DNA from: a virus
Taxonomy: Duplodnaviria; Caudoviricetes
DNA length: 64,000 nt
Strand: one strand, 5' to 3'
IMG/VR virus record: IMGVR_UViG_3300036797_000054
Location: 1-64,000 of that record
Positions 1 to 64,000 of the stretch are shown piece by piece. Every line of letters begins with the position of its first letter. Position 1 is the stretch's first letter. The notes below the pieces were generated by a model. The model worked only from the letters and a program-made list of their open reading frames with translations. It was not told the origin of the DNA and searched no databases. The translations under genes were made by a program, and so were the position numbers.

Positions 1-11
1 ATGTTGAGACG

Positions 12-305
12 GTGGACTACTTCGGGTTCGATGACGTGAAGGACAGCTACGGCATCGCGGCCAACGACCCGAACGCACGCACCGAGGAGATGGACGACGC
101 CACGTTGCCGCTCGCGCTCGAAGGCATGGAGAGCGAGGGTGACACGCCGTGGGTGTCGGTGCGCAACGCCTCGGACCCGCAGGTGCCGACGATGGCCGAC
201 CTCGCCGCCGAGAAGAAATGGGCGGCGGCGATCTACGCCAAGTACGGCTACTACACAACCGTGTGCTCAGCGATCGCTAGCTGGGCACTGATCGCCGACC
301 TGTAG
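12..305 (+). CDS. hypothetical protein
   Basis: Acidic 97-aa ORF with GC3-rich codons; start uncertain at window edge. Confidence 0.5.
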   Translation: MDYFGFDDVKDSYGIAANDPNARTEEMDDATLPLALEGMESEGDTPWVSVRNASDPQVPTMADLAAEKKWAAAIYAKYGYYTTVCSAIASWALIADL

Positions 306-313
306 AGGAGCTG

Positions 314-535
314 ATGCAGTTGAAGATGACCGACGATCTCGCGCAGCGCATCCAGACCGCGGTGCGCGAAAAGTGTCGCACGGAAGAGTCCCTGGTGGAC
401 GCCGAGGCACCGTCCACCGTCCACGACGCGGCGATCCGCTACGTCGAGGTGCAGATCGAGCTCGGCGAGCTGCTGGAGGAGGCGATCGAGGACGACGAAG
501 AGGACGGCGAGAGCGCCGAGCCAGCGTCCGATTGA
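314..535 (+). CDS. hypothetical acidic protein
   Basis: GAGGAG RBS before ATG; 73 aa. Confidence 0.65.
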   Translation: MQLKMTDDLAQRIQTAVREKCRTEESLVDAEAPSTVHDAAIRYVEVQIELGELLEEAIEDDEEDGESAEPASD

Positions 536-867
536 CCTGAAAACCTGCGCTCGCGCCGTCACGGGCGCGGTCACAGGGGATACCTCCTCTGTCTCGCGGC
601 GGTCCCGGCATTGGCGTAGCACCTGAGCCGGGGCCGCCGCTTGCATCTGTCGGGCCAGCCATGTACGTTGCACGGCAGATGTTCCTCGGACGCACACAAG
701 CCGCAGAACGCATGGCGACGACCGTGGCGACTGCGGCTGCGCGGGTCGATAGAGGGCCATCATGCGCTGCCAAGCCCGCGAGGTACGAGCGCCTGCCGGG
801 CGCTAGCTGGGGCTTGCACTTCATCCAGCCGAACACGGCCGCGACTTAGAGAACGGGAGACAAACCA

Positions 868-2100
868 ATGACTCCCGTGCTAAAGGTCGCGGGAGGTCAG
901 CCGGTTTGGACCCGCGACAGCATCATCGAATATCTGCGCGACTACATCGCCCTCTACGGCGAGGTCGAGCTGGTGGCTGCTGCCTTCTCACCGTCGAGCG
1001 CAAAGTGGAACGACCGCCAGGATCTTGTTGAGCGCTACTACGCGGGCAACCCGCGCAAGGACGGCCATGCGTGGCCGTCGCTCAACTCGATCAAGGGGAT
1101 CGTCCCGAACAAGTCGTTCAACGAAGTCCGCGCGCTACTCGGGCTCGCCGCGAGCAAGCGTGGGCCGCGCCGCGCCGCGGGCAAGCACGGTCCTGTGCGT
1201 GATGTGCGTGAGCGCGTTCGCACACGCGTGGTCGAGCGCTTTGCCGACGCACGCTGGGGTGCGCACGCAGCCGAGGGCCCCAAGACGGCCAAAGTCGAAC
1301 GTGTGCTTGTCCCGTCGCCGGGCGACGAGCGTCTGCGCAAGGCTGCTACCAAGGCCGAGCAGCGGCTGGCGACAGCCACCGAGCGTTTACGCGAAGCGCG
1401 CGAGAAAGCGCGCACGGCGCGCGAGGAACGCACCGCTGCCAACCGCAAGGTCAAGAGCCTCGCGGGCCAACTCGCGACGGCGAGGAGCATCGTGAACGAG
1501 CTGCGCTCGCGCGTGAATGAGCTCGGCCGCGAGCTGCACGCCTCGCAGGTTGCCCACACCAAAGACACCGAGAACTTGGCCGCGATGCTGATGCGCGAGG
1601 AAACTTCGCACAGCGTGACCAAGGACGATCGCGATGAGCAGCGTGGATACGTCGCTGCGATGGAGGTGACCATCGAGAGCCTGCGCGAGCGTCTGGAGCT
1701 CGCCGACCCCGTGGAGCTCAGCCGGGCTCAAGCCGAGGTAGCCACGGCTCGCGAGCGTGTAGCTACTGCCAACGCGGAGAAGCGCAAGGCCCAGAGTCGT
1801 GCCGACGCCGAGATGCGCCAGCGTCGCGTCGCCGTGGCGCGAGCGGACAAGGCCGAGGGCGAAGCGCGCCGCGAGCTGGCTCAGCGCGTTCGCATCCAGA
1901 AGGCAGTCGCGGGCCACGATCGGCCGCTCACCCTCGCGCAGGTGGAGAGCCTGCGCGAGAAGGGTCCGCAGGGGCCGGTGATCTTCATGGACGCAGTACG
2001 CACGGTCGTCAATGCACAGAGCAAAGGCGAGCGCGCGACACTGCGCGAGGCTCTGCGGCGTGTAGCCGCGGCGGCTGTCGGCTGGGCAGATCGGCTCTGA
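868..2100 (+). CDS. coiled-coil protein with N-terminal homing-endonuclease-associated-repeat-like domain
   Basis: WTRDSIIEYLRDY...WPSLNSIK...SFNEVRALLGL resembles the HNH-associated repeat; long A/R/E heptad region follows; GGGAG RBS. Confidence 0.6.
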   Translation: MTPVLKVAGGQPVWTRDSIIEYLRDYIALYGEVELVAAAFSPSSAKWNDRQDLVERYYAGNPRKDGHAWPSLNSIKGIVPNKSFNEVRALLGLAASKRGPRRAAGKHGPVRDVRERVRTRVVERFADARWGAHAAEGPKTAKVERVLVPSPGDERLRKAATKAEQRLATATERLREAREKARTAREERTAANRKVKSLAGQLATARSIVNELRSRVNELGRELHASQVAHTKDTENLAAMLMREETSHSVTKDDRDEQRGYVAAMEVTIESLRERLELADPVELSRAQAEVATARERVATANAEKRKAQSRADAEMRQRRVAVARADKAEGEARRELAQRVRIQKAVAGHDRPLTLAQVESLREKGPQGPVIFMDAVRTVVNAQSKGERATLREALRRVAAAAVGWADRL

Positions 2101-2101
2101 C

Positions 2102-2752
2102 ATGGACACGAGAAAGCGTGAAGCGGCCAAACGCAAGAAGGCGCGTGCGCGCGTCCGTCACCAGGAACTGCGCTACTGCGTTACATGTGGCTTGAAAGCG
2201 TCGGCCGAGGCCGGAGTCTGTCCCAATTGCGGACTGCCGTTGACGGCACGCACGCGCGAGTGGAAATCGGCTGCGCTGGCATCGATCCTCGCGCAGTCCG
2301 AGCACCCGATCCATCAGGCGCATGAGCGTCATGCGGTCCGGCGTGCTGCTCAGCGTCAGCAAGAGGAGGTTCCTGATGGCAGAACGCTATATGAGGTCTG
2401 GTTGGCGGATCAGCCCGGGCATCCCTTGGGTGTTGGCGTGCCACTGGGCGCTACCTTGCGTATGGACGGAGAGTCGCACTCCAACGCATGGCGGCGCATA
2501 CTGCGCAGCGATCCGTGTGCCTACTGTGGCGCGCCGATCAGTGGCACCGTTGATCACGTAGAACCGCGCCATACTCGTCGCAACGGCGTCGAGCGCTGGA
2601 TCAATCTCGTTGGCGCGTGTAGCCGGTGCAACGGCTCAAAGGCAGCAAAACCGCTGCTGCTGTTCCTGCTCGCAAAACGCTCGCATTATGGTGCTCACCA
2701 TAATTCTGCAACCTTACAGCCACGGCCGATCGCGACCGCTCAGCCGCGGTAG
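2102..2752 (+). CDS. HNH endonuclease with N-terminal zinc ribbon
   Basis: CVTC/CPNC, then CAYCG...VDHVEP...NLVGACSRCNGSK. Confidence 0.85.
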   Translation: MDTRKREAAKRKKARARVRHQELRYCVTCGLKASAEAGVCPNCGLPLTARTREWKSAALASILAQSEHPIHQAHERHAVRRAAQRQQEEVPDGRTLYEVWLADQPGHPLGVGVPLGATLRMDGESHSNAWRRILRSDPCAYCGAPISGTVDHVEPRHTRRNGVERWINLVGACSRCNGSKAAKPLLLFLLAKRSHYGAHHNSATLQPRPIATAQPR

Positions 2753-2775
2753 TTGCAGTGTCCACCAGGCGAGGC

Positions 2776-2804
2776 TTGCAAGAGCAGCGTTTGATTGCTA
2801 TGCT
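2776..2804 (+). promoter_or_regulatory. sigma70-type promoter with operator in spacer (class I)
   Basis: TTGCAA-N17-TATGCT; spacer holds AGCAGCGTTTGATTGCT (2783-2799), a 16/17 inverted copy of the 13615 and 27568 motif. Confidence 0.8.
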
Positions 2805-2837
2805 GTTTTACGCAACCGAACCTGGAGGAACAGCATC

Positions 2838-3047
2838 ATGGGCGCAAGCAGCAGTAGATTCATCGAGGCAACATACGCGCAGGAAGCCGAGGCCGACAGG
2901 CTTTGCTCGGAGTGGGGCAAGTGCGAAGTCTGGATGGCCCACGGCAAGCTCGGCGACGTGATGCACGTTCGCTGCGAAGGTGGCTGCTACACGTTCGACC
3001 AGTACGGTCGCGACGTGACCGAGGAGGCGCATCTGATATGCGCCTGA
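2838..3047 (+). CDS. hypothetical protein
   Basis: GGAGG RBS then ATG 2838, directly downstream of class I promoter. Confidence 0.7.
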   Translation: MGASSSRFIEATYAQEAEADRLCSEWGKCEVWMAHGKLGDVMHVRCEGGCYTFDQYGRDVTEEAHLICA

Positions 3048-3229
3048 GCATCACCGACAATCCGCTCTTTATCGCAGGGATGCTCGTGGTGCTCTCGTGC
3101 GCATTGCTGATCGTCAACCACGAGCTGCACCTACTCGGCCACATCGCCGCGCTGTTCGGCAAGAACGTCGAAGGTCAAGCGCCGGTCGTGTACGTCCACT
3201 GCAACGCTGGGCCGAGCCAATGGTGCTGA
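3038..3229 (+). CDS. small membrane protein
   Basis: Hydrophobic LFIAGMLVVLSCALLIV; overlaps neighbours as in coupled phage genes. Confidence 0.55.
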   Translation: MRLSITDNPLFIAGMLVVLSCALLIVNHELHLLGHIAALFGKNVEGQAPVVYVHCNAGPSQWC

Positions 3230-3549
3230 GCGACGCCGAGCGCCAGCGCATGATCGAGCTCTTCGAAGCGGCCTACGGGTTGACTCCGTGGATCGAGCGC
3301 GACGACCGACCGGCGATGATGCTCCTTGACGCCTCGGAGGAGGATCAGCTAGCGGTAGACCGCTGCACGGCGTGGGAAACGGCGTGGCTGCACGCTCGCC
3401 GGATCACCGATGAGCGCTCGCTGACGATGGCAGTCGAGATCCAGCGCCTCTTCGCGGCCGGGCACATGATCCTGGCCGAGCCCAAGGAAGCATCGCGCGC
3501 GGTGATCATGGAAGCCCCGCGCGCGGTGATCGCGGAGAGGCAGTCGTGA
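3220..3549 (+). CDS. hypothetical protein
   Basis: ATG 3220, stop overlaps next start (GTGA). Confidence 0.6.
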   Translation: MVLSDAERQRMIELFEAAYGLTPWIERDDRPAMMLLDASEEDQLAVDRCTAWETAWLHARRITDERSLTMAVEIQRLFAAGHMILAEPKEASRAVIMEAPRAVIAERQS

Positions 3550-4055
3550 GGGCCGCTGTCGCGCTCATCAACCCGAAGAATCCCCCGAACGTCGGCAATG
3601 TGCTGCGAGCGTGCAGCAACTTCGGGGCCGAACGCCTCCACTGGACCCCGGAGCGCATCGTTGACCCCGAGGACTGGCCCGAGGGACAGCGCCTGCCGCG
3701 CGAGGAGCGCATGAAGCTCTACACCGACGTGTCCATCAACACGATCCAGCGCAATCTGATCGTGACGAGCTTTGTCGCCTCGGGTTTCACTCCCGTTGCC
3801 GTTGAGGTTCGCGAGAGCGCTGAGCTGCTGCCTACGTTCGAGCACCCCAAGGATGCGGTCTACGTGTTCGGACCCGAGGACGGTTCGCTCGATCGAGGCA
3901 TCCTCACAGCGTGCCATCGGTTCATCGTGATCCCCTCGACAAGCTGCCTGAATCTCGCCGCTGCCGTCAATGTCGTGCTCTACGACCGGCTCGCCAAGAT
4001 GCACTCGGGCTTCGTGCCGCACGGAACGCGCGCCTACGCTGGGGTCGAGGGGTGA
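3546..4055 (+). CDS. SpoU/TrmH-family (SPOUT) RNA methyltransferase
   Basis: NPKNPPNVGNVLRACSNFG, YVFGPEDG, IPSTSCLNLAAAVNVVLY match SpoU motifs 1-3. Confidence 0.9.
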   Translation: MRAAVALINPKNPPNVGNVLRACSNFGAERLHWTPERIVDPEDWPEGQRLPREERMKLYTDVSINTIQRNLIVTSFVASGFTPVAVEVRESAELLPTFEHPKDAVYVFGPEDGSLDRGILTACHRFIVIPSTSCLNLAAAVNVVLYDRLAKMHSGFVPHGTRAYAGVEG

Positions 4056-4393
4056 CGCGCTCGGTTTGGTGGCTGCTACTCGACACGCTCGCGGTCTATC
4101 GGCTCGCGATCTTGGTCAGTCGCGACAAGATCATGGAGCCGCTGCGCAACTGGCTGCAATGGCGCGGCTGGACACCGAGCGCGTCCTACGGCTGGAATCG
4201 GCGGCGCACGTTCCTGGCCCCGTTCTGGCGCTGGATGTATGAACTGAGCATCTGCCCTTGGTGCGTCTCGGTGTGGGCGGCGGCGCTCGTCACGGCCCTC
4301 ACCAAGCTGACGCCCGAGGTTTGGCAGTACCCGGCGTTCGGCCTCGCGCTGTCGGGCCTGACGGTGCTGGCGACGCGGCGGTTCAAGCGTTGA
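4052..4393 (+). CDS. DUF1360-like membrane protein
   Basis: LAVYRLAILVSRDKIMEPLR...ELSICPWCVSVW. Confidence 0.8.
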   Translation: MTRSVWWLLLDTLAVYRLAILVSRDKIMEPLRNWLQWRGWTPSASYGWNRRRTFLAPFWRWMYELSICPWCVSVWAAALVTALTKLTPEVWQYPAFGLALSGLTVLATRRFKR

Positions 4394-4863
4394 AAGCGAT
4401 CTCCCTGCATCAGCCGTGGGCGACGCTCATCATGCTCGGTGTCAAGCGCGTGGAGACGCGCTCGTGGCGACCGCCCGAGGCATTGATCGGGCAACCCATA
4501 GCGATCCACGCCGCGCAACGCCTAGACCCGATCGCATACACGGAGCCGTTTGTATCCGTGCTCGGAGGCCAGCCGTCGAGCATTCCGCGTGGTGCGCTAC
4601 TTGGGAGCGTCACCCTCGAAGGCGCATGGCGCATTGATCACCCCGCTGATGCGAGGCTCGTCGCCGGGGAGTATCACCGCCTTGATGACGGCAGCGGCAG
4701 GCCGAAGTTTGACACGCAGGCGATCGAGCACGAGCTAGCCTTTGGTGACTTCGCGCTGGGGCGCTGGGCTTGGGGACTAACCAACGTGCGACGCCTGCCG
4801 CGCCCGGTCCCCTTTCGTGGCCGTCAACGCCTCTTCGAGGTCGATTTCTCGGAGCTACGTTGA
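4390..4863 (+). CDS. ASCH domain protein
   Basis: KAISLHQPWATLIMLGVKRVETRSW...IAIHAA...RGRQRLF; TTG start overlapping upstream stop. Confidence 0.9.
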   Translation: MKAISLHQPWATLIMLGVKRVETRSWRPPEALIGQPIAIHAAQRLDPIAYTEPFVSVLGGQPSSIPRGALLGSVTLEGAWRIDHPADARLVAGEYHRLDDGSGRPKFDTQAIEHELAFGDFALGRWAWGLTNVRRLPRPVPFRGRQRLFEVDFSELR

Positions 4864-5066
4864 ACTGGCGACCGCTGCCACGCGAGCTGGAGGGCGGCGG
4901 CCGCGGCAGCGGCGCGAACGCAGGCGAGCCGGGACTGGCCGAATACGAGTGCGGCACCTACCCGGCGTGCTCGATTCACGGGGCGATGACGGCCATCGGC
5001 GGCGGCAAGTGGCGTTGCCTGGCACCCGAGTGCAACATTGGCGTAGAGTGGTCCCACCGTGGCTAA
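4860..5066 (+). CDS. small putative zinc-binding protein
   Basis: CSIHG...WRCLAPEC; coupled TTGA overlap. Confidence 0.5.
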   Translation: MNWRPLPRELEGGGRGSGANAGEPGLAEYECGTYPACSIHGAMTAIGGGKWRCLAPECNIGVEWSHRG

Positions 5067-5400
5067 CCGTTCACGCAAGAAGCGCCCACGCGGCCCAGGC
5101 ACAGCGCAGCGGCGCAAGGAACGGGAGCTCGGGATCGAGAACGTAGACGGCCTGTCCAAGCCGATGCTCGACAAGCTGCACGTCGAGTCAGGCCGGTTGT
5201 TCGGGCTCGGGATCGGCGTGCTGCTGCGCGAAGAGTCTGTCGCGCGCAGCACGATGCAGGGTCATCGCGACAAGCCTTGGTTCAAGCGATGGCTCCCCGG
5301 CAGCCTGCTGGCGTATCGCAAGGCGAAAGCCGAGCACGCCCTTTGGGATGGCCGTCTCGCAGAGTGCGCTAGCGCCGTGGCGCGCAAGCACGCACCGTAG
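5059..5400 (+). CDS. hypothetical basic protein
   Basis: 113-aa ORF filling the gap between neighbours. Confidence 0.55.
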   Translation: MANRSRKKRPRGPGTAQRRKERELGIENVDGLSKPMLDKLHVESGRLFGLGIGVLLREESVARSTMQGHRDKPWFKRWLPGSLLAYRKAKAEHALWDGRLAECASAVARKHAP

Positions 5401-5428
5401 ATAGACAACCCAATCTGGAGGGCACACA

Positions 5429-5698
5429 ATGTCAGCGAGCATGTCTTTGTCGGTCAGCGGGACGGAGCTTCCACGCGAGGGCCGGTCGCCTCTCCTCGCG
5501 TTCGCCACACAGTCGGGCGGCCATGTCGTCCACGCCGCGGTGTATGACCCCGAGCAGCAGTCCGAGTTGCCTGCGGGCGCGCTCGCCGAGGGTGAGATGT
5601 TCGTGGCAGGCACCGACGGCCAACCGAGGCACATAGGCAAAGGCCGTGTCTACGGCCAGATCACAGGAGGTGCGAATGCGGTACACGACGACGGTTGA
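5429..5698 (+). CDS. hypothetical protein
   Basis: GGAGGG RBS before ATG. Confidence 0.55.
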   Translation: MSASMSLSVSGTELPREGRSPLLAFATQSGGHVVHAAVYDPEQQSELPAGALAEGEMFVAGTDGQPRHIGKGRVYGQITGGANAVHDDG

Positions 5699-6014
5699 GG
5701 CCAAGGGCTACGGCCAGCCCGAGGAGGAGGGCGAAAAGCTCCTCGCCGCGCTCCCGGACGACAGCCCCGATCTTGCGGTCGCGGTTGGCGTTGACGAGCA
5801 GCGCGGGATGCTGCGCATCGAGCTCGTGTTCGACGCCGAGAACGGCCTCGACGCGCAGGAGCAGACGCTGGACGTGTGGAGGTCGGCATGGAACACGGCG
5901 TTCCCCGACCTTGGGCCGACGGAGCGCATCGCGATCACGGCCGTCCCTGGCGTGCTGACGCCGAGCGTCGCTGTGGGGAGCGCCGACCCGCTGGCCGACG
6001 TTCCGATGACGTGA
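5676..6014 (+). CDS. hypothetical protein
   Basis: Starts at GGAGGTGCGA-ATG (5666-5678), the shared RBS motif. Confidence 0.7.
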   Translation: MRYTTTVEAKGYGQPEEEGEKLLAALPDDSPDLAVAVGVDEQRGMLRIELVFDAENGLDAQEQTLDVWRSAWNTAFPDLGPTERIAITAVPGVLTPSVAVGSADPLADVPMT

Positions 6015-6202
6015 AGCGGCTGTTCGCGCTCACCTGGGTGGCGATCGGCGTCATCGCTTGGCGTCAGCAGTCGCTGGAGGAGGCGATGGCGCAGTTCGTC
6101 GCCGCGTCGAACAAGATGTTCCAGACCGCGACCACCACGCTGCTCAACGAGATGGCGGATGCCATGGAGTCGGTCGCAGCTCGGGGCGGCAGCTCGAACT
6201 GA
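6011..6202 (+). CDS. small membrane-anchored protein
   Basis: KRLFALTWVAIGVIAW; GTGA and TGATG couplings. Confidence 0.6.
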   Translation: MKRLFALTWVAIGVIAWRQQSLEEAMAQFVAASNKMFQTATTTLLNEMADAMESVAARGGSSN

Positions 6203-6789
6203 TGAGCGACGCCTGGGACGCCGCGCAGGTGTGGGAGTCGAGCTGGTGGGGCGACTGCGTGCACACGTTCGGGGAGGAGAACAAGCAGCTCGTCTACGCG
6301 AGTCGCATGGGTCTGCACGCGACCGAGACGCCCGACGGTCAGTGGCCGGTCTACGACCTCGGTGGCGCAAGCGCGCTCGACCTCGGTGGCGGTCCCGTCT
6401 CGCTGCTGCTGAAGGCGGTCAACGCCGGTCGCCGCACCGTCGTTGACCCGGGTCACTTTCCTGACTGGATCACAGCGCGCTACGCGGCCGCCGAGATCGA
6501 ATTCCGCGTCCAGAGGGCCGAGGACGTTGAGGGGATGACCGCGGACGAGTGCTGGCTGTACAACGTGCTCCAGCACACCGACGACCCGGCGAAGGTCGCA
6601 GCCGTCGCTCGCGGAGCAGCGCCGACGCTACGGGTGTTCGAGTGGATCGAGACGGAAGTCAACATCGGCCATCCGCACGCGTTCAGCAAGAAAGACCTCG
6701 ACGCGCTGTTCAATGCCAACGGCACCGTCGAGTTCCTGAACGGCGAGCGCGGACTGTTCGGCATCGCTTACTCGGGGGTGTTCGGGTGA
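6202..6789 (+). CDS. class I SAM-dependent methyltransferase
   Basis: ALDLGGGP (motif I), TVVDP, LYNVLQHTDDP. Confidence 0.75.
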   Translation: MSDAWDAAQVWESSWWGDCVHTFGEENKQLVYASRMGLHATETPDGQWPVYDLGGASALDLGGGPVSLLLKAVNAGRRTVVDPGHFPDWITARYAAAEIEFRVQRAEDVEGMTADECWLYNVLQHTDDPAKVAAVARGAAPTLRVFEWIETEVNIGHPHAFSKKDLDALFNANGTVEFLNGERGLFGIAYSGVFG

Positions 6790-6820
6790 GCCTGCCGGTG
6801 CTGGAGATCAGAAGCCAGGC

Positions 6821-7393
6821 GTGATGCTCCTGCTGTTCGACATCGACGGCACGCTCTGCCGCTCATTCCTGCGCGAGGGGCGCAGTCGATCAGACTTCGA
6901 TCTGATCGAGCCGCTACCTGGGCGTGTGCAGCAGATCGCGCGCTTGCGCCACACCTGGGGGCCAGCGCTGCGCATGGCGCTCGTCACCAACCAGGGCGGC
7001 GTCGCCATGGGCTATCAGACGCTGGAGCAGGTCGCGCGCAAGATCAAAGGCGTGCAGCTCGCGCTCGGGATGCCGGGCGGCCTGATCCGCATCCGGCCGT
7101 CGTGCTTGATCGACTATCGCGGTCGCGAGTGCATGCGGACACCCGCGGCCCAGGTTGTCGCGGCCTACCTCTCCATCGGCCATCCCGAGGCCAAGATCGA
7201 GCAGCACAAGACGAGCGCGGGCGACTCCTGGCGCAAGCCAGGGAACGGGATGCTGTACGCCGCGATGGCCGACCATGGCGTGACGAGCCGCGAGACGTGT
7301 TTCGTGGGCGACATGGCGAGCGACGAGCTCGCAGCGCATCGCGCAGGCGTCACCTACCACGATGCGCAGGACTTCTTCGCCGCCAACGCATAA
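6821..7393 (+). CDS. HAD-IIIA family phosphatase (GmhB / polynucleotide 3'-phosphatase-like)
   Basis: FDIDGTL, VTNQGGV, WRKPGNGML, FVGDMASD. Confidence 0.9.
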   Translation: MMLLLFDIDGTLCRSFLREGRSRSDFDLIEPLPGRVQQIARLRHTWGPALRMALVTNQGGVAMGYQTLEQVARKIKGVQLALGMPGGLIRIRPSCLIDYRGRECMRTPAAQVVAAYLSIGHPEAKIEQHKTSAGDSWRKPGNGMLYAAMADHGVTSRETCFVGDMASDELAAHRAGVTYHDAQDFFAANA

Positions 7394-7403
7394 GCTGACG
7401 ACG

Positions 7404-10259
7404 ATGCCATACGAGGGCATGGTGGGAACGGTCGGGCTACCGCCGCGCGAGGCGTTCGTTCAGCGCGAGGCCGAAAAAACGCGCGAGCGCTCGCACACGG
7501 CGCTGGAGTTCCCCGACTGGGCGATCCGCATCCCCGAGGCGCAGACGGGGATGCTCGACTTCACGCGCTATCCCTACCAGCGAGAGCCATACGACGTGCT
7601 CGGCCGCGTGCCGAACGCCGTGGTGGAGAAGGGCACGCAGGTCGGCTTCTCGACGCTGTGCTTGCGCTGGGCACTGTGGGTGGCAGACGAGCTCGCGGGC
7701 ACCGTCATGTACGTGTTCCCGGTCAAGGATCAGGTCTACAAGTTCTGCTGCGCTGCCGACGAGCGCGTGCTCATGGCCGATGGCAGTATCAAGCGCATCG
7801 CCGAGGTCGAGCGCGGTGATCGCGTGATGACCGAGGATGCCGACGGCAAGCCAGTCGCTGATCGGGTCACGGGCGTGTGGGAGACGGGGGTGCAAGAGGT
7901 GCTGCGCGTCGGAATGGCTGGAGGTCGCAGGATCAGGGTCACCGGGCGTCATCGCTTGATGACGAGGCGAGGCTGGCTCCCTGCCGAGTTCCTACGTGTC
8001 GGCGATGAGGTGCGCGTGCCGGGCCTGTTGCCCAGCGAGCACGCCGCGAACGTCTCGCGTGAGGATGCGTTTCTGCTTGCCCTGTGGATGGCCGAGGGCA
8101 CGAAGTCGGCCAAAGGGTTCGTGTTCGCCAACGCGTTGCCGCAGATACAGCAGCGCGTGCGCGAGATCGCATTCGCGCGGGGCTGGGGCGTCAGCGAGTA
8201 CGCGCCCAATGTGTTCGGCTTGACCATGAACGGCCGTCGGCGCGCAGACGACTCACCGATGGGCATCCTGCGAAGTGCGGGTGTGCTCGGCATGCGGACT
8301 GACACGATCAAGATTCCGCCCGCGCTGATGAGCGCGAGGCGCGATGTGCAGGAAGAATTCATGCGGACCTACATTGCGTGCGACGGCTGCGTGGGGGCAA
8401 GAGAGATCACCGTCGCCTCCGCCAGCGAGCGGATGATCCGAGACTTGCGCGTGATGGCGTCCCAGAACGGGATGCTCGGGACCGTCCGCGTGCAGCAGCC
8501 GACGAATCACAAGACGATGCGCGCTGGCAAGCCATCGTGGGTGCTGGCCTTCGGATCGCGTCCTGCGCGCGAACGCATCAAGTCGATGGGTATCCCCGGC
8601 AAGCCGGTGGTGATGCGCAAGCACCGCAAGGGGACACGCTTCGCTGCACGCGACGGCTGGGCAAAGGTCGAGATGATCGAGCCTGACGGCTACGACGAGA
8701 CGTATGACCTGAGCATCGCCGAGCGCCACTCCTACTACCTAGAGGACGCGCTGACGCACAACTCCGACCAGCGCGTCAAACCCGTGATCCGCGGCAGCGA
8801 ATACCTGCGCGATCGCATGGCATTCGATGACCCCGACAACAAGGGGCTGAAGAAGATCGGCAACGGCTACGTCTATTTCGTCGGCTCGCAGTCGGTATCG
8901 GAACTGGACTCGGTGCCCGCCAACGCGCTCGTGCTGGATGAGTACGACGAGCTCGCCCAGGTGAATATCCCCGTGGTCGAGCGACGCGTGGGCGCGGCCG
9001 ACAGCCCGATGATCCGGCGCATCGGCGTGCCGACGCTCGACAACTACGGCATCGAGCGGGAGTACCGCTCCACCGACATGCGGCGGTGGACGGTCAAGTG
9101 CGAGGCGTGCGGGACTTGGCAGCGCATCCGTTGGGAGAACATGCGCTACGAGGAACTGGCTCCCGAAGAATTCAAGGCGTGGCGCGTGTGCATCGAGTGC
9201 GAGCGCGCGATCGACGTGCGCAAGGGTGAGTGGGTGGCCGAGTACCCCGACCGGCCGCGCATCGGCTTTCACGCCCCGCGGCTGATCGTCCCCAACGCCA
9301 ACCTCGGCGAGGTCGTCAAGGCGCGGCTCTCGGAGAAGGAGGAGGAGAAACGCGCCCACTACAACCGCGACCTGGCCGAGCCGTTTGAGACGCCCGAGAG
9401 CCGTCTGAGCGTGCCAGCTATCCAGAGCTGCCGCCGCGCCGACATCCACTTGGTCGAGAGCTACGTCGGGTTCAACTGGGTGACGATGGGGATCGACGTG
9501 TCCACGACGCGCGGGCTGCACGTCAGGATCTCCGAGCACCTGAACGAGCACGAAAAGCGCGTGCTGTGGGTCGGCGTCGTGGACGCGCTGATCACAGCCA
9601 ACCCCGACGTTCCTGATCAGTCGGCGCTCCGCGCGCTCACGCAGAAGATGGCCGCGTACAAAGTGCACATGGCGTGCATCGACCACCTGCCCGACGGCCT
9701 GTTCGCCAAAGCCTTCGCCGCGGCGCATCCTGGCCGCGTCTACCTCATCGCCTACAACACCGACTACCGCGCGCGCGAGAGCATCAAAATCCCCAAGACG
9801 ACCGATACCGAACCGCTCGTCACGATCAAGCGCACCGAGTGGATCACGGCGACGCTCGACTTGTTCAGGATGCAGCGCAACCTACTGCCGCTGAACGAAC
9901 CGCTGCCCAAGGGTGTCGAGGGCAAGACCTACGAGGAACACCTGCGCAACATCGTCAAGCAGCGCAAGAAGGACAGCATCGGGCGCGAATACTACGGCTA
10001 CGAGGACACCGGCCCCGAAGATTTCCTCCAGGCCGAGGTCTACGACCACGCGGCCACGCGCGTGCTTCAGCAGCGGCTCATGGAACAGGCCGTCGCCGTC
10101 GGCGTCCAGCGCCAGGAGGAGGTCAAGCCGCCGGACCCGACTCCGAACCTCGCGGAGTGGGACGGCCGCGCGCTGGAGCACGATGCGGAGCCCTGGCGTG
10201 ATACATATGTTTCAGGATGGACCGATGAGTACCGACCGTATGGTGATGACTCTGACTGA
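7404..10259 (+). CDS. terL: terminase large subunit (lambda gpA-like), intein-containing
   Basis: EKGTQVGFST Walker A variant, LVLDEYD Walker B, CEAC/CIEC zinc motif, TMGIDV nuclease motif. Start 7404 lies 7 nt after TAAGCT. Confidence 0.9.
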   Translation: MPYEGMVGTVGLPPREAFVQREAEKTRERSHTALEFPDWAIRIPEAQTGMLDFTRYPYQREPYDVLGRVPNAVVEKGTQVGFSTLCLRWALWVADELAGTVMYVFPVKDQVYKFCCAADERVLMADGSIKRIAEVERGDRVMTEDADGKPVADRVTGVWETGVQEVLRVGMAGGRRIRVTGRHRLMTRRGWLPAEFLRVGDEVRVPGLLPSEHAANVSREDAFLLALWMAEGTKSAKGFVFANALPQIQQRVREIAFARGWGVSEYAPNVFGLTMNGRRRADDSPMGILRSAGVLGMRTDTIKIPPALMSARRDVQEEFMRTYIACDGCVGAREITVASASERMIRDLRVMASQNGMLGTVRVQQPTNHKTMRAGKPSWVLAFGSRPARERIKSMGIPGKPVVMRKHRKGTRFAARDGWAKVEMIEPDGYDETYDLSIAERHSYYLEDALTHNSDQRVKPVIRGSEYLRDRMAFDDPDNKGLKKIGNGYVYFVGSQSVSELDSVPANALVLDEYDELAQVNIPVVERRVGAADSPMIRRIGVPTLDNYGIEREYRSTDMRRWTVKCEACGTWQRIRWENMRYEELAPEEFKAWRVCIECERAIDVRKGEWVAEYPDRPRIGFHAPRLIVPNANLGEVVKARLSEKEEEKRAHYNRDLAEPFETPESRLSVPAIQSCRRADIHLVESYVGFNWVTMGIDVSTTRGLHVRISEHLNEHEKRVLWVGVVDALITANPDVPDQSALRALTQKMAAYKVHMACIDHLPDGLFAKAFAAAHPGRVYLIAYNTDYRARESIKIPKTTDTEPLVTIKRTEWITATLDLFRMQRNLLPLNEPLPKGVEGKTYEEHLRNIVKQRKKDSIGREYYGYEDTGPEDFLQAEVYDHAATRVLQQRLMEQAVAVGVQRQEEVKPPDPTPNLAEWDGRALEHDAEPWRDTYVSGWTDEYRPYGDDSD
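7746..8762 (+). mobile_element. intein with LAGLIDADG homing endonuclease (339 aa)
   Basis: N-terminal CCAADERVLMADGS, block B VTGRHRL, LLALWMAEG and FMRTYIACDG, C-terminal TYDLSI...LTHN followed by Ser; exteins rejoin as QVYKF-SDQRVKP. Confidence 0.95.
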
Positions 10260-10419
10260 CGAGGAAGTGCGCTTAATCGAGGCGTTGGCGCGCAACGAGA
10301 GTCGGCGCGCGCGCAGTATCGAGCAGATCGCCCGCGAGCAGCTTGGCACGATCCGCAAGACGGACAAGCGCCGCCGCGACCGCAAAGCCGCGCGCGCCGC
10401 GCGCAAGCGCAACCGCTGA
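10240..10419 (+). CDS. small basic hypothetical protein
   Basis: [14 protein letters not shown]...[12 protein letters not shown]. Confidence 0.5.
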
Positions 10420-10429
10420 GCGCAGGCAG

Positions 10430-10450
10430 ATAGAGGCGCGGACGTACGCT
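10430..10450 (+). promoter_or_regulatory. putative late promoter (class III), leaderless
   Basis: ATAG-N11-TACGCT, 7 nt before GTG 10458. Confidence 0.75.
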
Positions 10451-10457
10451 TCGGAGC

Positions 10458-10736
10458 GTGGTCAAGCGCGTCTCGGTGAAATCGGGCAAAGCCGAAGCTG
10501 TGGTCCCCCCTGCGGGCGAAACGATCACCGGCCTCTTCGAATTCACGATCCTCAACACCTCGACCTCGATCACGGTCGAATTGGTCGAATCGGAAAGCAC
10601 GGCCTTCGGCCAAGGGTTCCCGCTGGCCCCCGGTGCAGCCTGGAGCGGCCAGGTCAACTCGACGCAGAAACTGTACGTCATCTCCAACAGCGGAACGGCC
10701 GCTTCGATTGCGGTCATCGGCGTACCTGCGGCATGA
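10458..10736 (+). CDS. small beta-rich putative virion protein
   Basis: FTILN...[10 protein letters not shown]...LYVI; similar to N-terminus of 49649-50293. Confidence 0.65.
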
Positions 10737-11896
10737 CCTACATCGTCGCCGCCGGTCCTCTCGTCGCGGCCGAGACGACGCGAGCCGAGACGGAAGAGGC
10801 TGACCGCCTCCGCGTTGAGCGCAACCTGTCCGATGTCGAAAGCATCGGCAGCTCGCGACGCAACATCGAAGTGCCGCAGCTCACCCCCGCCGCGTGCGTC
10901 GCCACCGCCAACGTCGCGTCGCTCTCGGGCACGCCGACGATCGATGGCCATGCGCTGGTCGCCGGGGAGACGGTGCTGCTCACGGGGCAGAGCGCCAAAG
11001 CTCAGAACGGCCCGTGGGTCACGGCGAGCGGCGCATGGACGCGCCCCTCCGAGTTCGTCAGCGCGGCGGTCCTTCGTGCACGCACGATCTCGGTCCTCGA
11101 CGGCACCGCGCACAAGCACGAGACGTGGGTGTTGCAGTTGCTCGGGGGTGCGACGGTCACGGTCGATACGACAGCGCAGACCTGGGAACTGCTGACGCCG
11201 GTCAGCGGCGTCGGCGCGACCGGCGCGACCGGCTCGGCCGGCGCGACCGGCTCGGCTGGCGCGACCGGCTCGGCTGGCGCGACCGGCTCGGCTGGCGTCG
11301 GCGCGACCGGCGCAGCAGGCACCGTCGGCGCGACCGGCGCGACCGGCGCGAAAGGGACGACCGGCACGACCGGGACCACAGGCGCAACCGGGGCAGGTGG
11401 CATTCAAGGCGCAACGGGACCTCTGGGTACCACCGGCGAAAGTGGCGCGACCGGCGCGACCGGTCCAGCCGGGTCCGCCGGGTCTGCTGGTGCCACAGGC
11501 GTATCCGGAGCCTCCGGCGCGACCGGTCCAGCGGGAGCTGCCGGAGGGACGGGGGCGACGGGGGCCATTGGGGCGACCGGACCTGAAAGCACGACCGTCG
11601 CGCTCAACACTCAGACAGCGAACTACACGTTGGTCGCGTCCGACGCGGGCAAAGTGGTTGAGCTCAACAAAGCCTCGGAAGGCACCGTGACGGTTCCTCC
11701 CAACTCATCGGTCGCCTTTGCGATCGGCACGGTGATCGAGTTTTGTCAGATTGGCGCAGGCGCACTGACGTTGGTCGCGGGCAGTGGCGTCACGCTCCGG
11801 ACGGGAGCATCGCTGAAAACGCGCACGCAATGGTCAAGTGGCGCGCTACGCAAGCGCGCCGAAAACGAATGGATCGTGACCGGGGATCTCGCCTGA
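10733..11896 (+). CDS. collagen-like fibre protein
   Basis: About 40 G-X-Y triplets (GAT-rich) between two common phage fibre domains ([19 protein letters not shown] and [21 protein letters not shown]). Confidence 0.85.
11222..11293 (+). repeat. 18-bp tandem repeat x4 encoding GATGSA
   Basis: GGCGCGACCGGCTCGGC(C/T) at 11222, 11240, 11258, 11276. Confidence 0.9.
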
Positions 11897-12546
11897 TGCT
11901 CGCTGCACTGCGGCGGATGAGCGTGTCTTTTCGCCGTCGCGCCGCGCCCGCCTTCCGCAGCATTGCGGTCGGCACGTACGCGGTGCGCAAAGAATTGTCG
12001 ATGGCACGCCCGACTGGCGTCAAAGAAGGCGACACGATGTTTTGCAGCATCTACCTCGAACTGTCGAAAGCGGCGCTGGTGATGTCTGGCTGGTCGCTCG
12101 TCGGCTCACAGCTCGAACAGAAAAACGGCACTCTGTTTGTCTTCGCGACGTTCAGCAAGGTCTATGCGGGCGAGACGACGAACTATGTGGCTACGTGGGG
12201 AGGCACCGAACACGGCTGCAATTACCGTATCGTCGCGTACTCGGGCGTAAACACGGCGAAAGCCGTCAATGTCACAAGCGGTGAAGCTAACGCCACATCC
12301 TCAGCGACAGAGAAAGCTCCGAGCCTCACGACGACTGTCGCGAACACGACGCTGCTTTACTCCGGCGCGACTAGCTCAGGTGTCCTGGCGACATCAACAC
12401 CTTCGGGCTTTACCAAGCGCGTAGACGAAGGTGGCTTGGTCGCAGACAAGGTGATGACCACTGTTGGCGCGAGCGGGCCGGTCGAATGGCCGTTGGAAGG
12501 TTCTGCGTGGTGGATCGGCACGTTGATCGCGCTCGAAGGCGTCTGA
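11896..12546 (+). CDS. Ser/Thr-rich beta-sandwich protein, probable fibre-associated virion protein
   Basis: ARPTGVKEGD...VAYSGVNT...APSLTTTVANT; TGATG-coupled to collagen gene. Confidence 0.6.
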   Translation: MLAALRRMSVSFRRRAAPAFRSIAVGTYAVRKELSMARPTGVKEGDTMFCSIYLELSKAALVMSGWSLVGSQLEQKNGTLFVFATFSKVYAGETTNYVATWGGTEHGCNYRIVAYSGVNTAKAVNVTSGEANATSSATEKAPSLTTTVANTTLLYSGATSSGVLATSTPSGFTKRVDEGGLVADKVMTTVGASGPVEWPLEGSAWWIGTLIALEGV

Positions 12547-12585
12547 CGCGCCGTAACCTCTGACTTGGCCGCTACATTGCCGTCA

Positions 12586-13350
12586 ATGGCGGAGGCGGCA
12601 GCGGCGGAGGTTTGGGACCACGAGGTAGAGGGCGCGACAAAGTGTCAAGCCCCCGGCTGCCCCAACTGGTTCATCAAGGCAGGCAACCGCCACCGCTACT
12701 GCAAAGGACCGAACTGCACCTACCGCCGCGGTGCGCCGACACCACGCGAGGTCGAGGCACCCGAGGGCGCAGCGCAAGAGCTACTGCTGCGCCTGCAAGA
12801 CGAGGACTCGGGTGAGGTCGGGCCGCAGATGCTCGCGCACCGGCGCAAAGCCGTCCAGGATGCGCTTCGAGCGGGCGACAAACAGGCGCTGACGGGTGCG
12901 CTCATAGACGAGGCGACGTGCTGCATATGGTTCGCCGATCGCACGGCGATCAACGGTCTGCCTCAGCAGGCCGCGCCGGTGGTTCCTGGAGCGCCGGTGA
13001 GCACTCAGCACATCCCCTCGACCAAGCCCGTCGGACTCGTCCAGGCGGTCATCGCTTCGCACCGGCGCACGTTCGATCTCGCGGAACATCGGATGAACGC
13101 GATGTGGAAGATGCTCCAAGCGCGCGAGCAGCTTGCCTCTGCCGAGCTCGGCGTCGAACAGATGGCGGGTGGTCCCAAAGAGGCGGAGGCGCGCGAGGTG
13201 CGAGACGCAAGCAAAGCGGAATTCGATGCCGCCGAGCGCGCCTACGAGGCAGTCGAGTCGGCATGGCGCGAGCGCACGATCACGATCCGCGACCTGACCG
13301 TTGCGGCCGCGAGCATTGGCGGCGGCCCTGCACGCGCGGCTGCGGCCTGA
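12586..13350 (+). CDS. zinc-finger protein (CGNR-like)
   Basis: CQAPGCPNWF...RHRYCKGPNC; ATG 7 nt after TACATT. Confidence 0.65.
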   Translation: MAEAAAAEVWDHEVEGATKCQAPGCPNWFIKAGNRHRYCKGPNCTYRRGAPTPREVEAPEGAAQELLLRLQDEDSGEVGPQMLAHRRKAVQDALRAGDKQALTGALIDEATCCIWFADRTAINGLPQQAAPVVPGAPVSTQHIPSTKPVGLVQAVIASHRRTFDLAEHRMNAMWKMLQAREQLASAELGVEQMAGGPKEAEAREVRDASKAEFDAAERAYEAVESAWRERTITIRDLTVAAASIGGGPARAAAA

Positions 13351-13610
13351 TGCCCGAACCGCTCCTCGAACCAGCGCTTCTCGTCAGCGACAACTGCACC
13401 GCTTGCCACGGCACCGGCGACGGCACGGGCGAAACCGAGGGCGGCCGCGCCGCGCTGTGCACTCACTGCGAGGGCAGCGGCCGTGAGGTACGCGAGATGC
13501 CGGTGAGCGCCGCGTTCGAGATGGCGCGGCAGTCCTACGAACGGCTGACCGCGCCGCCGCCGTCGGCTGTGCGCGAGCAGGCGATCGCCGAGGCCGGGCA
13601 CGGGGACTAG
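13350..13610 (+). CDS. small DnaJ-type zinc-finger protein
   Basis: CTACHGTG and CTHCEGSG (CxxCxGxG x2). Confidence 0.7.
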   Translation: MPEPLLEPALLVSDNCTACHGTGDGTGETEGGRAALCTHCEGSGREVREMPVSAAFEMARQSYERLTAPPPSAVREQAIAEAGHGD

Positions 13611-13636
13611 ACAGAGCAACCAAACGCTGCTAACCT
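13608..13636 (+). promoter_or_regulatory. sigma70-type promoter with operator in spacer (class I)
   Basis: TAGACA-N17-TAACCT; AGCAACCAAACGCTGCT at 13615-13631. Confidence 0.8.
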
Positions 13637-13665
13637 CCACGGTGCAACCGAACTTGGAGGACAGC

Positions 13666-13947
13666 ATGGCGAAGTGGCGGAAGAACATCACTGGCATCGC
13701 GCCGCTGCAAGAGAAGCACCGCGATGGCGACATAACGTTCGAGGCAATGCGCGATGCCGTGGTCGCCATCCTTCGGAAGCAGCTCGCGGCCGAGCTCGAC
13801 ATCGATGCGCCGACATTCGAGGATGAGGCGTACGAGGCCGTCGAGTACATGGCTCAAGCGAGCAACGGAGAGATGTACGACGATGCCAAGGCCGACCTAT
13901 ACGACTGGTGCGACAGCTCCCGCGTCTGGATCGACCCCATCCGATGA
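13666..13947 (+). CDS. small acidic hypothetical protein
   Basis: GGAGG RBS; ends LYDWCDSSRVWI. Confidence 0.75.
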   Translation: MAKWRKNITGIAPLQEKHRDGDITFEAMRDAVVAILRKQLAAELDIDAPTFEDEAYEAVEYMAQASNGEMYDDAKADLYDWCDSSRVWIDPIR

Positions 13948-14369
13948 GGTTCACGCGCGATCAAGTTGAGTGGGCGCTGGAGCCGGTCCCCGGCGACAAG
14001 GTGAGCAGCGCGCACGAGCCCGCAGACGCGCTCTGGCACTGTTGCCACGCCACGGGCAACAAACACGCGCCCGCGGAGATTCCATACGGCTCGACTGCGT
14101 GGACAACGGCCCTCTGCAAGGCGCTCGGCCGCGTGCTCGATGACTCGCATGGCGAGCTGGTCGGCCGCACGGCCTACATCGAGGACAGGTTGGCCCAGGT
14201 GATCGACGCGCAGGCGCTGATCCAGCCGATGATCACGCCGGGAGGAGGCGGCGAAGATGGCGTCGCCACGCTGCTCGTCACGACGGTCTGCGCGATCGAG
14301 TTCAGCGATCTGGACGAATGGGAACGCGAGCGCGCAGAGGCGTTCGAGGAAGCGCGGCTGCGCTCGTGA
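13944..14369 (+). CDS. hypothetical protein
   Basis: ATGA-coupled to upstream gene. Confidence 0.6.
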   Translation: MRFTRDQVEWALEPVPGDKVSSAHEPADALWHCCHATGNKHAPAEIPYGSTAWTTALCKALGRVLDDSHGELVGRTAYIEDRLAQVIDAQALIQPMITPGGGGEDGVATLLVTTVCAIEFSDLDEWERERAEAFEEARLRS

Positions 14370-14400
14370 GCATCACACGCAAACCACGAAAGGAACGGCG

Positions 14401-14769
14401 ATGAACTGCAAGGCAACCAACCACAAGACAGGAGCACCTTGCGTGCGAGGCACCCATGATGGCCCGCACGGGGACGCCGAGGGCCAAACATGGCCGACAC
14501 GGCGTGAACGCACTGGCGAAGTCGAGAAGCGCGACACGAGCCTTGACCTGACGTGCGTCGAGTGCGTCCCGGGAGACGACGAGGAGGAGCGCTGGTGGGT
14601 GATGCCTACGCCCAAGCGCATTGAAGCTGGCATCGCCAAGGTGCCGCTGGTCATATTCGCCTTCAAGGAGCGCAGCTCTGCTGAGCTGGTGTGCGAGGTT
14701 CTGAACGCCGTAGTGATCAGCGACGCGATGCACGACATACAGGAGGAGAAGGAGCTGCAACCCGCCTAA
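14401..14769 (+). CDS. hypothetical protein with Cys/His cluster
   Basis: AAGGA RBS; CKAT...PCVRGTHDGPH. Confidence 0.65.
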   Translation: MNCKATNHKTGAPCVRGTHDGPHGDAEGQTWPTRRERTGEVEKRDTSLDLTCVECVPGDDEEERWWVMPTPKRIEAGIAKVPLVIFAFKERSSAELVCEVLNAVVISDAMHDIQEEKELQPA

Positions 14770-14773
14770 CGGC

Positions 14774-14940
14774 GGGATGCGGTAGCTCTGGCGGTGTGGG
14801 CTGGTTGAAACGATGGTGGCCTCCGCATGTTCAGTCCCATGAACGTGCGGCCCCGCCGCCATCCCGATCGCCATCCTCGGGCATCTCCGCGTTCCTGGGC
14901 CTTGCGGCCGTCACGCAGCGTCTTTTCGAGCGATGCCAGC
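14774..14940 (+). ncRNA. candidate structured non-coding RNA
   Basis: Intergenic gap with nested stems GATGGTGGC/GCCGCCATC and CCGCATGTTCA/TGAACGTGCGG, plus GGCATC/GATGCC. Confidence 0.35.
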
Positions 14941-14965
14941 ATAGCGGCCGTCTACACTCGCGGTC

Positions 14966-15424
14966 GTGGAGACGGGCATCATCAACGACAGCACGATGCT
15001 GTTCCGCCAGGTGCCGTGCCCGGCCGCGATGGAGGTTGCCGACGTGCGCGGGAGTCGCCTGCCGAACACGCCGGGCGTCCGCTGCCGGATCACGCACGAC
15101 ACGCTGAGCGCTGACACCGATCCGCGAGCGCTGGTGCGCTGGTGCTGCAACGAGCTCGGCGGCGACGGCGGCTACAACCTCTGCCCCGTCTGGCAGTTCG
15201 ACAAGGAACGCATCGAGCGAGGGCAGCACTCGCTCGGGGACGAGCGCGAGGCCGAGGCGCAGAACGAGCGCACCGTGCGCGACGATCTGACCGGCTCTGA
15301 ATACGGCGACACGTCGTTCATGGACGCGGCGGACGCCGCCGCGGCGGACGCCCTCGACTGGATGCACGAGAAGCACGGCGCTGGCCTGACCGGCTCGGCG
15401 ACGAACGACATCCCCGAGCCGTGA
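14966..15424 (+). CDS. hypothetical Cys-containing protein
   Basis: GTG 7 nt after TACACT (leaderless pattern); GC3-rich codons. Confidence 0.65.
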   Translation: METGIINDSTMLFRQVPCPAAMEVADVRGSRLPNTPGVRCRITHDTLSADTDPRALVRWCCNELGGDGGYNLCPVWQFDKERIERGQHSLGDEREAEAQNERTVRDDLTGSEYGDTSFMDAADAAAADALDWMHEKHGAGLTGSATNDIPEP

Positions 15425-15476
15425 CGCAAACTGCGGCCATATGGACGCATCTTTGGACACATCCGTGGACAGGTAG

Positions 15477-15497
15477 ATAGCCAGCCGCTGGCATGAT
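15477..15497 (+). promoter_or_regulatory. putative late promoter (class III)
   Basis: ATAG-N11-CATGAT, 8 nt before in-frame GTG 15506. Confidence 0.65.
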
Positions 15498-15505
15498 CTT
15501 TGCCA

Positions 15506-17644
15506 GTGAGTCGCCTAGCCACCATCCGCGAGTCCGCCGAACGGATCACCGGCCTCAGCGTGCAGCCGCTCGCCGAGGTGCACCGCCTGCAAGAGACTGA
15601 GCAGGAGCTTCGAGGCAAACAGCGCGAGCTCCAGGATCTCGCGTACTCGATCCTCGACTACACGCAGGGTGCACCACAGGAGATGAAGGCGCAGGAGCGC
15701 CGCCGCCTGGCGCAGCGCGCACGCGTCGTCTGGCAGCAGGACCCGCAGTACGGCGGCACGATCAACCTGCTGAACGAGTTCGTGCTGGGCCGTGGCATCC
15801 CGAAGCCGCAGGCCGTAGACGAACAGGTCCAGGATGAGATCGATGAGTTCTGGGCCGACGCCGACAACCAGCGCATCCTCACGACGCACTCTGCGCAGGT
15901 GCGGCTCAACACCGACCTCTCGCTCCAGAGCAACGTGTTCCCGCTCGTCTACGACGAAGGCGAAGATGGACAGGTCAAGCTCGGGTTGCTCGATCACGAC
16001 ACGGTGGAACAGGCGGTGCGCGACCCCGACGCCCGTCTGCGCATCCTCTACTACTTCACCAGGTCCTACAACCGCCAGTGGGACGTGCGGAAACACACCT
16101 ACGTGGTGAGCAAAGAACGCGAGAAGATCAGGTATTACGAGGAGTTCCGCAACCTCAAGGACGCCGAAGAGGATCGTGCCAACGGCGTGCGCACCGAGGA
16201 CTTGCCGGACATTCCTTCCACCTTGGTCGGGCGCGGGCGCGTGCTGCACGTCGCGATCAACCGCACGATGGAGCAGGCGTTTGGCATCCCCGAGATCGCC
16301 CGCACGATCCGCTGGCTCACGGCCTACAACGACCTGATGCGCGCCCGCGTGGACATGGCGAAGGCGGCTGCGTCGATCATCATGCGCCGCAAGCTCAAAG
16401 GCGGCGCGGCCGCGATGACGCAGCTCGCCTCACAGGCACTGCTCCAGGCCGGTACGACGCCGCAGTCGCCTATCGACCCGATGACGCTCGGGCAGGCTCC
16501 CAAGCCCGGTGCGGTGATCGAGGAGAACGACTACGTGGAGCACGAAGCGTTCAACCTCAACTCGGGCTCGTCCTCGGCGATGCAAGACGCGCAGATGATT
16601 CGCTCGCAGTACAGCGTCGGCACCGGGTGGCCCCAGTCCTACCTCGGCGATCCCTCGGCGACCGACCTGTCCACGGCGACGACGCTGGAGCTCCGCGTGC
16701 TCAAGATGGTCGAAGCGCGGCAGCAGGTGCTGGAGGACTTGATCACGACGTTGATCAACCACAAGATCAGGCGCGCGATCGAAACGAACAGGCTGTCGAA
16801 GTTCCGGCCGATGACGGCCGAGGAGAAGAAGCGTGAGCGGATGCGCATCGAATCCGAACAGGAGGCCGAACGGCCGCCGGGCGCTCCCGCGCCGATCGCC
16901 CAGGCCAACAGCAACGGCACGCGCGCATTGCACTTGATCGGCGGCACCGAGGCCGAAGAGGACGAGGAACCGCCAGCGGGGCATGTCGCCCGTGATTTCA
17001 CGTTCCAGGTGTCGATGCCCTCACCTCTGCGCCGTGCCATGGGCGACCTCCTCACCGGCGTCTCGCTCATCGCCAAGACGTTCGACCCGAACTGCTCGAA
17101 CATCGAGCTCAGCCGCACGCTGCTCGGCATCGCGCTCGGCGAGGGTCTGGAAATCGAGGACCCCGGCGCGGCAGTCGAGCGCATCTTCCCCGAGGGCTAT
17201 GTCGATCCGATGGTCGCCGCGGCGCAGGCGCAGCAGCAACCCGAAATGCCGCCTGGCAGCTTTGGCACCGAAGATCAGCCGGGGTTCGGCTCGCCAGCGT
17301 TCGGCGCGATCGGCGCAGACGGCCAGTTCCACCCGGCGAACAACCCCTACGGCACTCCGCAGGCCGCGCGCGATCCTGCCGAATCGATGCAGCAGGCCGA
17401 GGTCGCCGATCAGATCGCAGACCGACGGCTCGTGCTGCTGCACAACCGCGAGGGTGAGCCCATGGCTCCGCAGGTGCAAGAGGCCGTCGTGCAGCGTGCG
17501 CTCAAGCGCATGTCTCCGTCGGATCGCGCTCGTATCGCCGGGGCGGCTCTTGGTGACGCGCGTGGCGAGCAGGCCGACGTTCTCGCCGATGGGGTGCTCG
17601 CCCCGGCACTCGCCAGCGCGCTTGCATCGCTCGTTCAGCAGTAG
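15506..17644 (+). CDS. portal protein
   Basis: Size, position upstream of MuF gene, and VQDEIDEFW, LHVAINR..AFGIPEI, GTGWPQSYLGD..LSTA segments typical of portals. Confidence 0.85.
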   Translation: MSRLATIRESAERITGLSVQPLAEVHRLQETEQELRGKQRELQDLAYSILDYTQGAPQEMKAQERRRLAQRARVVWQQDPQYGGTINLLNEFVLGRGIPKPQAVDEQVQDEIDEFWADADNQRILTTHSAQVRLNTDLSLQSNVFPLVYDEGEDGQVKLGLLDHDTVEQAVRDPDARLRILYYFTRSYNRQWDVRKHTYVVSKEREKIRYYEEFRNLKDAEEDRANGVRTEDLPDIPSTLVGRGRVLHVAINRTMEQAFGIPEIARTIRWLTAYNDLMRARVDMAKAAASIIMRRKLKGGAAAMTQLASQALLQAGTTPQSPIDPMTLGQAPKPGAVIEENDYVEHEAFNLNSGSSSAMQDAQMIRSQYSVGTGWPQSYLGDPSATDLSTATTLELRVLKMVEARQQVLEDLITTLINHKIRRAIETNRLSKFRPMTAEEKKRERMRIESEQEAERPPGAPAPIAQANSNGTRALHLIGGTEAEEDEEPPAGHVARDFTFQVSMPSPLRRAMGDLLTGVSLIAKTFDPNCSNIELSRTLLGIALGEGLEIEDPGAAVERIFPEGYVDPMVAAAQAQQQPEMPPGSFGTEDQPGFGSPAFGAIGADGQFHPANNPYGTPQAARDPAESMQQAEVADQIADRRLVLLHNREGEPMAPQVQEAVVQRALKRMSPSDRARIAGAALGDARGEQADVLADGVLAPALASALASLVQQ

Positions 17645-17650
17645 CGATCA

Positions 17651-17703
17651 TCCGCAGCACCGAGTAGGCTGCGCCGCGCTGAACGACCTGGAGGTGCGAG
17701 ATG
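17651..17703 (+). promoter_or_regulatory. putative class II promoter plus shared extended RBS
   Basis: TCCG-N10-TAGGCT-N4-CGCGCT...CTGGAGGTGCGAGATG; same layout at 59581-59636. Confidence 0.55.
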
Positions 17704-18204
17704 GCAAATGTAGAGCTGGTGCAGCCCGTCATGGGGCGCGAGGAGTCGGAGGCGGTGCAGGTAGTCGCGCGCGCAGTGCTGGGCAAACGCATCCTCGTGG
17801 AGCACGACGAGGACAAGCTGCGCGGCGCGCTCGAAGCGCTCGAACACGCGCCAATCGCGGGCGGCGCGAAGGGGCGGCCCGACGGCGACCGACCCGCAGG
17901 GGCGCGCGGCACCGACCCGCACACGAGCAAGGCGGCCGCCGAGCGCATCGCGCCGCAGGCCGCGTCCAATCGCGGGCAAATCCTGCGCTTCATCCTCTCG
18001 GGTGGTCGCAGTGGGCGCACCAACGACGAGATCAGTCGCCACTACCCGCAGATGCGCGGGCCGTGGAAGCGCGTCAGCGAGCTGGCCCGCGAAGGCTGGA
18101 TCGTCGCGCTACCCGGCATCACTCGTTCGGGCAGCAGCGGTATGGAGCAGCAGGTCTATGCCCCGGCGACCGCCGCGTACGAGTGGATGGAAAAGCAGTC
18201 ATGA
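17701..18204 (+). CDS. putative winged-helix DNA-binding protein
   Basis: ARGTDPHTSKAAA...QILRFI...GRTNDEI...KRVSELAREGWI. Confidence 0.65.
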   Translation: MANVELVQPVMGREESEAVQVVARAVLGKRILVEHDEDKLRGALEALEHAPIAGGAKGRPDGDRPAGARGTDPHTSKAAAERIAPQAASNRGQILRFILSGGRSGRTNDEISRHYPQMRGPWKRVSELAREGWIVALPGITRSGSSGMEQQVYAPATAAYEWMEKQS

Positions 18205-18225
18205 TCCGTGGCGCGTAGCAGGTAG

Positions 18226-18246
18226 ATAGACCTCCTGCCGTAGCTT
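18226..18246 (+). promoter_or_regulatory. putative late promoter (class III) driving small RNA
   Basis: ATAG-N11-TAGCTT. Confidence 0.7.
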
Positions 18247-18251
18247 TCAGG

Positions 18252-18348
18252 GTGGCTCGCACTCCCGCCGCGAGCTTCGGAGCCGACGCTGGCACTCGGG
18301 ATCTCGCACCTCCCCTGACCGCCAGCGTCGGCTCTACGCCTTCGGAGC
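18252..18348 (+). ncRNA. candidate antisense small RNA against GGAGGTGCGA(G)AT ribosome-binding sites
   Basis: Perfect 14-bp stem 18280-18293/18321-18334 whose loop carries ATCTCGCACCTCC (18301-18313); 6-bp stem 18255-18260/18270-18275; ends approximate. Confidence 0.65.
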
Positions 18349-18354
18349 AGTCCA

Positions 18355-18375
18355 ATAGACGGTCAGACTTACGAT
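18355..18375 (+). promoter_or_regulatory. putative late promoter (class III), leaderless
   Basis: ATAG-N11-TACGAT, 7 nt before GTG 18383. Confidence 0.75.
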
Positions 18376-18382
18376 CAGTCCC

Positions 18383-18922
18383 GTGACGCAAGCGAGCGAG
18401 CGAGACGCGATTGAGTCCCTGGCTGAGGCGACCGTGCGCCCGGCGGTAGCTGCGCGCGGGCAGACGGTACGCCTCATCCTGGCCTGTGCACTGGCGGCCT
18501 TTCTGGCGGCCGCGATCATCGCTATCCCGACGACGATCGTCCTGAGCGAAGCGATCAGCCGCGGCCCCGAACAGCAGGCGCAGGCCAACTCGCTCGCCAA
18601 CTGCGAAGCGCAGGCCAACTCGCGACCCACGGGTAATGGACGGACGTTGCTTCAGCGCATCGCCCTCGAAATCGTGCTGGTCGATGAGCGGCACGCGCCA
18701 ACTGCCGAGCGGGCAACGGCGCTCGAACGCACCAACTCGCTACTCCGGGCTGAATCTGCGGTGCCGCAGCGCCTGCCCGAAGGCTTCCCCACGCGTGTCA
18801 GCTCGTTGGCCGAGCTGCTGCCGCTGCTCAAGACGCTGCCGCCGATCAACTGCAAGGAACGCCTCCAGCTCTCTGTCGTTCAGTCCACTCCGACCGTCCG
18901 GGAGGTAAGCGCTCATGGATAG
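18383..18922 (+). CDS. membrane-anchored protein
   Basis: TM segment LILACALAAFLAAAIIAIP; two Cys in the extracellular part. Confidence 0.7.
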   Translation: MTQASERDAIESLAEATVRPAVAARGQTVRLILACALAAFLAAAIIAIPTTIVLSEAISRGPEQQAQANSLANCEAQANSRPTGNGRTLLQRIALEIVLVDERHAPTAERATALERTNSLLRAESAVPQRLPEGFPTRVSSLAELLPLLKTLPPINCKERLQLSVVQSTPTVREVSAHG

Positions 18923-19457
18923 CGTCAGCCCTAGCCAGCCGATCAGCCTTACCAAGGAACAACTCTCGGAAGTCGTCACAGCGGCCGTCGATGCCGCCAC
19001 CGACCGCGTAGCGCGGCGCGACCGCTGGCTCATGGCCGCGATCGCCGCCATCTGCTCAGCGATCGTCTCTTGTGCGATCGCCATCCCAGTGACCTTGGAG
19101 CTGAGCTCGGATGCAGCGCATACAGCATCGCTCAACGCCAAGCGCAACTGCAAAAACATCAGCAAATTGGCCCAGGTCGAGGAATCGTCATTTCGGGAAT
19201 CCCAGGCCGAGATCAAAGTGTTCGAGCATCAGTCCAGCGACACGCTCGGCCTGAGCCAGAGCGAGTTTGAAGGTCTGCTCGCCGCAGGCGAACGGCGAGA
19301 AATGGTGCGCATCGCCAACCTCCAGGCGATCGCTGCCACCGATTGCAGCGCTAACGTAGCCCGTACGCCCGAAGTGAAGTTGCCGAATCCGACAGTGCGG
19401 ACGCCTACATCTCGCGCACCAACAAAACCACCGGCAACGCGCCCGCGCGGCAAATAG
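18915..19457 (+). CDS. membrane-anchored protein, probable paralog of upstream gene
   Basis: TM ending AIP[TV]T, then NC...C pair with the same layout as 18383-18922. Confidence 0.7.
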   Translation: MDSVSPSQPISLTKEQLSEVVTAAVDAATDRVARRDRWLMAAIAAICSAIVSCAIAIPVTLELSSDAAHTASLNAKRNCKNISKLAQVEESSFRESQAEIKVFEHQSSDTLGLSQSEFEGLLAAGERREMVRIANLQAIAATDCSANVARTPEVKLPNPTVRTPTSRAPTKPPATRPRGK

Positions 19458-19461
19458 GGAG

Positions 19462-19671
19462 GTGATCGGCCCCTTGGGCCTGCTCCTCACAGTCCTGTTG
19501 ATCGTTCTCGCTGGAGCCGTCTTGACCGGGATCGCGATTTTCTTTGCTCATCGCAATGCACGACGCGACGAGCAGATCGCACGCGCGGCCGCCGACAAGG
19601 CAGTCGAGCTCGCAGTCAAACGGGTCAGGGGGGACGAGTGGCTGCGACCGCCAACACGCACTCACTCCTGA
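19462..19671 (+). CDS. small single-TM membrane protein
   Basis: LGLLLTVLLIVLAGAVLTGIAIFF. Confidence 0.65.
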   Translation: MIGPLGLLLTVLLIVLAGAVLTGIAIFFAHRNARRDEQIARAAADKAVELAVKRVRGDEWLRPPTRTHS

Positions 19672-19979
19672 TCGCGCTGATCACGGCGGTGTGCACCGGC
19701 GCACCGGCGCTGATCTACACGGTGGTGCGCGGCCGCAAGCGTGGTCCGCAGGAAGAACAGGAGCTGATCAGCCGCGCCTCAAAGGACGCGGTGGACGCCA
19801 TGGACACGGTGCTCACACGCGCTCGCGAGGAGCGGCAGGAGCTGCTGAACAAGGTTGACGATCTCCAGCGGCGCGTCGATCAGGGCGAACGGCGCGAGAC
19901 TGAGCAAGTCCAGCGCATCGCGCATCTGGAGTCGTGCGTTCAGCAGTTGCGCGCGGGCATGGCTGCGCCAGAGTGTTAG
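19638..19979 (+). CDS. membrane protein with C-terminal coiled coil (holin-like or lysis accessory)
   Basis: N-terminal TM, basic stop-transfer RGRKRG, heptad C-terminus. Confidence 0.6.
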   Translation: MAATANTHSLLIALITAVCTGAPALIYTVVRGRKRGPQEEQELISRASKDAVDAMDTVLTRAREERQELLNKVDDLQRRVDQGERRETEQVQRIAHLESCVQQLRAGMAAPEC

Positions 19980-19996
19980 ACCTCGCCGCGTAGACT
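19976..19996 (+). promoter_or_regulatory. putative late promoter (class III), leaderless
   Basis: TTAG-N11-TAGACT, 6 nt before ATG 20003. Confidence 0.75.
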
Positions 19997-20002
19997 CCAC
20001 CC

Positions 20003-22528
20003 ATGGCCGTCCGCACTCGCGAAGCACCGCCTCCGACTGCTCGGCCGACGACTCCGCCGCCTCCGCTGCCGCCACAGGCGACGCCACCCGAACGTACTAG
20101 CCACGTCGCTGCTGTCGCCGCCGCGGCGACGGCCGCCGCGCTCGCCGCGGGCGACGGCAAGACAGTCCCGACGCCGCCGCCGATCGCGCTCGTTCGCGCC
20201 GCTGTAGCAACGCTCGTCGACGCGATGAATCAGGTGTTCCTCGAACGCCGCTCGACGTTTCTCCAGTACATCACCACGACGGCGCAGCGACAGATGCCAG
20301 CCGTTGCACACGACCGCGTGGCGCTGCTCGCCGCCGAGGAGATGCGCAACGAGGCCGAGTTCCAGCGCAAGTCACGCCTGCGCCTCGAACGCGACTTGCC
20401 CGAGGCGCTGCGCATCGCGGACCCAGGCGAACGCGCCAAGGCCGTCGCCAAGCTGCTCGAACGCGAGAAGCGCTTCCTTGTCCAGCGTGAACAGGCGGCG
20501 GCGCAGCGGCTGGTCGCGTCGCTCGAAGCCGAACTGCTCAAGCAGGCGTCGCCGCAGGGAGCCTACTGGCAGCTCTCGCCGCTGATCCGCAATCACTGCC
20601 TGCGCTGCCTGGCGATGGCGGGCAAGTTCTGGCCGTGGGAGGTCTTGGAAGCCAACCGCCTGCCGATGCACCCGCACTGCGGCTGCTCGCTGCTGTCGCT
20701 GAACGAGGCCATCGCGCGCAAGCTGATGACCGCCAACGACGTGCCCGACAAGGACGACGCGGCGAAGCTCGCGCGCTCACTGCTCGACCAGGCGGCCCAA
20801 GTCGAAGAGGGGCTGAGCGAGGAGCAGGTGCACGCATTGACCGACCGGCTACACCTGCATGTCGCGGAGGCGAGCGTGCGCGAGTGGCTGCGCTGGGGCA
20901 AGGGCAGCTCGCACGGCGGTGAGTTCCGCTCCAAGCTCGGGGGCGATCCCGGCGTGGCATCGACCGAGGAGGCACTACGCCACTTGCACGGCACGATCGC
21001 CGGGCTCAGTGGCCGCCACGTCACGATCCGCGGCGAGGCGCACACCGTTCCCAAGGCCGAGGACTGGGAGCACAAGATCGGCTCGCACACGTACAGCTCG
21101 CCGTGGGGCACCACGCGGATATACCGCGATGGGCTGCTGCTGAGCGAGGATCACCAGGATCTCGGCGGCGAGGAATACCACCCGCCGGGTGACGTGCCCG
21201 ACGCGCCGACGCTGCCGCTCGGCGGCAGGCAGGAGGGTTGGGCGACCGATGCTTTGCTGCCACGACTGCCTCCGAAGGACGCAGGCGATCTCGTGCCGGA
21301 CTACTCGCGCACAAAGCTGGAGCTCGGCAAGGGCGCGGGCGGTTCCACCGGCGCGAAATGGGCCTTCAGCAAGTCGGGCGATCGCTGGCTGATCAAGACG
21401 TACAAGGGCAGCCAGGATCGCGTTGCGACTGAGCTGCTGGCGAACGCGATCTACCGGGAGCTCGGCGCGACGGTCGCGCCCGCAGGCACCTACTACGCCG
21501 ACCAGCATGGCAAGCCGATCGTGGCGCTGGCCTACCCGACGCTGCCGGGAGGCACGCGCAAGATTGAGCAGCCCTCGCGTGAGCTCGGCAAGCACTTCAT
21601 GGCCGACGCGCTGGTGGGGAACTGGGATGTCGTCGGGCTCTCCGACGACAACGTGCTCTGGCAGCCCGATGGCAGCCCGGCGCGACTCGACCAGGGCGGC
21701 ACGTTCGAGTTCCGTGCACAGGGCGCACCCAAGCCCTACGGGCCGGTCCCGACAGAGGTTTGGACGATGATGTCGCCCAAGGGCCAGGCGTTCGACAAGA
21801 TGGACGTGAACGAGCCGGAAATGCGCGACCAGGCGGCGCACATCGCGCAAACGCTCACCCCCGAGCACGTTCACGCGCTCGTCAAAGCCGCACCGTTCGC
21901 GGACAAGGCGATGGCGCAGCGCATCGAGCAGGGCCTGAACAATCGCGTGCAATGGATGCACGACTTCTCGCGCGGCGAGGAGAACGTGCCGCAGCCGCTC
22001 GCGGGCAAAGCGGTCGGCACCGTCCTCGGCAAAGACCAGGAGGAGCACCTGCACCCGACGCCCGAGCAGCACGCGGCACTGCGCCGGTTCACGAGCGACG
22101 AACGTCTCCAGCGGGTGCTGCAAGAGCGGCTGCGCTCGGGCGAGAAGCTGTCCACGGTCCAGCGCGAGACACGCAACGGCCTGGATCGTCTCATCGACCA
22201 CACGCAGACGCCAGAGGACTTGACGCTCTACCGCACGCTCGACCCCGACCAGCTCCCCGATCTGGACAAGCTCGTCGGCAAGGTCGTCAAAGACAAAGCG
22301 TTCGCCACGGCGACCACGAGACGGGCGGCCGCACGCGAAGCGCCGGGGATGCTTCAGATTCACGTCCCGGCTGGCTCGCGCGCGCTGCATACCCCCTCGA
22401 TCGAGGACATCGGAGAGGACGACCCGCACACTGAGGTCATGCTGCCGCGTTCGTCGCGCCTGCGCGTCAAGCGCGTGCAGCGCCGCGGCGGCCGCACGAT
22501 CATCCACGCGGTGGCTCTCGATGGCTGA
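20003..22528 (+). CDS. MuF-like minor head protein fused to kinase-like and ADP-ribosyltransferase-like domains
   Basis: HCLRC...PMHPHCGCSL (MuF); GGSTGA..WLIK..ELLAN..DALVGNWD..DN..RLDQG (HipA/PI3K-like); LYR..DKAFATAT..EVMLPR (VIP2-like ART). Confidence 0.8.
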   Translation: MAVRTREAPPPTARPTTPPPPLPPQATPPERTSHVAAVAAAATAAALAAGDGKTVPTPPPIALVRAAVATLVDAMNQVFLERRSTFLQYITTTAQRQMPAVAHDRVALLAAEEMRNEAEFQRKSRLRLERDLPEALRIADPGERAKAVAKLLEREKRFLVQREQAAAQRLVASLEAELLKQASPQGAYWQLSPLIRNHCLRCLAMAGKFWPWEVLEANRLPMHPHCGCSLLSLNEAIARKLMTANDVPDKDDAAKLARSLLDQAAQVEEGLSEEQVHALTDRLHLHVAEASVREWLRWGKGSSHGGEFRSKLGGDPGVASTEEALRHLHGTIAGLSGRHVTIRGEAHTVPKAEDWEHKIGSHTYSSPWGTTRIYRDGLLLSEDHQDLGGEEYHPPGDVPDAPTLPLGGRQEGWATDALLPRLPPKDAGDLVPDYSRTKLELGKGAGGSTGAKWAFSKSGDRWLIKTYKGSQDRVATELLANAIYRELGATVAPAGTYYADQHGKPIVALAYPTLPGGTRKIEQPSRELGKHFMADALVGNWDVVGLSDDNVLWQPDGSPARLDQGGTFEFRAQGAPKPYGPVPTEVWTMMSPKGQAFDKMDVNEPEMRDQAAHIAQTLTPEHVHALVKAAPFADKAMAQRIEQGLNNRVQWMHDFSRGEENVPQPLAGKAVGTVLGKDQEEHLHPTPEQHAALRRFTSDERLQRVLQERLRSGEKLSTVQRETRNGLDRLIDHTQTPEDLTLYRTLDPDQLPDLDKLVGKVVKDKAFATATTRRAAAREAPGMLQIHVPAGSRALHTPSIEDIGEDDPHTEVMLPRSSRLRVKRVQRRGGRTIIHAVALDG

Positions 22529-25500
22529 CTGGGCGACGCTGGAGGTTGAAAGCGCGCCGGGGCAGGCCGGGCGCGATGACCCGGACAACCTGCTCGGCGG
22601 ACCCGCGGGCGCGACGACAAGCATCCTCGAATACGCGCCGCTCGAAGCGCGCGACCATGACGACGCACAGGACTGGGGCGACCCCGACGAGGACACGCCT
22701 GTGCCGACGTTGATCGCGGGCGGCGAGCCGGTCCAGCTCGACCCCGAGGCGGTGATCGAGGCGGCCGTGTGGAAATCCGATCTGCACCCGCGCTGGCCCA
22801 AGGGCACGCCTGAGCGCGGCGGTGAGTTCATGCGCGTGGGCGAGCACTTCATGTCGGGCGGCCACGAGTGGGAGATCGCCCACATCGTTCACGGGCACGT
22901 CATCGCGCACCGCGCTGGTGGCAAGGTCAGCACGATGGGCGAGCACGTCTTCAAGGTCGAGCCGCACCCCGAGGGGGGGGGCACTCACTTGCCTGGAGTT
23001 GAGCGTGTGGTCGCTCCTATCCCCACCGGCAGCAAAAGCGAGTCGGGCACCGTCACGGTCATCAGCCCCTATGTCGATTCCTCCACGCATGATCCCTCGA
23101 TACCGCTCCCGGCCAGCTCCGAGCTCAGCGCCACCGAGTGGCAGCGCTTCGGCCACGCCGACCAGCTCGTTTACACCGAGCTCATGGAGCGCTTCGGCAC
23201 CTACAAGCCGGGCGTGGCGCAGAAACTCGTGGACGAGGCGTACTCGAAGGCAACTCAGCAGGTGCAGAACATGGTGCGCAACGCCTACGACTCGCAGTAC
23301 GGCTCCAGCACCGGGAAAACGCTCTCGCTCGCCAAGGACCAAATCACCACGAGCGATGCCGAGCTGCGCACCAGCGCGATCGCGCTGCTGGCTGAGCACG
23401 CCGCCGCGGTGCAGTGGGACCTGTACAACCGCACGCGCTCGCCCGACATCACGCTGACGCACAAGAGCGACAACGACCAGTCGTGGTGGAAGCAGAAAAT
23501 CGCCAAAAAGAAGGCGATCTTCTCAGCGCTCTCCCAGGCGTGGGCGTACAAACATGGCAGCTTCGGCGGCCACGGCATGGTGACGCCGTTTGCGATCCGC
23601 CACATCACCATGTCCACGCAGAGCGCGCACGCGGGCACCGGCGTCAAATTCCTCGGCGAGAAAGAGGTGTCGTCGCCGTACAGGTGGGTCCCCGACGAGC
23701 GCTCGATTCCGATCTCCGACAATGGCCCACAGTCGAAAGGGCTCTCCTGGCTCGCAGGCGCGACGACGGTGCCGGTCGGCGGCCACATCGCCGATGCGCT
23801 GCGCGACTCGCTGAAGAACGGGACCTACCTGCCGCCCGTCGCGCAGCCGCCGAACGTGACGATGGACGGTGCGAGCGGCAAGACGTGGGTCGATCCGCCT
23901 GCCAAAGCGGCCGATCCGCAGTTCGGTCCCGGCGCGAAGCTACCGACGACCTACGACCACCTGATCGCCCCGAGCGATCTGCCCAAGGGCGTCCCCTGGC
24001 ACAAGGTGGACAAGGACGGCAACCCGGTCGCGCAGACAGGCGAAGAGGCCAGCGCCCACGTCGGCCAATACTTCCTCGGGATGAAGGGCACGCTCTACTG
24101 GATCGGCCCTGATCCGGGTGCGAAGGGCGGCTACCCGTTCCACATTTTCAAGGCCGAGAACGGCACATTCACCTCGGAGGACTTTGGCTACGACGCGACC
24201 AAACCGGGCTACTACATCGACAAAGACTTCGACCTCGGCGACTACCTGGAGAAACAGAACAAGGCCCCCGGCTTCACGCCGTCGGACTGGGCCGAGTCCA
24301 GCGACGCGAAGTTCGTAGAGGAGATGAGTCCCGGTGAGAAGTTCAAGCTGAACGGCACCGCCTACGAGGTGCTGGGGGAGCCCGTCAACGGTCAGGTGCC
24401 CGTCATCGACATGGAGTCGGGCCTGAAGGGGAAAATCAACGGCACCTACAAGACGAACTACCTGATCGCGGCCGATGGCTCGGACCACCCCGCACCGAGC
24501 CTCGATGCGCCGATGTTCGCCGATGGCGATTGGGTGCAGACGCCGTTTGGCAAGGCGCGCGTAACCGGCGTCGAGGAGATGCCCCACGCAGCGCAGCTCG
24601 TCCAGGTCACGCACGTCTCGGGCATAAAGGGAGCAACCGAGTTCCCGAGCAACGAGCTATCGCACTGGACGCCGTTGGTGTCGGGCAAGCCCACTGTCGG
24701 CACGACGTTCCCCTACAAGGGCAAGAAGGCCACGGTCACGAAACTGCTCGCCAACGGCGAGATCCAGCTCAATCTCAAACCCGGCAAGGTCAAGATCACC
24801 GAGGTCGAATTCGCCGAGCTGCACGCGCACGAGGCGATCCCCGTTCACAAGTACGCGATCGACCAGCGCAAGATGAAGCTCGGCAAGATGAGCGTGGGCG
24901 ATGTGTTCCACGCCTCGGCGGGCAATCAGACGTTGCGCCCGTATCAGGTCGTCCACAACGACGAGGCCGCGAAAATCGTCCACGTCCAGAACCTCGACAC
25001 AGGCAAGGTCGAGCAGATGTCCAAGGGCGTCAGCTACCGACGTTTGCTGCCGCAGGCCAGCTCAGCCGACGTGCCGCCCGCGGAGATGCCCAAGGGTGCG
25101 CCGGTGAAAGCCACGGGCGGCAACCACGTCGGGCCTGCATGGGACCCGGCGAAGTTCGAGCCGGGGGAGAAGCTGACCGTCCAGAACATGACCGTCGGGA
25201 CCTACTTCGCCGACACCGAGGGCAACATCAATCAGAAGGTCGAGGACACGCCGACGCACAGCATGGGCGAACTGCTCTCCAACGCGACGACGACCTTGAT
25301 CGCCCACGGCGCGCAGACGACGCCGCTGAAGACCTACAAGCCGATCGCCTCAGCCGACGCGCCGATCAGCGCGATGCTCGATGTGGACGACCCCGGCAGC
25401 GGCCAGCACAGCCAGGCCACGCCGTTCGATCCGTCGAGCTACATCGAGGGCGAGAAGGTGAAAATCGGCGAGCTGGAGCCAGGCACGATGTTCAAGACCG

Positions 25501-27569
25501 AGGGCAAGAACGGCGTCAGCTACTACCAGCTCTCAGACGACGGCAAGCACACGACCAACCTCATCACCGGCAAGGTCTACGACGCAAAGCCGAAATGGTC
25601 GGCGACGCCGCTGGTCGCTCCGCCGAGCGAGACGGCACAGCCAGCGCCCAAGCCCGAGCCGGGCACTGTCGGCGCGCTGAAAGTCGGCGACGAGTTCACG
25701 GTGCCCGAGGGTTACGCCGGTGAAGGATCGAAGTACGAGGTCGTGGACGCCACGCCCAAGTTCATGCCTGGGCTCGACGTGCACACGATCGACGCCAAGC
25801 CGATGTTCAGCAACAACGTCGAGCACTTCGCGATGGGCCTGAAGCTGGACGAGGCCGCCCCGCCGGTGGAGGTCGAGGGCACCGAGCTCGACAGCAAGGT
25901 CACGAAAGAGACGCCCTACGAGCATCTGACCAAAGGCGACACGGCGAAACTCGGCGCGCTGAAAGCGGGGGACCAGCTCAAGCTCACCAACGAGCCAACG
26001 ACGGTCTATCAGGTGGTGAAGCCCGCATCCCACGTCAAGGGCACCGACGAGTACGCCGAGGGCAACGCCGAGATCAAGCGCGTGCTGCCCAACGGGAACC
26101 TGAGCAACGTCACGCTGGCCGATGGCTGGCACTTCGACTTGCCGGTCAAGCTGCACGCCAAGGCCGAGGACGTGGTGCCGAAGGTCGTCCCGGACGACGG
26201 CGAGACGCTGCCACAGGCTGAGCAGCACGGCAAGCTGGTCGGATTCGAGAAACCGTCGAGCGGGCCGTATGTGTTCTCGCAGATCGCATTGCTGCCCAAC
26301 GGCGCGGTGTTCGAGGACGCCACGGGCAAAAAGTGGATGGTCAAGCAGACCGGCGCGAAGCCGATCATCAGCAACTCGCTGCACAACTACGAGGTGGCCG
26401 ACCCGTCGCTGCTCGTCGCCGACACCGCGCAGGACGCCTACCCGGCGCAGATCGGCAGCTTCCACGACTGGGCACCTCCCGTAGTGGGCGAACAGCACAG
26501 CCCCGACTTCGTGGCCGCCAAGGGCGATCTCGTGCCGAACGGCGCACACACGCCGCTCGGCGAGCTCACGCTGAAGCAGGGCGATTACGTCCAGATCAAC
26601 GGCTACGTGCTGAAGATCGAACCGTCTCAGAACGAGTACGTCAAAGCCGAGGAGGTCGAGACGGGCCAGCAGTTCCTCCTGAGCAAAGCACAGGTCCCTG
26701 AGATGATCTCGCCAGGGCATGTCGTACAGCCGCAGGTCGTTCCCGAGGAGAAAGCCCCCGCACCGACGCTCTACACCTATCCGATGACGCTCGCCGATCT
26801 GCCGGTGGGCGCGCATTACACAGTCGCGCCCGGTTCCTCGAACGTGCTGACCAAGTGGCATCCTGGCGCGAGCTCGCCAGCAAAGGTCTACGCCCAGGAG
26901 CCATCCGTATCAGGCGGTGCACCATTGCCAAAGGCGGTCGATCCGGCGGTACAGCCTCCCGTCAAAGGACCAGCCGACTTTGCGCCGAACGAGCCCGAGC
27001 CGGTCGTGAACGGCGATGTGCAGCCCGATGTGTTGCAACCGTTTGCCTCGCGCAAGGGGCCGGGCGGTGTCTATTCGCACCCGCGCCTGCACGAGACTCA
27101 GCCAGGGCAGATGTTCACCGACAAGAGCGGCGAGGACTATCGCGTCATCAGCCATGGTGCGGCCAAGACCATCTATGAACACGTCGGCAGCGGCAAGCAG
27201 CACTCGACGGCCAGCACCAACCGAGTCAAGGCGACGGCGCTCCCACCCGATCCGGGACCGCACCTGAAGCCGATCGTTGCCGAACTGACGGCCAAGTACG
27301 GCTCGCTGGAGAACGTGCCCAAGATGGAGGTCGCTGACGCGCCGACCTCGGCAACGGGCACCGGCGGCAAGGCGACCAACCCGAGGCTCGGCCATCTCAA
27401 TTACGGCGAGGTGGCCGTCGATGGTCAGGGCCACGCGATGATCTTCCTCGGTAGCTGGCTCAACCGTGCGCTCGTACTCGACTACAAGGGCGAACCCCGG
27501 CTTGCCGACGCCGCGGCCCGTGTGACGCTTGCCGACAAGGGCGCGGCCGTCACGCCGCCCTCGACATAG
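22521..27569 (+). CDS. giant (1682 aa) putative head-packaged protein with ART-like domain and many SH3/KOW-like modules
   Basis: WKSDLHPR..GGEF motif; ITLTHK / FSALS / GEKEV; recurring [LM]xxG[DET]xF...Y.V beta modules. Confidence 0.7.
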   Translation: MADWATLEVESAPGQAGRDDPDNLLGGPAGATTSILEYAPLEARDHDDAQDWGDPDEDTPVPTLIAGGEPVQLDPEAVIEAAVWKSDLHPRWPKGTPERGGEFMRVGEHFMSGGHEWEIAHIVHGHVIAHRAGGKVSTMGEHVFKVEPHPEGGGTHLPGVERVVAPIPTGSKSESGTVTVISPYVDSSTHDPSIPLPASSELSATEWQRFGHADQLVYTELMERFGTYKPGVAQKLVDEAYSKATQQVQNMVRNAYDSQYGSSTGKTLSLAKDQITTSDAELRTSAIALLAEHAAAVQWDLYNRTRSPDITLTHKSDNDQSWWKQKIAKKKAIFSALSQAWAYKHGSFGGHGMVTPFAIRHITMSTQSAHAGTGVKFLGEKEVSSPYRWVPDERSIPISDNGPQSKGLSWLAGATTVPVGGHIADALRDSLKNGTYLPPVAQPPNVTMDGASGKTWVDPPAKAADPQFGPGAKLPTTYDHLIAPSDLPKGVPWHKVDKDGNPVAQTGEEASAHVGQYFLGMKGTLYWIGPDPGAKGGYPFHIFKAENGTFTSEDFGYDATKPGYYIDKDFDLGDYLEKQNKAPGFTPSDWAESSDAKFVEEMSPGEKFKLNGTAYEVLGEPVNGQVPVIDMESGLKGKINGTYKTNYLIAADGSDHPAPSLDAPMFADGDWVQTPFGKARVTGVEEMPHAAQLVQVTHVSGIKGATEFPSNELSHWTPLVSGKPTVGTTFPYKGKKATVTKLLANGEIQLNLKPGKVKITEVEFAELHAHEAIPVHKYAIDQRKMKLGKMSVGDVFHASAGNQTLRPYQVVHNDEAAKIVHVQNLDTGKVEQMSKGVSYRRLLPQASSADVPPAEMPKGAPVKATGGNHVGPAWDPAKFEPGEKLTVQNMTVGTYFADTEGNINQKVEDTPTHSMGELLSNATTTLIAHGAQTTPLKTYKPIASADAPISAMLDVDDPGSGQHSQATPFDPSSYIEGEKVKIGELEPGTMFKTEGKNGVSYYQLSDDGKHTTNLITGKVYDAKPKWSATPLVAPPSETAQPAPKPEPGTVGALKVGDEFTVPEGYAGEGSKYEVVDATPKFMPGLDVHTIDAKPMFSNNVEHFAMGLKLDEAAPPVEVEGTELDSKVTKETPYEHLTKGDTAKLGALKAGDQLKLTNEPTTVYQVVKPASHVKGTDEYAEGNAEIKRVLPNGNLSNVTLADGWHFDLPVKLHAKAEDVVPKVVPDDGETLPQAEQHGKLVGFEKPSSGPYVFSQIALLPNGAVFEDATGKKWMVKQTGAKPIISNSLHNYEVADPSLLVADTAQDAYPAQIGSFHDWAPPVVGEQHSPDFVAAKGDLVPNGAHTPLGELTLKQGDYVQINGYVLKIEPSQNEYVKAEEVETGQQFLLSKAQVPEMISPGHVVQPQVVPEEKAPAPTLYTYPMTLADLPVGAHYTVAPGSSNVLTKWHPGASSPAKVYAQEPSVSGGAPLPKAVDPAVQPPVKGPADFAPNEPEPVVNGDVQPDVLQPFASRKGPGGVYSHPRLHETQPGQMFTDKSGEDYRVISHGAAKTIYEHVGSGKQHSTASTNRVKATALPPDPGPHLKPIVAELTAKYGSLENVPKMEVADAPTSATGTGGKATNPRLGHLNYGEVAVDGQGHAMIFLGSWLNRALVLDYKGEPRLADAAARVTLADKGAAVTPPST

Positions 27570-27589
27570 CAACCAAACGCTGCTAGCCT
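27561..27589 (+). promoter_or_regulatory. sigma70-type promoter with operator in spacer (class I)
   Basis: TCGACA-N17-TAGCCT; AGCAACCAAACGCTGCT at 27568-27584. Confidence 0.8.
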
Positions 27590-27619
27590 TTGCGGTGCAA
27601 CCTATGATTGGAGAGCACC

Positions 27620-27811
27620 ATGGACGACGACGACCAGCAGCCGACGAGGGAGTACGGAATCCTCGCTAACCGCGAGACGCGCCAGCCCGTGCGCATGAAG
27701 GCCGTCGTGCGCGAGAGCGAGGAGTCCCAGTCACGCTGGCGGTGCATCTTCGTGGCCGTGGGACCGACCGGCGTGGTCGAGCTCGCCAACTTCCGAATCG
27801 AGCAGAACTGA
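27620..27811 (+). CDS. hypothetical protein
   Basis: GGAG RBS after class I promoter. Confidence 0.65.
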   Translation: MDDDDQQPTREYGILANRETRQPVRMKAVVRESEESQSRWRCIFVAVGPTGVVELANFRIEQN

Positions 27812-28068
27812 TGGTGCTCGCTCTGTACTTCCTCGCGCTGATCATCTGCGCGCTGCTGGAGTTGGCATTCTGGATCGCGCTGTATGCGTTCGGAGCACTC
27901 TGCTTGACCCTCGCGCCGATCGCGCGATGGTTGCTCAGCGCGCTCACCGACTTGATCAACGCGCGCCATCTTCCATTCGACCGAGCGCGGCGCATCGAGA
28001 TCAGTCGGCCGCAGCCGCTCGTCCGTTCAGCCCACGACGCGAGCGCATCGCGCGCCTGGAGGCGCTGA
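27811..28068 (+). CDS. small membrane protein
   Basis: About 45 hydrophobic N-terminal residues; TGATG coupling. Confidence 0.6.
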   Translation: MVLALYFLALIICALLELAFWIALYAFGALCLTLAPIARWLLSALTDLINARHLPFDRARRIEISRPQPLVRSAHDASASRAWRR

Positions 28069-28220
28069 TGTCTTCGGTCCAGCAGGAACGAATTGACGTG
28101 CATGCGACTGGCCGCAATCGTGGGCTGCTGTGCCACGGCTGCAATGTGGCCGCGGGCTTCCTGCGCGACGACTCCGATAGGGCCATCGCGCTGGCGGTCT
28201 ACCTGAAGGGTGGGCAGTAG
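28068..28220 (+). pseudogene. truncated endonuclease VII-like fragment
   Basis: IDVHATGRNRGLLCHGCNVAAGFLRDD...AVYL matches the Endo VII C-terminus; the first CxxC and the DH motif are absent. Confidence 0.65.
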
Positions 28221-28222
28221 CC

Positions 28223-28624
28223 ATCTGGCTTTTTACCGACCGCGGTTTCTACAGCGTCGTGCAGCATCGCGAGGAGCACGACCTGTTGCTCGTGCGCGCG
28301 CGTGTGCGCAAGGATCTCGACGCGCTGAAGCCGCTGATCCCCGGCCTGCGCGTGTCCGTGACGCATGACGCGGACTATCCCTACCGCGCGCTCGTCACGC
28401 GCAAGGAGTGGGCACGCGCGCTCGAACGCCTGACGGCCGAGCTCGACTACGACAATTTCAAGGACGCGGTGAAGAAACGCCAGGGCGATCAGCGAGCGTC
28501 GATGTATCTGCGCGTGTGGTCAGTGCTCCAGGGCCTGACTCCACGGCGCGTGCGCTACAAGCAACTGCGTGCGCTGTACGACGGCACGGGTCGCCACTAT
28601 GGCATCGGCGAAAGCGTCCGCTGA
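28223..28624 (+). CDS. conserved hypothetical protein (xWLFTxxGFYSVV...VRAR...DYxYR...YxNFK type)
   Basis: Family-like N-terminus extends upstream of the GTG at 28259 to an ATC at 28223. Confidence 0.65.
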   Translation: MWLFTDRGFYSVVQHREEHDLLLVRARVRKDLDALKPLIPGLRVSVTHDADYPYRALVTRKEWARALERLTAELDYDNFKDAVKKRQGDQRASMYLRVWSVLQGLTPRRVRYKQLRALYDGTGRHYGIGESVR

Positions 28625-28643
28625 TGCGGGGTATGCTGGCGAT

Positions 28644-28907
28644 ATGAGCGCTACGGTCGAGCACCTACGCACGCTGCCACGCAAAGACGAGTGGACCGCC
28701 GACGAGGCGCTGGCGCTCTACGAAGACGTGGACGGCGTACCGTGCGTGCAGGGGCTGCCTGTGCCGTCGTTCGTCCAGTCGCGCGAGGACCGCGTGCGCT
28801 GGGCCAACTGCGTGCGCGTTGCCATGCGCACCACCGGCGAGAACGGCACGCCTCTCATTGCCGAAGTCGCCCGCGTGATGTTTGACGACCGGGAGAGCTA
28901 CGCCTAG
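28644..28907 (+). CDS. hypothetical protein
   Basis: ATG 6 nt after TATGCT (leaderless pattern). Confidence 0.6.
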   Translation: MSATVEHLRTLPRKDEWTADEALALYEDVDGVPCVQGLPVPSFVQSREDRVRWANCVRVAMRTTGENGTPLIAEVARVMFDDRESYA

Positions 28908-28909
28908 CC

Positions 28910-29203
28910 ATGGCAGTCGCTGAGCGCCCGCACCGACAGGCGTCTCGCGGCACCGTGCCCGAACAGCTCGTCTCGATCCTCGTCGAGCTGCGCGCGGAAG
29001 GGCTCATGTTCGAGCAGGCGTGGGATGAGGCGTTGCGGCACATCGTCTGGCCCGAGTCCCAGCGCGAGACGCTGGAATGGGAGCGAGCGCTGGAGGGGGT
29101 CCAGGAGACGTGGCGCGCGAGCTATGAACGCTGGGAGCCGACACCAGGGGAGACGGCAGTCGCCGGATTGCACCAAGGGTTGCGTGCAGTTCCGGCGTAT
29201 TAG
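28910..29203 (+). CDS. hypothetical protein
   Basis: 97-aa ORF directly after upstream stop. Confidence 0.6.
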   Translation: MAVAERPHRQASRGTVPEQLVSILVELRAEGLMFEQAWDEALRHIVWPESQRETLEWERALEGVQETWRASYERWEPTPGETAVAGLHQGLRAVPAY

Positions 29204-29246
29204 TGCTACCATCTGCTGCTCTTAGGCAACCAACTGGAGGTGCGAC

Positions 29247-30380
29247 ATGAAGGCAGCGAAATCACTCACCGAGCTGGCGGCTGAGCTCGAAGCGCAGAAG
29301 GAGCGCCGCCGCGACGTGGTCGTGGACTCGTCCGAGATCACGGTTCTGACCAGCGATCGCAGCGGCACCGAGATCACGCTCCCCGACGGCACGGCGCTCG
29401 TCCCGCAGCGGCTGTTCCACCGACAGCTCGGGCAGACCCTCGGGGTTCGCGCCGACCTGTACGACCGGCTGCGCCACGTTCACCCGATGCTGTTCGACCA
29501 GCTCGTCAACGGGCTCCTCGACCGGATGCCCATGGAGAACGACGGCCAGCGCGTGCGCCGGATGCTGCGCACCTACAGCGACGGCGGCGGCATCGACGGC
29601 CAGGGCGTCGCTCGCGCGCTGCTCTCCGACAGCTACCGGCGTATCGACAACATCGACCTCGCCGAGGCCGTGCTGCCGATCATCGGCAACATCCACGGTG
29701 CCGAAGTCACCGACTGCGAGCTGACCGAGACGCGCATGTACATCAAGGTGCTCGTCCCGACGATGCAGCGCAGCCTCAAGGAGCTGGTCGAACCGGGCCA
29801 CCACGAATTCCTCGACCCCGAGTCGCCCGACTACGTGCAGTGCGGGCTCGTGATCACCAACAGCGAGGTCGGTCACGGTGCGCTCTCGATCGAGCACATG
29901 CTGTTCCGGCTCGTGTGCACCAACGGCCTGATCGTCGGCAAGGCACTCCGTCGCAGTCACGTCGGCCGCAAGGTCGAGGTCGCCGAGGACTACTCGATCT
30001 ACTCCGACGAGACGGTCAAGGCCGACGACAAGGCGCTGATGATGAAGGTGAGCGACGCCGTGACGCACGCGGTGGACGAGGCCAAGTTCGACGCGCTGGC
30101 CCGGCAGTTCGCCGCCACGACCGCAAGCGCGCAGATCGAACACCCCGTCGAGGCGATGAAGGTGCTGACGAGCAAGATCGGCCTCACCGACACCGAGGGC
30201 GAATCCGTGCTGACGCACCTGATCCAGGGCCGCGATCTCTCGCAGTTCGGCGCGATCAACGCGCTGACGCGCGCGGCCCAGGACGTGGAGTCCTACGACC
30301 GCTCGGTCGAGCTGGAGCAGATCGGCTCGCAGGTCATGGGCATGCCGGGCGCGGAGTGGCGCGAGCTCGCCGCCGCGTAA
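29247..30380 (+). CDS. DUF932-family protein
   Basis: ARALLSDSYRRIDN, ITNSEVGHGA, RLVCTNG, NALTRAAQ; GGAGGTGCGAC-ATG. Confidence 0.85.
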   Translation: MKAAKSLTELAAELEAQKERRRDVVVDSSEITVLTSDRSGTEITLPDGTALVPQRLFHRQLGQTLGVRADLYDRLRHVHPMLFDQLVNGLLDRMPMENDGQRVRRMLRTYSDGGGIDGQGVARALLSDSYRRIDNIDLAEAVLPIIGNIHGAEVTDCELTETRMYIKVLVPTMQRSLKELVEPGHHEFLDPESPDYVQCGLVITNSEVGHGALSIEHMLFRLVCTNGLIVGKALRRSHVGRKVEVAEDYSIYSDETVKADDKALMMKVSDAVTHAVDEAKFDALARQFAATTASAQIEHPVEAMKVLTSKIGLTDTEGESVLTHLIQGRDLSQFGAINALTRAAQDVESYDRSVELEQIGSQVMGMPGAEWRELAAA

Positions 30381-30425
30381 AATCGGGAGACCGATCCGGG
30401 GAAGGTCGGTTCAAGGGGGTGGCAG

Positions 30426-30460
30426 GACTGAGGGCCGCGCGGCGAGCGCGGCCCTCAGTC
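30426..30460 (+). terminator. strong hairpin, probable terminator
   Basis: 15-bp stem GACTGAGGGCCGCGC/GCGCGGCCCTCAGTC, 5-nt loop, followed by TGTT. Confidence 0.75.
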
Positions 30461-30462
30461 TG

Positions 30463-30483
30463 TTAGGAGGCACCGCTTACGCT
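30463..30483 (+). promoter_or_regulatory. putative late promoter (class III), leaderless
   Basis: TTAG-N11-TACGCT, 6 nt before in-frame GTG 30490. Confidence 0.75.
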
Positions 30484-30489
30484 TCGATG

Positions 30490-31668
30490 GTGCCCAGCGC
30501 TCAGCTTGATGTTCGTCGCCAAGTGCGCGAGGCGGTCGAGGCCAAGACGACCGCCGAGCGTCCGCCGCGGACTCTCAGGCATGAACTGCCCGACGGCAGC
30601 ATCGCATCGCGGTTCACCAGTCGCGACTACACGCATGTCACGACAGCATCCGGCCACAAAGCCGAGCCGCTAGCTGGGCACAGTCCTCAACGCGTGGTCA
30701 GTTGGCACGAGAGCCACGCGGGCGCGACGCGGCGCGGGCGCGATATGGAGGGCGGCGGCTGGCGCAACGTGCTGGTCGAGCCGATCAACGCGCCGCCGGG
30801 AGACGCGCCGCCGCCGGTCGATCCTGACGCACCGGCGGGATCAGCCCCGCCGACAATCGACCCCACCGAACCAGGCGCAACGGACGCACTCCGAGGCTTT
30901 CGCCCTGGACCGTCTGATCCGAGCGATGCTGGCGACGGGAGTGCCGTCACCGAAGCCGCGACCCAAACGAACACGGAGGCCACGATGAGCGTGCAAGAGG
31001 CAGTCACAGCGTCGATCGAGGAGGCGCTCAGCGTGACCGAGCCGGACGACGGCGGTGACGGCTTCGTGGTGGAGGCGTCGGCGGCTGCGGAGATCCGCAA
31101 GGCCGTCGCCGACGCGCTGGGCGTCACCGAGTCGGCCAAGACGGCTGGGTACTCAGTCACGCACGCGCCGATCGGCAAAGGCGGCACGAACTGGATCACC
31201 AAGACCGCGCCCGGCAACACGGGCCAGCTCCCCGCCTACATCCAGAACGTCCGCAACGGGATTATGAAGGGGCCACCTCCCGTGGACGAGTCCAAGGCGA
31301 CCGAGATCGCCATCGGGCGCATCCGCGATTGGGCCGAGGGCAAGGGCAACGTCAAACCCGAAGTCCGCGCCGCGGCCGCGAAGGCGATCGCCGAGTTCGA
31401 GGCGATGAAAGGCAAGAACGACGCAAGCAAAGCGACCAAGAGCGTCAAAGAGGCGGCAGAGATCGCCGCGCATCAACAGCTCCTCTCCGACGAGCATCTG
31501 ATCGAGCTGGTCGAGGCCGACTATTCCGAGCGCGTGGCGATCGCCGAGGCGGACGCCGCTCCCGGCAAGAAGTTCTGTGTCAAGGACCGCGCCATGGTGA
31601 CGCCCGACGACAAGGGCAACTGCCCCAAGTGCGGTGCCGATCTCAGCAAGGTCAAAGCCACCAAGTAG
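30490..31668 (+). CDS. head-associated protein with many [ILV]xE[AS] motifs and C-terminal zinc ribbon
   Basis: NWI..GQLPAYIQNV..AIGRIRDWAEG..AAAAKAIAEFE helical domain; CPKCG; possible internal start at 30985 with GGAGG. Confidence 0.7.
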   Translation: MPSAQLDVRRQVREAVEAKTTAERPPRTLRHELPDGSIASRFTSRDYTHVTTASGHKAEPLAGHSPQRVVSWHESHAGATRRGRDMEGGGWRNVLVEPINAPPGDAPPPVDPDAPAGSAPPTIDPTEPGATDALRGFRPGPSDPSDAGDGSAVTEAATQTNTEATMSVQEAVTASIEEALSVTEPDDGGDGFVVEASAAAEIRKAVADALGVTESAKTAGYSVTHAPIGKGGTNWITKTAPGNTGQLPAYIQNVRNGIMKGPPPVDESKATEIAIGRIRDWAEGKGNVKPEVRAAAAKAIAEFEAMKGKNDASKATKSVKEAAEIAAHQQLLSDEHLIELVEADYSERVAIAEADAAPGKKFCVKDRAMVTPDDKGNCPKCGADLSKVKATK

Positions 31669-32703
31669 ATGAGCGCTCGACAGGCAGCAGAGGAGGCCGC
31701 GGAGCGCGTGCTGGAGGCGATCGGCGGCGCGCAGGATCAGTCGATCATCGCTCGCGCGCAGACTCGCTCGGCCGTTCCGCTGCGCCAGCGTGGGCGCACG
31801 GGCAACGCCAGCCATTTCAACTCCTCGCTGCACCCGCACGGCCAGCATGGCCGCTTTCGCTCCACCGGCGGCCGCCACCCTCGGGCACAAGCATCGAGCG
31901 TCCGCGATCCCGCACAGATCAAGCAGTTCCAGAAGCAGTACGGCTTGCCACAGACGGGCAAGCTCGACGCGGCCACCCGCGCGACGATGGCCGCGCCGCC
32001 GCAGCAGACGATTGGTCAGCAAGCAGCGTCGGCGGCACGCGCAGCCGCAGCGGCAGAAGCACAAAAGACGCGGGAATCAATGCAGAAACGGGAAGCGAAA
32101 CGCAAGATCGAAGGCAAGTCCCCGAGCTCGTCGTCAACGTCGAGTCGCAGCGGCAGCTCGTCCTCGACCAGCGAACGCTCCGCACTGAAGGCAGCGGAAA
32201 AGATCGCGCACGACGCTGGCAATCAGAGGCTTGCCGAATCGCTGCGCAAACAGCTCCAACAGCTCCCCAGCTCGGGCGCGAGCAAGAGCGCGAGCAAAGC
32301 TGCTGCGAACAAGATCACCAACGACATCACCGGCGAATCGTGGACAGGACAGCTCAACGTCAAGGAAGACCTGCACGCAGGCGTCGGCATGGAAGCGGGC
32401 AAGCCCGCGAGCCCCGCGGTGGGGTTGTTGCAATCCAAGTTGCAGGCGCTCGGCTACAACGTCGGCTCCGCCGGTGTCGATGGCAAGTTCGGCAAATCGA
32501 CTCAGGTTGCCGTCAAGGTGCTGCAACGCGAATACGGGCTGAAGCCCGATGGCATCGTGGGACCGCAGACGTTGCAGCTCCTCGAAACGCTCACTGAACG
32601 CGCGCAGCGCTGGGCCAAGCAGGGCATCATCGAGGCCGAGGTATTGGTAGGCGAGAGCGTCGTAGCCGCCGCACGCGCCGCCGTCAACTGCGCTCTGGCC
32701 TGA
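31669..32703 (+). CDS. head-associated protein with two peptidoglycan-binding (PG_binding_1-like) domains
   Basis: IKQFQKQYGLPQTGKLDAAT and LQSKLQALGY..VDGKFGKSTQVAVKVLQREYGLKPDGIVGPQT; FNSSLHPH..GRF motif. Confidence 0.8.
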   Translation: MSARQAAEEAAERVLEAIGGAQDQSIIARAQTRSAVPLRQRGRTGNASHFNSSLHPHGQHGRFRSTGGRHPRAQASSVRDPAQIKQFQKQYGLPQTGKLDAATRATMAAPPQQTIGQQAASAARAAAAAEAQKTRESMQKREAKRKIEGKSPSSSSTSSRSGSSSSTSERSALKAAEKIAHDAGNQRLAESLRKQLQQLPSSGASKSASKAAANKITNDITGESWTGQLNVKEDLHAGVGMEAGKPASPAVGLLQSKLQALGYNVGSAGVDGKFGKSTQVAVKVLQREYGLKPDGIVGPQTLQLLETLTERAQRWAKQGIIEAEVLVGESVVAAARAAVNCALA

Positions 32704-32740
32704 CGTTTCCCGACGCGCCTATCTGCGTCGGTTCATGCGT

Positions 32741-32761
32741 TTAGAGCACAGCACTTACCTT
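32741..32761 (+). promoter_or_regulatory. putative late promoter (class III), leaderless
   Basis: TTAG-N11-TACCTT, 6 nt before ATG 32768. Confidence 0.75.
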
Positions 32762-32767
32762 TGTCCC

Positions 32768-34135
32768 ATGCCGAATGAGTCACAGGCCGAGCGCGAGCAG
32801 CTTCGGATCAGCGAGTCGGCCGTCATGCTCGGACTCGCCGAGGGCGAGGACCGCACCGAAGACGGCACCGTCCTGCTCCACCTGATGCGCCCGTGCCTCG
32901 GCAAGGGCCGCGGCCGCCACATCTACGAGGCGGACATGCTCCAGCATCACGCCGACAGCGGCCATTTCAACGACTGGCCGATGTTCGTGGACCACGAGTC
33001 ACCGGCGGCGCGCAAGAAGGCCGAAGGGCTGCCGCGCTCGCTACGCGACGTTGGTGGTCGCGTCGTGCGGACGTGGTGGGACCCGACGGTCGAGGCCGAC
33101 ACGAGCAAAGGATTCGGCAAGGGCGCAGTCGTCGCCGAGGCCAAGCCGGTGCCATGGGTGCACGAGCTGATCGAGCACGACCCGAAGCTGGTCAACGTCT
33201 CGCTCAACACCTTCGCCACCGGCGTGCGCCCCAAGAGCGTCGGCGGCAGGCCCGCATACGTGGTCGAGGGATTCGCCGACAAAGGGAGCGCCGACTGGGT
33301 GACGCTCCCCGGCGCGGGCGGTCGCGTCGTCCAGCTCCTGGAGGCCGCGATCGAGCAGGCCGACGACGACACGACGCCCGACGAACTGCTGGAGGGCTTG
33401 TCTGACGACGAGCTCGCCGCGCACATCCGTAAGCACCGGCCGCGAGTGGCCGAGGCAATCAACGACGAGCCAGGGGACTCTGGCGAGGAGGAGACAGACA
33501 TGGACCGCAAGGAGGTTCAGGAGGCCGCGATCGAGTCCCTGCGCACGGACGAGGGCAAGGCCGTTCTACAGGAAGTCGTCGCCGAGGCCGTGGAGTCAAG
33601 CGTCGGCGAGACGATCAAGAAGGTGCTCCCCGAGGCGATCGGTGCAGCCGCAGCGACGATCGAGGAGGGCGCACGCCGCGCCGCGAGCGCCGAGGTGCGC
33701 CAGGGCCAGCTCGCCACGCGTGCGCACAAGAAGATCGTGGAGGCCAAGCTGCCCGAGCGCTTCGAGCAGTCCGCGCTGAGCCGCTTCGAGCGCGTCAACC
33801 TGGAGGACACGGTGGACGACGAGTCGGGCGATGTCACGGAGACGGCCGAGCAGAAGCTGGACGCGCTGGTCGAGGCCGAGATCAAGGAATCTCGCGAGCT
33901 CGTCGCCTCGGTCAACCCGACGGCGGTGCGCGAGAACGGCGACGGCGGCGGCGAGGACGACGTGACCGAGAACGGCGACAAGCCCGACACGAGCCACATG
34001 CGCCACCAGCTCCAGGAGGCGGGCATCGACTGGAGGACCGCCTACGGCGTCACCGAGTCCGAGGAGACGCCCGAGGAGAAGAAGGACAAGGGCGGCAAGG
34101 ACGAGGAGCGCGAGGCCGAGGGCGCGGCGGCGTAG
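32768..34135 (+). CDS. prohead protease / scaffold fusion
   Basis: MFVDH, RSLRDVGG, VSLN, SADWVTLPGAGG protease motifs; acidic helical C-terminal half; upstream of capsid genes. Confidence 0.85.
   Translation: MPNESQAEREQLRISESAVMLGLAEGEDRTEDGTVLLHLMRPCLGKGRGRHIYEADMLQHHADSGHFNDWPMFVDHESPAARKKAEGLPRSLRDVGGRVVRTWWDPTVEADTSKGFGKGAVVAEAKPVPWVHELIEHDPKLVNVSLNTFATGVRPKSVGGRPAYVVEGFADKGSADWVTLPGAGGRVVQLLEAAIEQADDDTTPDELLEGLSDDELAAHIRKHRPRVAEAINDEPGDSGEEETDMDRKEVQEAAIESLRTDEGKAVLQEVVAEAVESSVGETIKKVLPEAIGAAAATIEEGARRAASAEVRQGQLATRAHKKIVEAKLPERFEQSALSRFERVNLEDTVDDESGDVTETAEQKLDALVEAEIKESRELVASVNPTAVRENGDGGGEDDVTENGDKPDTSHMRHQLQEAGIDWRTAYGVTESEETPEEKKDKGGKDEEREAEGAAA
33500..34135 (+). CDS. nested in-frame scaffolding protein
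   Basis: GAGGAGGAG RBS before in-frame ATG (MDRKEVQEA). Confidence 0.55.
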   Translation: MDRKEVQEAAIESLRTDEGKAVLQEVVAEAVESSVGETIKKVLPEAIGAAAATIEEGARRAASAEVRQGQLATRAHKKIVEAKLPERFEQSALSRFERVNLEDTVDDESGDVTETAEQKLDALVEAEIKESRELVASVNPTAVRENGDGGGEDDVTENGDKPDTSHMRHQLQEAGIDWRTAYGVTESEETPEEKKDKGGKDEEREAEGAAA

Positions 34136-34179
34136 TCGGCGACACGACCAGGAGACTCTGAGAGGAGAACCGAACCACC

Positions 34180-34572
34180 ATGACCGTCATCCGCCCAGGC
34201 CGCGGTATCCACATCGTCGCGAACAAGCTGCTCACGCACGCCGCCCCGCACTATCAGGGCGGACTCGTCGGCATCGTGCAGAAGCAGGACGAGCCCAAAG
34301 CGTTCGACTCGCTTGCCTCGCGCACGCAGGTTCAGAACGGCGTCAAGTACTTCCTGATCACCAAGGGCGAGACGGAGCTGCCCGCGCTCGCGGGCGCGAC
34401 CGTCGGCCAGGCCGTGTTCATCAACACGACCACCGATGCTCTCACGCTGACGCAGGGCACCGGCGAAACGCTGCCCTTCGGCCGCGTCACCAACTTGCCC
34501 GGCACGTTCGGGCTCAACTCCACGACGATGCGCGTGGACATGGACCTGAAGGACGACATCACGGTCAAATAG
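34180..34572 (+). CDS. capsid cement/decoration protein (DUF2190-like)
   Basis: 130 aa, beta-rich, GGLVGIV..GATVGQAVFI..PFGRV; between scaffold and major capsid genes. Confidence 0.7.
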   Translation: MTVIRPGRGIHIVANKLLTHAAPHYQGGLVGIVQKQDEPKAFDSLASRTQVQNGVKYFLITKGETELPALAGATVGQAVFINTTTDALTLTQGTGETLPFGRVTNLPGTFGLNSTTMRVDMDLKDDITVK

Positions 34573-34634
34573 GCCGTGATGACGCTTTTTCGATCAAGCC
34601 CACCGCGAGAACCAAGAGAGGAACCGGAACGCAA

Positions 34635-35750
34635 ATGACCGCAACTGCCACACCAACGCGGAGCAAGTTCGGCCGTTGGGGTCGTCCGCTCCAGATCTTC
34701 GAGGCGTTCATGGAATGGGGCCAGGACCCCGAGATCCAGGCCGCCATTCAGGAGACGGAGACGCGCGCCGACTTCGCCGAATTCCTGATGGGTGCGATCC
34801 GCACCACGATGCTCCAGGGCTACCAGTACGCGGCCCCGCAGTGGGACAAATACATGGGCGTCGAGTCCGCGCAGGACTTCCGCGAACACCGGGCGAAGGG
34901 GCTGTCCGGCATGAGCGGCATCCACCACGTCGGGGAGATCGGGGAGTACAAGGAAATGCGGCGCGCGCGTCGTCCCATCGCGAGCTACGCGGTGGACACC
35001 TACGGCGCGACTTACAGCATCTCCCGGCACCTGATCATCAACGACGACATGCGCCAGATCATGTCCACGACGCCCGAAGAGATGGGCAAGGCCATGGGCC
35101 GGTTCGTCGCACGCACCGGCGTCGCCCTGATCGAAGGCAACCCGACCGCGCCCGACGGCAAAGCGACGTTCTCCACCGAACGCGGCAACGAAACGACCGA
35201 AGCGCTCTCCGAGGAATCGATCGCGGCGATGTTCACCGCGATGGAGAACCAGTTCGATGAGAACGGTGATCAGATCACGCTGACGCCGAAGGTGCTGGCC
35301 GTCAAGAACCTCACGCTCCAGCTCATCGCGAAGCGCATCGTGCGCTCGCAGGAGACGGGCACGAACATCCAGTACGCCGCCTCGGGCTCCGGGCCGACCG
35401 CAGGTAGCGCCGGGCTCGGGACCAGCCGCTTCGACAAGGGCACGGTCAACCCGCTGGCCGGGATGCTGGACGAGCAGGAAGGCGTCATCCGCGATCCCTA
35501 CTTCCAGGACGCGAACAACTACTACCTGTTCGCCGACGCTGGCGAAAACCCGGCGTTCATCATGGCGTTCCTCAACGGCAACCGCGACCCGTTCCTCGGG
35601 ATGCGCAACCCCGAGGCGCGCTCGGCCCTCCCCGGCGGCACCGACGACCCGTACAAGTTCGACATCGACGCGGTGGACTTCAAGATCAGGCACGACTTCG
35701 GCGCGGCGGTCATCGAACCGCGTGCGGTCGCTCGCGCTGTTGTCGCGTAG
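34635..35750 (+). CDS. major capsid protein (Mu gpT-like)
   Basis: TRADF, VGEIGEY, TYGATYSISRHLIINDD, FLNG..P, FKIRHDFG. Confidence 0.9.
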   Translation: MTATATPTRSKFGRWGRPLQIFEAFMEWGQDPEIQAAIQETETRADFAEFLMGAIRTTMLQGYQYAAPQWDKYMGVESAQDFREHRAKGLSGMSGIHHVGEIGEYKEMRRARRPIASYAVDTYGATYSISRHLIINDDMRQIMSTTPEEMGKAMGRFVARTGVALIEGNPTAPDGKATFSTERGNETTEALSEESIAAMFTAMENQFDENGDQITLTPKVLAVKNLTLQLIAKRIVRSQETGTNIQYAASGSGPTAGSAGLGTSRFDKGTVNPLAGMLDEQEGVIRDPYFQDANNYYLFADAGENPAFIMAFLNGNRDPFLGMRNPEARSALPGGTDDPYKFDIDAVDFKIRHDFGAAVIEPRAVARAVVA

Positions 35751-35793
35751 GTCAACCCCGGCACGACTGAGACAGAGAGGAGCCACACCAACC

Positions 35794-36546
35794 ATGTCAG
35801 CGACAACGAGTCTGCCGGGCGTGACGCTCGACCCCAAGGCAGAGAACGAGCTGGAGGCCGCATTCGGCGTCACGAGCAATGCCGAGGAGCTGGTGCGTCA
35901 GAACGCAGCGCGGTTCACACCCGCGCAGCGTGAGGCGATGACGCAGCGCGTGGACGCTGCGCTCACCAGCACGCTCTACAAGGGCGACCGGAAGGTCCAG
36001 CTCGATGAGAACGGCCACATCCACTGGGGGCCGGACGCGGAGAACCGCGAATTCAAGGACGAGCTCGTCGAGGCGATCGGGCACCCCATCGAGGACGCCG
36101 TGGTCCGTGGCCGCGGCAGCCGCGCGGTGATCAGCTACATCTACCTCAGCCCGCGCAAGTCCTACGAGAAGGACATCATCCCCTACGGGGACGTGTTCGG
36201 CGATGGCCCGAAGCAGGCCGCGCGCACGCCGCAGGCCGCGGCCGACAGCGTGCTCAGCGAGGCTGAGCAGGAGGCCGAGAAGGTGCTGAGCGAGGCTCGT
36301 GCCGAGGCTCAGCGTCTCGCCGAGGAGGCAGCCGCCGAGGCTCAGCGTCTCGTGCAGGAGGCCGAGTCCGAGGCGCAGGGCATCCGCGAGCAGGCGCAGG
36401 AGGACGCACCCGCCGCCGCTGCCGAGGCTGAGCAGGAGGCCGAGAAGCCCGGCGACGGCGATGCTGCTGCGAAGCGCACCGCCGCACGCAGCGGCTCCTC
36501 GCGTCGCGGCAGCAGCCGAGGCTCAGGCGGCAGCAGCCGCAAATAG
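35794..36546 (+). CDS. hypothetical protein with EAQ/EAE-repeat coiled coil
   Basis: GAGGAG RBS; follows major capsid gene. Confidence 0.7.
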   Translation: MSATTSLPGVTLDPKAENELEAAFGVTSNAEELVRQNAARFTPAQREAMTQRVDAALTSTLYKGDRKVQLDENGHIHWGPDAENREFKDELVEAIGHPIEDAVVRGRGSRAVISYIYLSPRKSYEKDIIPYGDVFGDGPKQAARTPQAAADSVLSEAEQEAEKVLSEARAEAQRLAEEAAAEAQRLVQEAESEAQGIREQAQEDAPAAAAEAEQEAEKPGDGDAAAKRTAARSGSSRRGSSRGSGGSSRK

Positions 36547-36579
36547 TCCGCGCGGCCCCGAGCCGCACACATCGTGGGT

Positions 36580-36608
36580 CAACGGGGCGCTCTTGTAGCG
36601 CCCCGTTG
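36580..36608 (+). terminator. hairpin ending the capsid operon
   Basis: 12-bp stem CAACGGGGCGCT/AGCGCCCCGTTG, no clear U tract. Confidence 0.6.
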
Positions 36609-36622
36609 TCTGAGAGGAACCA

Positions 36623-37273
36623 GTGCAGCAGCCGACGAGCCAGAACATCCGCCAGTGGACACCCCAGGTCGATTGGTCGCAGCTCGGCTACGCGGCGGGC
36701 ACGACGCCGGACTCGCTCGACCTGGAGACGGGCCTCGCGTGCGACTACGTGGCCTGGGTGACGGGACGGCTGCTGGATGAATCAATGCCGCCCGCGTTCG
36801 AGCGCATGGCGCAGAAGGCCGTCGTGCTGCGCGTCGAGCAACAGGTGAACCTCGACTCCGAAGAACAGCAGGAAGCGCTCAACGCCGGGCAGGCGCTGAA
36901 AGGGTTCTCGGTCACGGGCTACTCCGAGCAGTACGTTGACCCCGGCGACGCGTCCAAGAGCCAGCGCGAAGGGATGATGATCAACCCCAACGCTGAGCTC
37001 AACAGGCTGCTGTGGGCGCTGTGCACGCCCGAACGGATGGCGTGGTGGCGTGGTTTCCTCTCCGACGGCGGGATTCCCGCCTACGGCGTCGTGGAGATGG
37101 ACTGGTCGGGCGCAAACCGTTGGGGTGGCTACCCCGATGCCCTGGGCGGCGGTCTACCGGGCGACATGCCCGGCATCGGCAGCGGCTCGATCGACGGCTG
37201 GCCTGTGTACGGAGGCTGGCCGCACGGCTCGAACGACACGATCGTGATCGGCGGCGAAGCAGGAGTCTTCTGA
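36623..37273 (+). CDS. probable head-to-tail adaptor
   Basis: Position; KGFSVTGYSEQY resembles the adaptor beta-hairpin. Confidence 0.55.
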   Translation: MQQPTSQNIRQWTPQVDWSQLGYAAGTTPDSLDLETGLACDYVAWVTGRLLDESMPPAFERMAQKAVVLRVEQQVNLDSEEQQEALNAGQALKGFSVTGYSEQYVDPGDASKSQREGMMINPNAELNRLLWALCTPERMAWWRGFLSDGGIPAYGVVEMDWSGANRWGGYPDALGGGLPGDMPGIGSGSIDGWPVYGGWPHGSNDTIVIGGEAGVF

Positions 37274-37830
37274 TGAGCCTGCGACGCGCCTGTGTGGACA
37301 AAGCGCGCGCGGTCTACGACGTGGAGGACCCGGCCCAGCCGTGGATCGAGGGCGAACCGTGGGCCGAACAGCAGCTCGGGCCGTGGTTTCGCTGTCGCCT
37401 GACCGTCCAGCAGCCGACCGAGGGCACCGGCGTCGCCGGTATGCGAGGCATGGCGGCGCGCGGCTACCACCGCATGGAAGGCGAGGCGCACCTGCTGCTG
37501 CTGCCGGTCTATGAAGACGGCAGCTCGCTGACCGATGGCCGCCCCGGCGTTGGCGAATTCCTGGCCTTTGACGACATGATGATGCTCCAGGTCATCTCCG
37601 AGGCCAGCGCCGACGAGCTGTGGCACGTCAGCACCGGCATCCAGCCGATCCGCAAGCTCAAGCGCGTGATCGGCTTCGAGGTCGGTCTGCGGCGCGCACG
37701 CGAGCCGCGCGTGGTCGAGGGGCCGTTGCCAACTGAGGGATCGCCGCGGCCGACACCTCTAGTAGGTGCTGTGGATCTCCGCGAGCGAGCGCTGCGTACC
37801 CTGAACCGTGGCGGCGAGGTGGGGCTGTAG
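37273..37830 (+). CDS. probable head closure (stopper) protein
   Basis: Position and size; TGATG coupling. Confidence 0.5.
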   Translation: MSLRRACVDKARAVYDVEDPAQPWIEGEPWAEQQLGPWFRCRLTVQQPTEGTGVAGMRGMAARGYHRMEGEAHLLLLPVYEDGSSLTDGRPGVGEFLAFDDMMMLQVISEASADELWHVSTGIQPIRKLKRVIGFEVGLRRAREPRVVEGPLPTEGSPRPTPLVGAVDLRERALRTLNRGGEVGL

Positions 37831-38316
37831 ATGCCGTACGCCGATCCCGCAGCCCGCAAAGCCTTTGCGAAACGGAGCTATGCCGCAAAGCGTGAGGAGG
37901 TCAAGGCCGCACGACGAGCACGCCACGAACGGCAGCGCGCCGCAGAGAATGCCACCGAGAAAGCGCGTCGGGAGGCGGATCGCGAGCACTACCGTGCGCT
38001 TGCGCGTGCTGGCTATCGCCGACGCAATCCGACGATTCAGCGTGTTACATGCCATACCCCCGAGGAGCGTCGGGCGCGAGTACGGCAACGCAAACAAGCT
38101 CGGCGAGCTCGTGAACGCGATCAGTTCGTGGAGCAGGTTGATCCGCATATCGTGTTCGAGCGTGACGAGGGAATCTGTGGCATCTGCCACTGCGCAGTCG
38201 ATGTTGCTGACTACCACGTCGATCATGTGATCCCGCTCGCACGCGGCGGCGAGCACAGCTACGCAAACGTACAGGTCGCGCATCCCACCTGCAATCGGCG
38301 CAAGGGGGCGCGCTGA
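37831..38316 (+). CDS. HNH endonuclease
   Basis: ERDEGICGIC...HVDHVIPLARGGEHSYANVQVAHPTCNRRKG. Confidence 0.9.
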   Translation: MPYADPAARKAFAKRSYAAKREEVKAARRARHERQRAAENATEKARREADREHYRALARAGYRRRNPTIQRVTCHTPEERRARVRQRKQARRARERDQFVEQVDPHIVFERDEGICGICHCAVDVADYHVDHVIPLARGGEHSYANVQVAHPTCNRRKGAR

Positions 38317-38843
38317 TGTCATACGAGCAAGAGGGCGATCTGATCGCCATGTTCGACCCCGAGCTCTCGCGGCGCGCGACCTACAAGATGGCCGACGCGG
38401 GCGGCGACTGGCTGCTGGAGCGCGTCATCGCGAACACGCCGGTCAGCTACACCGGCCTCGCGCTCCAGTTCGGCGGCTTCACGCCAGCGCGCACACCCGG
38501 CACGCTCAAGCGCTCGTGGAAACGCGGCCCCGTCGAGCCGCGTGTCGGGGGCATCGACCCCGGCTTCGAGGTCAAGGTCGATACGCACGACCCGATCGCG
38601 GCCTACGTCGAGTGGGACACGCGCCCGCACATCATCCGACCGCGCACCCCCGGCGGTCGCCTGCGCTTTCGCACATGGCCCACGGGCGAGCTCGTCTACG
38701 CGCGCGTCGTGCATCACCCCGGCACCAAAGGACAGCACATGATGAGCTTCGCCGCGCACGCCGCGACGTTGAACTTCGATCACATCGTGGATGAGCCTCT
38801 GCGCCACTGGGCGCGCGAGCAGCAGGCGAAAGTGAACGCCTGA
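38316..38843 (+). CDS. HK97 gp10-like neck/tail completion protein
   Basis: NTPV..GTLKRSW..AAYVEWDTRPHIIRP..VHHPGTKGQHM. Confidence 0.8.
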   Translation: MSYEQEGDLIAMFDPELSRRATYKMADAGGDWLLERVIANTPVSYTGLALQFGGFTPARTPGTLKRSWKRGPVEPRVGGIDPGFEVKVDTHDPIAAYVEWDTRPHIIRPRTPGGRLRFRTWPTGELVYARVVHHPGTKGQHMMSFAAHAATLNFDHIVDEPLRHWAREQQAKVNA

Positions 38844-39451
38844 TGCGTACCCGCGAGGATGCGATCCGCTCGACCCGTCGCTACATCGCCTCGGCGCTCG
38901 GCTCTCCGCCGTGGCGCGTGCGCATGGACATGGACGGCCGCTTCAAGCGACCGACCGCGCTCGTGCAGTTGCCCAACCCCGCGGGCTGGACGCCAGGCGG
39001 CGTGGACACGGTGCGGGGCACCGCGGCGATCACCGTGCAGCTCTTCCCCGAGATCGGCACGACGAGCTCGGAGAGCAAGATTCTCGCCGAGCGCGCTGCC
39101 GATCTGCTCAGCGACGCGCTGCTGCTCGGCGTGCCCGACGCGCACGACCCCACCGTCGTCGGCCACCGCGAGCTGATCCCGCTGTGGGATTACACCGACA
39201 CCGAAGGCAATCCGCTCCCGCTCGACGAAGGGCCGCAATCAATCGCGACCAAACGCACGCCTCGGGATTTCCTCATCGTCGCCCCCGGCTGGACGTTCCA
39301 GACGATCGCCGAGGCACCCGATGACCAGCTTTACACCACCATCGGCGAGTTGCGCGTGCAGTGGTTTAGAAATGCTCGCCTAATCTCTGATGGGCCAGTG
39401 CTCAAAGAGGTTTTCGTAGACCCCGTTCCCGACGTGACGATCACGGTCTGA
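38843..39451 (+). CDS. probable tail terminator protein
   Basis: Position between gp10-like and sheath genes; size. Confidence 0.55.
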   Translation: MRTREDAIRSTRRYIASALGSPPWRVRMDMDGRFKRPTALVQLPNPAGWTPGGVDTVRGTAAITVQLFPEIGTTSSESKILAERAADLLSDALLLGVPDAHDPTVVGHRELIPLWDYTDTEGNPLPLDEGPQSIATKRTPRDFLIVAPGWTFQTIAEAPDDQLYTTIGELRVQWFRNARLISDGPVLKEVFVDPVPDVTITV

Positions 39452-39460
39452 GAGGTTTCG

Positions 39461-39874
39461 ATGGCAGAGACAACGCAGCGCAGCCGAGCCAAAAGGACGC
39501 AGGCCAAGCCCGATCGCACCGAGGAGACGCCCGAGGAGGCAACCACCGAGGAGACGGCCGAGAACGGCGAGGCCCAGGAGCACGAGCAGCCCCAGGGCGA
39601 GGGCACCGGCAGCGAGATCGTCGTGCCGGGACCGGCCGACCCGGACCCCGCGGGGCCGAGCGATGCGGGAGAGGCGGTCGAAGACCTGACCGAACCAATC
39701 GAAAAGAGCTTGCTGCTCAGCAGCAGCGACGCGCTGCGCAGCTACGACCCGGCAGTGGTGCGAGGCGTCCTCAAAGACGCGCCAGACCCGATCAGCATCG
39801 CCGACGCCCGGAAGCTCATCGAGGACTTCCTGACCGGCGTCGTCGCGCTCAACCCCGACGACGAGGAGGCGTAG
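39461..39874 (+). CDS. acidic hypothetical protein
   Basis: GAGG RBS; immediately upstream of sheath. Confidence 0.65.
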   Translation: MAETTQRSRAKRTQAKPDRTEETPEEATTEETAENGEAQEHEQPQGEGTGSEIVVPGPADPDPAGPSDAGEAVEDLTEPIEKSLLLSSSDALRSYDPAVVRGVLKDAPDPISIADARKLIEDFLTGVVALNPDDEEA

Positions 39875-39881
39875 TCCCGCT

Positions 39882-41378
39882 ATGAGCGGCATCTTCAACC
39901 CTTCGGCGCTCCCCGATTTGCCGGGCGTCTACACGGATTACGAGGCGGCACCGAACACGACGCTGCCGCCCTCTCCCGGTGGGATCGTCTCGCTCCCGCT
40001 CACCCACGACTGGGGTCCCGCGAACCAAGCGATCCTCCTGCGCTCGTTCGGCGAATGGGAGAAAGTCTTCGGCACCGACGAATCGGCTGGGCGCAGAGCC
40101 GTCTACATGGCGTTCCAGGGCGAGGGTTTGGAAGGCGCAGGCGGCGCGAGCGCGGTCTACGTCAACCGCATGGCGAGCGCCGAAGCTGCCGCTGCCACGA
40201 TCGCGCTCAAAAACCCGGCAGCCACGGCGGCGATCTCCGTCAGCGCGCGCTACAAAGGCACACGCGGCAACCGCTTCAAGGTCACGGCCTCGCCGATCGT
40301 GGAAGGCAAGCAGACGATCACGCTGCTCGACGGCACGGCCGAACTGGAATCGTTCCCCCTCGAAGTCGCCGAAACGGGCGCGCTCAAAAATCTCGTCGCG
40401 CTCATCAATGCCGTCTCGCCGTGGGTCGAAGCCGCGCTCACGACCGAGGGCACGACGGGCCTCGCCGCGGGCACGTTCGCGCTCGCGACCGGCAACGACG
40501 GCGCGACGCTGGTCGGTGCGGACTGGCTCGCAGGAGTGCAGGCGTTCAACGACGTGGACTTCGCCTACCTCGCGCCGTTCGACCTGCCATGGGCACCCGG
40601 CACGCCCGGCAAAACCGTGCGCGAAACGATCAGCTCGCTCCAGGCATGGTGCGACGAACAGTGCAACGCGGGCCACCGCTTCACGATCGTGTTCGGCGGC
40701 GCGCTCGAAGAGGAACCGACCACGGCTGTCAGCCGCGCGCTGGAACTGAAAGACCCGGTGGTGATGACCGTGGGCGGCCCCGGCCTCACCGACGAAGTGT
40801 TCGGCAAGCTCTCCAGCTCGCAGCTCGCACCTCGCATTGCTGGTATCCGCGCGCAGCGCGGCGAGACGCAGAACGCTCACTTCGCGCGTCTCGCAGGCAC
40901 GCTGCCGCTACCCAAGGCCAGCGGCTCGGCGGTCACGCTCAACGAGTACGAGGAGATGGTCGGCGCAGGCGTCATCGCGCTCCAGCGCGACCGCTACGCG
41001 GCTGCGCCGACGCGCATCGTCAAGGACGTGAACACCTGGCAGCCCGCAGACCGCACCACGCAGAACGAAGAACGGCCGCGGAACATCTACGGCAACCCCA
41101 AGATGGTGCAGTCGATGCAGCAGTTCGCCAACGAAGCCGAGCAGGACATGGCGGTGGAGATGATCGGCAAGGTCGTCGTCAACAACACCACGCGCGGCAT
41201 CATCGCTGCGCGCGTACTCAAGCTCGCTCAGCCGCGCATCAAAACAGGAGCGTTCCAGCCCGGCGTCAAGGTGACGCCGGAACCGGGGTCCGACTCGGAC
41301 GACTTCGTGATCTTGAAAGTCGAAATCGCCTTTGGGCGCGCGCTGGCGCAACTGTTCCTCAAAGCCACCGTGAGCTGA
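39882..41378 (+). CDS. contractile tail sheath protein
   Basis: LPGVY, DWGPAN, ARYKGTRGN, LATGNDG, RIVKDVNT. Confidence 0.9.
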   Translation: MSGIFNPSALPDLPGVYTDYEAAPNTTLPPSPGGIVSLPLTHDWGPANQAILLRSFGEWEKVFGTDESAGRRAVYMAFQGEGLEGAGGASAVYVNRMASAEAAAATIALKNPAATAAISVSARYKGTRGNRFKVTASPIVEGKQTITLLDGTAELESFPLEVAETGALKNLVALINAVSPWVEAALTTEGTTGLAAGTFALATGNDGATLVGADWLAGVQAFNDVDFAYLAPFDLPWAPGTPGKTVRETISSLQAWCDEQCNAGHRFTIVFGGALEEEPTTAVSRALELKDPVVMTVGGPGLTDEVFGKLSSSQLAPRIAGIRAQRGETQNAHFARLAGTLPLPKASGSAVTLNEYEEMVGAGVIALQRDRYAAAPTRIVKDVNTWQPADRTTQNEERPRNIYGNPKMVQSMQQFANEAEQDMAVEMIGKVVVNNTTRGIIAARVLKLAQPRIKTGAFQPGVKVTPEPGSDSDDFVILKVEIAFGRALAQLFLKATVS

Positions 41379-41403
41379 CCTACTCAGATCGGAGCAGAGA
41401 CAC

Positions 41404-41985
41404 ATGGGCGCAAATCCAGGGACCATCGGCATCGACACGAACGCCTCGCTGAACGAAGCGCTATGGCGTTTCGGCGGGATGCACGGTCGCGTGCTCGACC
41501 TGAAAGGCAACCTCCTGCACGAGGCGATCTCGCTGTCGGCCGACGTGAACGTCGCGAAAATCAGCGTCGCCCTCGCGGGCACCGACCGCACGGGGTTCAA
41601 GCCTGGGCGGCAGACGCGAGAAGGCACGCTGACCGTCCAGAAGCTCGACACGGCGTGGGAGCTGAACATCTACCGCTGGCTCAACATGAGCCTGGACGAA
41701 CAGCGTGCGCTGCGCGGCAGCGACGAAGCGCTCATGCGCCCGTTCTCGCTGATCATCGAACACGACGACCCCGGCGCGCTCGGCTACGAGCAGTGGCAGG
41801 TGGACGGCTGCCTGATCTGGCAGATGTCCATCGCGATGAACATCGGCGAAGAACTGCTCCAGAAACAAATCCCGATCTCCTGGGAGCGCGAGACGCCACT
41901 GCACGCCTTCGAACGCACGGGCCAGATCGCCTCGAACGGTCTGCCTGCGGTGCAGTACGTCGGAGTGCTCGACGGGCCAGCGTGA
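41404..41985 (+). CDS. tail tube protein (XkdM-like)
   Basis: Follows sheath; EGTLTVQK, DDPGALGYE. Confidence 0.8.
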   Translation: MGANPGTIGIDTNASLNEALWRFGGMHGRVLDLKGNLLHEAISLSADVNVAKISVALAGTDRTGFKPGRQTREGTLTVQKLDTAWELNIYRWLNMSLDEQRALRGSDEALMRPFSLIIEHDDPGALGYEQWQVDGCLIWQMSIAMNIGEELLQKQIPISWERETPLHAFERTGQIASNGLPAVQYVGVLDGPA

Positions 41986-42281
41986 TCGACCACGCTGTCC
42001 TTGTGACGGAGCTACGCGGCCGCATCGCCGCAAAGCCCAACTGGGGGCGACAGGAGCTGCTGGTGCTCATGGCTGAGCTGGAGGTCGAGCACACTGTTCC
42101 CGAGGACGAGATTGATCGAGCGCTGAGGCTGACGATGCCCGCGGCGCTCGATTTGTTGTTCAACCGGATGCCCAGCTTCTTTGGGCACCTGGAGTCAGAG
42201 AGCGGACCAGCCTCTGGCGGCGGCGATTCGATTGCCGACCGCGATGCCTCGGTCGCTCACTCAACGATGGCCGTCAGGTGA
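41982..42281 (+). CDS. hypothetical protein
   Basis: GTGA-coupled ORF filling the gap. Confidence 0.5.
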   Translation: MIDHAVLVTELRGRIAAKPNWGRQELLVLMAELEVEHTVPEDEIDRALRLTMPAALDLLFNRMPSFFGHLESESGPASGGGDSIADRDASVAHSTMAVR

Positions 42282-42299
42282 CGGCACGGGAGGTCAGAA

Positions 42300-42944
42300 A
42301 TGTCGGAGGCAACCGCCGAGCCGCGTAGCGCGGCAGATCACGCAGAGGCCGATGCAACAGCGGAGGGCGAGGAGGCAGCGCCCGGAGGCCACCTGGCCGA
42401 GCTCGGGCGCAAGGCGCGCGAGATGCGCGAGTCCGACGACAGCGACGTGCTGATCGTGGACGACGACGCGCTGGAGGCACGCGAGGCGGCCGCGTCGGGC
42501 AACGCCAGCGAGGACGACTGGGACTCGGTGACGGAGTGGCTGCTGGGCGACACCGTGGAAGCGATGACGCGCAAGCTGAGCATTCGCGTCGGAGGCACCG
42601 ATGACGAGCCGCGCATGATGCCCTGGATCATCAAAGCGATCCCGATCGACGTGATCCGCATGGCCGAGCGCGACGCCACCGGCAACCAGCAGGGCCAGCA
42701 GCGCCGCCGACGGCCCGCAGGCGCTCCGCGCTACGACGAGCTCAAGGCCAACCTGCGCGTGATCGTGGAGGGCACGGTCAAGCCCGACCTGAAGCAGGCG
42801 GCCCAGGAGGCGGGGATCGCTGACCCGACCGTACTGCTCCAGCGCCGTCTCGCGATGCGTGTCGGCGTCGTCGCGCAGATCGCGGGCGAGATCATGTCCC
42901 TGTCCGGCTTTGACGAGTCGGACGTGCAGGCTGCGGGAAACTGA
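42300..42944 (+). CDS. tail assembly chaperone (XkdN-like)
   Basis: IVEGTVKPDL, IMSLSGFD; ends in slippery GGGAAAC. Confidence 0.8.
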   Translation: MSEATAEPRSAADHAEADATAEGEEAAPGGHLAELGRKAREMRESDDSDVLIVDDDALEAREAAASGNASEDDWDSVTEWLLGDTVEAMTRKLSIRVGGTDDEPRMMPWIIKAIPIDVIRMAERDATGNQQGQQRRRRPAGAPRYDELKANLRVIVEGTVKPDLKQAAQEAGIADPTVLLQRRLAMRVGVVAQIAGEIMSLSGFDESDVQAAGN

Positions 42945-43195
42945 TCCGCGCTGGGCGTGAGGCCACGATGCTGTTCTACGTGTGGAAGGCGTCCGGCGCG
43001 GACCCGTACAAGCTGTACAACTCGCTCGGGGACGACTACAGGCCGCTGGCGGTGCCAGATGCTGAGCCGCGGCCTCCGCAGTTCCCCGAGCGAGTGCGGA
43101 CGTTCATCTACGCGTGTGGTCTACGCGTGCGCGAGCTGGAGCGGGAGGATGCTGATCGGCAGGCGATGCTGATCGCCAAGGCGATTGGAGGGTAG
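42935..43195 (+). CDS. -1 frameshift extension of tail assembly chaperone
   Basis: G GGA AAC (42935-42941) immediately before stop; the -1 frame is open (GKLIRAGREATMLFYVW...) to 43195. Confidence 0.8.
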   Translation, partial: GKLIRAGREATMLFYVWKASGADPYKLYNSLGDDYRPLAVPDAEPRPPQFPERVRTFIYACGLRVRELEREDADRQAMLIAKAIGG

Positions 43196-46100
43196 ATGGC
43201 GGCGACGGTCACTGGGGCTTTCGCCGTCATTGACCGCGCCTCGCGGCCGATCCGCCAGATTCGCGACTCGGCGATCGAGGCCGACGTTGCAGTCAAACGG
43301 CTCGGCGCTTCGCTGGACGAGCTCGGCACCCAGCGCCAGATTCAGATGCTCTCGAACACGGGCGAGAAGATTCGCTCGCTCGGCTCTGACACAGACTCGG
43401 CTGCCGAAGACGCTGAGCGCCTGAGCAAGCACCTGGAGGATGTCGGCGCTCCCAACCTCGCGCGGAACATCGACACGACCAACCGCTCGATCCAGAACAC
43501 CTCCTCGGTCACGCGCAGCGCCGAGCGCGATGTGAAAGCGATGCACGAAGAGATGGACGTGCTGGGCAAACGCACCGAGAAGACAGGCAGCCTGCTCGAT
43601 CGCCTGTCGGCCAAGCTGCCGGGCCTGCGCGCGGGCTTGATGGGAATGCTCGTGCCCATGATCGGCTTGGCCGCACAGGGCATTGGCGGCCTGCTGGCGG
43701 GGCTCACGTCGCTGCTGCCCAAGTTCGCGGACCTCGCTGGCCTGGCGGGGCCGCTGGGCATCGCGTTCACCGGGATGGGTGCGGCTGTGCTCACGGGCAA
43801 GCTCGCGTTCGAGGGGCTGTCCAAGGCGATGTCCGGCAATAAGAAAGCGATCGCCGAACTGACCCCGGAGGGGCGGCAGTTGGTGCAGACGCTAAAGCTC
43901 TACAAGCCGGTGCTGACCGAAATCCAGCGCTCGGCGCAACAGGGCCTGTTCCCCGGCCTCGACCAGTCGATCCGCCAGCTCGCGAGCGTGCGCCCCGTCT
44001 TGCAGCAGATCACGCGTGGGATGGGCTCGGCGCTCGGCGGCGTGGCGGCGAACCTCTCCGGGCAGATCAGCTCGCCGGGGTTCATCAACGACTTCCAAGA
44101 GATCGTCTCGGGCGGCCAGCGCAGCGCGACTCAGTTCGGCGCTGCGCTCGGCAACATGATGAACGTCGTCCGCAACTTCCTCGCCGCGGCGCTGCCGTTC
44201 ACCGACTGGCTGGGCAACACCGTCGTGGGTCTGACCGCGAGCGCCGCCCGCACGACCGAAATGGCGCGCGAGACGGGCAAGCTCAGCGATATGTTCGACC
44301 GCACCGAGCGTTCGGTGAGCACGTTCGGCTCGGTGCTGCACAACGTGTGGGACATCTTCCGCGCTATCGGCCACGCCTCGCGCGAGACGGGCGACACGAT
44401 TTGGGAATCGATCGACCGCACGACCAAGGGCTGGGCCGCGTTCCTGCAAGGGTCCCAGGGCCAGCGCGACATGCTCAGCTACTTCACGGCGATGCGCCCC
44501 GTGTTCGCCGATGCCTCCCATTTCCTTGGCGATCTCGTCAAGTCCCTCGGAGAGCTCTCGGTCGGGGGCGGCTTCACCAAAGCGATCAACGCCCTGGACG
44601 AAGCGCTGCCCACGCTGACCAAAGGGCTCGGCGAACTGTCCAGCGGCATCGGCGTCGAGCTCGTCGAAGGGCTCGCCAACGTCGTGACGCTGCTGGGCAC
44701 GCTCACCGGCGGGCAGGGTCCCGTCTCAATGTTCCTGCGCCTGCTGAATGGCGTATTGCGCACGATCAACGGGATCACTCACGCGGTGCCCGCGCTGGGC
44801 ACGCTGCTGGGCGCGGCTTTCACCGTCGTAGGGCTGAACGCGTTCGCGGGCAAGCTCAGCAGCCTCGGTGGACCGATCGGCTCGCTGGCGGCGAAATGGC
44901 GGGGGGTTGCGGTCGAGGCCAACGGCGCGGCCGCGGCCGAGGAGCGCGCGGCGGGCGCAGCTCGCGCCGGTGGCCTTGGTGGCGGCGTCGTGCCGGTCGG
45001 CGGCGCGGCCGCGGAGGAGGGCAGCCTGCGCAACTCCATGGCGGGGCTGAAACTGACCGGAACGGCGGCTCTCGTCGCAGGTGCGAAAGCGGTCCCCGGC
45101 ATGGCGCTGGGAGCGCTCGGCAGCTTGGCCGAGTTCGCCATCCCGCTGATGCTGATCAACGGGCTGCTCGGAGGTTTCGGCACGCAGGGCGGTGTCTCAG
45201 ACCGCGCGGCTGGCGTCCTGGGCGGCATGACGTTCGGCCTTAGCAAACTGCTCGGCGGCGCGTTCAATCCGGTGCACCTCACCGCCGCCGAAGCAAGCGA
45301 ACGCGGGCGAGCCTCGATCCTCTCCAACGCGGCGACAGGGCGCACCCAGTCCGCGCGGCTGAGCACCGGCGAGACGCGCTCGTTCGCGGGAGCGAAGCTG
45401 CCCGGATTCAACGCGGCGACCGGAGCGTTCACGGGGCAGGGGCTGAACAGCCGGATCGCGGGCAATCAAACCTTCACCCTGCGCGCGGCTCAGAAGGGCG
45501 ATGAACAGCAGCTCGCCCATCCGGGGAACATGAGCGGTGTGGCCCAGTCGTTCACTCGTGGGCAGCTCGCGGCCACGAGCGAAATCCTGCACGACTATGA
45601 ACGGTTCCAGGAGGAACAGGTCCAGAAAGCCCGTGACGCAGGCACGCGCATGGCGCAGGGCTTCTCCCAGGCGTACAACATCTACTCCCGCGCCAAAGGC
45701 CCGCAGCAGGCGTTCAAGCTGACCGCAAACGAAATGCTCGGGGACATCAGCCACCTGGGGCGCAACGGGCGCACCGCGATGGCCGAAGGTGTCCTGTCGT
45801 GGGCGCGCGAACTGGAGCGCTCAGAACCGAAACTGCGCGGGCCGATCAACTCGATGCTGCGCTCGATGGAATCGCGCTTTGACGATCTCGGTCAGCACAT
45901 CCGCATCGTCAACGGCGAAATCTTCACGGGCTCGGCAGCCAAGTGGAAAGAAATCGGCGAAGCGATCGAAAGCCCGGCGTTCAAGGCCGAATACCGCGTC
46001 CGGGGCGCGTTCTCGGGCATCTTCAAGGCCGCTGTGGCCCAGCTCGAAACTATGGGCTACACGGGTGCCGAAGCCAAAGCGATGATGAAGAACGTCGCTC

Positions 46101-47545
46101 ACGGCACCTCCAAGACCAGCGAATTCAGCACCGCCGACGCCAAGCAGAACCAGGCCACCTCGGCATTGATCCTGCCCGCGTCCGGCAAGCACAAAGGCAA
46201 AGCACGCGGAGGCCGTCTCATGGGCGAGGGACTGCACGACTCGGTGCCGCTATTCATGGGCATGGCCGCGCCCGGCGAGCTCATCGTCAACCGCCACACC
46301 GAGTCGCGCATCAATCGCAAACTGCGCCCCTACGGCACGAGCCTGGGTCACGAGGTCGAGCGCGAGAACTGGCCGCACAGCGCGCCGATGTTCCAGACCG
46401 GCGGCTTCGTCGCCGGACCTGGGACGAACTACTCGGTCGGGGAAGAGCCCGCGCTGGCGTCAGCGCTGAACCGCCTCGGTCACTATCTGCACCGCACGCT
46501 CACGGGGATCTCGGGCTACCGCTCGCCTGCGCACTCGGTCGCAGTCGGCGGCTTCGCCGATGACCCGCACACCGAAGGACGCGCCTCGGACACGATCGGC
46601 ACGGAAACCGTCCCCGAGTCAGTCCTGGAGAAATTCGGCATCACGCGGCCGTTCCCGGGCGCGGCCGAGGCCGACCACATGCAGCTCCTGCACTCGGTCG
46701 CGCGTGGCGGCTTGGCGGCCGGGGCCGTCGCCGCATCGGCCGGGGGCGTTGGCGGTGGACTCGCGCAGTCGATCAAACTGCGCCGCGCCAGCCTCGGCGC
46801 AGGCGCACCCGGCATCTTGGCGGCGACCGCGTACAACAGCATCGCGAGGGGGATGGAACAGCGGATCAACTCCTCGCTCGGCGGCAGTGGCGGCGGCATG
46901 ATCCCCGGCGGCCACGGCGGCGGCGGCTCGCCCTCGGCCAACGAACGCCTCGGGCGCACGATGATGGTCGCCTCGGGCTGGCCCGCGAGCCAATGGCCCT
47001 ACCTCCAGAAACTGTGGACGCAGGAGTCGGGCTGGAACGCCAACTCGGTCAACTCCAGCTCCGGTGCCTACGGCATCCCACAGGCGCTCGGCCACGGCCA
47101 CCCGTTCGCGCTCGGAGACGCGCGCGCGCAGATCAGTTGGGGACTGAATTACATCCGCGGCCGCTACGGCTCGCCCTCGGGCGCATGGGCGCACGAGACG
47201 TCCAACAACTGGTATGGGCTCGGCGGCCGACCGGCATGGGGCGGCTGGAACCAGCGCGGCGGTCGCGGGACGTTCAACCGCGCGACGCTGCTCGGCCTCG
47301 GCGAGGGCCACAACGCCGAGCACGTCAACATCACACCCCACGAGGAGCGCGCAGGCAGCGTCAACAGCGCAGGCGGCAAGGGCGGCGGCGGTGCACGCGC
47401 GGTGATCACCTTCGGCCCCGGCTCGATCGTGGTGCACGGCACCGACCGCAAAGCCGCGGATGAGATGGTCGAGCGCGTCATGGAGAAGCTGGCCGAGGCG
47501 CTGGAGAACATGGGCCTTGAGTCCGAGATAGGAGTCTCGCAATGA
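43196..47545 (+). CDS. tape measure protein with C-terminal M15-like peptidase and lytic transglycosylase domains
   Basis: 1449 aa, A/G-rich; ISGYRS..HS..VGG..H..GRASD; QESGWN..SSGAYGIPQAL..NYIRGRYG. Confidence 0.9.
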   Translation: MAATVTGAFAVIDRASRPIRQIRDSAIEADVAVKRLGASLDELGTQRQIQMLSNTGEKIRSLGSDTDSAAEDAERLSKHLEDVGAPNLARNIDTTNRSIQNTSSVTRSAERDVKAMHEEMDVLGKRTEKTGSLLDRLSAKLPGLRAGLMGMLVPMIGLAAQGIGGLLAGLTSLLPKFADLAGLAGPLGIAFTGMGAAVLTGKLAFEGLSKAMSGNKKAIAELTPEGRQLVQTLKLYKPVLTEIQRSAQQGLFPGLDQSIRQLASVRPVLQQITRGMGSALGGVAANLSGQISSPGFINDFQEIVSGGQRSATQFGAALGNMMNVVRNFLAAALPFTDWLGNTVVGLTASAARTTEMARETGKLSDMFDRTERSVSTFGSVLHNVWDIFRAIGHASRETGDTIWESIDRTTKGWAAFLQGSQGQRDMLSYFTAMRPVFADASHFLGDLVKSLGELSVGGGFTKAINALDEALPTLTKGLGELSSGIGVELVEGLANVVTLLGTLTGGQGPVSMFLRLLNGVLRTINGITHAVPALGTLLGAAFTVVGLNAFAGKLSSLGGPIGSLAAKWRGVAVEANGAAAAEERAAGAARAGGLGGGVVPVGGAAAEEGSLRNSMAGLKLTGTAALVAGAKAVPGMALGALGSLAEFAIPLMLINGLLGGFGTQGGVSDRAAGVLGGMTFGLSKLLGGAFNPVHLTAAEASERGRASILSNAATGRTQSARLSTGETRSFAGAKLPGFNAATGAFTGQGLNSRIAGNQTFTLRAAQKGDEQQLAHPGNMSGVAQSFTRGQLAATSEILHDYERFQEEQVQKARDAGTRMAQGFSQAYNIYSRAKGPQQAFKLTANEMLGDISHLGRNGRTAMAEGVLSWARELERSEPKLRGPINSMLRSMESRFDDLGQHIRIVNGEIFTGSAAKWKEIGEAIESPAFKAEYRVRGAFSGIFKAAVAQLETMGYTGAEAKAMMKNVAHGTSKTSEFSTADAKQNQATSALILPASGKHKGKARGGRLMGEGLHDSVPLFMGMAAPGELIVNRHTESRINRKLRPYGTSLGHEVERENWPHSAPMFQTGGFVAGPGTNYSVGEEPALASALNRLGHYLHRTLTGISGYRSPAHSVAVGGFADDPHTEGRASDTIGTETVPESVLEKFGITRPFPGAAEADHMQLLHSVARGGLAAGAVAASAGGVGGGLAQSIKLRRASLGAGAPGILAATAYNSIARGMEQRINSSLGGSGGGMIPGGHGGGGSPSANERLGRTMMVASGWPASQWPYLQKLWTQESGWNANSVNSSSGAYGIPQALGHGHPFALGDARAQISWGLNYIRGRYGSPSGAWAHETSNNWYGLGGRPAWGGWNQRGGRGTFNRATLLGLGEGHNAEHVNITPHEERAGSVNSAGGKGGGGARAVITFGPGSIVVHGTDRKAADEMVERVMEKLAEALENMGLESEIGVSQ

Positions 47546-48399
47546 CGTTCGTGAAGGTCGGAGGCGTGCTGGTCAACGACAAGGGGCTGCCGCTCACGGC
47601 AGTCTCCAAGCCGACGACGATCTTCAAGCGCTCAGACACGCCGTTTGAAGGCGGAGGCACCGAAGTCACCTTGCAGGCCGAACCGGGCTACACCAAATCC
47701 GGCTTTCTCGGCGTGCCGTTCCGCTTTCAGGTGCCGCCGCTGGACAACATCCAGAAGACGCGCGGGCACAACTGGCAGGGCTACATGGTCACGGGCGGCG
47801 CAGACGGGCCAAAGGAACGCTCGCGCTCGGAAGGGCCGAAGCTCCAGACGGTCACGTTCAAGGCGATCGTGCTCAACTGGGAGCCCTCTTGGCAGGTGTG
47901 GTCGCCCGATGAACTGGAGCCCCAGCTTGCCGCGGCCGAACTAGAAGAGCTCGTCAAGCGCGGCATCAAGTTCCGCCTGCGCATCCGTAACGCCGAACTG
48001 TACGACTACGACGACGTGAACATGCTCGCGGCGATGACGCAGGCCGATGTCACCGAGGAAGCGGGCGAGCCGGACGCGCGCTACATCCAGTGCGGCTTTC
48101 AGGAATGGGACCCCACCGAGGTCGAACGCAAGGCGCTGAAAAACACGATCGGCCCGTGGAGCCACAAGGTCGTCGCCGGTGACTCCCTCTACACGCTCAG
48201 CCAGCACTACTACAAGACGAATACGCTGTGGAAGCTCATCGCCGCGGCGAACCACCTCACGAGCTATCCGCCCTCGCAGCCGCTGTTCGTCGGCAACGTC
48301 AAGTCGCACAAAGTGCTGAAGATTCCGGCCAAGCCCGCGAGCGCGTCCACGATCAGCGCCAACGGCGAACGTCAGACCACGGCGATCGTGCTGCCCTGA
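47542..48399 (+). CDS. LysM-domain tail/baseplate protein (XkdP-like)
   Basis: HKVVAGDSLYTLSQHYY..WKLIAAAN..VLKIP. Confidence 0.85.
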   Translation: MTFVKVGGVLVNDKGLPLTAVSKPTTIFKRSDTPFEGGGTEVTLQAEPGYTKSGFLGVPFRFQVPPLDNIQKTRGHNWQGYMVTGGADGPKERSRSEGPKLQTVTFKAIVLNWEPSWQVWSPDELEPQLAAAELEELVKRGIKFRLRIRNAELYDYDDVNMLAAMTQADVTEEAGEPDARYIQCGFQEWDPTEVERKALKNTIGPWSHKVVAGDSLYTLSQHYYKTNTLWKLIAAANHLTSYPPSQPLFVGNVKSHKVLKIPAKPASASTISANGERQTTAIVLP

Positions 48400-49652
48400 T
48401 GGCGAGCTCGCAATCACAACGGCGCTCGGAGCCAGCATCGTCGCTGTACAAGTTCGCAGCGCCGCCGCTGATCCTCGGCGACGAGCGCTTCAAGCTCACG
48501 GCCAAGCCTCTCGGCAAGGGCGACGAAACGCCGCTCGATGATCTCACCACGAGCTTTAGCTGGGAAGATCAGAACGCGGAAATGACTGGGCAGATCGCGC
48601 TGACCGATCCCAGTGGCAAGGTCAAGTTGCTCCAGGGTCAGCAGATCGCGTGCCAGTTCTCCGAACACGCTGATGGGCCGTTCGGCAAGCTCTGGACGCT
48701 GAAGGTGCTCGAACCGGGCACGAGCCTGCAAGCGCAGGCGATCAGCGGCTCGCTCGCGAGCGACCTGTCCGAGGTCAACAAGGGCACCGAGAACTACTCC
48801 TACCGCAAGGGTAAGTCCCACCCCAAGGGCTGGACCGCCGATCAGATCGCGCGCAACGTCGAGTCGCGCACGCACATCCCGATCGGCAAGCTCGCCACCT
48901 GCACACACAAAATCACGAATCTCGTTGTGCATGGCGCGAAGCCACTGGACGTGATCGTGCGTGCCTACCGCGCCGAGCGCGTCGCGACCGGCCGCCTGTT
49001 CTTCCTCTACTGGGACGGCCGCCTGAACATCGTGCCGCTTACGCACTCGGCTGACCTCTTGCTGTTCGCCGGTGCGCTGATCGACGCGCAGCTCCAGCAG
49101 AAACTGCGCTCGGACTTCGCCACAGCGATCACGGTGCGCGCCACCACCAAGGGCAAGGAGCGCACGACCAAAACCGGCAAAAAAACGAAAGTGAAGCGGT
49201 CCTCGAAAAAGATCAGCGTCACGGTCAAGAACAACGCCGGGATCAAGCTCTACGGCTACGTGCACCGCCAGGTGACAGCCCCCGATGCGCACACCATCGC
49301 CCAGGCCAAGAAGTACGGCCAGAACCTGCTGAACAAGGTGATCAAGCCCGAACGCATCTTGGAAGTGACGGTGCCGGTGCGTCCCACACTCAAACGCGGC
49401 AACGCGTTCAAGATCGGCTGGGCCTCGCAGGGCGTTACGCAAGTCTGCTATGTCGCGGGCCTCTCGCACAACGTCGCGCCCGGCAACATGACCACGACGA
49501 TCACCGCGGCGTTCACCGATCCAGTCAAGGACGCGCAGAAGGAAGCCGATGCCGCCAAACGTGCGGCCAAGGCCAAGGAACGCGGCCGCACTCCTGACAG
49601 CTCCAATCCCCCTGCGGGTAGCAGCAGCTCGCAGTCGAAACGGAGGTCGTGA
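48399..49652 (+). CDS. baseplate hub protein (XkdQ-like)
   Basis: Position, size, KGWTADQIAR, IKLYG. Confidence 0.75.
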   Translation: MASSQSQRRSEPASSLYKFAAPPLILGDERFKLTAKPLGKGDETPLDDLTTSFSWEDQNAEMTGQIALTDPSGKVKLLQGQQIACQFSEHADGPFGKLWTLKVLEPGTSLQAQAISGSLASDLSEVNKGTENYSYRKGKSHPKGWTADQIARNVESRTHIPIGKLATCTHKITNLVVHGAKPLDVIVRAYRAERVATGRLFFLYWDGRLNIVPLTHSADLLLFAGALIDAQLQQKLRSDFATAITVRATTKGKERTTKTGKKTKVKRSSKKISVTVKNNAGIKLYGYVHRQVTAPDAHTIAQAKKYGQNLLNKVIKPERILEVTVPVRPTLKRGNAFKIGWASQGVTQVCYVAGLSHNVAPGNMTTTITAAFTDPVKDAQKEADAAKRAAKAKERGRTPDSSNPPAGSSSSQSKRRS

Positions 49653-50293
49653 TGTACGAGCACTTGGCGGTCGGTCCTACGCAGCCGGTGCGCGTGCTCG
49701 TCGCGGGCTCGGAGCGGCGCATCAACGTCACGATCGTGAACGTCGGCCAGCAGGTCATTGAACTGCTCGATGACCCCCACGGCGAAGCGGGGAGTGGGTT
49801 CCCGCTCATCCCCGGCGCGGAATGGGTGTCCAACTGCTCTGGCCGCGCCCAGCTTTGGGCGATCGCCGCCAACGGCGTTGCGGGCTCGCTCGCCGTCTCG
49901 CGTGTCGTAGCCGAACGCGACATCCTCAAATGGGGATTCAAGGGGCCGGTGGACGACATGATGCTGGCGCGGCTGCCGTTCTATGAAGCCCAGGAAGCCC
50001 TCCGCGGCGCGCGCCAGAGTGGCACCGCGCGCTTTGCGAGCTGCGAGTGGCACGGGGCCTCTCAGTACGGAGATCCCGAGCGCACATCGTTCGCGATGGT
50101 CGATGAAAGCGGGCCGCTTGGCGAACTGGTGGGCGAGCGCATCGTGGTGAGCTTCGAGGGCCGCCAGGTCTATGCCTACGTGCACCGCAGCACGCAGCTC
50201 GACGCCGAGATGAGCCTCAACCGCCGTGCGTTCATGGCGCTGGCTCCGCTGTCGGCAGATGCGCTCAGCGTCGCTATCGCAGTGGTGCTCTGA
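49649..50293 (+). CDS. two-domain baseplate-region protein with C-terminal RlpA-like double-psi beta-barrel
   Basis: ASCEWHG..VGERIVVSFEGRQV..MSLNRRAFMALAPL..LSV; N-terminus resembles 10458-10736. Confidence 0.55.
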   Translation: MMYEHLAVGPTQPVRVLVAGSERRINVTIVNVGQQVIELLDDPHGEAGSGFPLIPGAEWVSNCSGRAQLWAIAANGVAGSLAVSRVVAERDILKWGFKGPVDDMMLARLPFYEAQEALRGARQSGTARFASCEWHGASQYGDPERTSFAMVDESGPLGELVGERIVVSFEGRQVYAYVHRSTQLDAEMSLNRRAFMALAPLSADALSVAIAVVL

Positions 50294-50718
50294 TGCCAGG
50301 CGGGCGCGAACGCATGGAAGATGCGATGCGCTCGACGCTGCGCCACGCCGTGGACTACCACGGCCACGAGGGCCGCTCGCACCTGGCCGACGTGCTCGCA
50401 CCGGGACCACCGATGATTGCCGAGGTGCACGACTCGAACATCGAATTGGAAGAGGACGACAACCTCTATCTCAGCCAGGCGGTGCGCCAGTACCACGCCG
50501 ACTACGGGCTCGAAGAGGGCGACAACATCGTCGTGACGATGATCGGCGACGGCGTCTGGCACGCCACGGCCGTGTTCAGCGACAACGACGTGGTGACTGG
50601 CTCCAAACCGGAAGCGCGGCCGCCTGCGCGCATGTCCGCGAGGGCGGCGCGAGCTCGCCATGCGCGTGCCCTGCAAGTACAGGCTGCTGCCGCCGCTCGA
50701 CGTAGGCTGCGCCCATGA
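50293..50718 (+). CDS. probable baseplate spike/OB-fold protein (XkdR-like)
   Basis: LADVLAPGP..GLEEGDNIVV; position. Confidence 0.55.
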   Translation: MPGGRERMEDAMRSTLRHAVDYHGHEGRSHLADVLAPGPPMIAEVHDSNIELEEDDNLYLSQAVRQYHADYGLEEGDNIVVTMIGDGVWHATAVFSDNDVVTGSKPEARPPARMSARAARARHARALQVQAAAAARRRLRP

Positions 50719-51764
50719 GATTCCACGTCGCCAGCCTGCCGCATACCTCCACGACCCGCGAGTTCTCGTGGTGCGCCTACACCGAGAAGGTGCGCAAGTT
50801 CGCCACGATGATGACGCGCCGCGGTCACACGGTCTACCTGTACGACTCGGGCGTCACCGATGCCGAGTGCGAGGAGAGCGTCGCCGTCGTGAAGCCACCG
50901 GCCGACGCGAGCGTCACCGAGCCCGAGTGGACCGAGCAGTATTGGGCTCCGATGAACCACCGCGCGATCGCGGCGATCGCCGAGCGCATCGAGCGGCGGG
51001 ACTTCATCTGCATCATCGGCGGCAACTGCCAGCAGGTCATCGCCCAGGCATTCCCCAACCATATGTCGGTCGAGTTCGGCATCGGCTACGAAGGCACGTT
51101 CTCGCCCTACCGGGTGTTCGAGAGCTACGCCTGGATGCACACGGTCTACGGCGCGCAGCAGGGCGCGCTCGGCTCCAACGGCAAGTTCTACGACGAGGTG
51201 ATCCCCAACTACTTCGAGGTCGAGCAGTTTCCATCCGGAATAGGTGGAAACTACCTGCTGTACGTCGGTCGCCTCATCAAGCGCAAGGGCGTCGAGATCG
51301 CCGTGGAGACGGCCAAGCGCACCGGCATGAAGCTGATCCTTGCAGGACAAGGAGATTCCCCACCCCATGGCGAACACGTAGGCGTCGTCGGTCCAGAGCG
51401 GCGCGCTGAGCTCATGGGAGGGGCGCGCGCGCTGCTCTGCCCGACGATCTACGTTGAGCCGTTCGGCGGCGTGGCCGTTGAGGCGCAGATGTGCGGGACG
51501 CCGGTGATCACCACCGATTGGGGCGCGTTCACCGAGACGGTGGAGCAGGGAGTCTCGGGCTTTCGCTGCCGCACCATGGAGCAATTCACCGCCGCCGCCC
51601 GCGCCGCTGGCGATCTGGATCGCGAGTTCATCCGTGCCCGCGCGATCGACCTGTACTCCACCGGCGTCATCGCCCGCCAGTACGAGGAGTATTTCACGCG
51701 CCTGCTGGGGTTGTTCGAGGACGGATTCCTTGCCTACGGCCCCGATGACGTGCGCGAGTCGTGA
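50715..51764 (+). CDS. glycosyltransferase, GT-B fold (GT4-like)
   Basis: YLLYVGRLIKRKG, EPFGGVAVEAQMCGTPVI (EX7E). Confidence 0.9.
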   Translation: MRFHVASLPHTSTTREFSWCAYTEKVRKFATMMTRRGHTVYLYDSGVTDAECEESVAVVKPPADASVTEPEWTEQYWAPMNHRAIAAIAERIERRDFICIIGGNCQQVIAQAFPNHMSVEFGIGYEGTFSPYRVFESYAWMHTVYGAQQGALGSNGKFYDEVIPNYFEVEQFPSGIGGNYLLYVGRLIKRKGVEIAVETAKRTGMKLILAGQGDSPPHGEHVGVVGPERRAELMGGARALLCPTIYVEPFGGVAVEAQMCGTPVITTDWGAFTETVEQGVSGFRCRTMEQFTAAARAAGDLDREFIRARAIDLYSTGVIARQYEEYFTRLLGLFEDGFLAYGPDDVRES

Positions 51765-51785
51765 CGACAGATTCCCGATGGGAAG

Positions 51786-52319
51786 ATGGCTGACGTGGCC
51801 GAGAGCCAGACACCCGAACCGATCCCACCTGTCCCGGAACCCGAGCAGGAAGGCGTAGTCGAGCCGACCAACGAAGATGCGCTCGCGACGGTCATTGTCG
51901 AGGACGAACCGCTACCGCCGCTCGGGCGCACCTGGGCGTTCGACCTCAAGAAGGATGAATTCGTGCGCGTGGGTGCGCGTGGGCCGCGGGCGATCTTCGG
52001 TGCGATCACGCTCTTGCAGTGGATCGACAAGTGCCTGCACACCGCCCGCGGAGCGCTGCCGATCCATCCACCCGAGTACGGGATGCAGGACCCATTTGTG
52101 ATCTTCGGGCGGCCGATCAGAGAGTTGAGCGTGCAGGAGCTGCAACGCCAGATCGAGGATGCGCTGACGTTCCACCCGCGCATCGCCGCCGTCGTGAACT
52201 TGCAGCTCACGCGCGAAGATGACCGCGGCTACTGCACGTTCCAGGTCCAGACCGAACCACCGCTGGATGAAGACGAACTGCTCTCGATCCGGCTCGACGT
52301 AGGAGAGGGGATCGTCTGA
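51786..52319 (+). CDS. baseplate wedge protein (XkdS/DUF2634, gp25-like)
   Basis: TWAFD, QWIDKCLHTAR..EYG, IEDALTFHPRI. Confidence 0.8.
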   Translation: MADVAESQTPEPIPPVPEPEQEGVVEPTNEDALATVIVEDEPLPPLGRTWAFDLKKDEFVRVGARGPRAIFGAITLLQWIDKCLHTARGALPIHPPEYGMQDPFVIFGRPIRELSVQELQRQIEDALTFHPRIAAVVNLQLTREDDRGYCTFQVQTEPPLDEDELLSIRLDVGEGIV

Positions 52320-53503
52320 TGCCATCGCTCGCTCAGTGGACACCGCTGCGCCAGGAGACGATCGACACGATTCGCCAGCGCGTCGATGCCAACGTCAACG
52401 CCGGGCTCGATGAAGCGGACCCGCGCTGGCAGGAGACGACGCCAGGCGGATTCTTCTACGACCACACGCAGTCGTTCGCGCTGGAGGCCGAGTTCCTGTG
52501 GGACTTCGCCTCGACCGAGCTGCCCGCGTCGTTCTTCCTGCCGTTCTCCTGGGGCATCTACCTCGACTACTGGGGCGAACTGCTCGACGTGCCACGCAAG
52601 ACGCCGGTGTCGGCCACCGGCGTCGTTCGGCTGACCAACGAATCAGACCAGCCGCAGATCATCGCGACGGGGCTGGAGGTCGCAGCCCCCGCGACCGCGC
52701 CCGAAGATGAACCGATCACGTTCACGACCGCGGAAACGGTCGAAATCCCGGCAGAAGACAGCCGCATCGTTCCTGTCGTCGCGACTGAAACCGGCTCGTC
52801 GTTCGACGTGCCTGCGCACGCGGTGAACCTGATCACCTCGCCGTCGCAGGAACTGACCGTTGACAACGAGGAACCGATCTCGGGCGGCGAAGATGACGAG
52901 CTCGACCAGCCGTACAAGGAACGGCTGTTGCTGGAGTTCCAGGGCAGCCGCGGCGGCGGCACGCGCGACGACTACATCGCCGAGACGCTGGCGCTTCCGA
53001 GCGTGGGCAACGTCGTAGTGCAACCGCATTGGGACGGCCCCAACACGGTGCGCCTGATCATCAGCGACAACGACAACGGCCCACTGTCCGAAGGCGTCAT
53101 CGAAAACGTGCAGGAGTTTTGGGACCCGCCCGGCGAATCGGGGCTGGGCGCGGGCCACGCGCCGATCGACGCCGAAGTGACGGTGGCGACGGTCACGATC
53201 ACCACCGTGCCGATCGCGGCGACGCTGGAGCTCGAACCGGGCTTCACGCTGACCGGCGTCGGGGGCACCGTCAACGTCAGCGAATCGGTGCAGCTCGCGC
53301 TCGATACCTACTTCCGCTCGCTGGAGGCGGGCGAGCGCGTGCAGATCAATCGCGTGCTCGCCGCGCTGCTGGCGATCGACGGCGTGTACGACGTGAAAGC
53401 GGGGACGCTGGAGATCAACGGCAAACCCGAAGACCTGCTCGTCTCGGCGCTGCACTCGGCACAGCTCGGGACGGTCACGCTGGCCGCCGAAGCTGCGCCG
53501 TGA
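52319..53503 (+). CDS. baseplate J-like protein (XkdT)
   Basis: GGFFYD, YLDYWG..RK..ATG, GGEDDE, GGTRDDY, WDGPNTV, APIDAEVTV. Confidence 0.9.
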   Translation: MPSLAQWTPLRQETIDTIRQRVDANVNAGLDEADPRWQETTPGGFFYDHTQSFALEAEFLWDFASTELPASFFLPFSWGIYLDYWGELLDVPRKTPVSATGVVRLTNESDQPQIIATGLEVAAPATAPEDEPITFTTAETVEIPAEDSRIVPVVATETGSSFDVPAHAVNLITSPSQELTVDNEEPISGGEDDELDQPYKERLLLEFQGSRGGGTRDDYIAETLALPSVGNVVVQPHWDGPNTVRLIISDNDNGPLSEGVIENVQEFWDPPGESGLGAGHAPIDAEVTVATVTITTVPIAATLELEPGFTLTGVGGTVNVSESVQLALDTYFRSLEAGERVQINRVLAALLAIDGVYDVKAGTLEINGKPEDLLVSALHSAQLGTVTLAAEAAP

Positions 53504-53925
53504 GCGACAGAAGCGCCTACATGCGTCAATGGCGATCGGAAAACCGGGACCTTGTGGCGAGGGCCGATGCCGCCCGCCACGCGCGCGACCGCGACAAGCG
53601 GAATACACGTAGTCGAGCGCGAAAGCGTCGTGAACGAGCGGCCAATCCCGAACGCGCGCGCCAACTGAGCAGACGTTATGCAGCAGAGCGCGAAGCACGA
53701 CGACAGAAGGCTCGGAGTGGCAATCCCACGCTCGCGGCCGAGTACATGGAAATCGTCTTGGCCGATCCATGCGCTTACTGTGGTGGGGCGAGTGCGCATA
53801 TCGACCACATCGAGCCGCTGGCACAGGGGGGGGAACACGGGTGGGATAACTTCACGGCCGCGTGCGCCAACTGCAACAAGCGTAAGCACACAAAACCGCT
53901 GCTGGCATTTCTGCGAGGTCGTTGA
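53500..53925 (+). CDS. HNH endonuclease
   Basis: DPCAYCG..IDHIEPLAQGGEHGWDNFTAACANCNKRK. Confidence 0.9.
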   Translation: MSDRSAYMRQWRSENRDLVARADAARHARDRDKRNTRSRARKRRERAANPERARQLSRRYAAEREARRQKARSGNPTLAAEYMEIVLADPCAYCGGASAHIDHIEPLAQGGEHGWDNFTAACANCNKRKHTKPLLAFLRGR

Positions 53926-54470
53926 TGAGCGGTCCCCTCGATACTTTGTCGTCCCGCGGCGAACGCATGATCAGCAATCTTTGGGCTCCCGAGCAGGCCG
54001 ACCCGAGCTCGGTCGCGATCATGCGCGCGGGCGCGGATGAGCTCGACGCGATCGAGGAACTGATGGGAATCGTTCGCCAGCAGGCGTGGCCGCACAAGGC
54101 CGATGACAGCTACGGGCTCCTGGCGATCCACGAGCGGATGCTTGGCATTCCGATCAAACCGTTCGGTGTGCCGCTGAGTCAGCGCCAGGATGCAGCCAAG
54201 TCGGCGGTGCAGTCGCGGCGTGTAGGCTCGGCCTCGCAGTGGGTCAGCCGCTTCGATGCGCTGATGCGCGGCAATCCCTGGACCTACCAGCGCAACCACC
54301 CCGGCCGCGGCCAGCTCACGATCACGATCCCCTACGGCGAAGAATCGTACTCGGCCGGGCAGGTCCGGGCGCTCGCCGAACGCGTCACACCGGCGCATCT
54401 GGAACTGATCGTACGCTATGACGTGGGCTGGATCGCAGGCGTCTCGCGCGCCGGGCTGGATGCAGTCTGA
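53925..54470 (+). CDS. baseplate protein (XkdU/DUF2313-like)
   Basis: HERMLGI, ERVTPAHL; follows baseplate J. Confidence 0.75.
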   Translation: MSGPLDTLSSRGERMISNLWAPEQADPSSVAIMRAGADELDAIEELMGIVRQQAWPHKADDSYGLLAIHERMLGIPIKPFGVPLSQRQDAAKSAVQSRRVGSASQWVSRFDALMRGNPWTYQRNHPGRGQLTITIPYGEESYSAGQVRALAERVTPAHLELIVRYDVGWIAGVSRAGLDAV

Positions 54471-54490
54471 TAGACGGTCGCCAGTAGCCT
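54470..54490 (+). promoter_or_regulatory. putative late promoter (class III), leaderless
   Basis: ATAG-N11-TAGCCT, 8 nt before GTG 54499. Confidence 0.7.
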
Positions 54491-54498
54491 GAAACCCA

Positions 54499-55734
54499 GT
54501 GCCTACGACTCTCTACCCGAGCGCCGACGAGTTCATCGCGCTGAGCTCAGGGGACATTGTTCCTGTCCCGTTCTTCGACGTTACGCAGGAGGTGCTTGGC
54601 ACCCTCGGCCGTCTCGATCTCACGCTCGCCAACTCCACGACGCTGCGTGCCTACGCCGGGACCGGCGCTGACAAGGCCGCGATGGGCGTCGGCGGCCAGT
54701 TGCGCGTCGTCACGGCCAACGTGGAACAGTCGATGCCCGGCGGCAGCGCGGCGGGGCGCTACACGATCTACGTCACGACGGGCGCAACAGAGATCAGCGG
54801 CGACGAAGATTCGACCGACTACACCTGGCAGCTCGCGATCGTCAAAGAAGGTGGCTCGCCGCCAGCGACGCCGTACCACAAGGTCGTCGGCTACCTGGAC
54901 TACTCGGGCACCGCGATCACGCGGCTGGTGCAGACGTTCGGGCGGCGCGACGATGCTCCGCACGCGGCCGTCTCGCCGAGCGTCAACGTGCCCGCGCTGG
55001 AGGCGATCATGCCCGCTTCCTCCACCGCCAACCCGTTCCAGGTCGCGGTCGGAACCTCGCCGGTGTTCACGGTCGGCCCGACGGGCGCAGTCACGGCGAT
55101 GGCCGGGATCACCGCAACGAACATCGCGCTCTCGAAAAACGACCGCACGGCGCTGACGCTGCCCGGCGCGGCCGCGGGCATGACACTCGGCGGCGACACG
55201 CAGTTCTACCGTGCCGAAGCGAACGTGCTCGCCACACCGGGGTCGATCGCCGCAGGCGGCTACGTTCAGGCCAATCAAAGCGCCTACGTGGGTGGCGTTC
55301 TGCACTTCGGGATCTCAGGCGGCACATCGTTCGACGCGCAGCTCGAACGTGGAAGCGCCGCGAACACGCTCAAGACGCCCGGCACATTCCAGGTCGGGGC
55401 CAACCTGGGCCTGACGACCAACACAGGCGCGCTCTTGTTCGGCACGACAGGCGACACCAACCTGTACCGGGCAAGCGCTGGTGTTCTGAAGACCGACGGC
55501 GAACTGATCGTTGCGGGTGGCCTGAAAGTCACCGGTGAAACGAGTTACGTGGGGGGCACGCTGGGATTCTTCGGCGCAACTGCCGTTTCGCAACGCGCTG
55601 GATGGGGGACGCCGTCGCCGCCAGGTGGCGCGTTCCGCACTCCACTTACGTATTCGGCGACGTTGAAGAACGTCATCGACAAGGTGGAGACGCTGATTAC
55701 CGATCTGCGAGCCTACGGACTGCTCGGCGCATGA
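54499..55734 (+). CDS. tail fibre protein
   Basis: G/T/A-rich; three D[TA]xL/F[YE]R..A..L.T.G repeats; TLGFFGATAV..LRAYGL C-terminus. Confidence 0.75.
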   Translation: MPTTLYPSADEFIALSSGDIVPVPFFDVTQEVLGTLGRLDLTLANSTTLRAYAGTGADKAAMGVGGQLRVVTANVEQSMPGGSAAGRYTIYVTTGATEISGDEDSTDYTWQLAIVKEGGSPPATPYHKVVGYLDYSGTAITRLVQTFGRRDDAPHAAVSPSVNVPALEAIMPASSTANPFQVAVGTSPVFTVGPTGAVTAMAGITATNIALSKNDRTALTLPGAAAGMTLGGDTQFYRAEANVLATPGSIAAGGYVQANQSAYVGGVLHFGISGGTSFDAQLERGSAANTLKTPGTFQVGANLGLTTNTGALLFGTTGDTNLYRASAGVLKTDGELIVAGGLKVTGETSYVGGTLGFFGATAVSQRAGWGTPSPPGGAFRTPLTYSATLKNVIDKVETLITDLRAYGLLGA

Positions 55735-56648
55735 CGAATCTCGGCGATCTCAAAGCCAACCAAGACATCGCGCTCGGCATCGGTGCCAAGGGCGTTCTTT
55801 CTGCGCGTCCCGGCTCCGCGGCCGAAAACTCTTTCTACGAAGCGACCGACGTAGGCGTCCTCTATCGCTACACAGGATCGGAATGGGTCGTCGCGGGCTA
55901 CACGGCTAACCTCTCAGGCACACTCGCGGCTCGCCCGAGCCCGGCTGTCGCAGGCCGGTTCTACGAAGCGACCGACGTAGGCGTCCTCTATCGCGACATT
56001 GGCAGTGCGTGGGTCGCATTGCGGCCGCTGCCAGTAAGTGGCCTTTTCTCGGCGCGGCCGACTGCGGGAGTCCTGGGGCGCGAATTCAAGGCGACCAACA
56101 CGGGCGTCCTCTACCGAGACACCGGGTCTGCATGGGAAGCAATCGATTGGCCCGGGCGGCTGATCTTTTCCGCGAGCACGGCGTTGCTCGATGGCGTTCT
56201 GCCATGCGAAGGCCAGCAGGTGCTGATCAGCACCTACAAACTTCTGTATGAAGCGCTTGGAGGCGCATCGAACGCCGCGCTCACGACGGGGGCAGAATCG
56301 GGCAAGTTCTTTGTGCCCGATTACCGCGAACGCGCCCCAATGGGACCCGGCTCAACGAACCTGCTCGGAGCAAAAACTGGGGAGGCAACGCACAAACTGA
56401 GCATTGCGGAGATGCCTGCGCACGCGCACGGAGGCACAGCTACATCGCCGTCTATTTGGCTGCCAGACAGCGTGGGAGGCCACCTGATCGGTGAAGCTGC
56501 GCCCACCTATCACTCTCAGCCGGGATTCGTCACATCCGACACGTTGCTACAGACGCCGATCGCGAGCTCGATCCCATCCGAAGGCGGTGGTGCGGTGCAC
56601 AACAATTTGCAGCCCGTCACGGTCTGCAATGTCTGGATTCGCTACTGA
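55731..56648 (+). CDS. tail fibre protein with tail-collar domain
   Basis: Three ~42-aa repeats (ARP..F[YK][EA]..GVLYR..GS.W); CEGQ..LYEALG..FFVPDYR; GEATHKLSIAEMPAHAH; HNNLQP. Confidence 0.85.
   Translation: MTNLGDLKANQDIALGIGAKGVLSARPGSAAENSFYEATDVGVLYRYTGSEWVVAGYTANLSGTLAARPSPAVAGRFYEATDVGVLYRDIGSAWVALRPLPVSGLFSARPTAGVLGREFKATNTGVLYRDTGSAWEAIDWPGRLIFSASTALLDGVLPCEGQQVLISTYKLLYEALGGASNAALTTGAESGKFFVPDYRERAPMGPGSTNLLGAKTGEATHKLSIAEMPAHAHGGTATSPSIWLPDSVGGHLIGEAAPTYHSQPGFVTSDTLLQTPIASSIPSEGGGAVHNNLQPVTVCNVWIRY
55833..55994 (+). repeat. identical 36-bp direct repeat within fibre gene
   Basis: TTCTACGAAGCGACCGACGTAGGCGTCCTCTATCGC at 55833-55868 and 55959-55994. Confidence 0.9.
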
Positions 56649-56953
56649 TGCCGATGGACATTCCTGACATCGGCGGCAAAGCGGCTTCGGTCCATGTTCT
56701 CCATGCGCTGCTCACGCAGAGCAGCACACGCCGCCGCGAGCTCGAAATGACTCGCGTGGCCAATGACCATGGATGCGACGATCCGGTCCCCGGGATGGCA
56801 GCTACGCGCGCCGATGGAACGGTCAACAGCTACCGTCTTTGCTTGCAGGAGCTGGATGAGCAGGAGCACCGTCTGGCGGCGGCGTACCCTGATGAGATGA
56901 TTGAGCTGACAGCACTCGTGCAGCAGCGCGAGAAGGAGAGCGAGGACAAGTGA
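56648..56953 (+). CDS. hypothetical protein
   Basis: Coupled on both sides. Confidence 0.6.
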   Translation: MPMDIPDIGGKAASVHVLHALLTQSSTRRRELEMTRVANDHGCDDPVPGMAATRADGTVNSYRLCLQELDEQEHRLAAAYPDEMIELTALVQQREKESEDK

Positions 56954-58860
56954 GACTGCGCCGCTTCGTGCTGTTCGTGCTCGCGATTTCCTCATTCGCC
57001 TTGACCGCGTGTGGATCGAGCACCAAGACAGTCACGATCCACACGCCGCGCTCTGTGCCGTGGCTTGACCCATGCAAGGCCGACGAACTGCGCTCCAACG
57101 AAGGCGAATGTATCCCGCTCTCGCTCGTCAAAGCACCTGGCGGCAAGGGGAAGCTGGAAAAGGCAGGCGTGCATCCCACCGGCGGTGCACCCGGTGCGCC
57201 GGTGCCCGAAGGTCAACCGTTGATGACCGAACCGCCGTCGCTGTTCTTTCCGACACTCGTCCACATCCCGACGATCGATGCCAATGGCCTGCACTTGATC
57301 GAGCAGTTCGAGGGCTATAGCCGCTGCGCGTATTGGGACCCCTATGGCGGTGTGTGGACGGCTGGCTATGGGCAGACGCACGGCGTCTACCGCGGCTTCT
57401 GTTTCGCCGACCAGGCGGCCGCGCAAGCGAACCTCGCCAACAGCGTTCGTCAGAACTACGAGTGGGCAGTACGTGCGATCGGCTATCCGTTCAACCAGAA
57501 CGAGGTCGATGCCCTGGACTCGTTCGCCTACAACCTCGGGCCATACATCTTTGTCGGCTCGCTGCGAGCAGACCTACGGGCCGGGCACATCTACGCAGCG
57601 AGCCGCATCATGCTCAGCTATGTGCACGCAGGCCATGTGACGCTGGCCGGGCTTGTCACGCGTCGCCGCCTAGAGGTAGCGCGCTTGCTCACAGCAGCAC
57701 CGCGACCGAAGACTCCGGCTGAGATTCACGCCGAACGACGCAAGCGACTCAACGCCGATTACGCCAAGAGGCGCGCGTTGCGTTCGACCATCCACCGCTA
57801 CAACTGCTCGCACGGCTATCGCAGGTTTACGCGTGAGCATAAGCGCAAATGCACTGTATGGCGCACGCACGGCGCACAGGTCAACCGCGACATCAAACGG
57901 TTGGAGGGCCTACTTGGCATCCACCACGCCAAGCTCACCGCACCTAGCAACCCCGCCGCGAATTGCACCCACCCGCGCCTCGATGGCATTCACGAAATGG
58001 GCTCGTGCATCGCCAAGCACTTCGGTATCAGCGCACCTCTCGGCGGTAGTTTTGGCTCGCGCGGCATCGACATCTCGGTGTATCAGGGTCACCCATCGTT
58101 TTGCTACGCGCGCTCGCACGGCTTGCGTTTCGTCTGGCAGCAATCGAACGATGGCGGCCACGCCGACAGCAACTTCATCTCCAATACGCGAGAGGCCCAT
58201 AGCTGTCACGTCGCGACTGGCACCTACATCTTCGTGGAGGCTGGCAATCCGATTGGGCAGGCGTATCTGGCTGTGCGCGAGATGCGCGCCGCGGGCATCA
58301 GCCAGGACTTGCCCGTCGCGCTCGATGTCGAGGTCCATGGCTCCTACTACAACGTGCCAGCCATGGCGAGCTATCTACGCGCTCGCGGCTATGGCGTCGT
58401 GACCTACACAGCACCTGGCCTTTGGCCTGATGCGTCGTGCGCGGGTACTGAACTGTGGGCGGCAGAGTGGGGCACACACGGCTATCGCTTCTCCTGCTTT
58501 GCACGACTTATCGCGCAGCAGACCTGCGGCACCTGCTACCTCGCAGGCGTGAGCGGGCAGGTTGATCTCGATGTGGCTTTCTCGCTGCATATCTCATCCT
58601 CCGAGACCCCTGCGCAGCACATCGCGCGCCTGCACCGCGAACTGGCAGGACACGAGGTCATTCTCACCGACCTGCGCAAGCGCATCGTTGTGCTGCGGCG
58701 CGAAATGCGTGACAAGGGCTGCTACCGCCGGATCAAATCCCATGAGCGTGTTGGTCCTCGATGCAAACGATGGAAGCGCGAAGGGGATGAAGATCACGTC
58801 CGTGGGCTGCGCGAGGATGCGTTCGTGACCAAGCTGAAGCACGAACTGCACACCCGATGA
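56950..58860 (+). CDS. endolysin: lipoprotein signal, GH24 lysozyme and GH25 muramidase
   Basis: Lipobox LTAC; EQFEG..YWD..WTAGYG..SFAYNLG..GLVTRR; GIDISVYQG..ALDVE..LWAAEW..VDLD. Confidence 0.85.
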   Translation: MRLRRFVLFVLAISSFALTACGSSTKTVTIHTPRSVPWLDPCKADELRSNEGECIPLSLVKAPGGKGKLEKAGVHPTGGAPGAPVPEGQPLMTEPPSLFFPTLVHIPTIDANGLHLIEQFEGYSRCAYWDPYGGVWTAGYGQTHGVYRGFCFADQAAAQANLANSVRQNYEWAVRAIGYPFNQNEVDALDSFAYNLGPYIFVGSLRADLRAGHIYAASRIMLSYVHAGHVTLAGLVTRRRLEVARLLTAAPRPKTPAEIHAERRKRLNADYAKRRALRSTIHRYNCSHGYRRFTREHKRKCTVWRTHGAQVNRDIKRLEGLLGIHHAKLTAPSNPAANCTHPRLDGIHEMGSCIAKHFGISAPLGGSFGSRGIDISVYQGHPSFCYARSHGLRFVWQQSNDGGHADSNFISNTREAHSCHVATGTYIFVEAGNPIGQAYLAVREMRAAGISQDLPVALDVEVHGSYYNVPAMASYLRARGYGVVTYTAPGLWPDASCAGTELWAAEWGTHGYRFSCFARLIAQQTCGTCYLAGVSGQVDLDVAFSLHISSSETPAQHIARLHRELAGHEVILTDLRKRIVVLRREMRDKGCYRRIKSHERVGPRCKRWKREGDEDHVRGLREDAFVTKLKHELHTR

Positions 58861-59063
58861 TCGACCTCAAGCTGATCGAGGCGCTGAAAGCAAAGCTCGC
58901 TGAGCGCGTGACGGACAAGGTGCCGTTTGTCGAGCTCTCGCTGCATTTCAGGCAGGGTTCGTATGAGAACTGGACAGTCGAGTCGCCATTGCTGCCCGAC
59001 GGCGTAGACGCTTTCGGCGTCACGCCTGACGATGCGATCAAGATGGCCCTCAGCCATCTGTGA
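58857..59063 (+). CDS. hypothetical protein
   Basis: ATGA and GTGA couplings. Confidence 0.6.
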   Translation: MIDLKLIEALKAKLAERVTDKVPFVELSLHFRQGSYENWTVESPLLPDGVDAFGVTPDDAIKMALSHL

Positions 59064-59575
59064 CCGCCATGAACGACTCGTTTGAGGATCGCGCTGCGCG
59101 TAGCCGGGAGCTGGTGCATCCACTGGGGATCACGTTGCCGCCGTGGTACGTCGCCGTCTACGACGAGGGCGTCCGGCTGAGCGAGCAGGAGTGGCCCTAC
59201 ATCTATGGGGGCGGCCACAACGCGACGTTCTCGCCCTCGGTGGGGCTGACCAAAGGGTCGGTCAAGGGCTACGACTGCGGCTCGTTCACGAGCAAGGTCA
59301 TGCACGCGGGCTTGCCCGAGCTCGTGCCGCTGCCGTTGACGACGAGCGAGATCGAGAAGTGGGGTGCGTCGGGCTGGGGCGAGTATCTGGCGTGGTGGGT
59401 CGTGGACGGGATCGTCAACGAGGTGTTCACCGAACACACCGTGATCGAATTTCGCAAGGGCGTCCCGGCCGCGCACGCTTTCCTGATGGCCCATCACACC
59501 AACGGCCCACCGTGCGGATTCGTCGCTCGCGGCGACTGGAATCCCAAGGGCTATCACGCGCGCCGCCGTCCGTAA
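59060..59575 (+). CDS. NlpC/P60-like peptidase
   Basis: PYIYGGGH..GYDCGSF..EH. Confidence 0.75.
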   Translation: MTAMNDSFEDRAARSRELVHPLGITLPPWYVAVYDEGVRLSEQEWPYIYGGGHNATFSPSVGLTKGSVKGYDCGSFTSKVMHAGLPELVPLPLTTSEIEKWGASGWGEYLAWWVVDGIVNEVFTEHTVIEFRKGVPAAHAFLMAHHTNGPPCGFVARGDWNPKGYHARRRP

Positions 59576-59580
59576 AAGCG

Positions 59581-59636
59581 TCCGAACGCTGCCATAGGCT
59601 CGCTCGCGCTACGCCAACCACTGGAGGTGCGAAATG
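59581..59636 (+). promoter_or_regulatory. putative class II promoter plus shared extended RBS
   Basis: TCCG-N10-TAGGCT-N4-CGCGCT...CTGGAGGTGCGAAATG. Confidence 0.55.
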
Positions 59637-60893
59637 CCCGATGCAGCCGTAACCGACGAGTCAGCCGACGAGGCGCTGATCACCGGCAAGAGCTCACCCG
59701 AGGATGCAGCCGAGACGGGAGCTGCCCGCGAGGCAGCCGCGCTCGCTGACCCATCCGACGCGACACTGCCTGCGCGCCATCAGTACGACCGCACGCAAGT
59801 CGAGGTCATCAAACAGACCGTCGCGAAAGACCTTACGCCTGCGGAGATGGCGTGGTTCCTGGAGGTCAGCGCGCGCTACGGGCTGGACCCGCTGCTGAAG
59901 GAGATCTTCGCGGCCAAGTTCAGCGGCAGCAACGGCCCGGTCGCGATCTTCACGGGCCGCGACGGCTACCTCAAGGCGGCCAAGCACGGCGGCAAATTCG
60001 TGCGCATGACCAGCCACGTCGTGCGCGAGAAAGACGAGTTCGTCAAGATGATCGACACCGCGGCCAGCGAGGAAGAGGGCCGCGAGATCCTGACGATCCG
60101 CCACGTCGCCGAGGGCTTTGGCACCGAGAAGCGCGGCAAGATCGTCGGCGCGTACGCAATGGTGTGGACGACTGCCTCGAAGCACCCGTGGTATGCCGAT
60201 GCGCCGTGGGAGGAATTCGGCGAGAAGCGTCAAGCGCCCGGCGGCAAGCCCGGCACCTGGACGCTCGACAACGACAAGGGCTACCCCGAGCAGATGATGG
60301 TCAAGGTGCCCGAGTCGATCGCGCTGCGCAAGGCGTGCGGCCTCTCGGGCCTCTACGCCGAGGAGGAGCTTGCCCAGCAGATCGCCGCCGCCAACGAGCG
60401 GCCTGCGCTGAGCAGCGCTGGCGGCGCAGCTCCCACGGTCGAGTACCCCGAGGATGAGCGCGGCCAGTTGATCGAGGCGATGGTCAACCGCGCTAATGAG
60501 CTCGTGCCCGGCGCGTTCCGTGCCGCGAAGGTGCGCCTGGAACTGGGCACCGGCGATGACGAGCGCCTCGATGCGTTCACCGAGCGCCTGCGCAAGTTCA
60601 TCGCCCAGCGCGAGCCCAACGATCCGCTCGTCGTGGTCGAGACAGTCGCTGTCGATGAGTCCGAGGTCGAGCAGCCCGAGGACGGCGAGCACGAGGACGG
60701 CGAGCAGGCCGAGGGCGAGTCGCCCACGGGCGACATCACCACCACGGCCGATCGCCTGAAAAGCGCGGTCGCCGACATCGAAGCGCAACTGGATGATCCC
60801 GACCTGTCCCCCGAGGACCGGCGCAAGGCTGAGGCCGAGCTGGTGCAGCTCAACGGCGAACTGGAGGCCGAGGAAGCCGACGGCGGCGCATGA
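59634..60893 (+). CDS. RecT/Red-beta family ssDNA-annealing recombinase
   Basis: YGLDPLLKEI, TGRDGYLK, IVGAYA.V, PEQMMVKVPESIALRKA. Confidence 0.85.
   Translation: MPDAAVTDESADEALITGKSSPEDAAETGAAREAAALADPSDATLPARHQYDRTQVEVIKQTVAKDLTPAEMAWFLEVSARYGLDPLLKEIFAAKFSGSNGPVAIFTGRDGYLKAAKHGGKFVRMTSHVVREKDEFVKMIDTAASEEEGREILTIRHVAEGFGTEKRGKIVGAYAMVWTTASKHPWYADAPWEEFGEKRQAPGGKPGTWTLDNDKGYPEQMMVKVPESIALRKACGLSGLYAEEELAQQIAAANERPALSSAGGAAPTVEYPEDERGQLIEAMVNRANELVPGAFRAAKVRLELGTGDDERLDAFTERLRKFIAQREPNDPLVVVETVAVDESEVEQPEDGEHEDGEQAEGESPTGDITTTADRLKSAVADIEAQLDDPDLSPEDRRKAEAELVQLNGELEAEEADGGA

Positions 60894-64000: not shown

Follow-up and report, generated by a model that had tools for sequence, protein, structure and literature searches.

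The window analysed here, the first 64 kb of a 122,744-bp IMG/VR virus record that is rated linear and about 80% complete, contains a promoter-like element and two predicted RNA hairpins between a winged-helix-like gene and a leaderless gene for a 179-aa protein (Table 1). The GC content is 66%, and nearly every gene lies on the + strand. PHROG/Pfam matches were obtained for a large terminase (7422-10259), a portal protein (15500-17644), a MuF/ADP-ribosyltransferase fusion, a tail sheath and a tape measure protein, and the phage was therefore assigned to the myoviruses. A large head-region protein encoded at 20003-22528 matched the ADP-ribosyltransferase exoenzyme family at its C-terminus (phrog_3895, E = 3e-6), and the syntenic gene in relatives gave NUDIX plus ADPrib_exo_Tox matches. 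Collagen Pfam matches were also seen near the portal region in relatives. A whole-genome count of the 12-mer GGCGCGACCGGC gave 14 copies on the + strand and none on the - strand, and the probable source is a repeated unit of coding sequence, for instance of the Gly-X-Y or collagen-like kind.

No cultured relative was found among 50,697 cultured phage records by nucleotide and portal-protein searches, and no prophage relative in the 185,579 species genomes searched. The presence of -10-only promoters and frequent leaderless starts suggests an actinobacterial host. Relatives were collected by portal-based searches, and nine phages including this one (G000), with portal identities of 57-100%, were found to have the same cassette. 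A portal clade at 42-46% identity (L003 and L169) was without the winged-helix-like gene, the RNA and the start-site tag described below. When the winged-helix-like protein was used as query for loci and homologues, G001 was the sole match. Scanning the collection with a 14-mer of the tag gave more than 114 single chance matches and was uninformative, and a combined scan with the hairpin-1 loop and the anti-tag retrieved only G001 plus L139, the latter being a false match that was rejected as an ordinary ribosome-binding site on the other strand.

Table 1. Features of the cassette and tagged gene starts within the window (positions are those of the window; energies are accessibility-corrected).
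Feature	Position	Strand	Description	Method or energy
Promoter-like element ATAGAC-N9-TAGCTT	18226-18246	+	Class WTAG-N11-TAnnnT, precedes the RNA	
Inferred transcription start	18253-18254	+	7 nt past the -10 hexamer, foot of hairpin 1	
Hairpin 1	18254-18276	+	7-bp stem 18254-18260/18270-18276, loop ACUCCCGCC	RNAfold
Hairpin 2	18280-18334	+	14-bp perfect outer stem 18280-18293/18321-18334, inner 5-bp stem 18296-18300/18314-18318	Sequence and RNAfold
Apical loop AUCUCGCACCUCC (DNA ATCTCGCACCTCC)	18301-18313	+	Candidate seed complementary to the start-site tag	
3' tail UACGCCUUCGGAGCAGUCCA	18335-18354	+	Possible weak termination region, 3' end inferred	
Second promoter ATAGAC-N9-TACGAT, with GTG of leaderless gene	18355-18385	+	Same class; 179-aa gene 18383-18922	
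Tag, 13/13	17690-17702	+	Winged-helix-like gene 17701-18204	-19.7 kcal/mol
Tag, 10/13	5666-5675	+	112-aa ORF starting at 5676	-16.1 kcal/mol
Tag, 12/13	29236-29248	+	DUF932 gene 29247-30380	-14.0 kcal/mol
Tag, 12/13	59623-59635	+	RecT gene 59634-60893	-10.2 kcal/mol
Tag, 13/13	63664-63676	+	HerA/DUF87-like ATPase gene from 63675, past the window end	-19.3 kcal/mol

The order of the cassette in the nine phages is the winged-helix-like gene (with or without a small gene), a WTAG-N11-TAnnnT element, hairpin 1, hairpin 2, a second promoter and a leaderless membrane-protein gene, and the arrangement of the second promoter with this gene recurs in the relatives. The original prediction had called the first of these genes HTH; its searches gave weak MarR/winged-helix hints. 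The promoter motif preceding the RNA proved to be a real member of a defined class, with nine sites in G000 and 13 in G001, all of them on the + strand, and a matching element was present at the same place in the cassettes of eight of the nine phages. The distance between the -10 hexamer and the foot of hairpin 1 was constant in the eight folded RNAs, and the same distance was read directly in L167. Sites of this class lie at 10430, 18226, 18355, 19976, 30463, 32741 and 54470 of the window and at 68710 of the genome. Almost all of them are followed, 6-8 nt downstream, by the start codon of a long ORF of the morphogenesis region (among them the MuF fusion and the ORFs at 30490, 32768 and 54499), the exceptions being the promoters preceding the RNA. 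Since the promoter is only 6-8 nt away from the start codon, the structural mRNAs are leaderless. The transcription start of the RNA given in Table 1 was predicted from this fixed spacing between the -10 hexamer and the start codon of leaderless genes. The late character proposed for the RNA fits these motifs; because its promoter belongs to a class that otherwise precedes leaderless structural genes, co-expression with the late genes, and thus late timing of the RNA, is plausible.

The predicted structure of hairpin 2 agreed with the original prediction in its two arms, GAGCCGACGCTGGC and GCCAGCGTCGGCTC, which pair perfectly when the sequence is read, and in the position of its loop. RNAfold gave the same hairpin (z = -3.09 for 18205-18385) and added an inner 5-bp stem, so that the apical loop is exactly 13 nt. 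Between the outer arms there are 27 nt in this phage and 23-40 nt across the relatives. The heptamer GCACCUC was invariant in the apical loops of all nine RNAs, and the seed was unpaired in the nine predicted folds, with an unpaired probability of 0.72-0.98 for the GCACCUC core (mean 0.95 in this phage, where opening the seed costs 0.2 kcal/mol). The arms of hairpin 2 are different in each phage (GAGCCGACGCTGGC, GGACCCGGCGCC, GCGCCACCGCCGCTCG and GGAGCGGCTGGCGC are examples), and they form a perfect, GC-rich stem of 11-16 bp, with a short inner stem towards the loop. In an alignment of eight sequences (a MAFFT alignment including L167 was structurally inconsistent), 12 aligned pairs were 97.9% paired and 8 of the 12 pairs had changed on both sides, a result reached by 0 of 500 shuffles, a figure that is not a true probability since the sequences are related; partners slid out of register were 34-55% paired. 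The stem is thus maintained by compensatory changes in the relatives.

Hairpin 1 folded with a stem of 6-7 bp and with CCGCC in its loop in eight RNAs (RNAfold). Its stem varies among them (GCUCGC, GCUCGG, CCCGGG, GGCCCG, GGUCCG and GGCCAG, among others), and direct reading of L167 gave the stem GCCGCG with likewise a CCGCC-containing loop. This conserved loop, at 18261-18269 and at the same place in eight relatives, reads ACUCCCGCC, UCCCGCC, CACCGCCA and similar on a covarying stem; no partner for its CCGCC was found. The near copy of the anti-tag that had been pointed out in hairpin 1 (CTCGCACTCCC, 18256-18266) does exist. It is not a conserved second seed, and we read it as coincidence, since the covarying stem of hairpin 1 makes up its 5' half and the relatives have no anti-tag there.

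No family, C4 included, reached its gathering score in an Rfam scan of the whole window, and ARAGORN detected neither a tRNA nor a tmRNA in it. A consensus terminator scan of 17600-18500 gave no terminator after hairpin 2; the tails of the relatives are short and contain U (CCUUUCU, GCCGCUUUUCGG and CCGUCUUUCG). From its sequence and predicted fold, the element is a conserved, structured, predicted non-coding RNA gene. The RNA would be about 75-90 nt long, from about 18253 to about 18340, if it terminates past hairpin 2; as there is no canonical terminator at this place, the hairpins could also stand in the 5' portion of a longer transcript that continues into the gene at 18383.

The 13-nt apical loop is the exact complement of a tag, GGAGGUGCGAGAU (DNA GGAGGTGCGAGAT), that spans the Shine-Dalgarno (SD) sequence and the spacer and takes in the AU of the start codon. 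As had been claimed, exact copies precede the winged-helix-like and HerA/DUF87-like genes, the ATG overlapping the last two bases, and the other three starts in the window carry two copies with one mismatch and one 10-mer (Table 1). Further start-site copies were found in the 122,744-bp record at 76711, 101328, 114061 and 117066, that at 101328-101340 being an exact 13-mer, and looser variants lie at the gene starts at 72326, 111149 and 119605. Over the whole genome the 10-mer core has nine copies on the + strand, all at start codons, and one on the - strand, which is the loop. An exact 13-mer on the minus strand is expected by chance in about 0.0025 copies (base-composition estimate). In relative G001 the 10-mer has 13 forward copies, all in the ribosome-binding position preceding a start codon, and one reverse copy, again the loop. 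When matches of at least 10 nt were counted, G000 had 10 sites on the + strand (nine at start codons) versus the loop itself and one other on the - strand, and G001 had 20 on the + strand versus the loop alone. The complementarity between loop and tag is real and beyond chance. A regulon of five genes, as first proposed, is too small: about 10 genes are tagged in this genome, and there are about 13-20 sites in the closest relative.

The tagged set includes the winged-helix-like gene, DUF932, RecT, the HerA/DUF87-like ATPase (the predicted labels of these last three being backed by our searches), an AAA ATPase, an RtcB ligase and several small ORFs. The RtcB-like RNA ligase gene (genome 117077-118393; locus L155 13077-14393) has the tag GGGAGGTGCGAaGTG, and RtcB adjoins genes with SAS (start-associated sequences) in phages of Cluster K as well. 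Many tagged genes are preceded, 22-30 nt upstream, by a -10 hexamer of their own, and their leader contains GCAACCGAT; such leaders are found at 29236 and 59623 of the window, at 101328 of the genome, and at 28281, 48401 and 112591 of G001 (loci L018-L024). At some of the tagged copies in G001 a palindrome, GCGACC-N3/4-GGTCGC, abuts the -10 hexamer; it may be an operator, and it resembles the inverted repeats of the Cluster K 'extended SAS'. Pairing was evaluated by duplex plus opening energies, as the RNAcofold model bars pairing of a loop inside a closed hairpin with a second strand. Tagged starts gave -7 to -20 kcal/mol, other SD-led genes -1 to -10 kcal/mol and leaderless ones +3 to -5 kcal/mol.

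For each phage, the loop was set against the ribosome site of that phage's adjacent winged-helix-like gene (Table 2). In six more distant relatives, which are genome fragments, co-variation was measured against the tag of this adjacent gene only. The longest helix was used as score, broad duplexfold runs including the stem flanks having been noisy. At least four separate kinds of joint change in loop and tag were seen (L147, L152, L142 and L167), which bears out the co-conservation expected from the original prediction; the fit was poor in L144 and L140, the helix of the latter having just 7 bp because of an extra G in the tag. Counting the homologous gene of seven relatives, the phage's own loop was the best or equal-best match to its tag in six of eight phages. 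In a permutation test 30 of 40320 permutations reached the cognate score, and 10 of 5040 when G001 was left out, figures that are a guide only because the phages are related and are not true probabilities. In L149 the RNA and its loop (CGCACCUCC) are kept and the homologue of the winged-helix-like gene is leaderless and lacks the tag, therefore this gene is not the sole target. The homologue has neither SD nor tag in L149 (3839-4399) and in L168 (about 4467), where it starts 7 nt past a TAnnnT hexamer; the same gene thus switches its mode of translation between related phages.

Table 2. Apical loops and tags of the adjacent winged-helix-like gene in each phage.
Phage	Loop	Tag	Pairing and changes
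G000, G001	AUCUCGCACCUCC	GGAGGUGCGAGAU	13 bp
L167	ACUUCGCACCUCC (UACUUCGCACCUCC)	GGAGGUGCGAGGUG	14 bp, one G-U inside and one at the end; ATG to GTG met by U to C
L147	AUCGCACCUC (CAUCGCACCUC)	GAGGUGCGAUG	11 bp; 2-nt deletion on both sides
L152	GCACCUCUC	GAGAGGUGC	9 bp; SD core changed on both sides, GGAGG to GAGAGG with CCUCC to CCUCUC
L142	UGCACCUC	GAGGUGCA	8 bp; G to A met by C to U
L144	UGCACCUCC	GGAGGUGUG	Poor fit: 7 Watson-Crick pairs and two G-U
L140	CGCACCU	GGGUGCG	Poor fit: 7 bp only, one G-U, bulged G

Since the loop is the exact complement of a tag shared by many genes, one predicted RNA probably switches off the tagged set when the late genes come on. Repression of the tagged regulon in trans at late times is the mechanism best supported by the sequence comparisons, and we regard it as moderately probable. 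The RNA would be transcribed from its own WTAG-N11-TAnnnT promoter, of the class used for the leaderless structural (late) mRNAs, and its 13-nt apical loop, exposed beforehand, would pair in trans with the tag on the mRNAs. This pairing would occlude the binding site of the 30S subunit and possibly expose the mRNA to decay, so that translation of the tagged early and middle genes would be shut down together at the onset of late transcription, with the leaderless late mRNAs exempt for want of a tag site. If this reading is true, the tag consensus of each relative would follow its loop: GAGGTGCA in L142/L143, GGAGGTG(c/t)(a/g) in L144, GAGGTGCGATG in L147 and GAGAGGTGC in L152.

Several other explanations were weighed against trans repression. 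The element might act in cis, either as 3' UTR or terminator of the winged-helix-like mRNA or as 5' leader of the gene at 18383, its loop folding onto the gene's own ribosome site about 600 nt upstream in an autoregulation that involves no regulon in trans. The RNA does lie invariably just downstream of the winged-helix-like gene, all the measured co-variation involves the tag of that gene, and no clear terminator separates the units. However, a promoter of a defined class intervenes at a fixed distance between this gene and hairpin 1 in eight of nine phages, L149 keeps RNA and loop beside an untagged gene, and exact 13-mers are found 46-83 kb away at other gene starts. We consider action in cis alone to be rather unlikely. 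It is less probable still that hairpin 2 is a purely structural element (a terminator, a stabiliser or a processing site) whose loop resembles the tag without any function in pairing. A long GC stem directly after a gene would suit such a role, and the analogous hairpin of Cluster K is kept even where its loop is unrelated to the tag. Against this, loops of 23-40 nt far exceed those of terminators (27 nt in this phage, 3-8 nt being expected for an intrinsic one) and there is no U-tract, which makes a plain terminator unlikely; moreover, GCACCUC is invariant in nine loops that have otherwise diverged, and the flanking loop positions shift in step with the tag.

The motif CACCUCC, present in eight of the nine loops, is the anti-SD core found at the 3' ends of 16S rRNA. 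The original prediction had raised the idea that the loop could affect host mRNAs as an anti-SD mimic; in a general host shut-off, such an RNA would titrate strong SD sites, whether on host or on phage mRNAs, and favour the leaderless late mRNAs. This proposal was weakened by L152, whose loop CACCUCUC tracks its own GAGAGG tag rather than the rRNA. In addition, conservation and co-variation reach 4-6 nt past the SD into the spacer and start codon, and ordinary SD-led phage genes pair weakly, so that we hold general mimicry to be very unlikely. About as little can be said for the view that the 13-mer is a double-stranded DNA operator of a phage regulator, for instance the adjacent winged-helix-like protein, the inverted copy being one more operator, and we judge it slightly the more improbable of these last two. 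Copies of an operator co-evolve within a genome and would likewise yield co-variation of loop and tag, a gene with weak hints of DNA binding is adjacent, and a separate palindrome is present at some tagged promoters of G001. Yet the tag stands in a fixed register with the start codon, overlapping the ATG, with a strand bias of 9:1 or 13:1, and in every case the one inverted copy is displayed by the apical loop of a hairpin that is maintained by compensatory changes, which point to selection on RNA and not on duplex DNA.

Finally, it is extremely improbable, and close to refuted, that the product is a leaderless micro-protein from the 44-codon ORF at 18252-18386, opened by a GTG 5 nt past the -10 hexamer: as the original prediction held, there is no convincing gene here, since the eight relatives conserve neither frame nor peptide across the element, reading the loop in other frames or without a spanning ORF and giving unrelated peptides, the indels of the loop are not multiples of three, and the GTG at +5 differs from the +6 to +8 of true leaderless genes.

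Trans repression by a cognate small RNA would tie SD-led and leaderless translation to the temporal control of gene expression, and the tag/anti-tag pairs, since they differ between related phages, could then serve as orthogonal translational switches. Antisense RNAs that block ribosome-binding sites are already well known. The c4 antisense RNA of P1 and P7 serves immunity and has one target (icd/ant), in its own operon; its loop varies in step with the target from one related phage to another. Like the RNA proposed here, c4 is a small phage RNA whose loops pair around a ribosome-binding site and block translation (summarised in PMC12197685). In the present case, unlike in c4, the dispersed genes whose tag fits the single loop number about 10-20, and the RNA is tied to the late programme by its promoter class. 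The T4 endoribonuclease RegB and the translational repressor RegA, both proteins, recognise GGAG or sites that are loosely defined. As in the reading proposed here, they are encoded by the phage and shut off a group of early mRNAs at the ribosome-binding regions during the transition from early to late expression, whereas the proposed effector is here an RNA that would find its 13-nt address through base pairing. Among bacterial trans-acting sRNAs, those that have C/U-rich anti-SD seeds in their hairpin loops likewise pair across the SD and the start codon in several mRNAs; their sites are imperfect natural ones, in contrast to the identical, engineered-looking tag shared by the targets here, and the RNA described here is phage-encoded and would be aimed at the phage itself. 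No description of an identical 13-nt tag on dispersed genes of a phage together with a single anti-tag RNA was found in the literature searched, and a review of phage sRNAs from 2025 lists nothing comparable (PMC12197685).

The closest parallel is with the SAS of actinobacteriophages, an asymmetric motif of about 13 bp, reported in 2011, whose copies are nearly all in one orientation and occupy the ribosome-binding position of about 10-19 genes, for the most part non-structural (PMC3203893). The SAS/ESAS design is known from Cluster K mycobacteriophages and Cluster EF Microbacterium phages (PMC3203893; PMC7302621), and its role was still called unknown in 2024 (PMC11373665) and 2025 (PMC12699233). 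Tag and SAS have in common a motif of about 13 nt in one orientation at the ribosome-binding site, conserved beyond the pairing with 16S rRNA and usually including the ATG, and many copies with a promoter-bearing leader of their own (here the -10 hexamer and GCAACCGAT, sometimes with the palindrome). They differ in sequence, GGAGGTGCGAGAT here versus GGGATAGGAGCCC in Cluster K, and the phages studied here are unrelated myoviruses. No relatedness to GGGATAGGAGCCC or GGGAAAGGACCCC, or to Clusters K and EF, was detected, the motif being different and the nucleotide and portal searches of cultured phages having given no match; by sequence, the tag is an analogue of the SAS and not a homologue.

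The likeness extends to an inverted copy, since a single SAS of the K1 phages is turned the opposite way (Pope et al., PMC3203893). In Anaya (JF704106 59,789-59,919; L157 48790-48920) we found this inverted SAS (12/13) in the gp96-gp97 gap, within the apical loop of a long, conserved intergenic hairpin that is preceded by another hairpin (z = -4.84). This hairpin is common to 145 Cluster K phages, and the anti-SAS loop occurs in the K1-like ones only: Ekdilam, with a canonical SAS, has a degenerate form of it, and the same hairpin lacks it in SirPhilip, Keshu and Pixie, although Pixie still carries SAS (Pope et al., PMC3203893). AnnaSerena, of Cluster EF, had no loop copy and only an inverted copy with three mismatches in the stem of a terminator-like hairpin. 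By contrast with Cluster K, the inverted copy is conserved and co-varying across the clade studied here, and the parallel with Cluster K is accordingly suggestive and not general. More tentatively, and with rather more doubt than for the switch in this phage, SAS may be address tags read by a cognate small RNA of the phage, in a translational switch from early to late expression that leaderless late genes escape and that has recurred in independent actinophage lineages (this myovirus clade and Cluster K1). If true, this would offer a concrete and testable mechanism for a puzzle that has been open since 2011, and the K1 mycobacteriophages, which have the same layout and grow on Mycobacterium smegmatis, make the idea testable with existing genetics.
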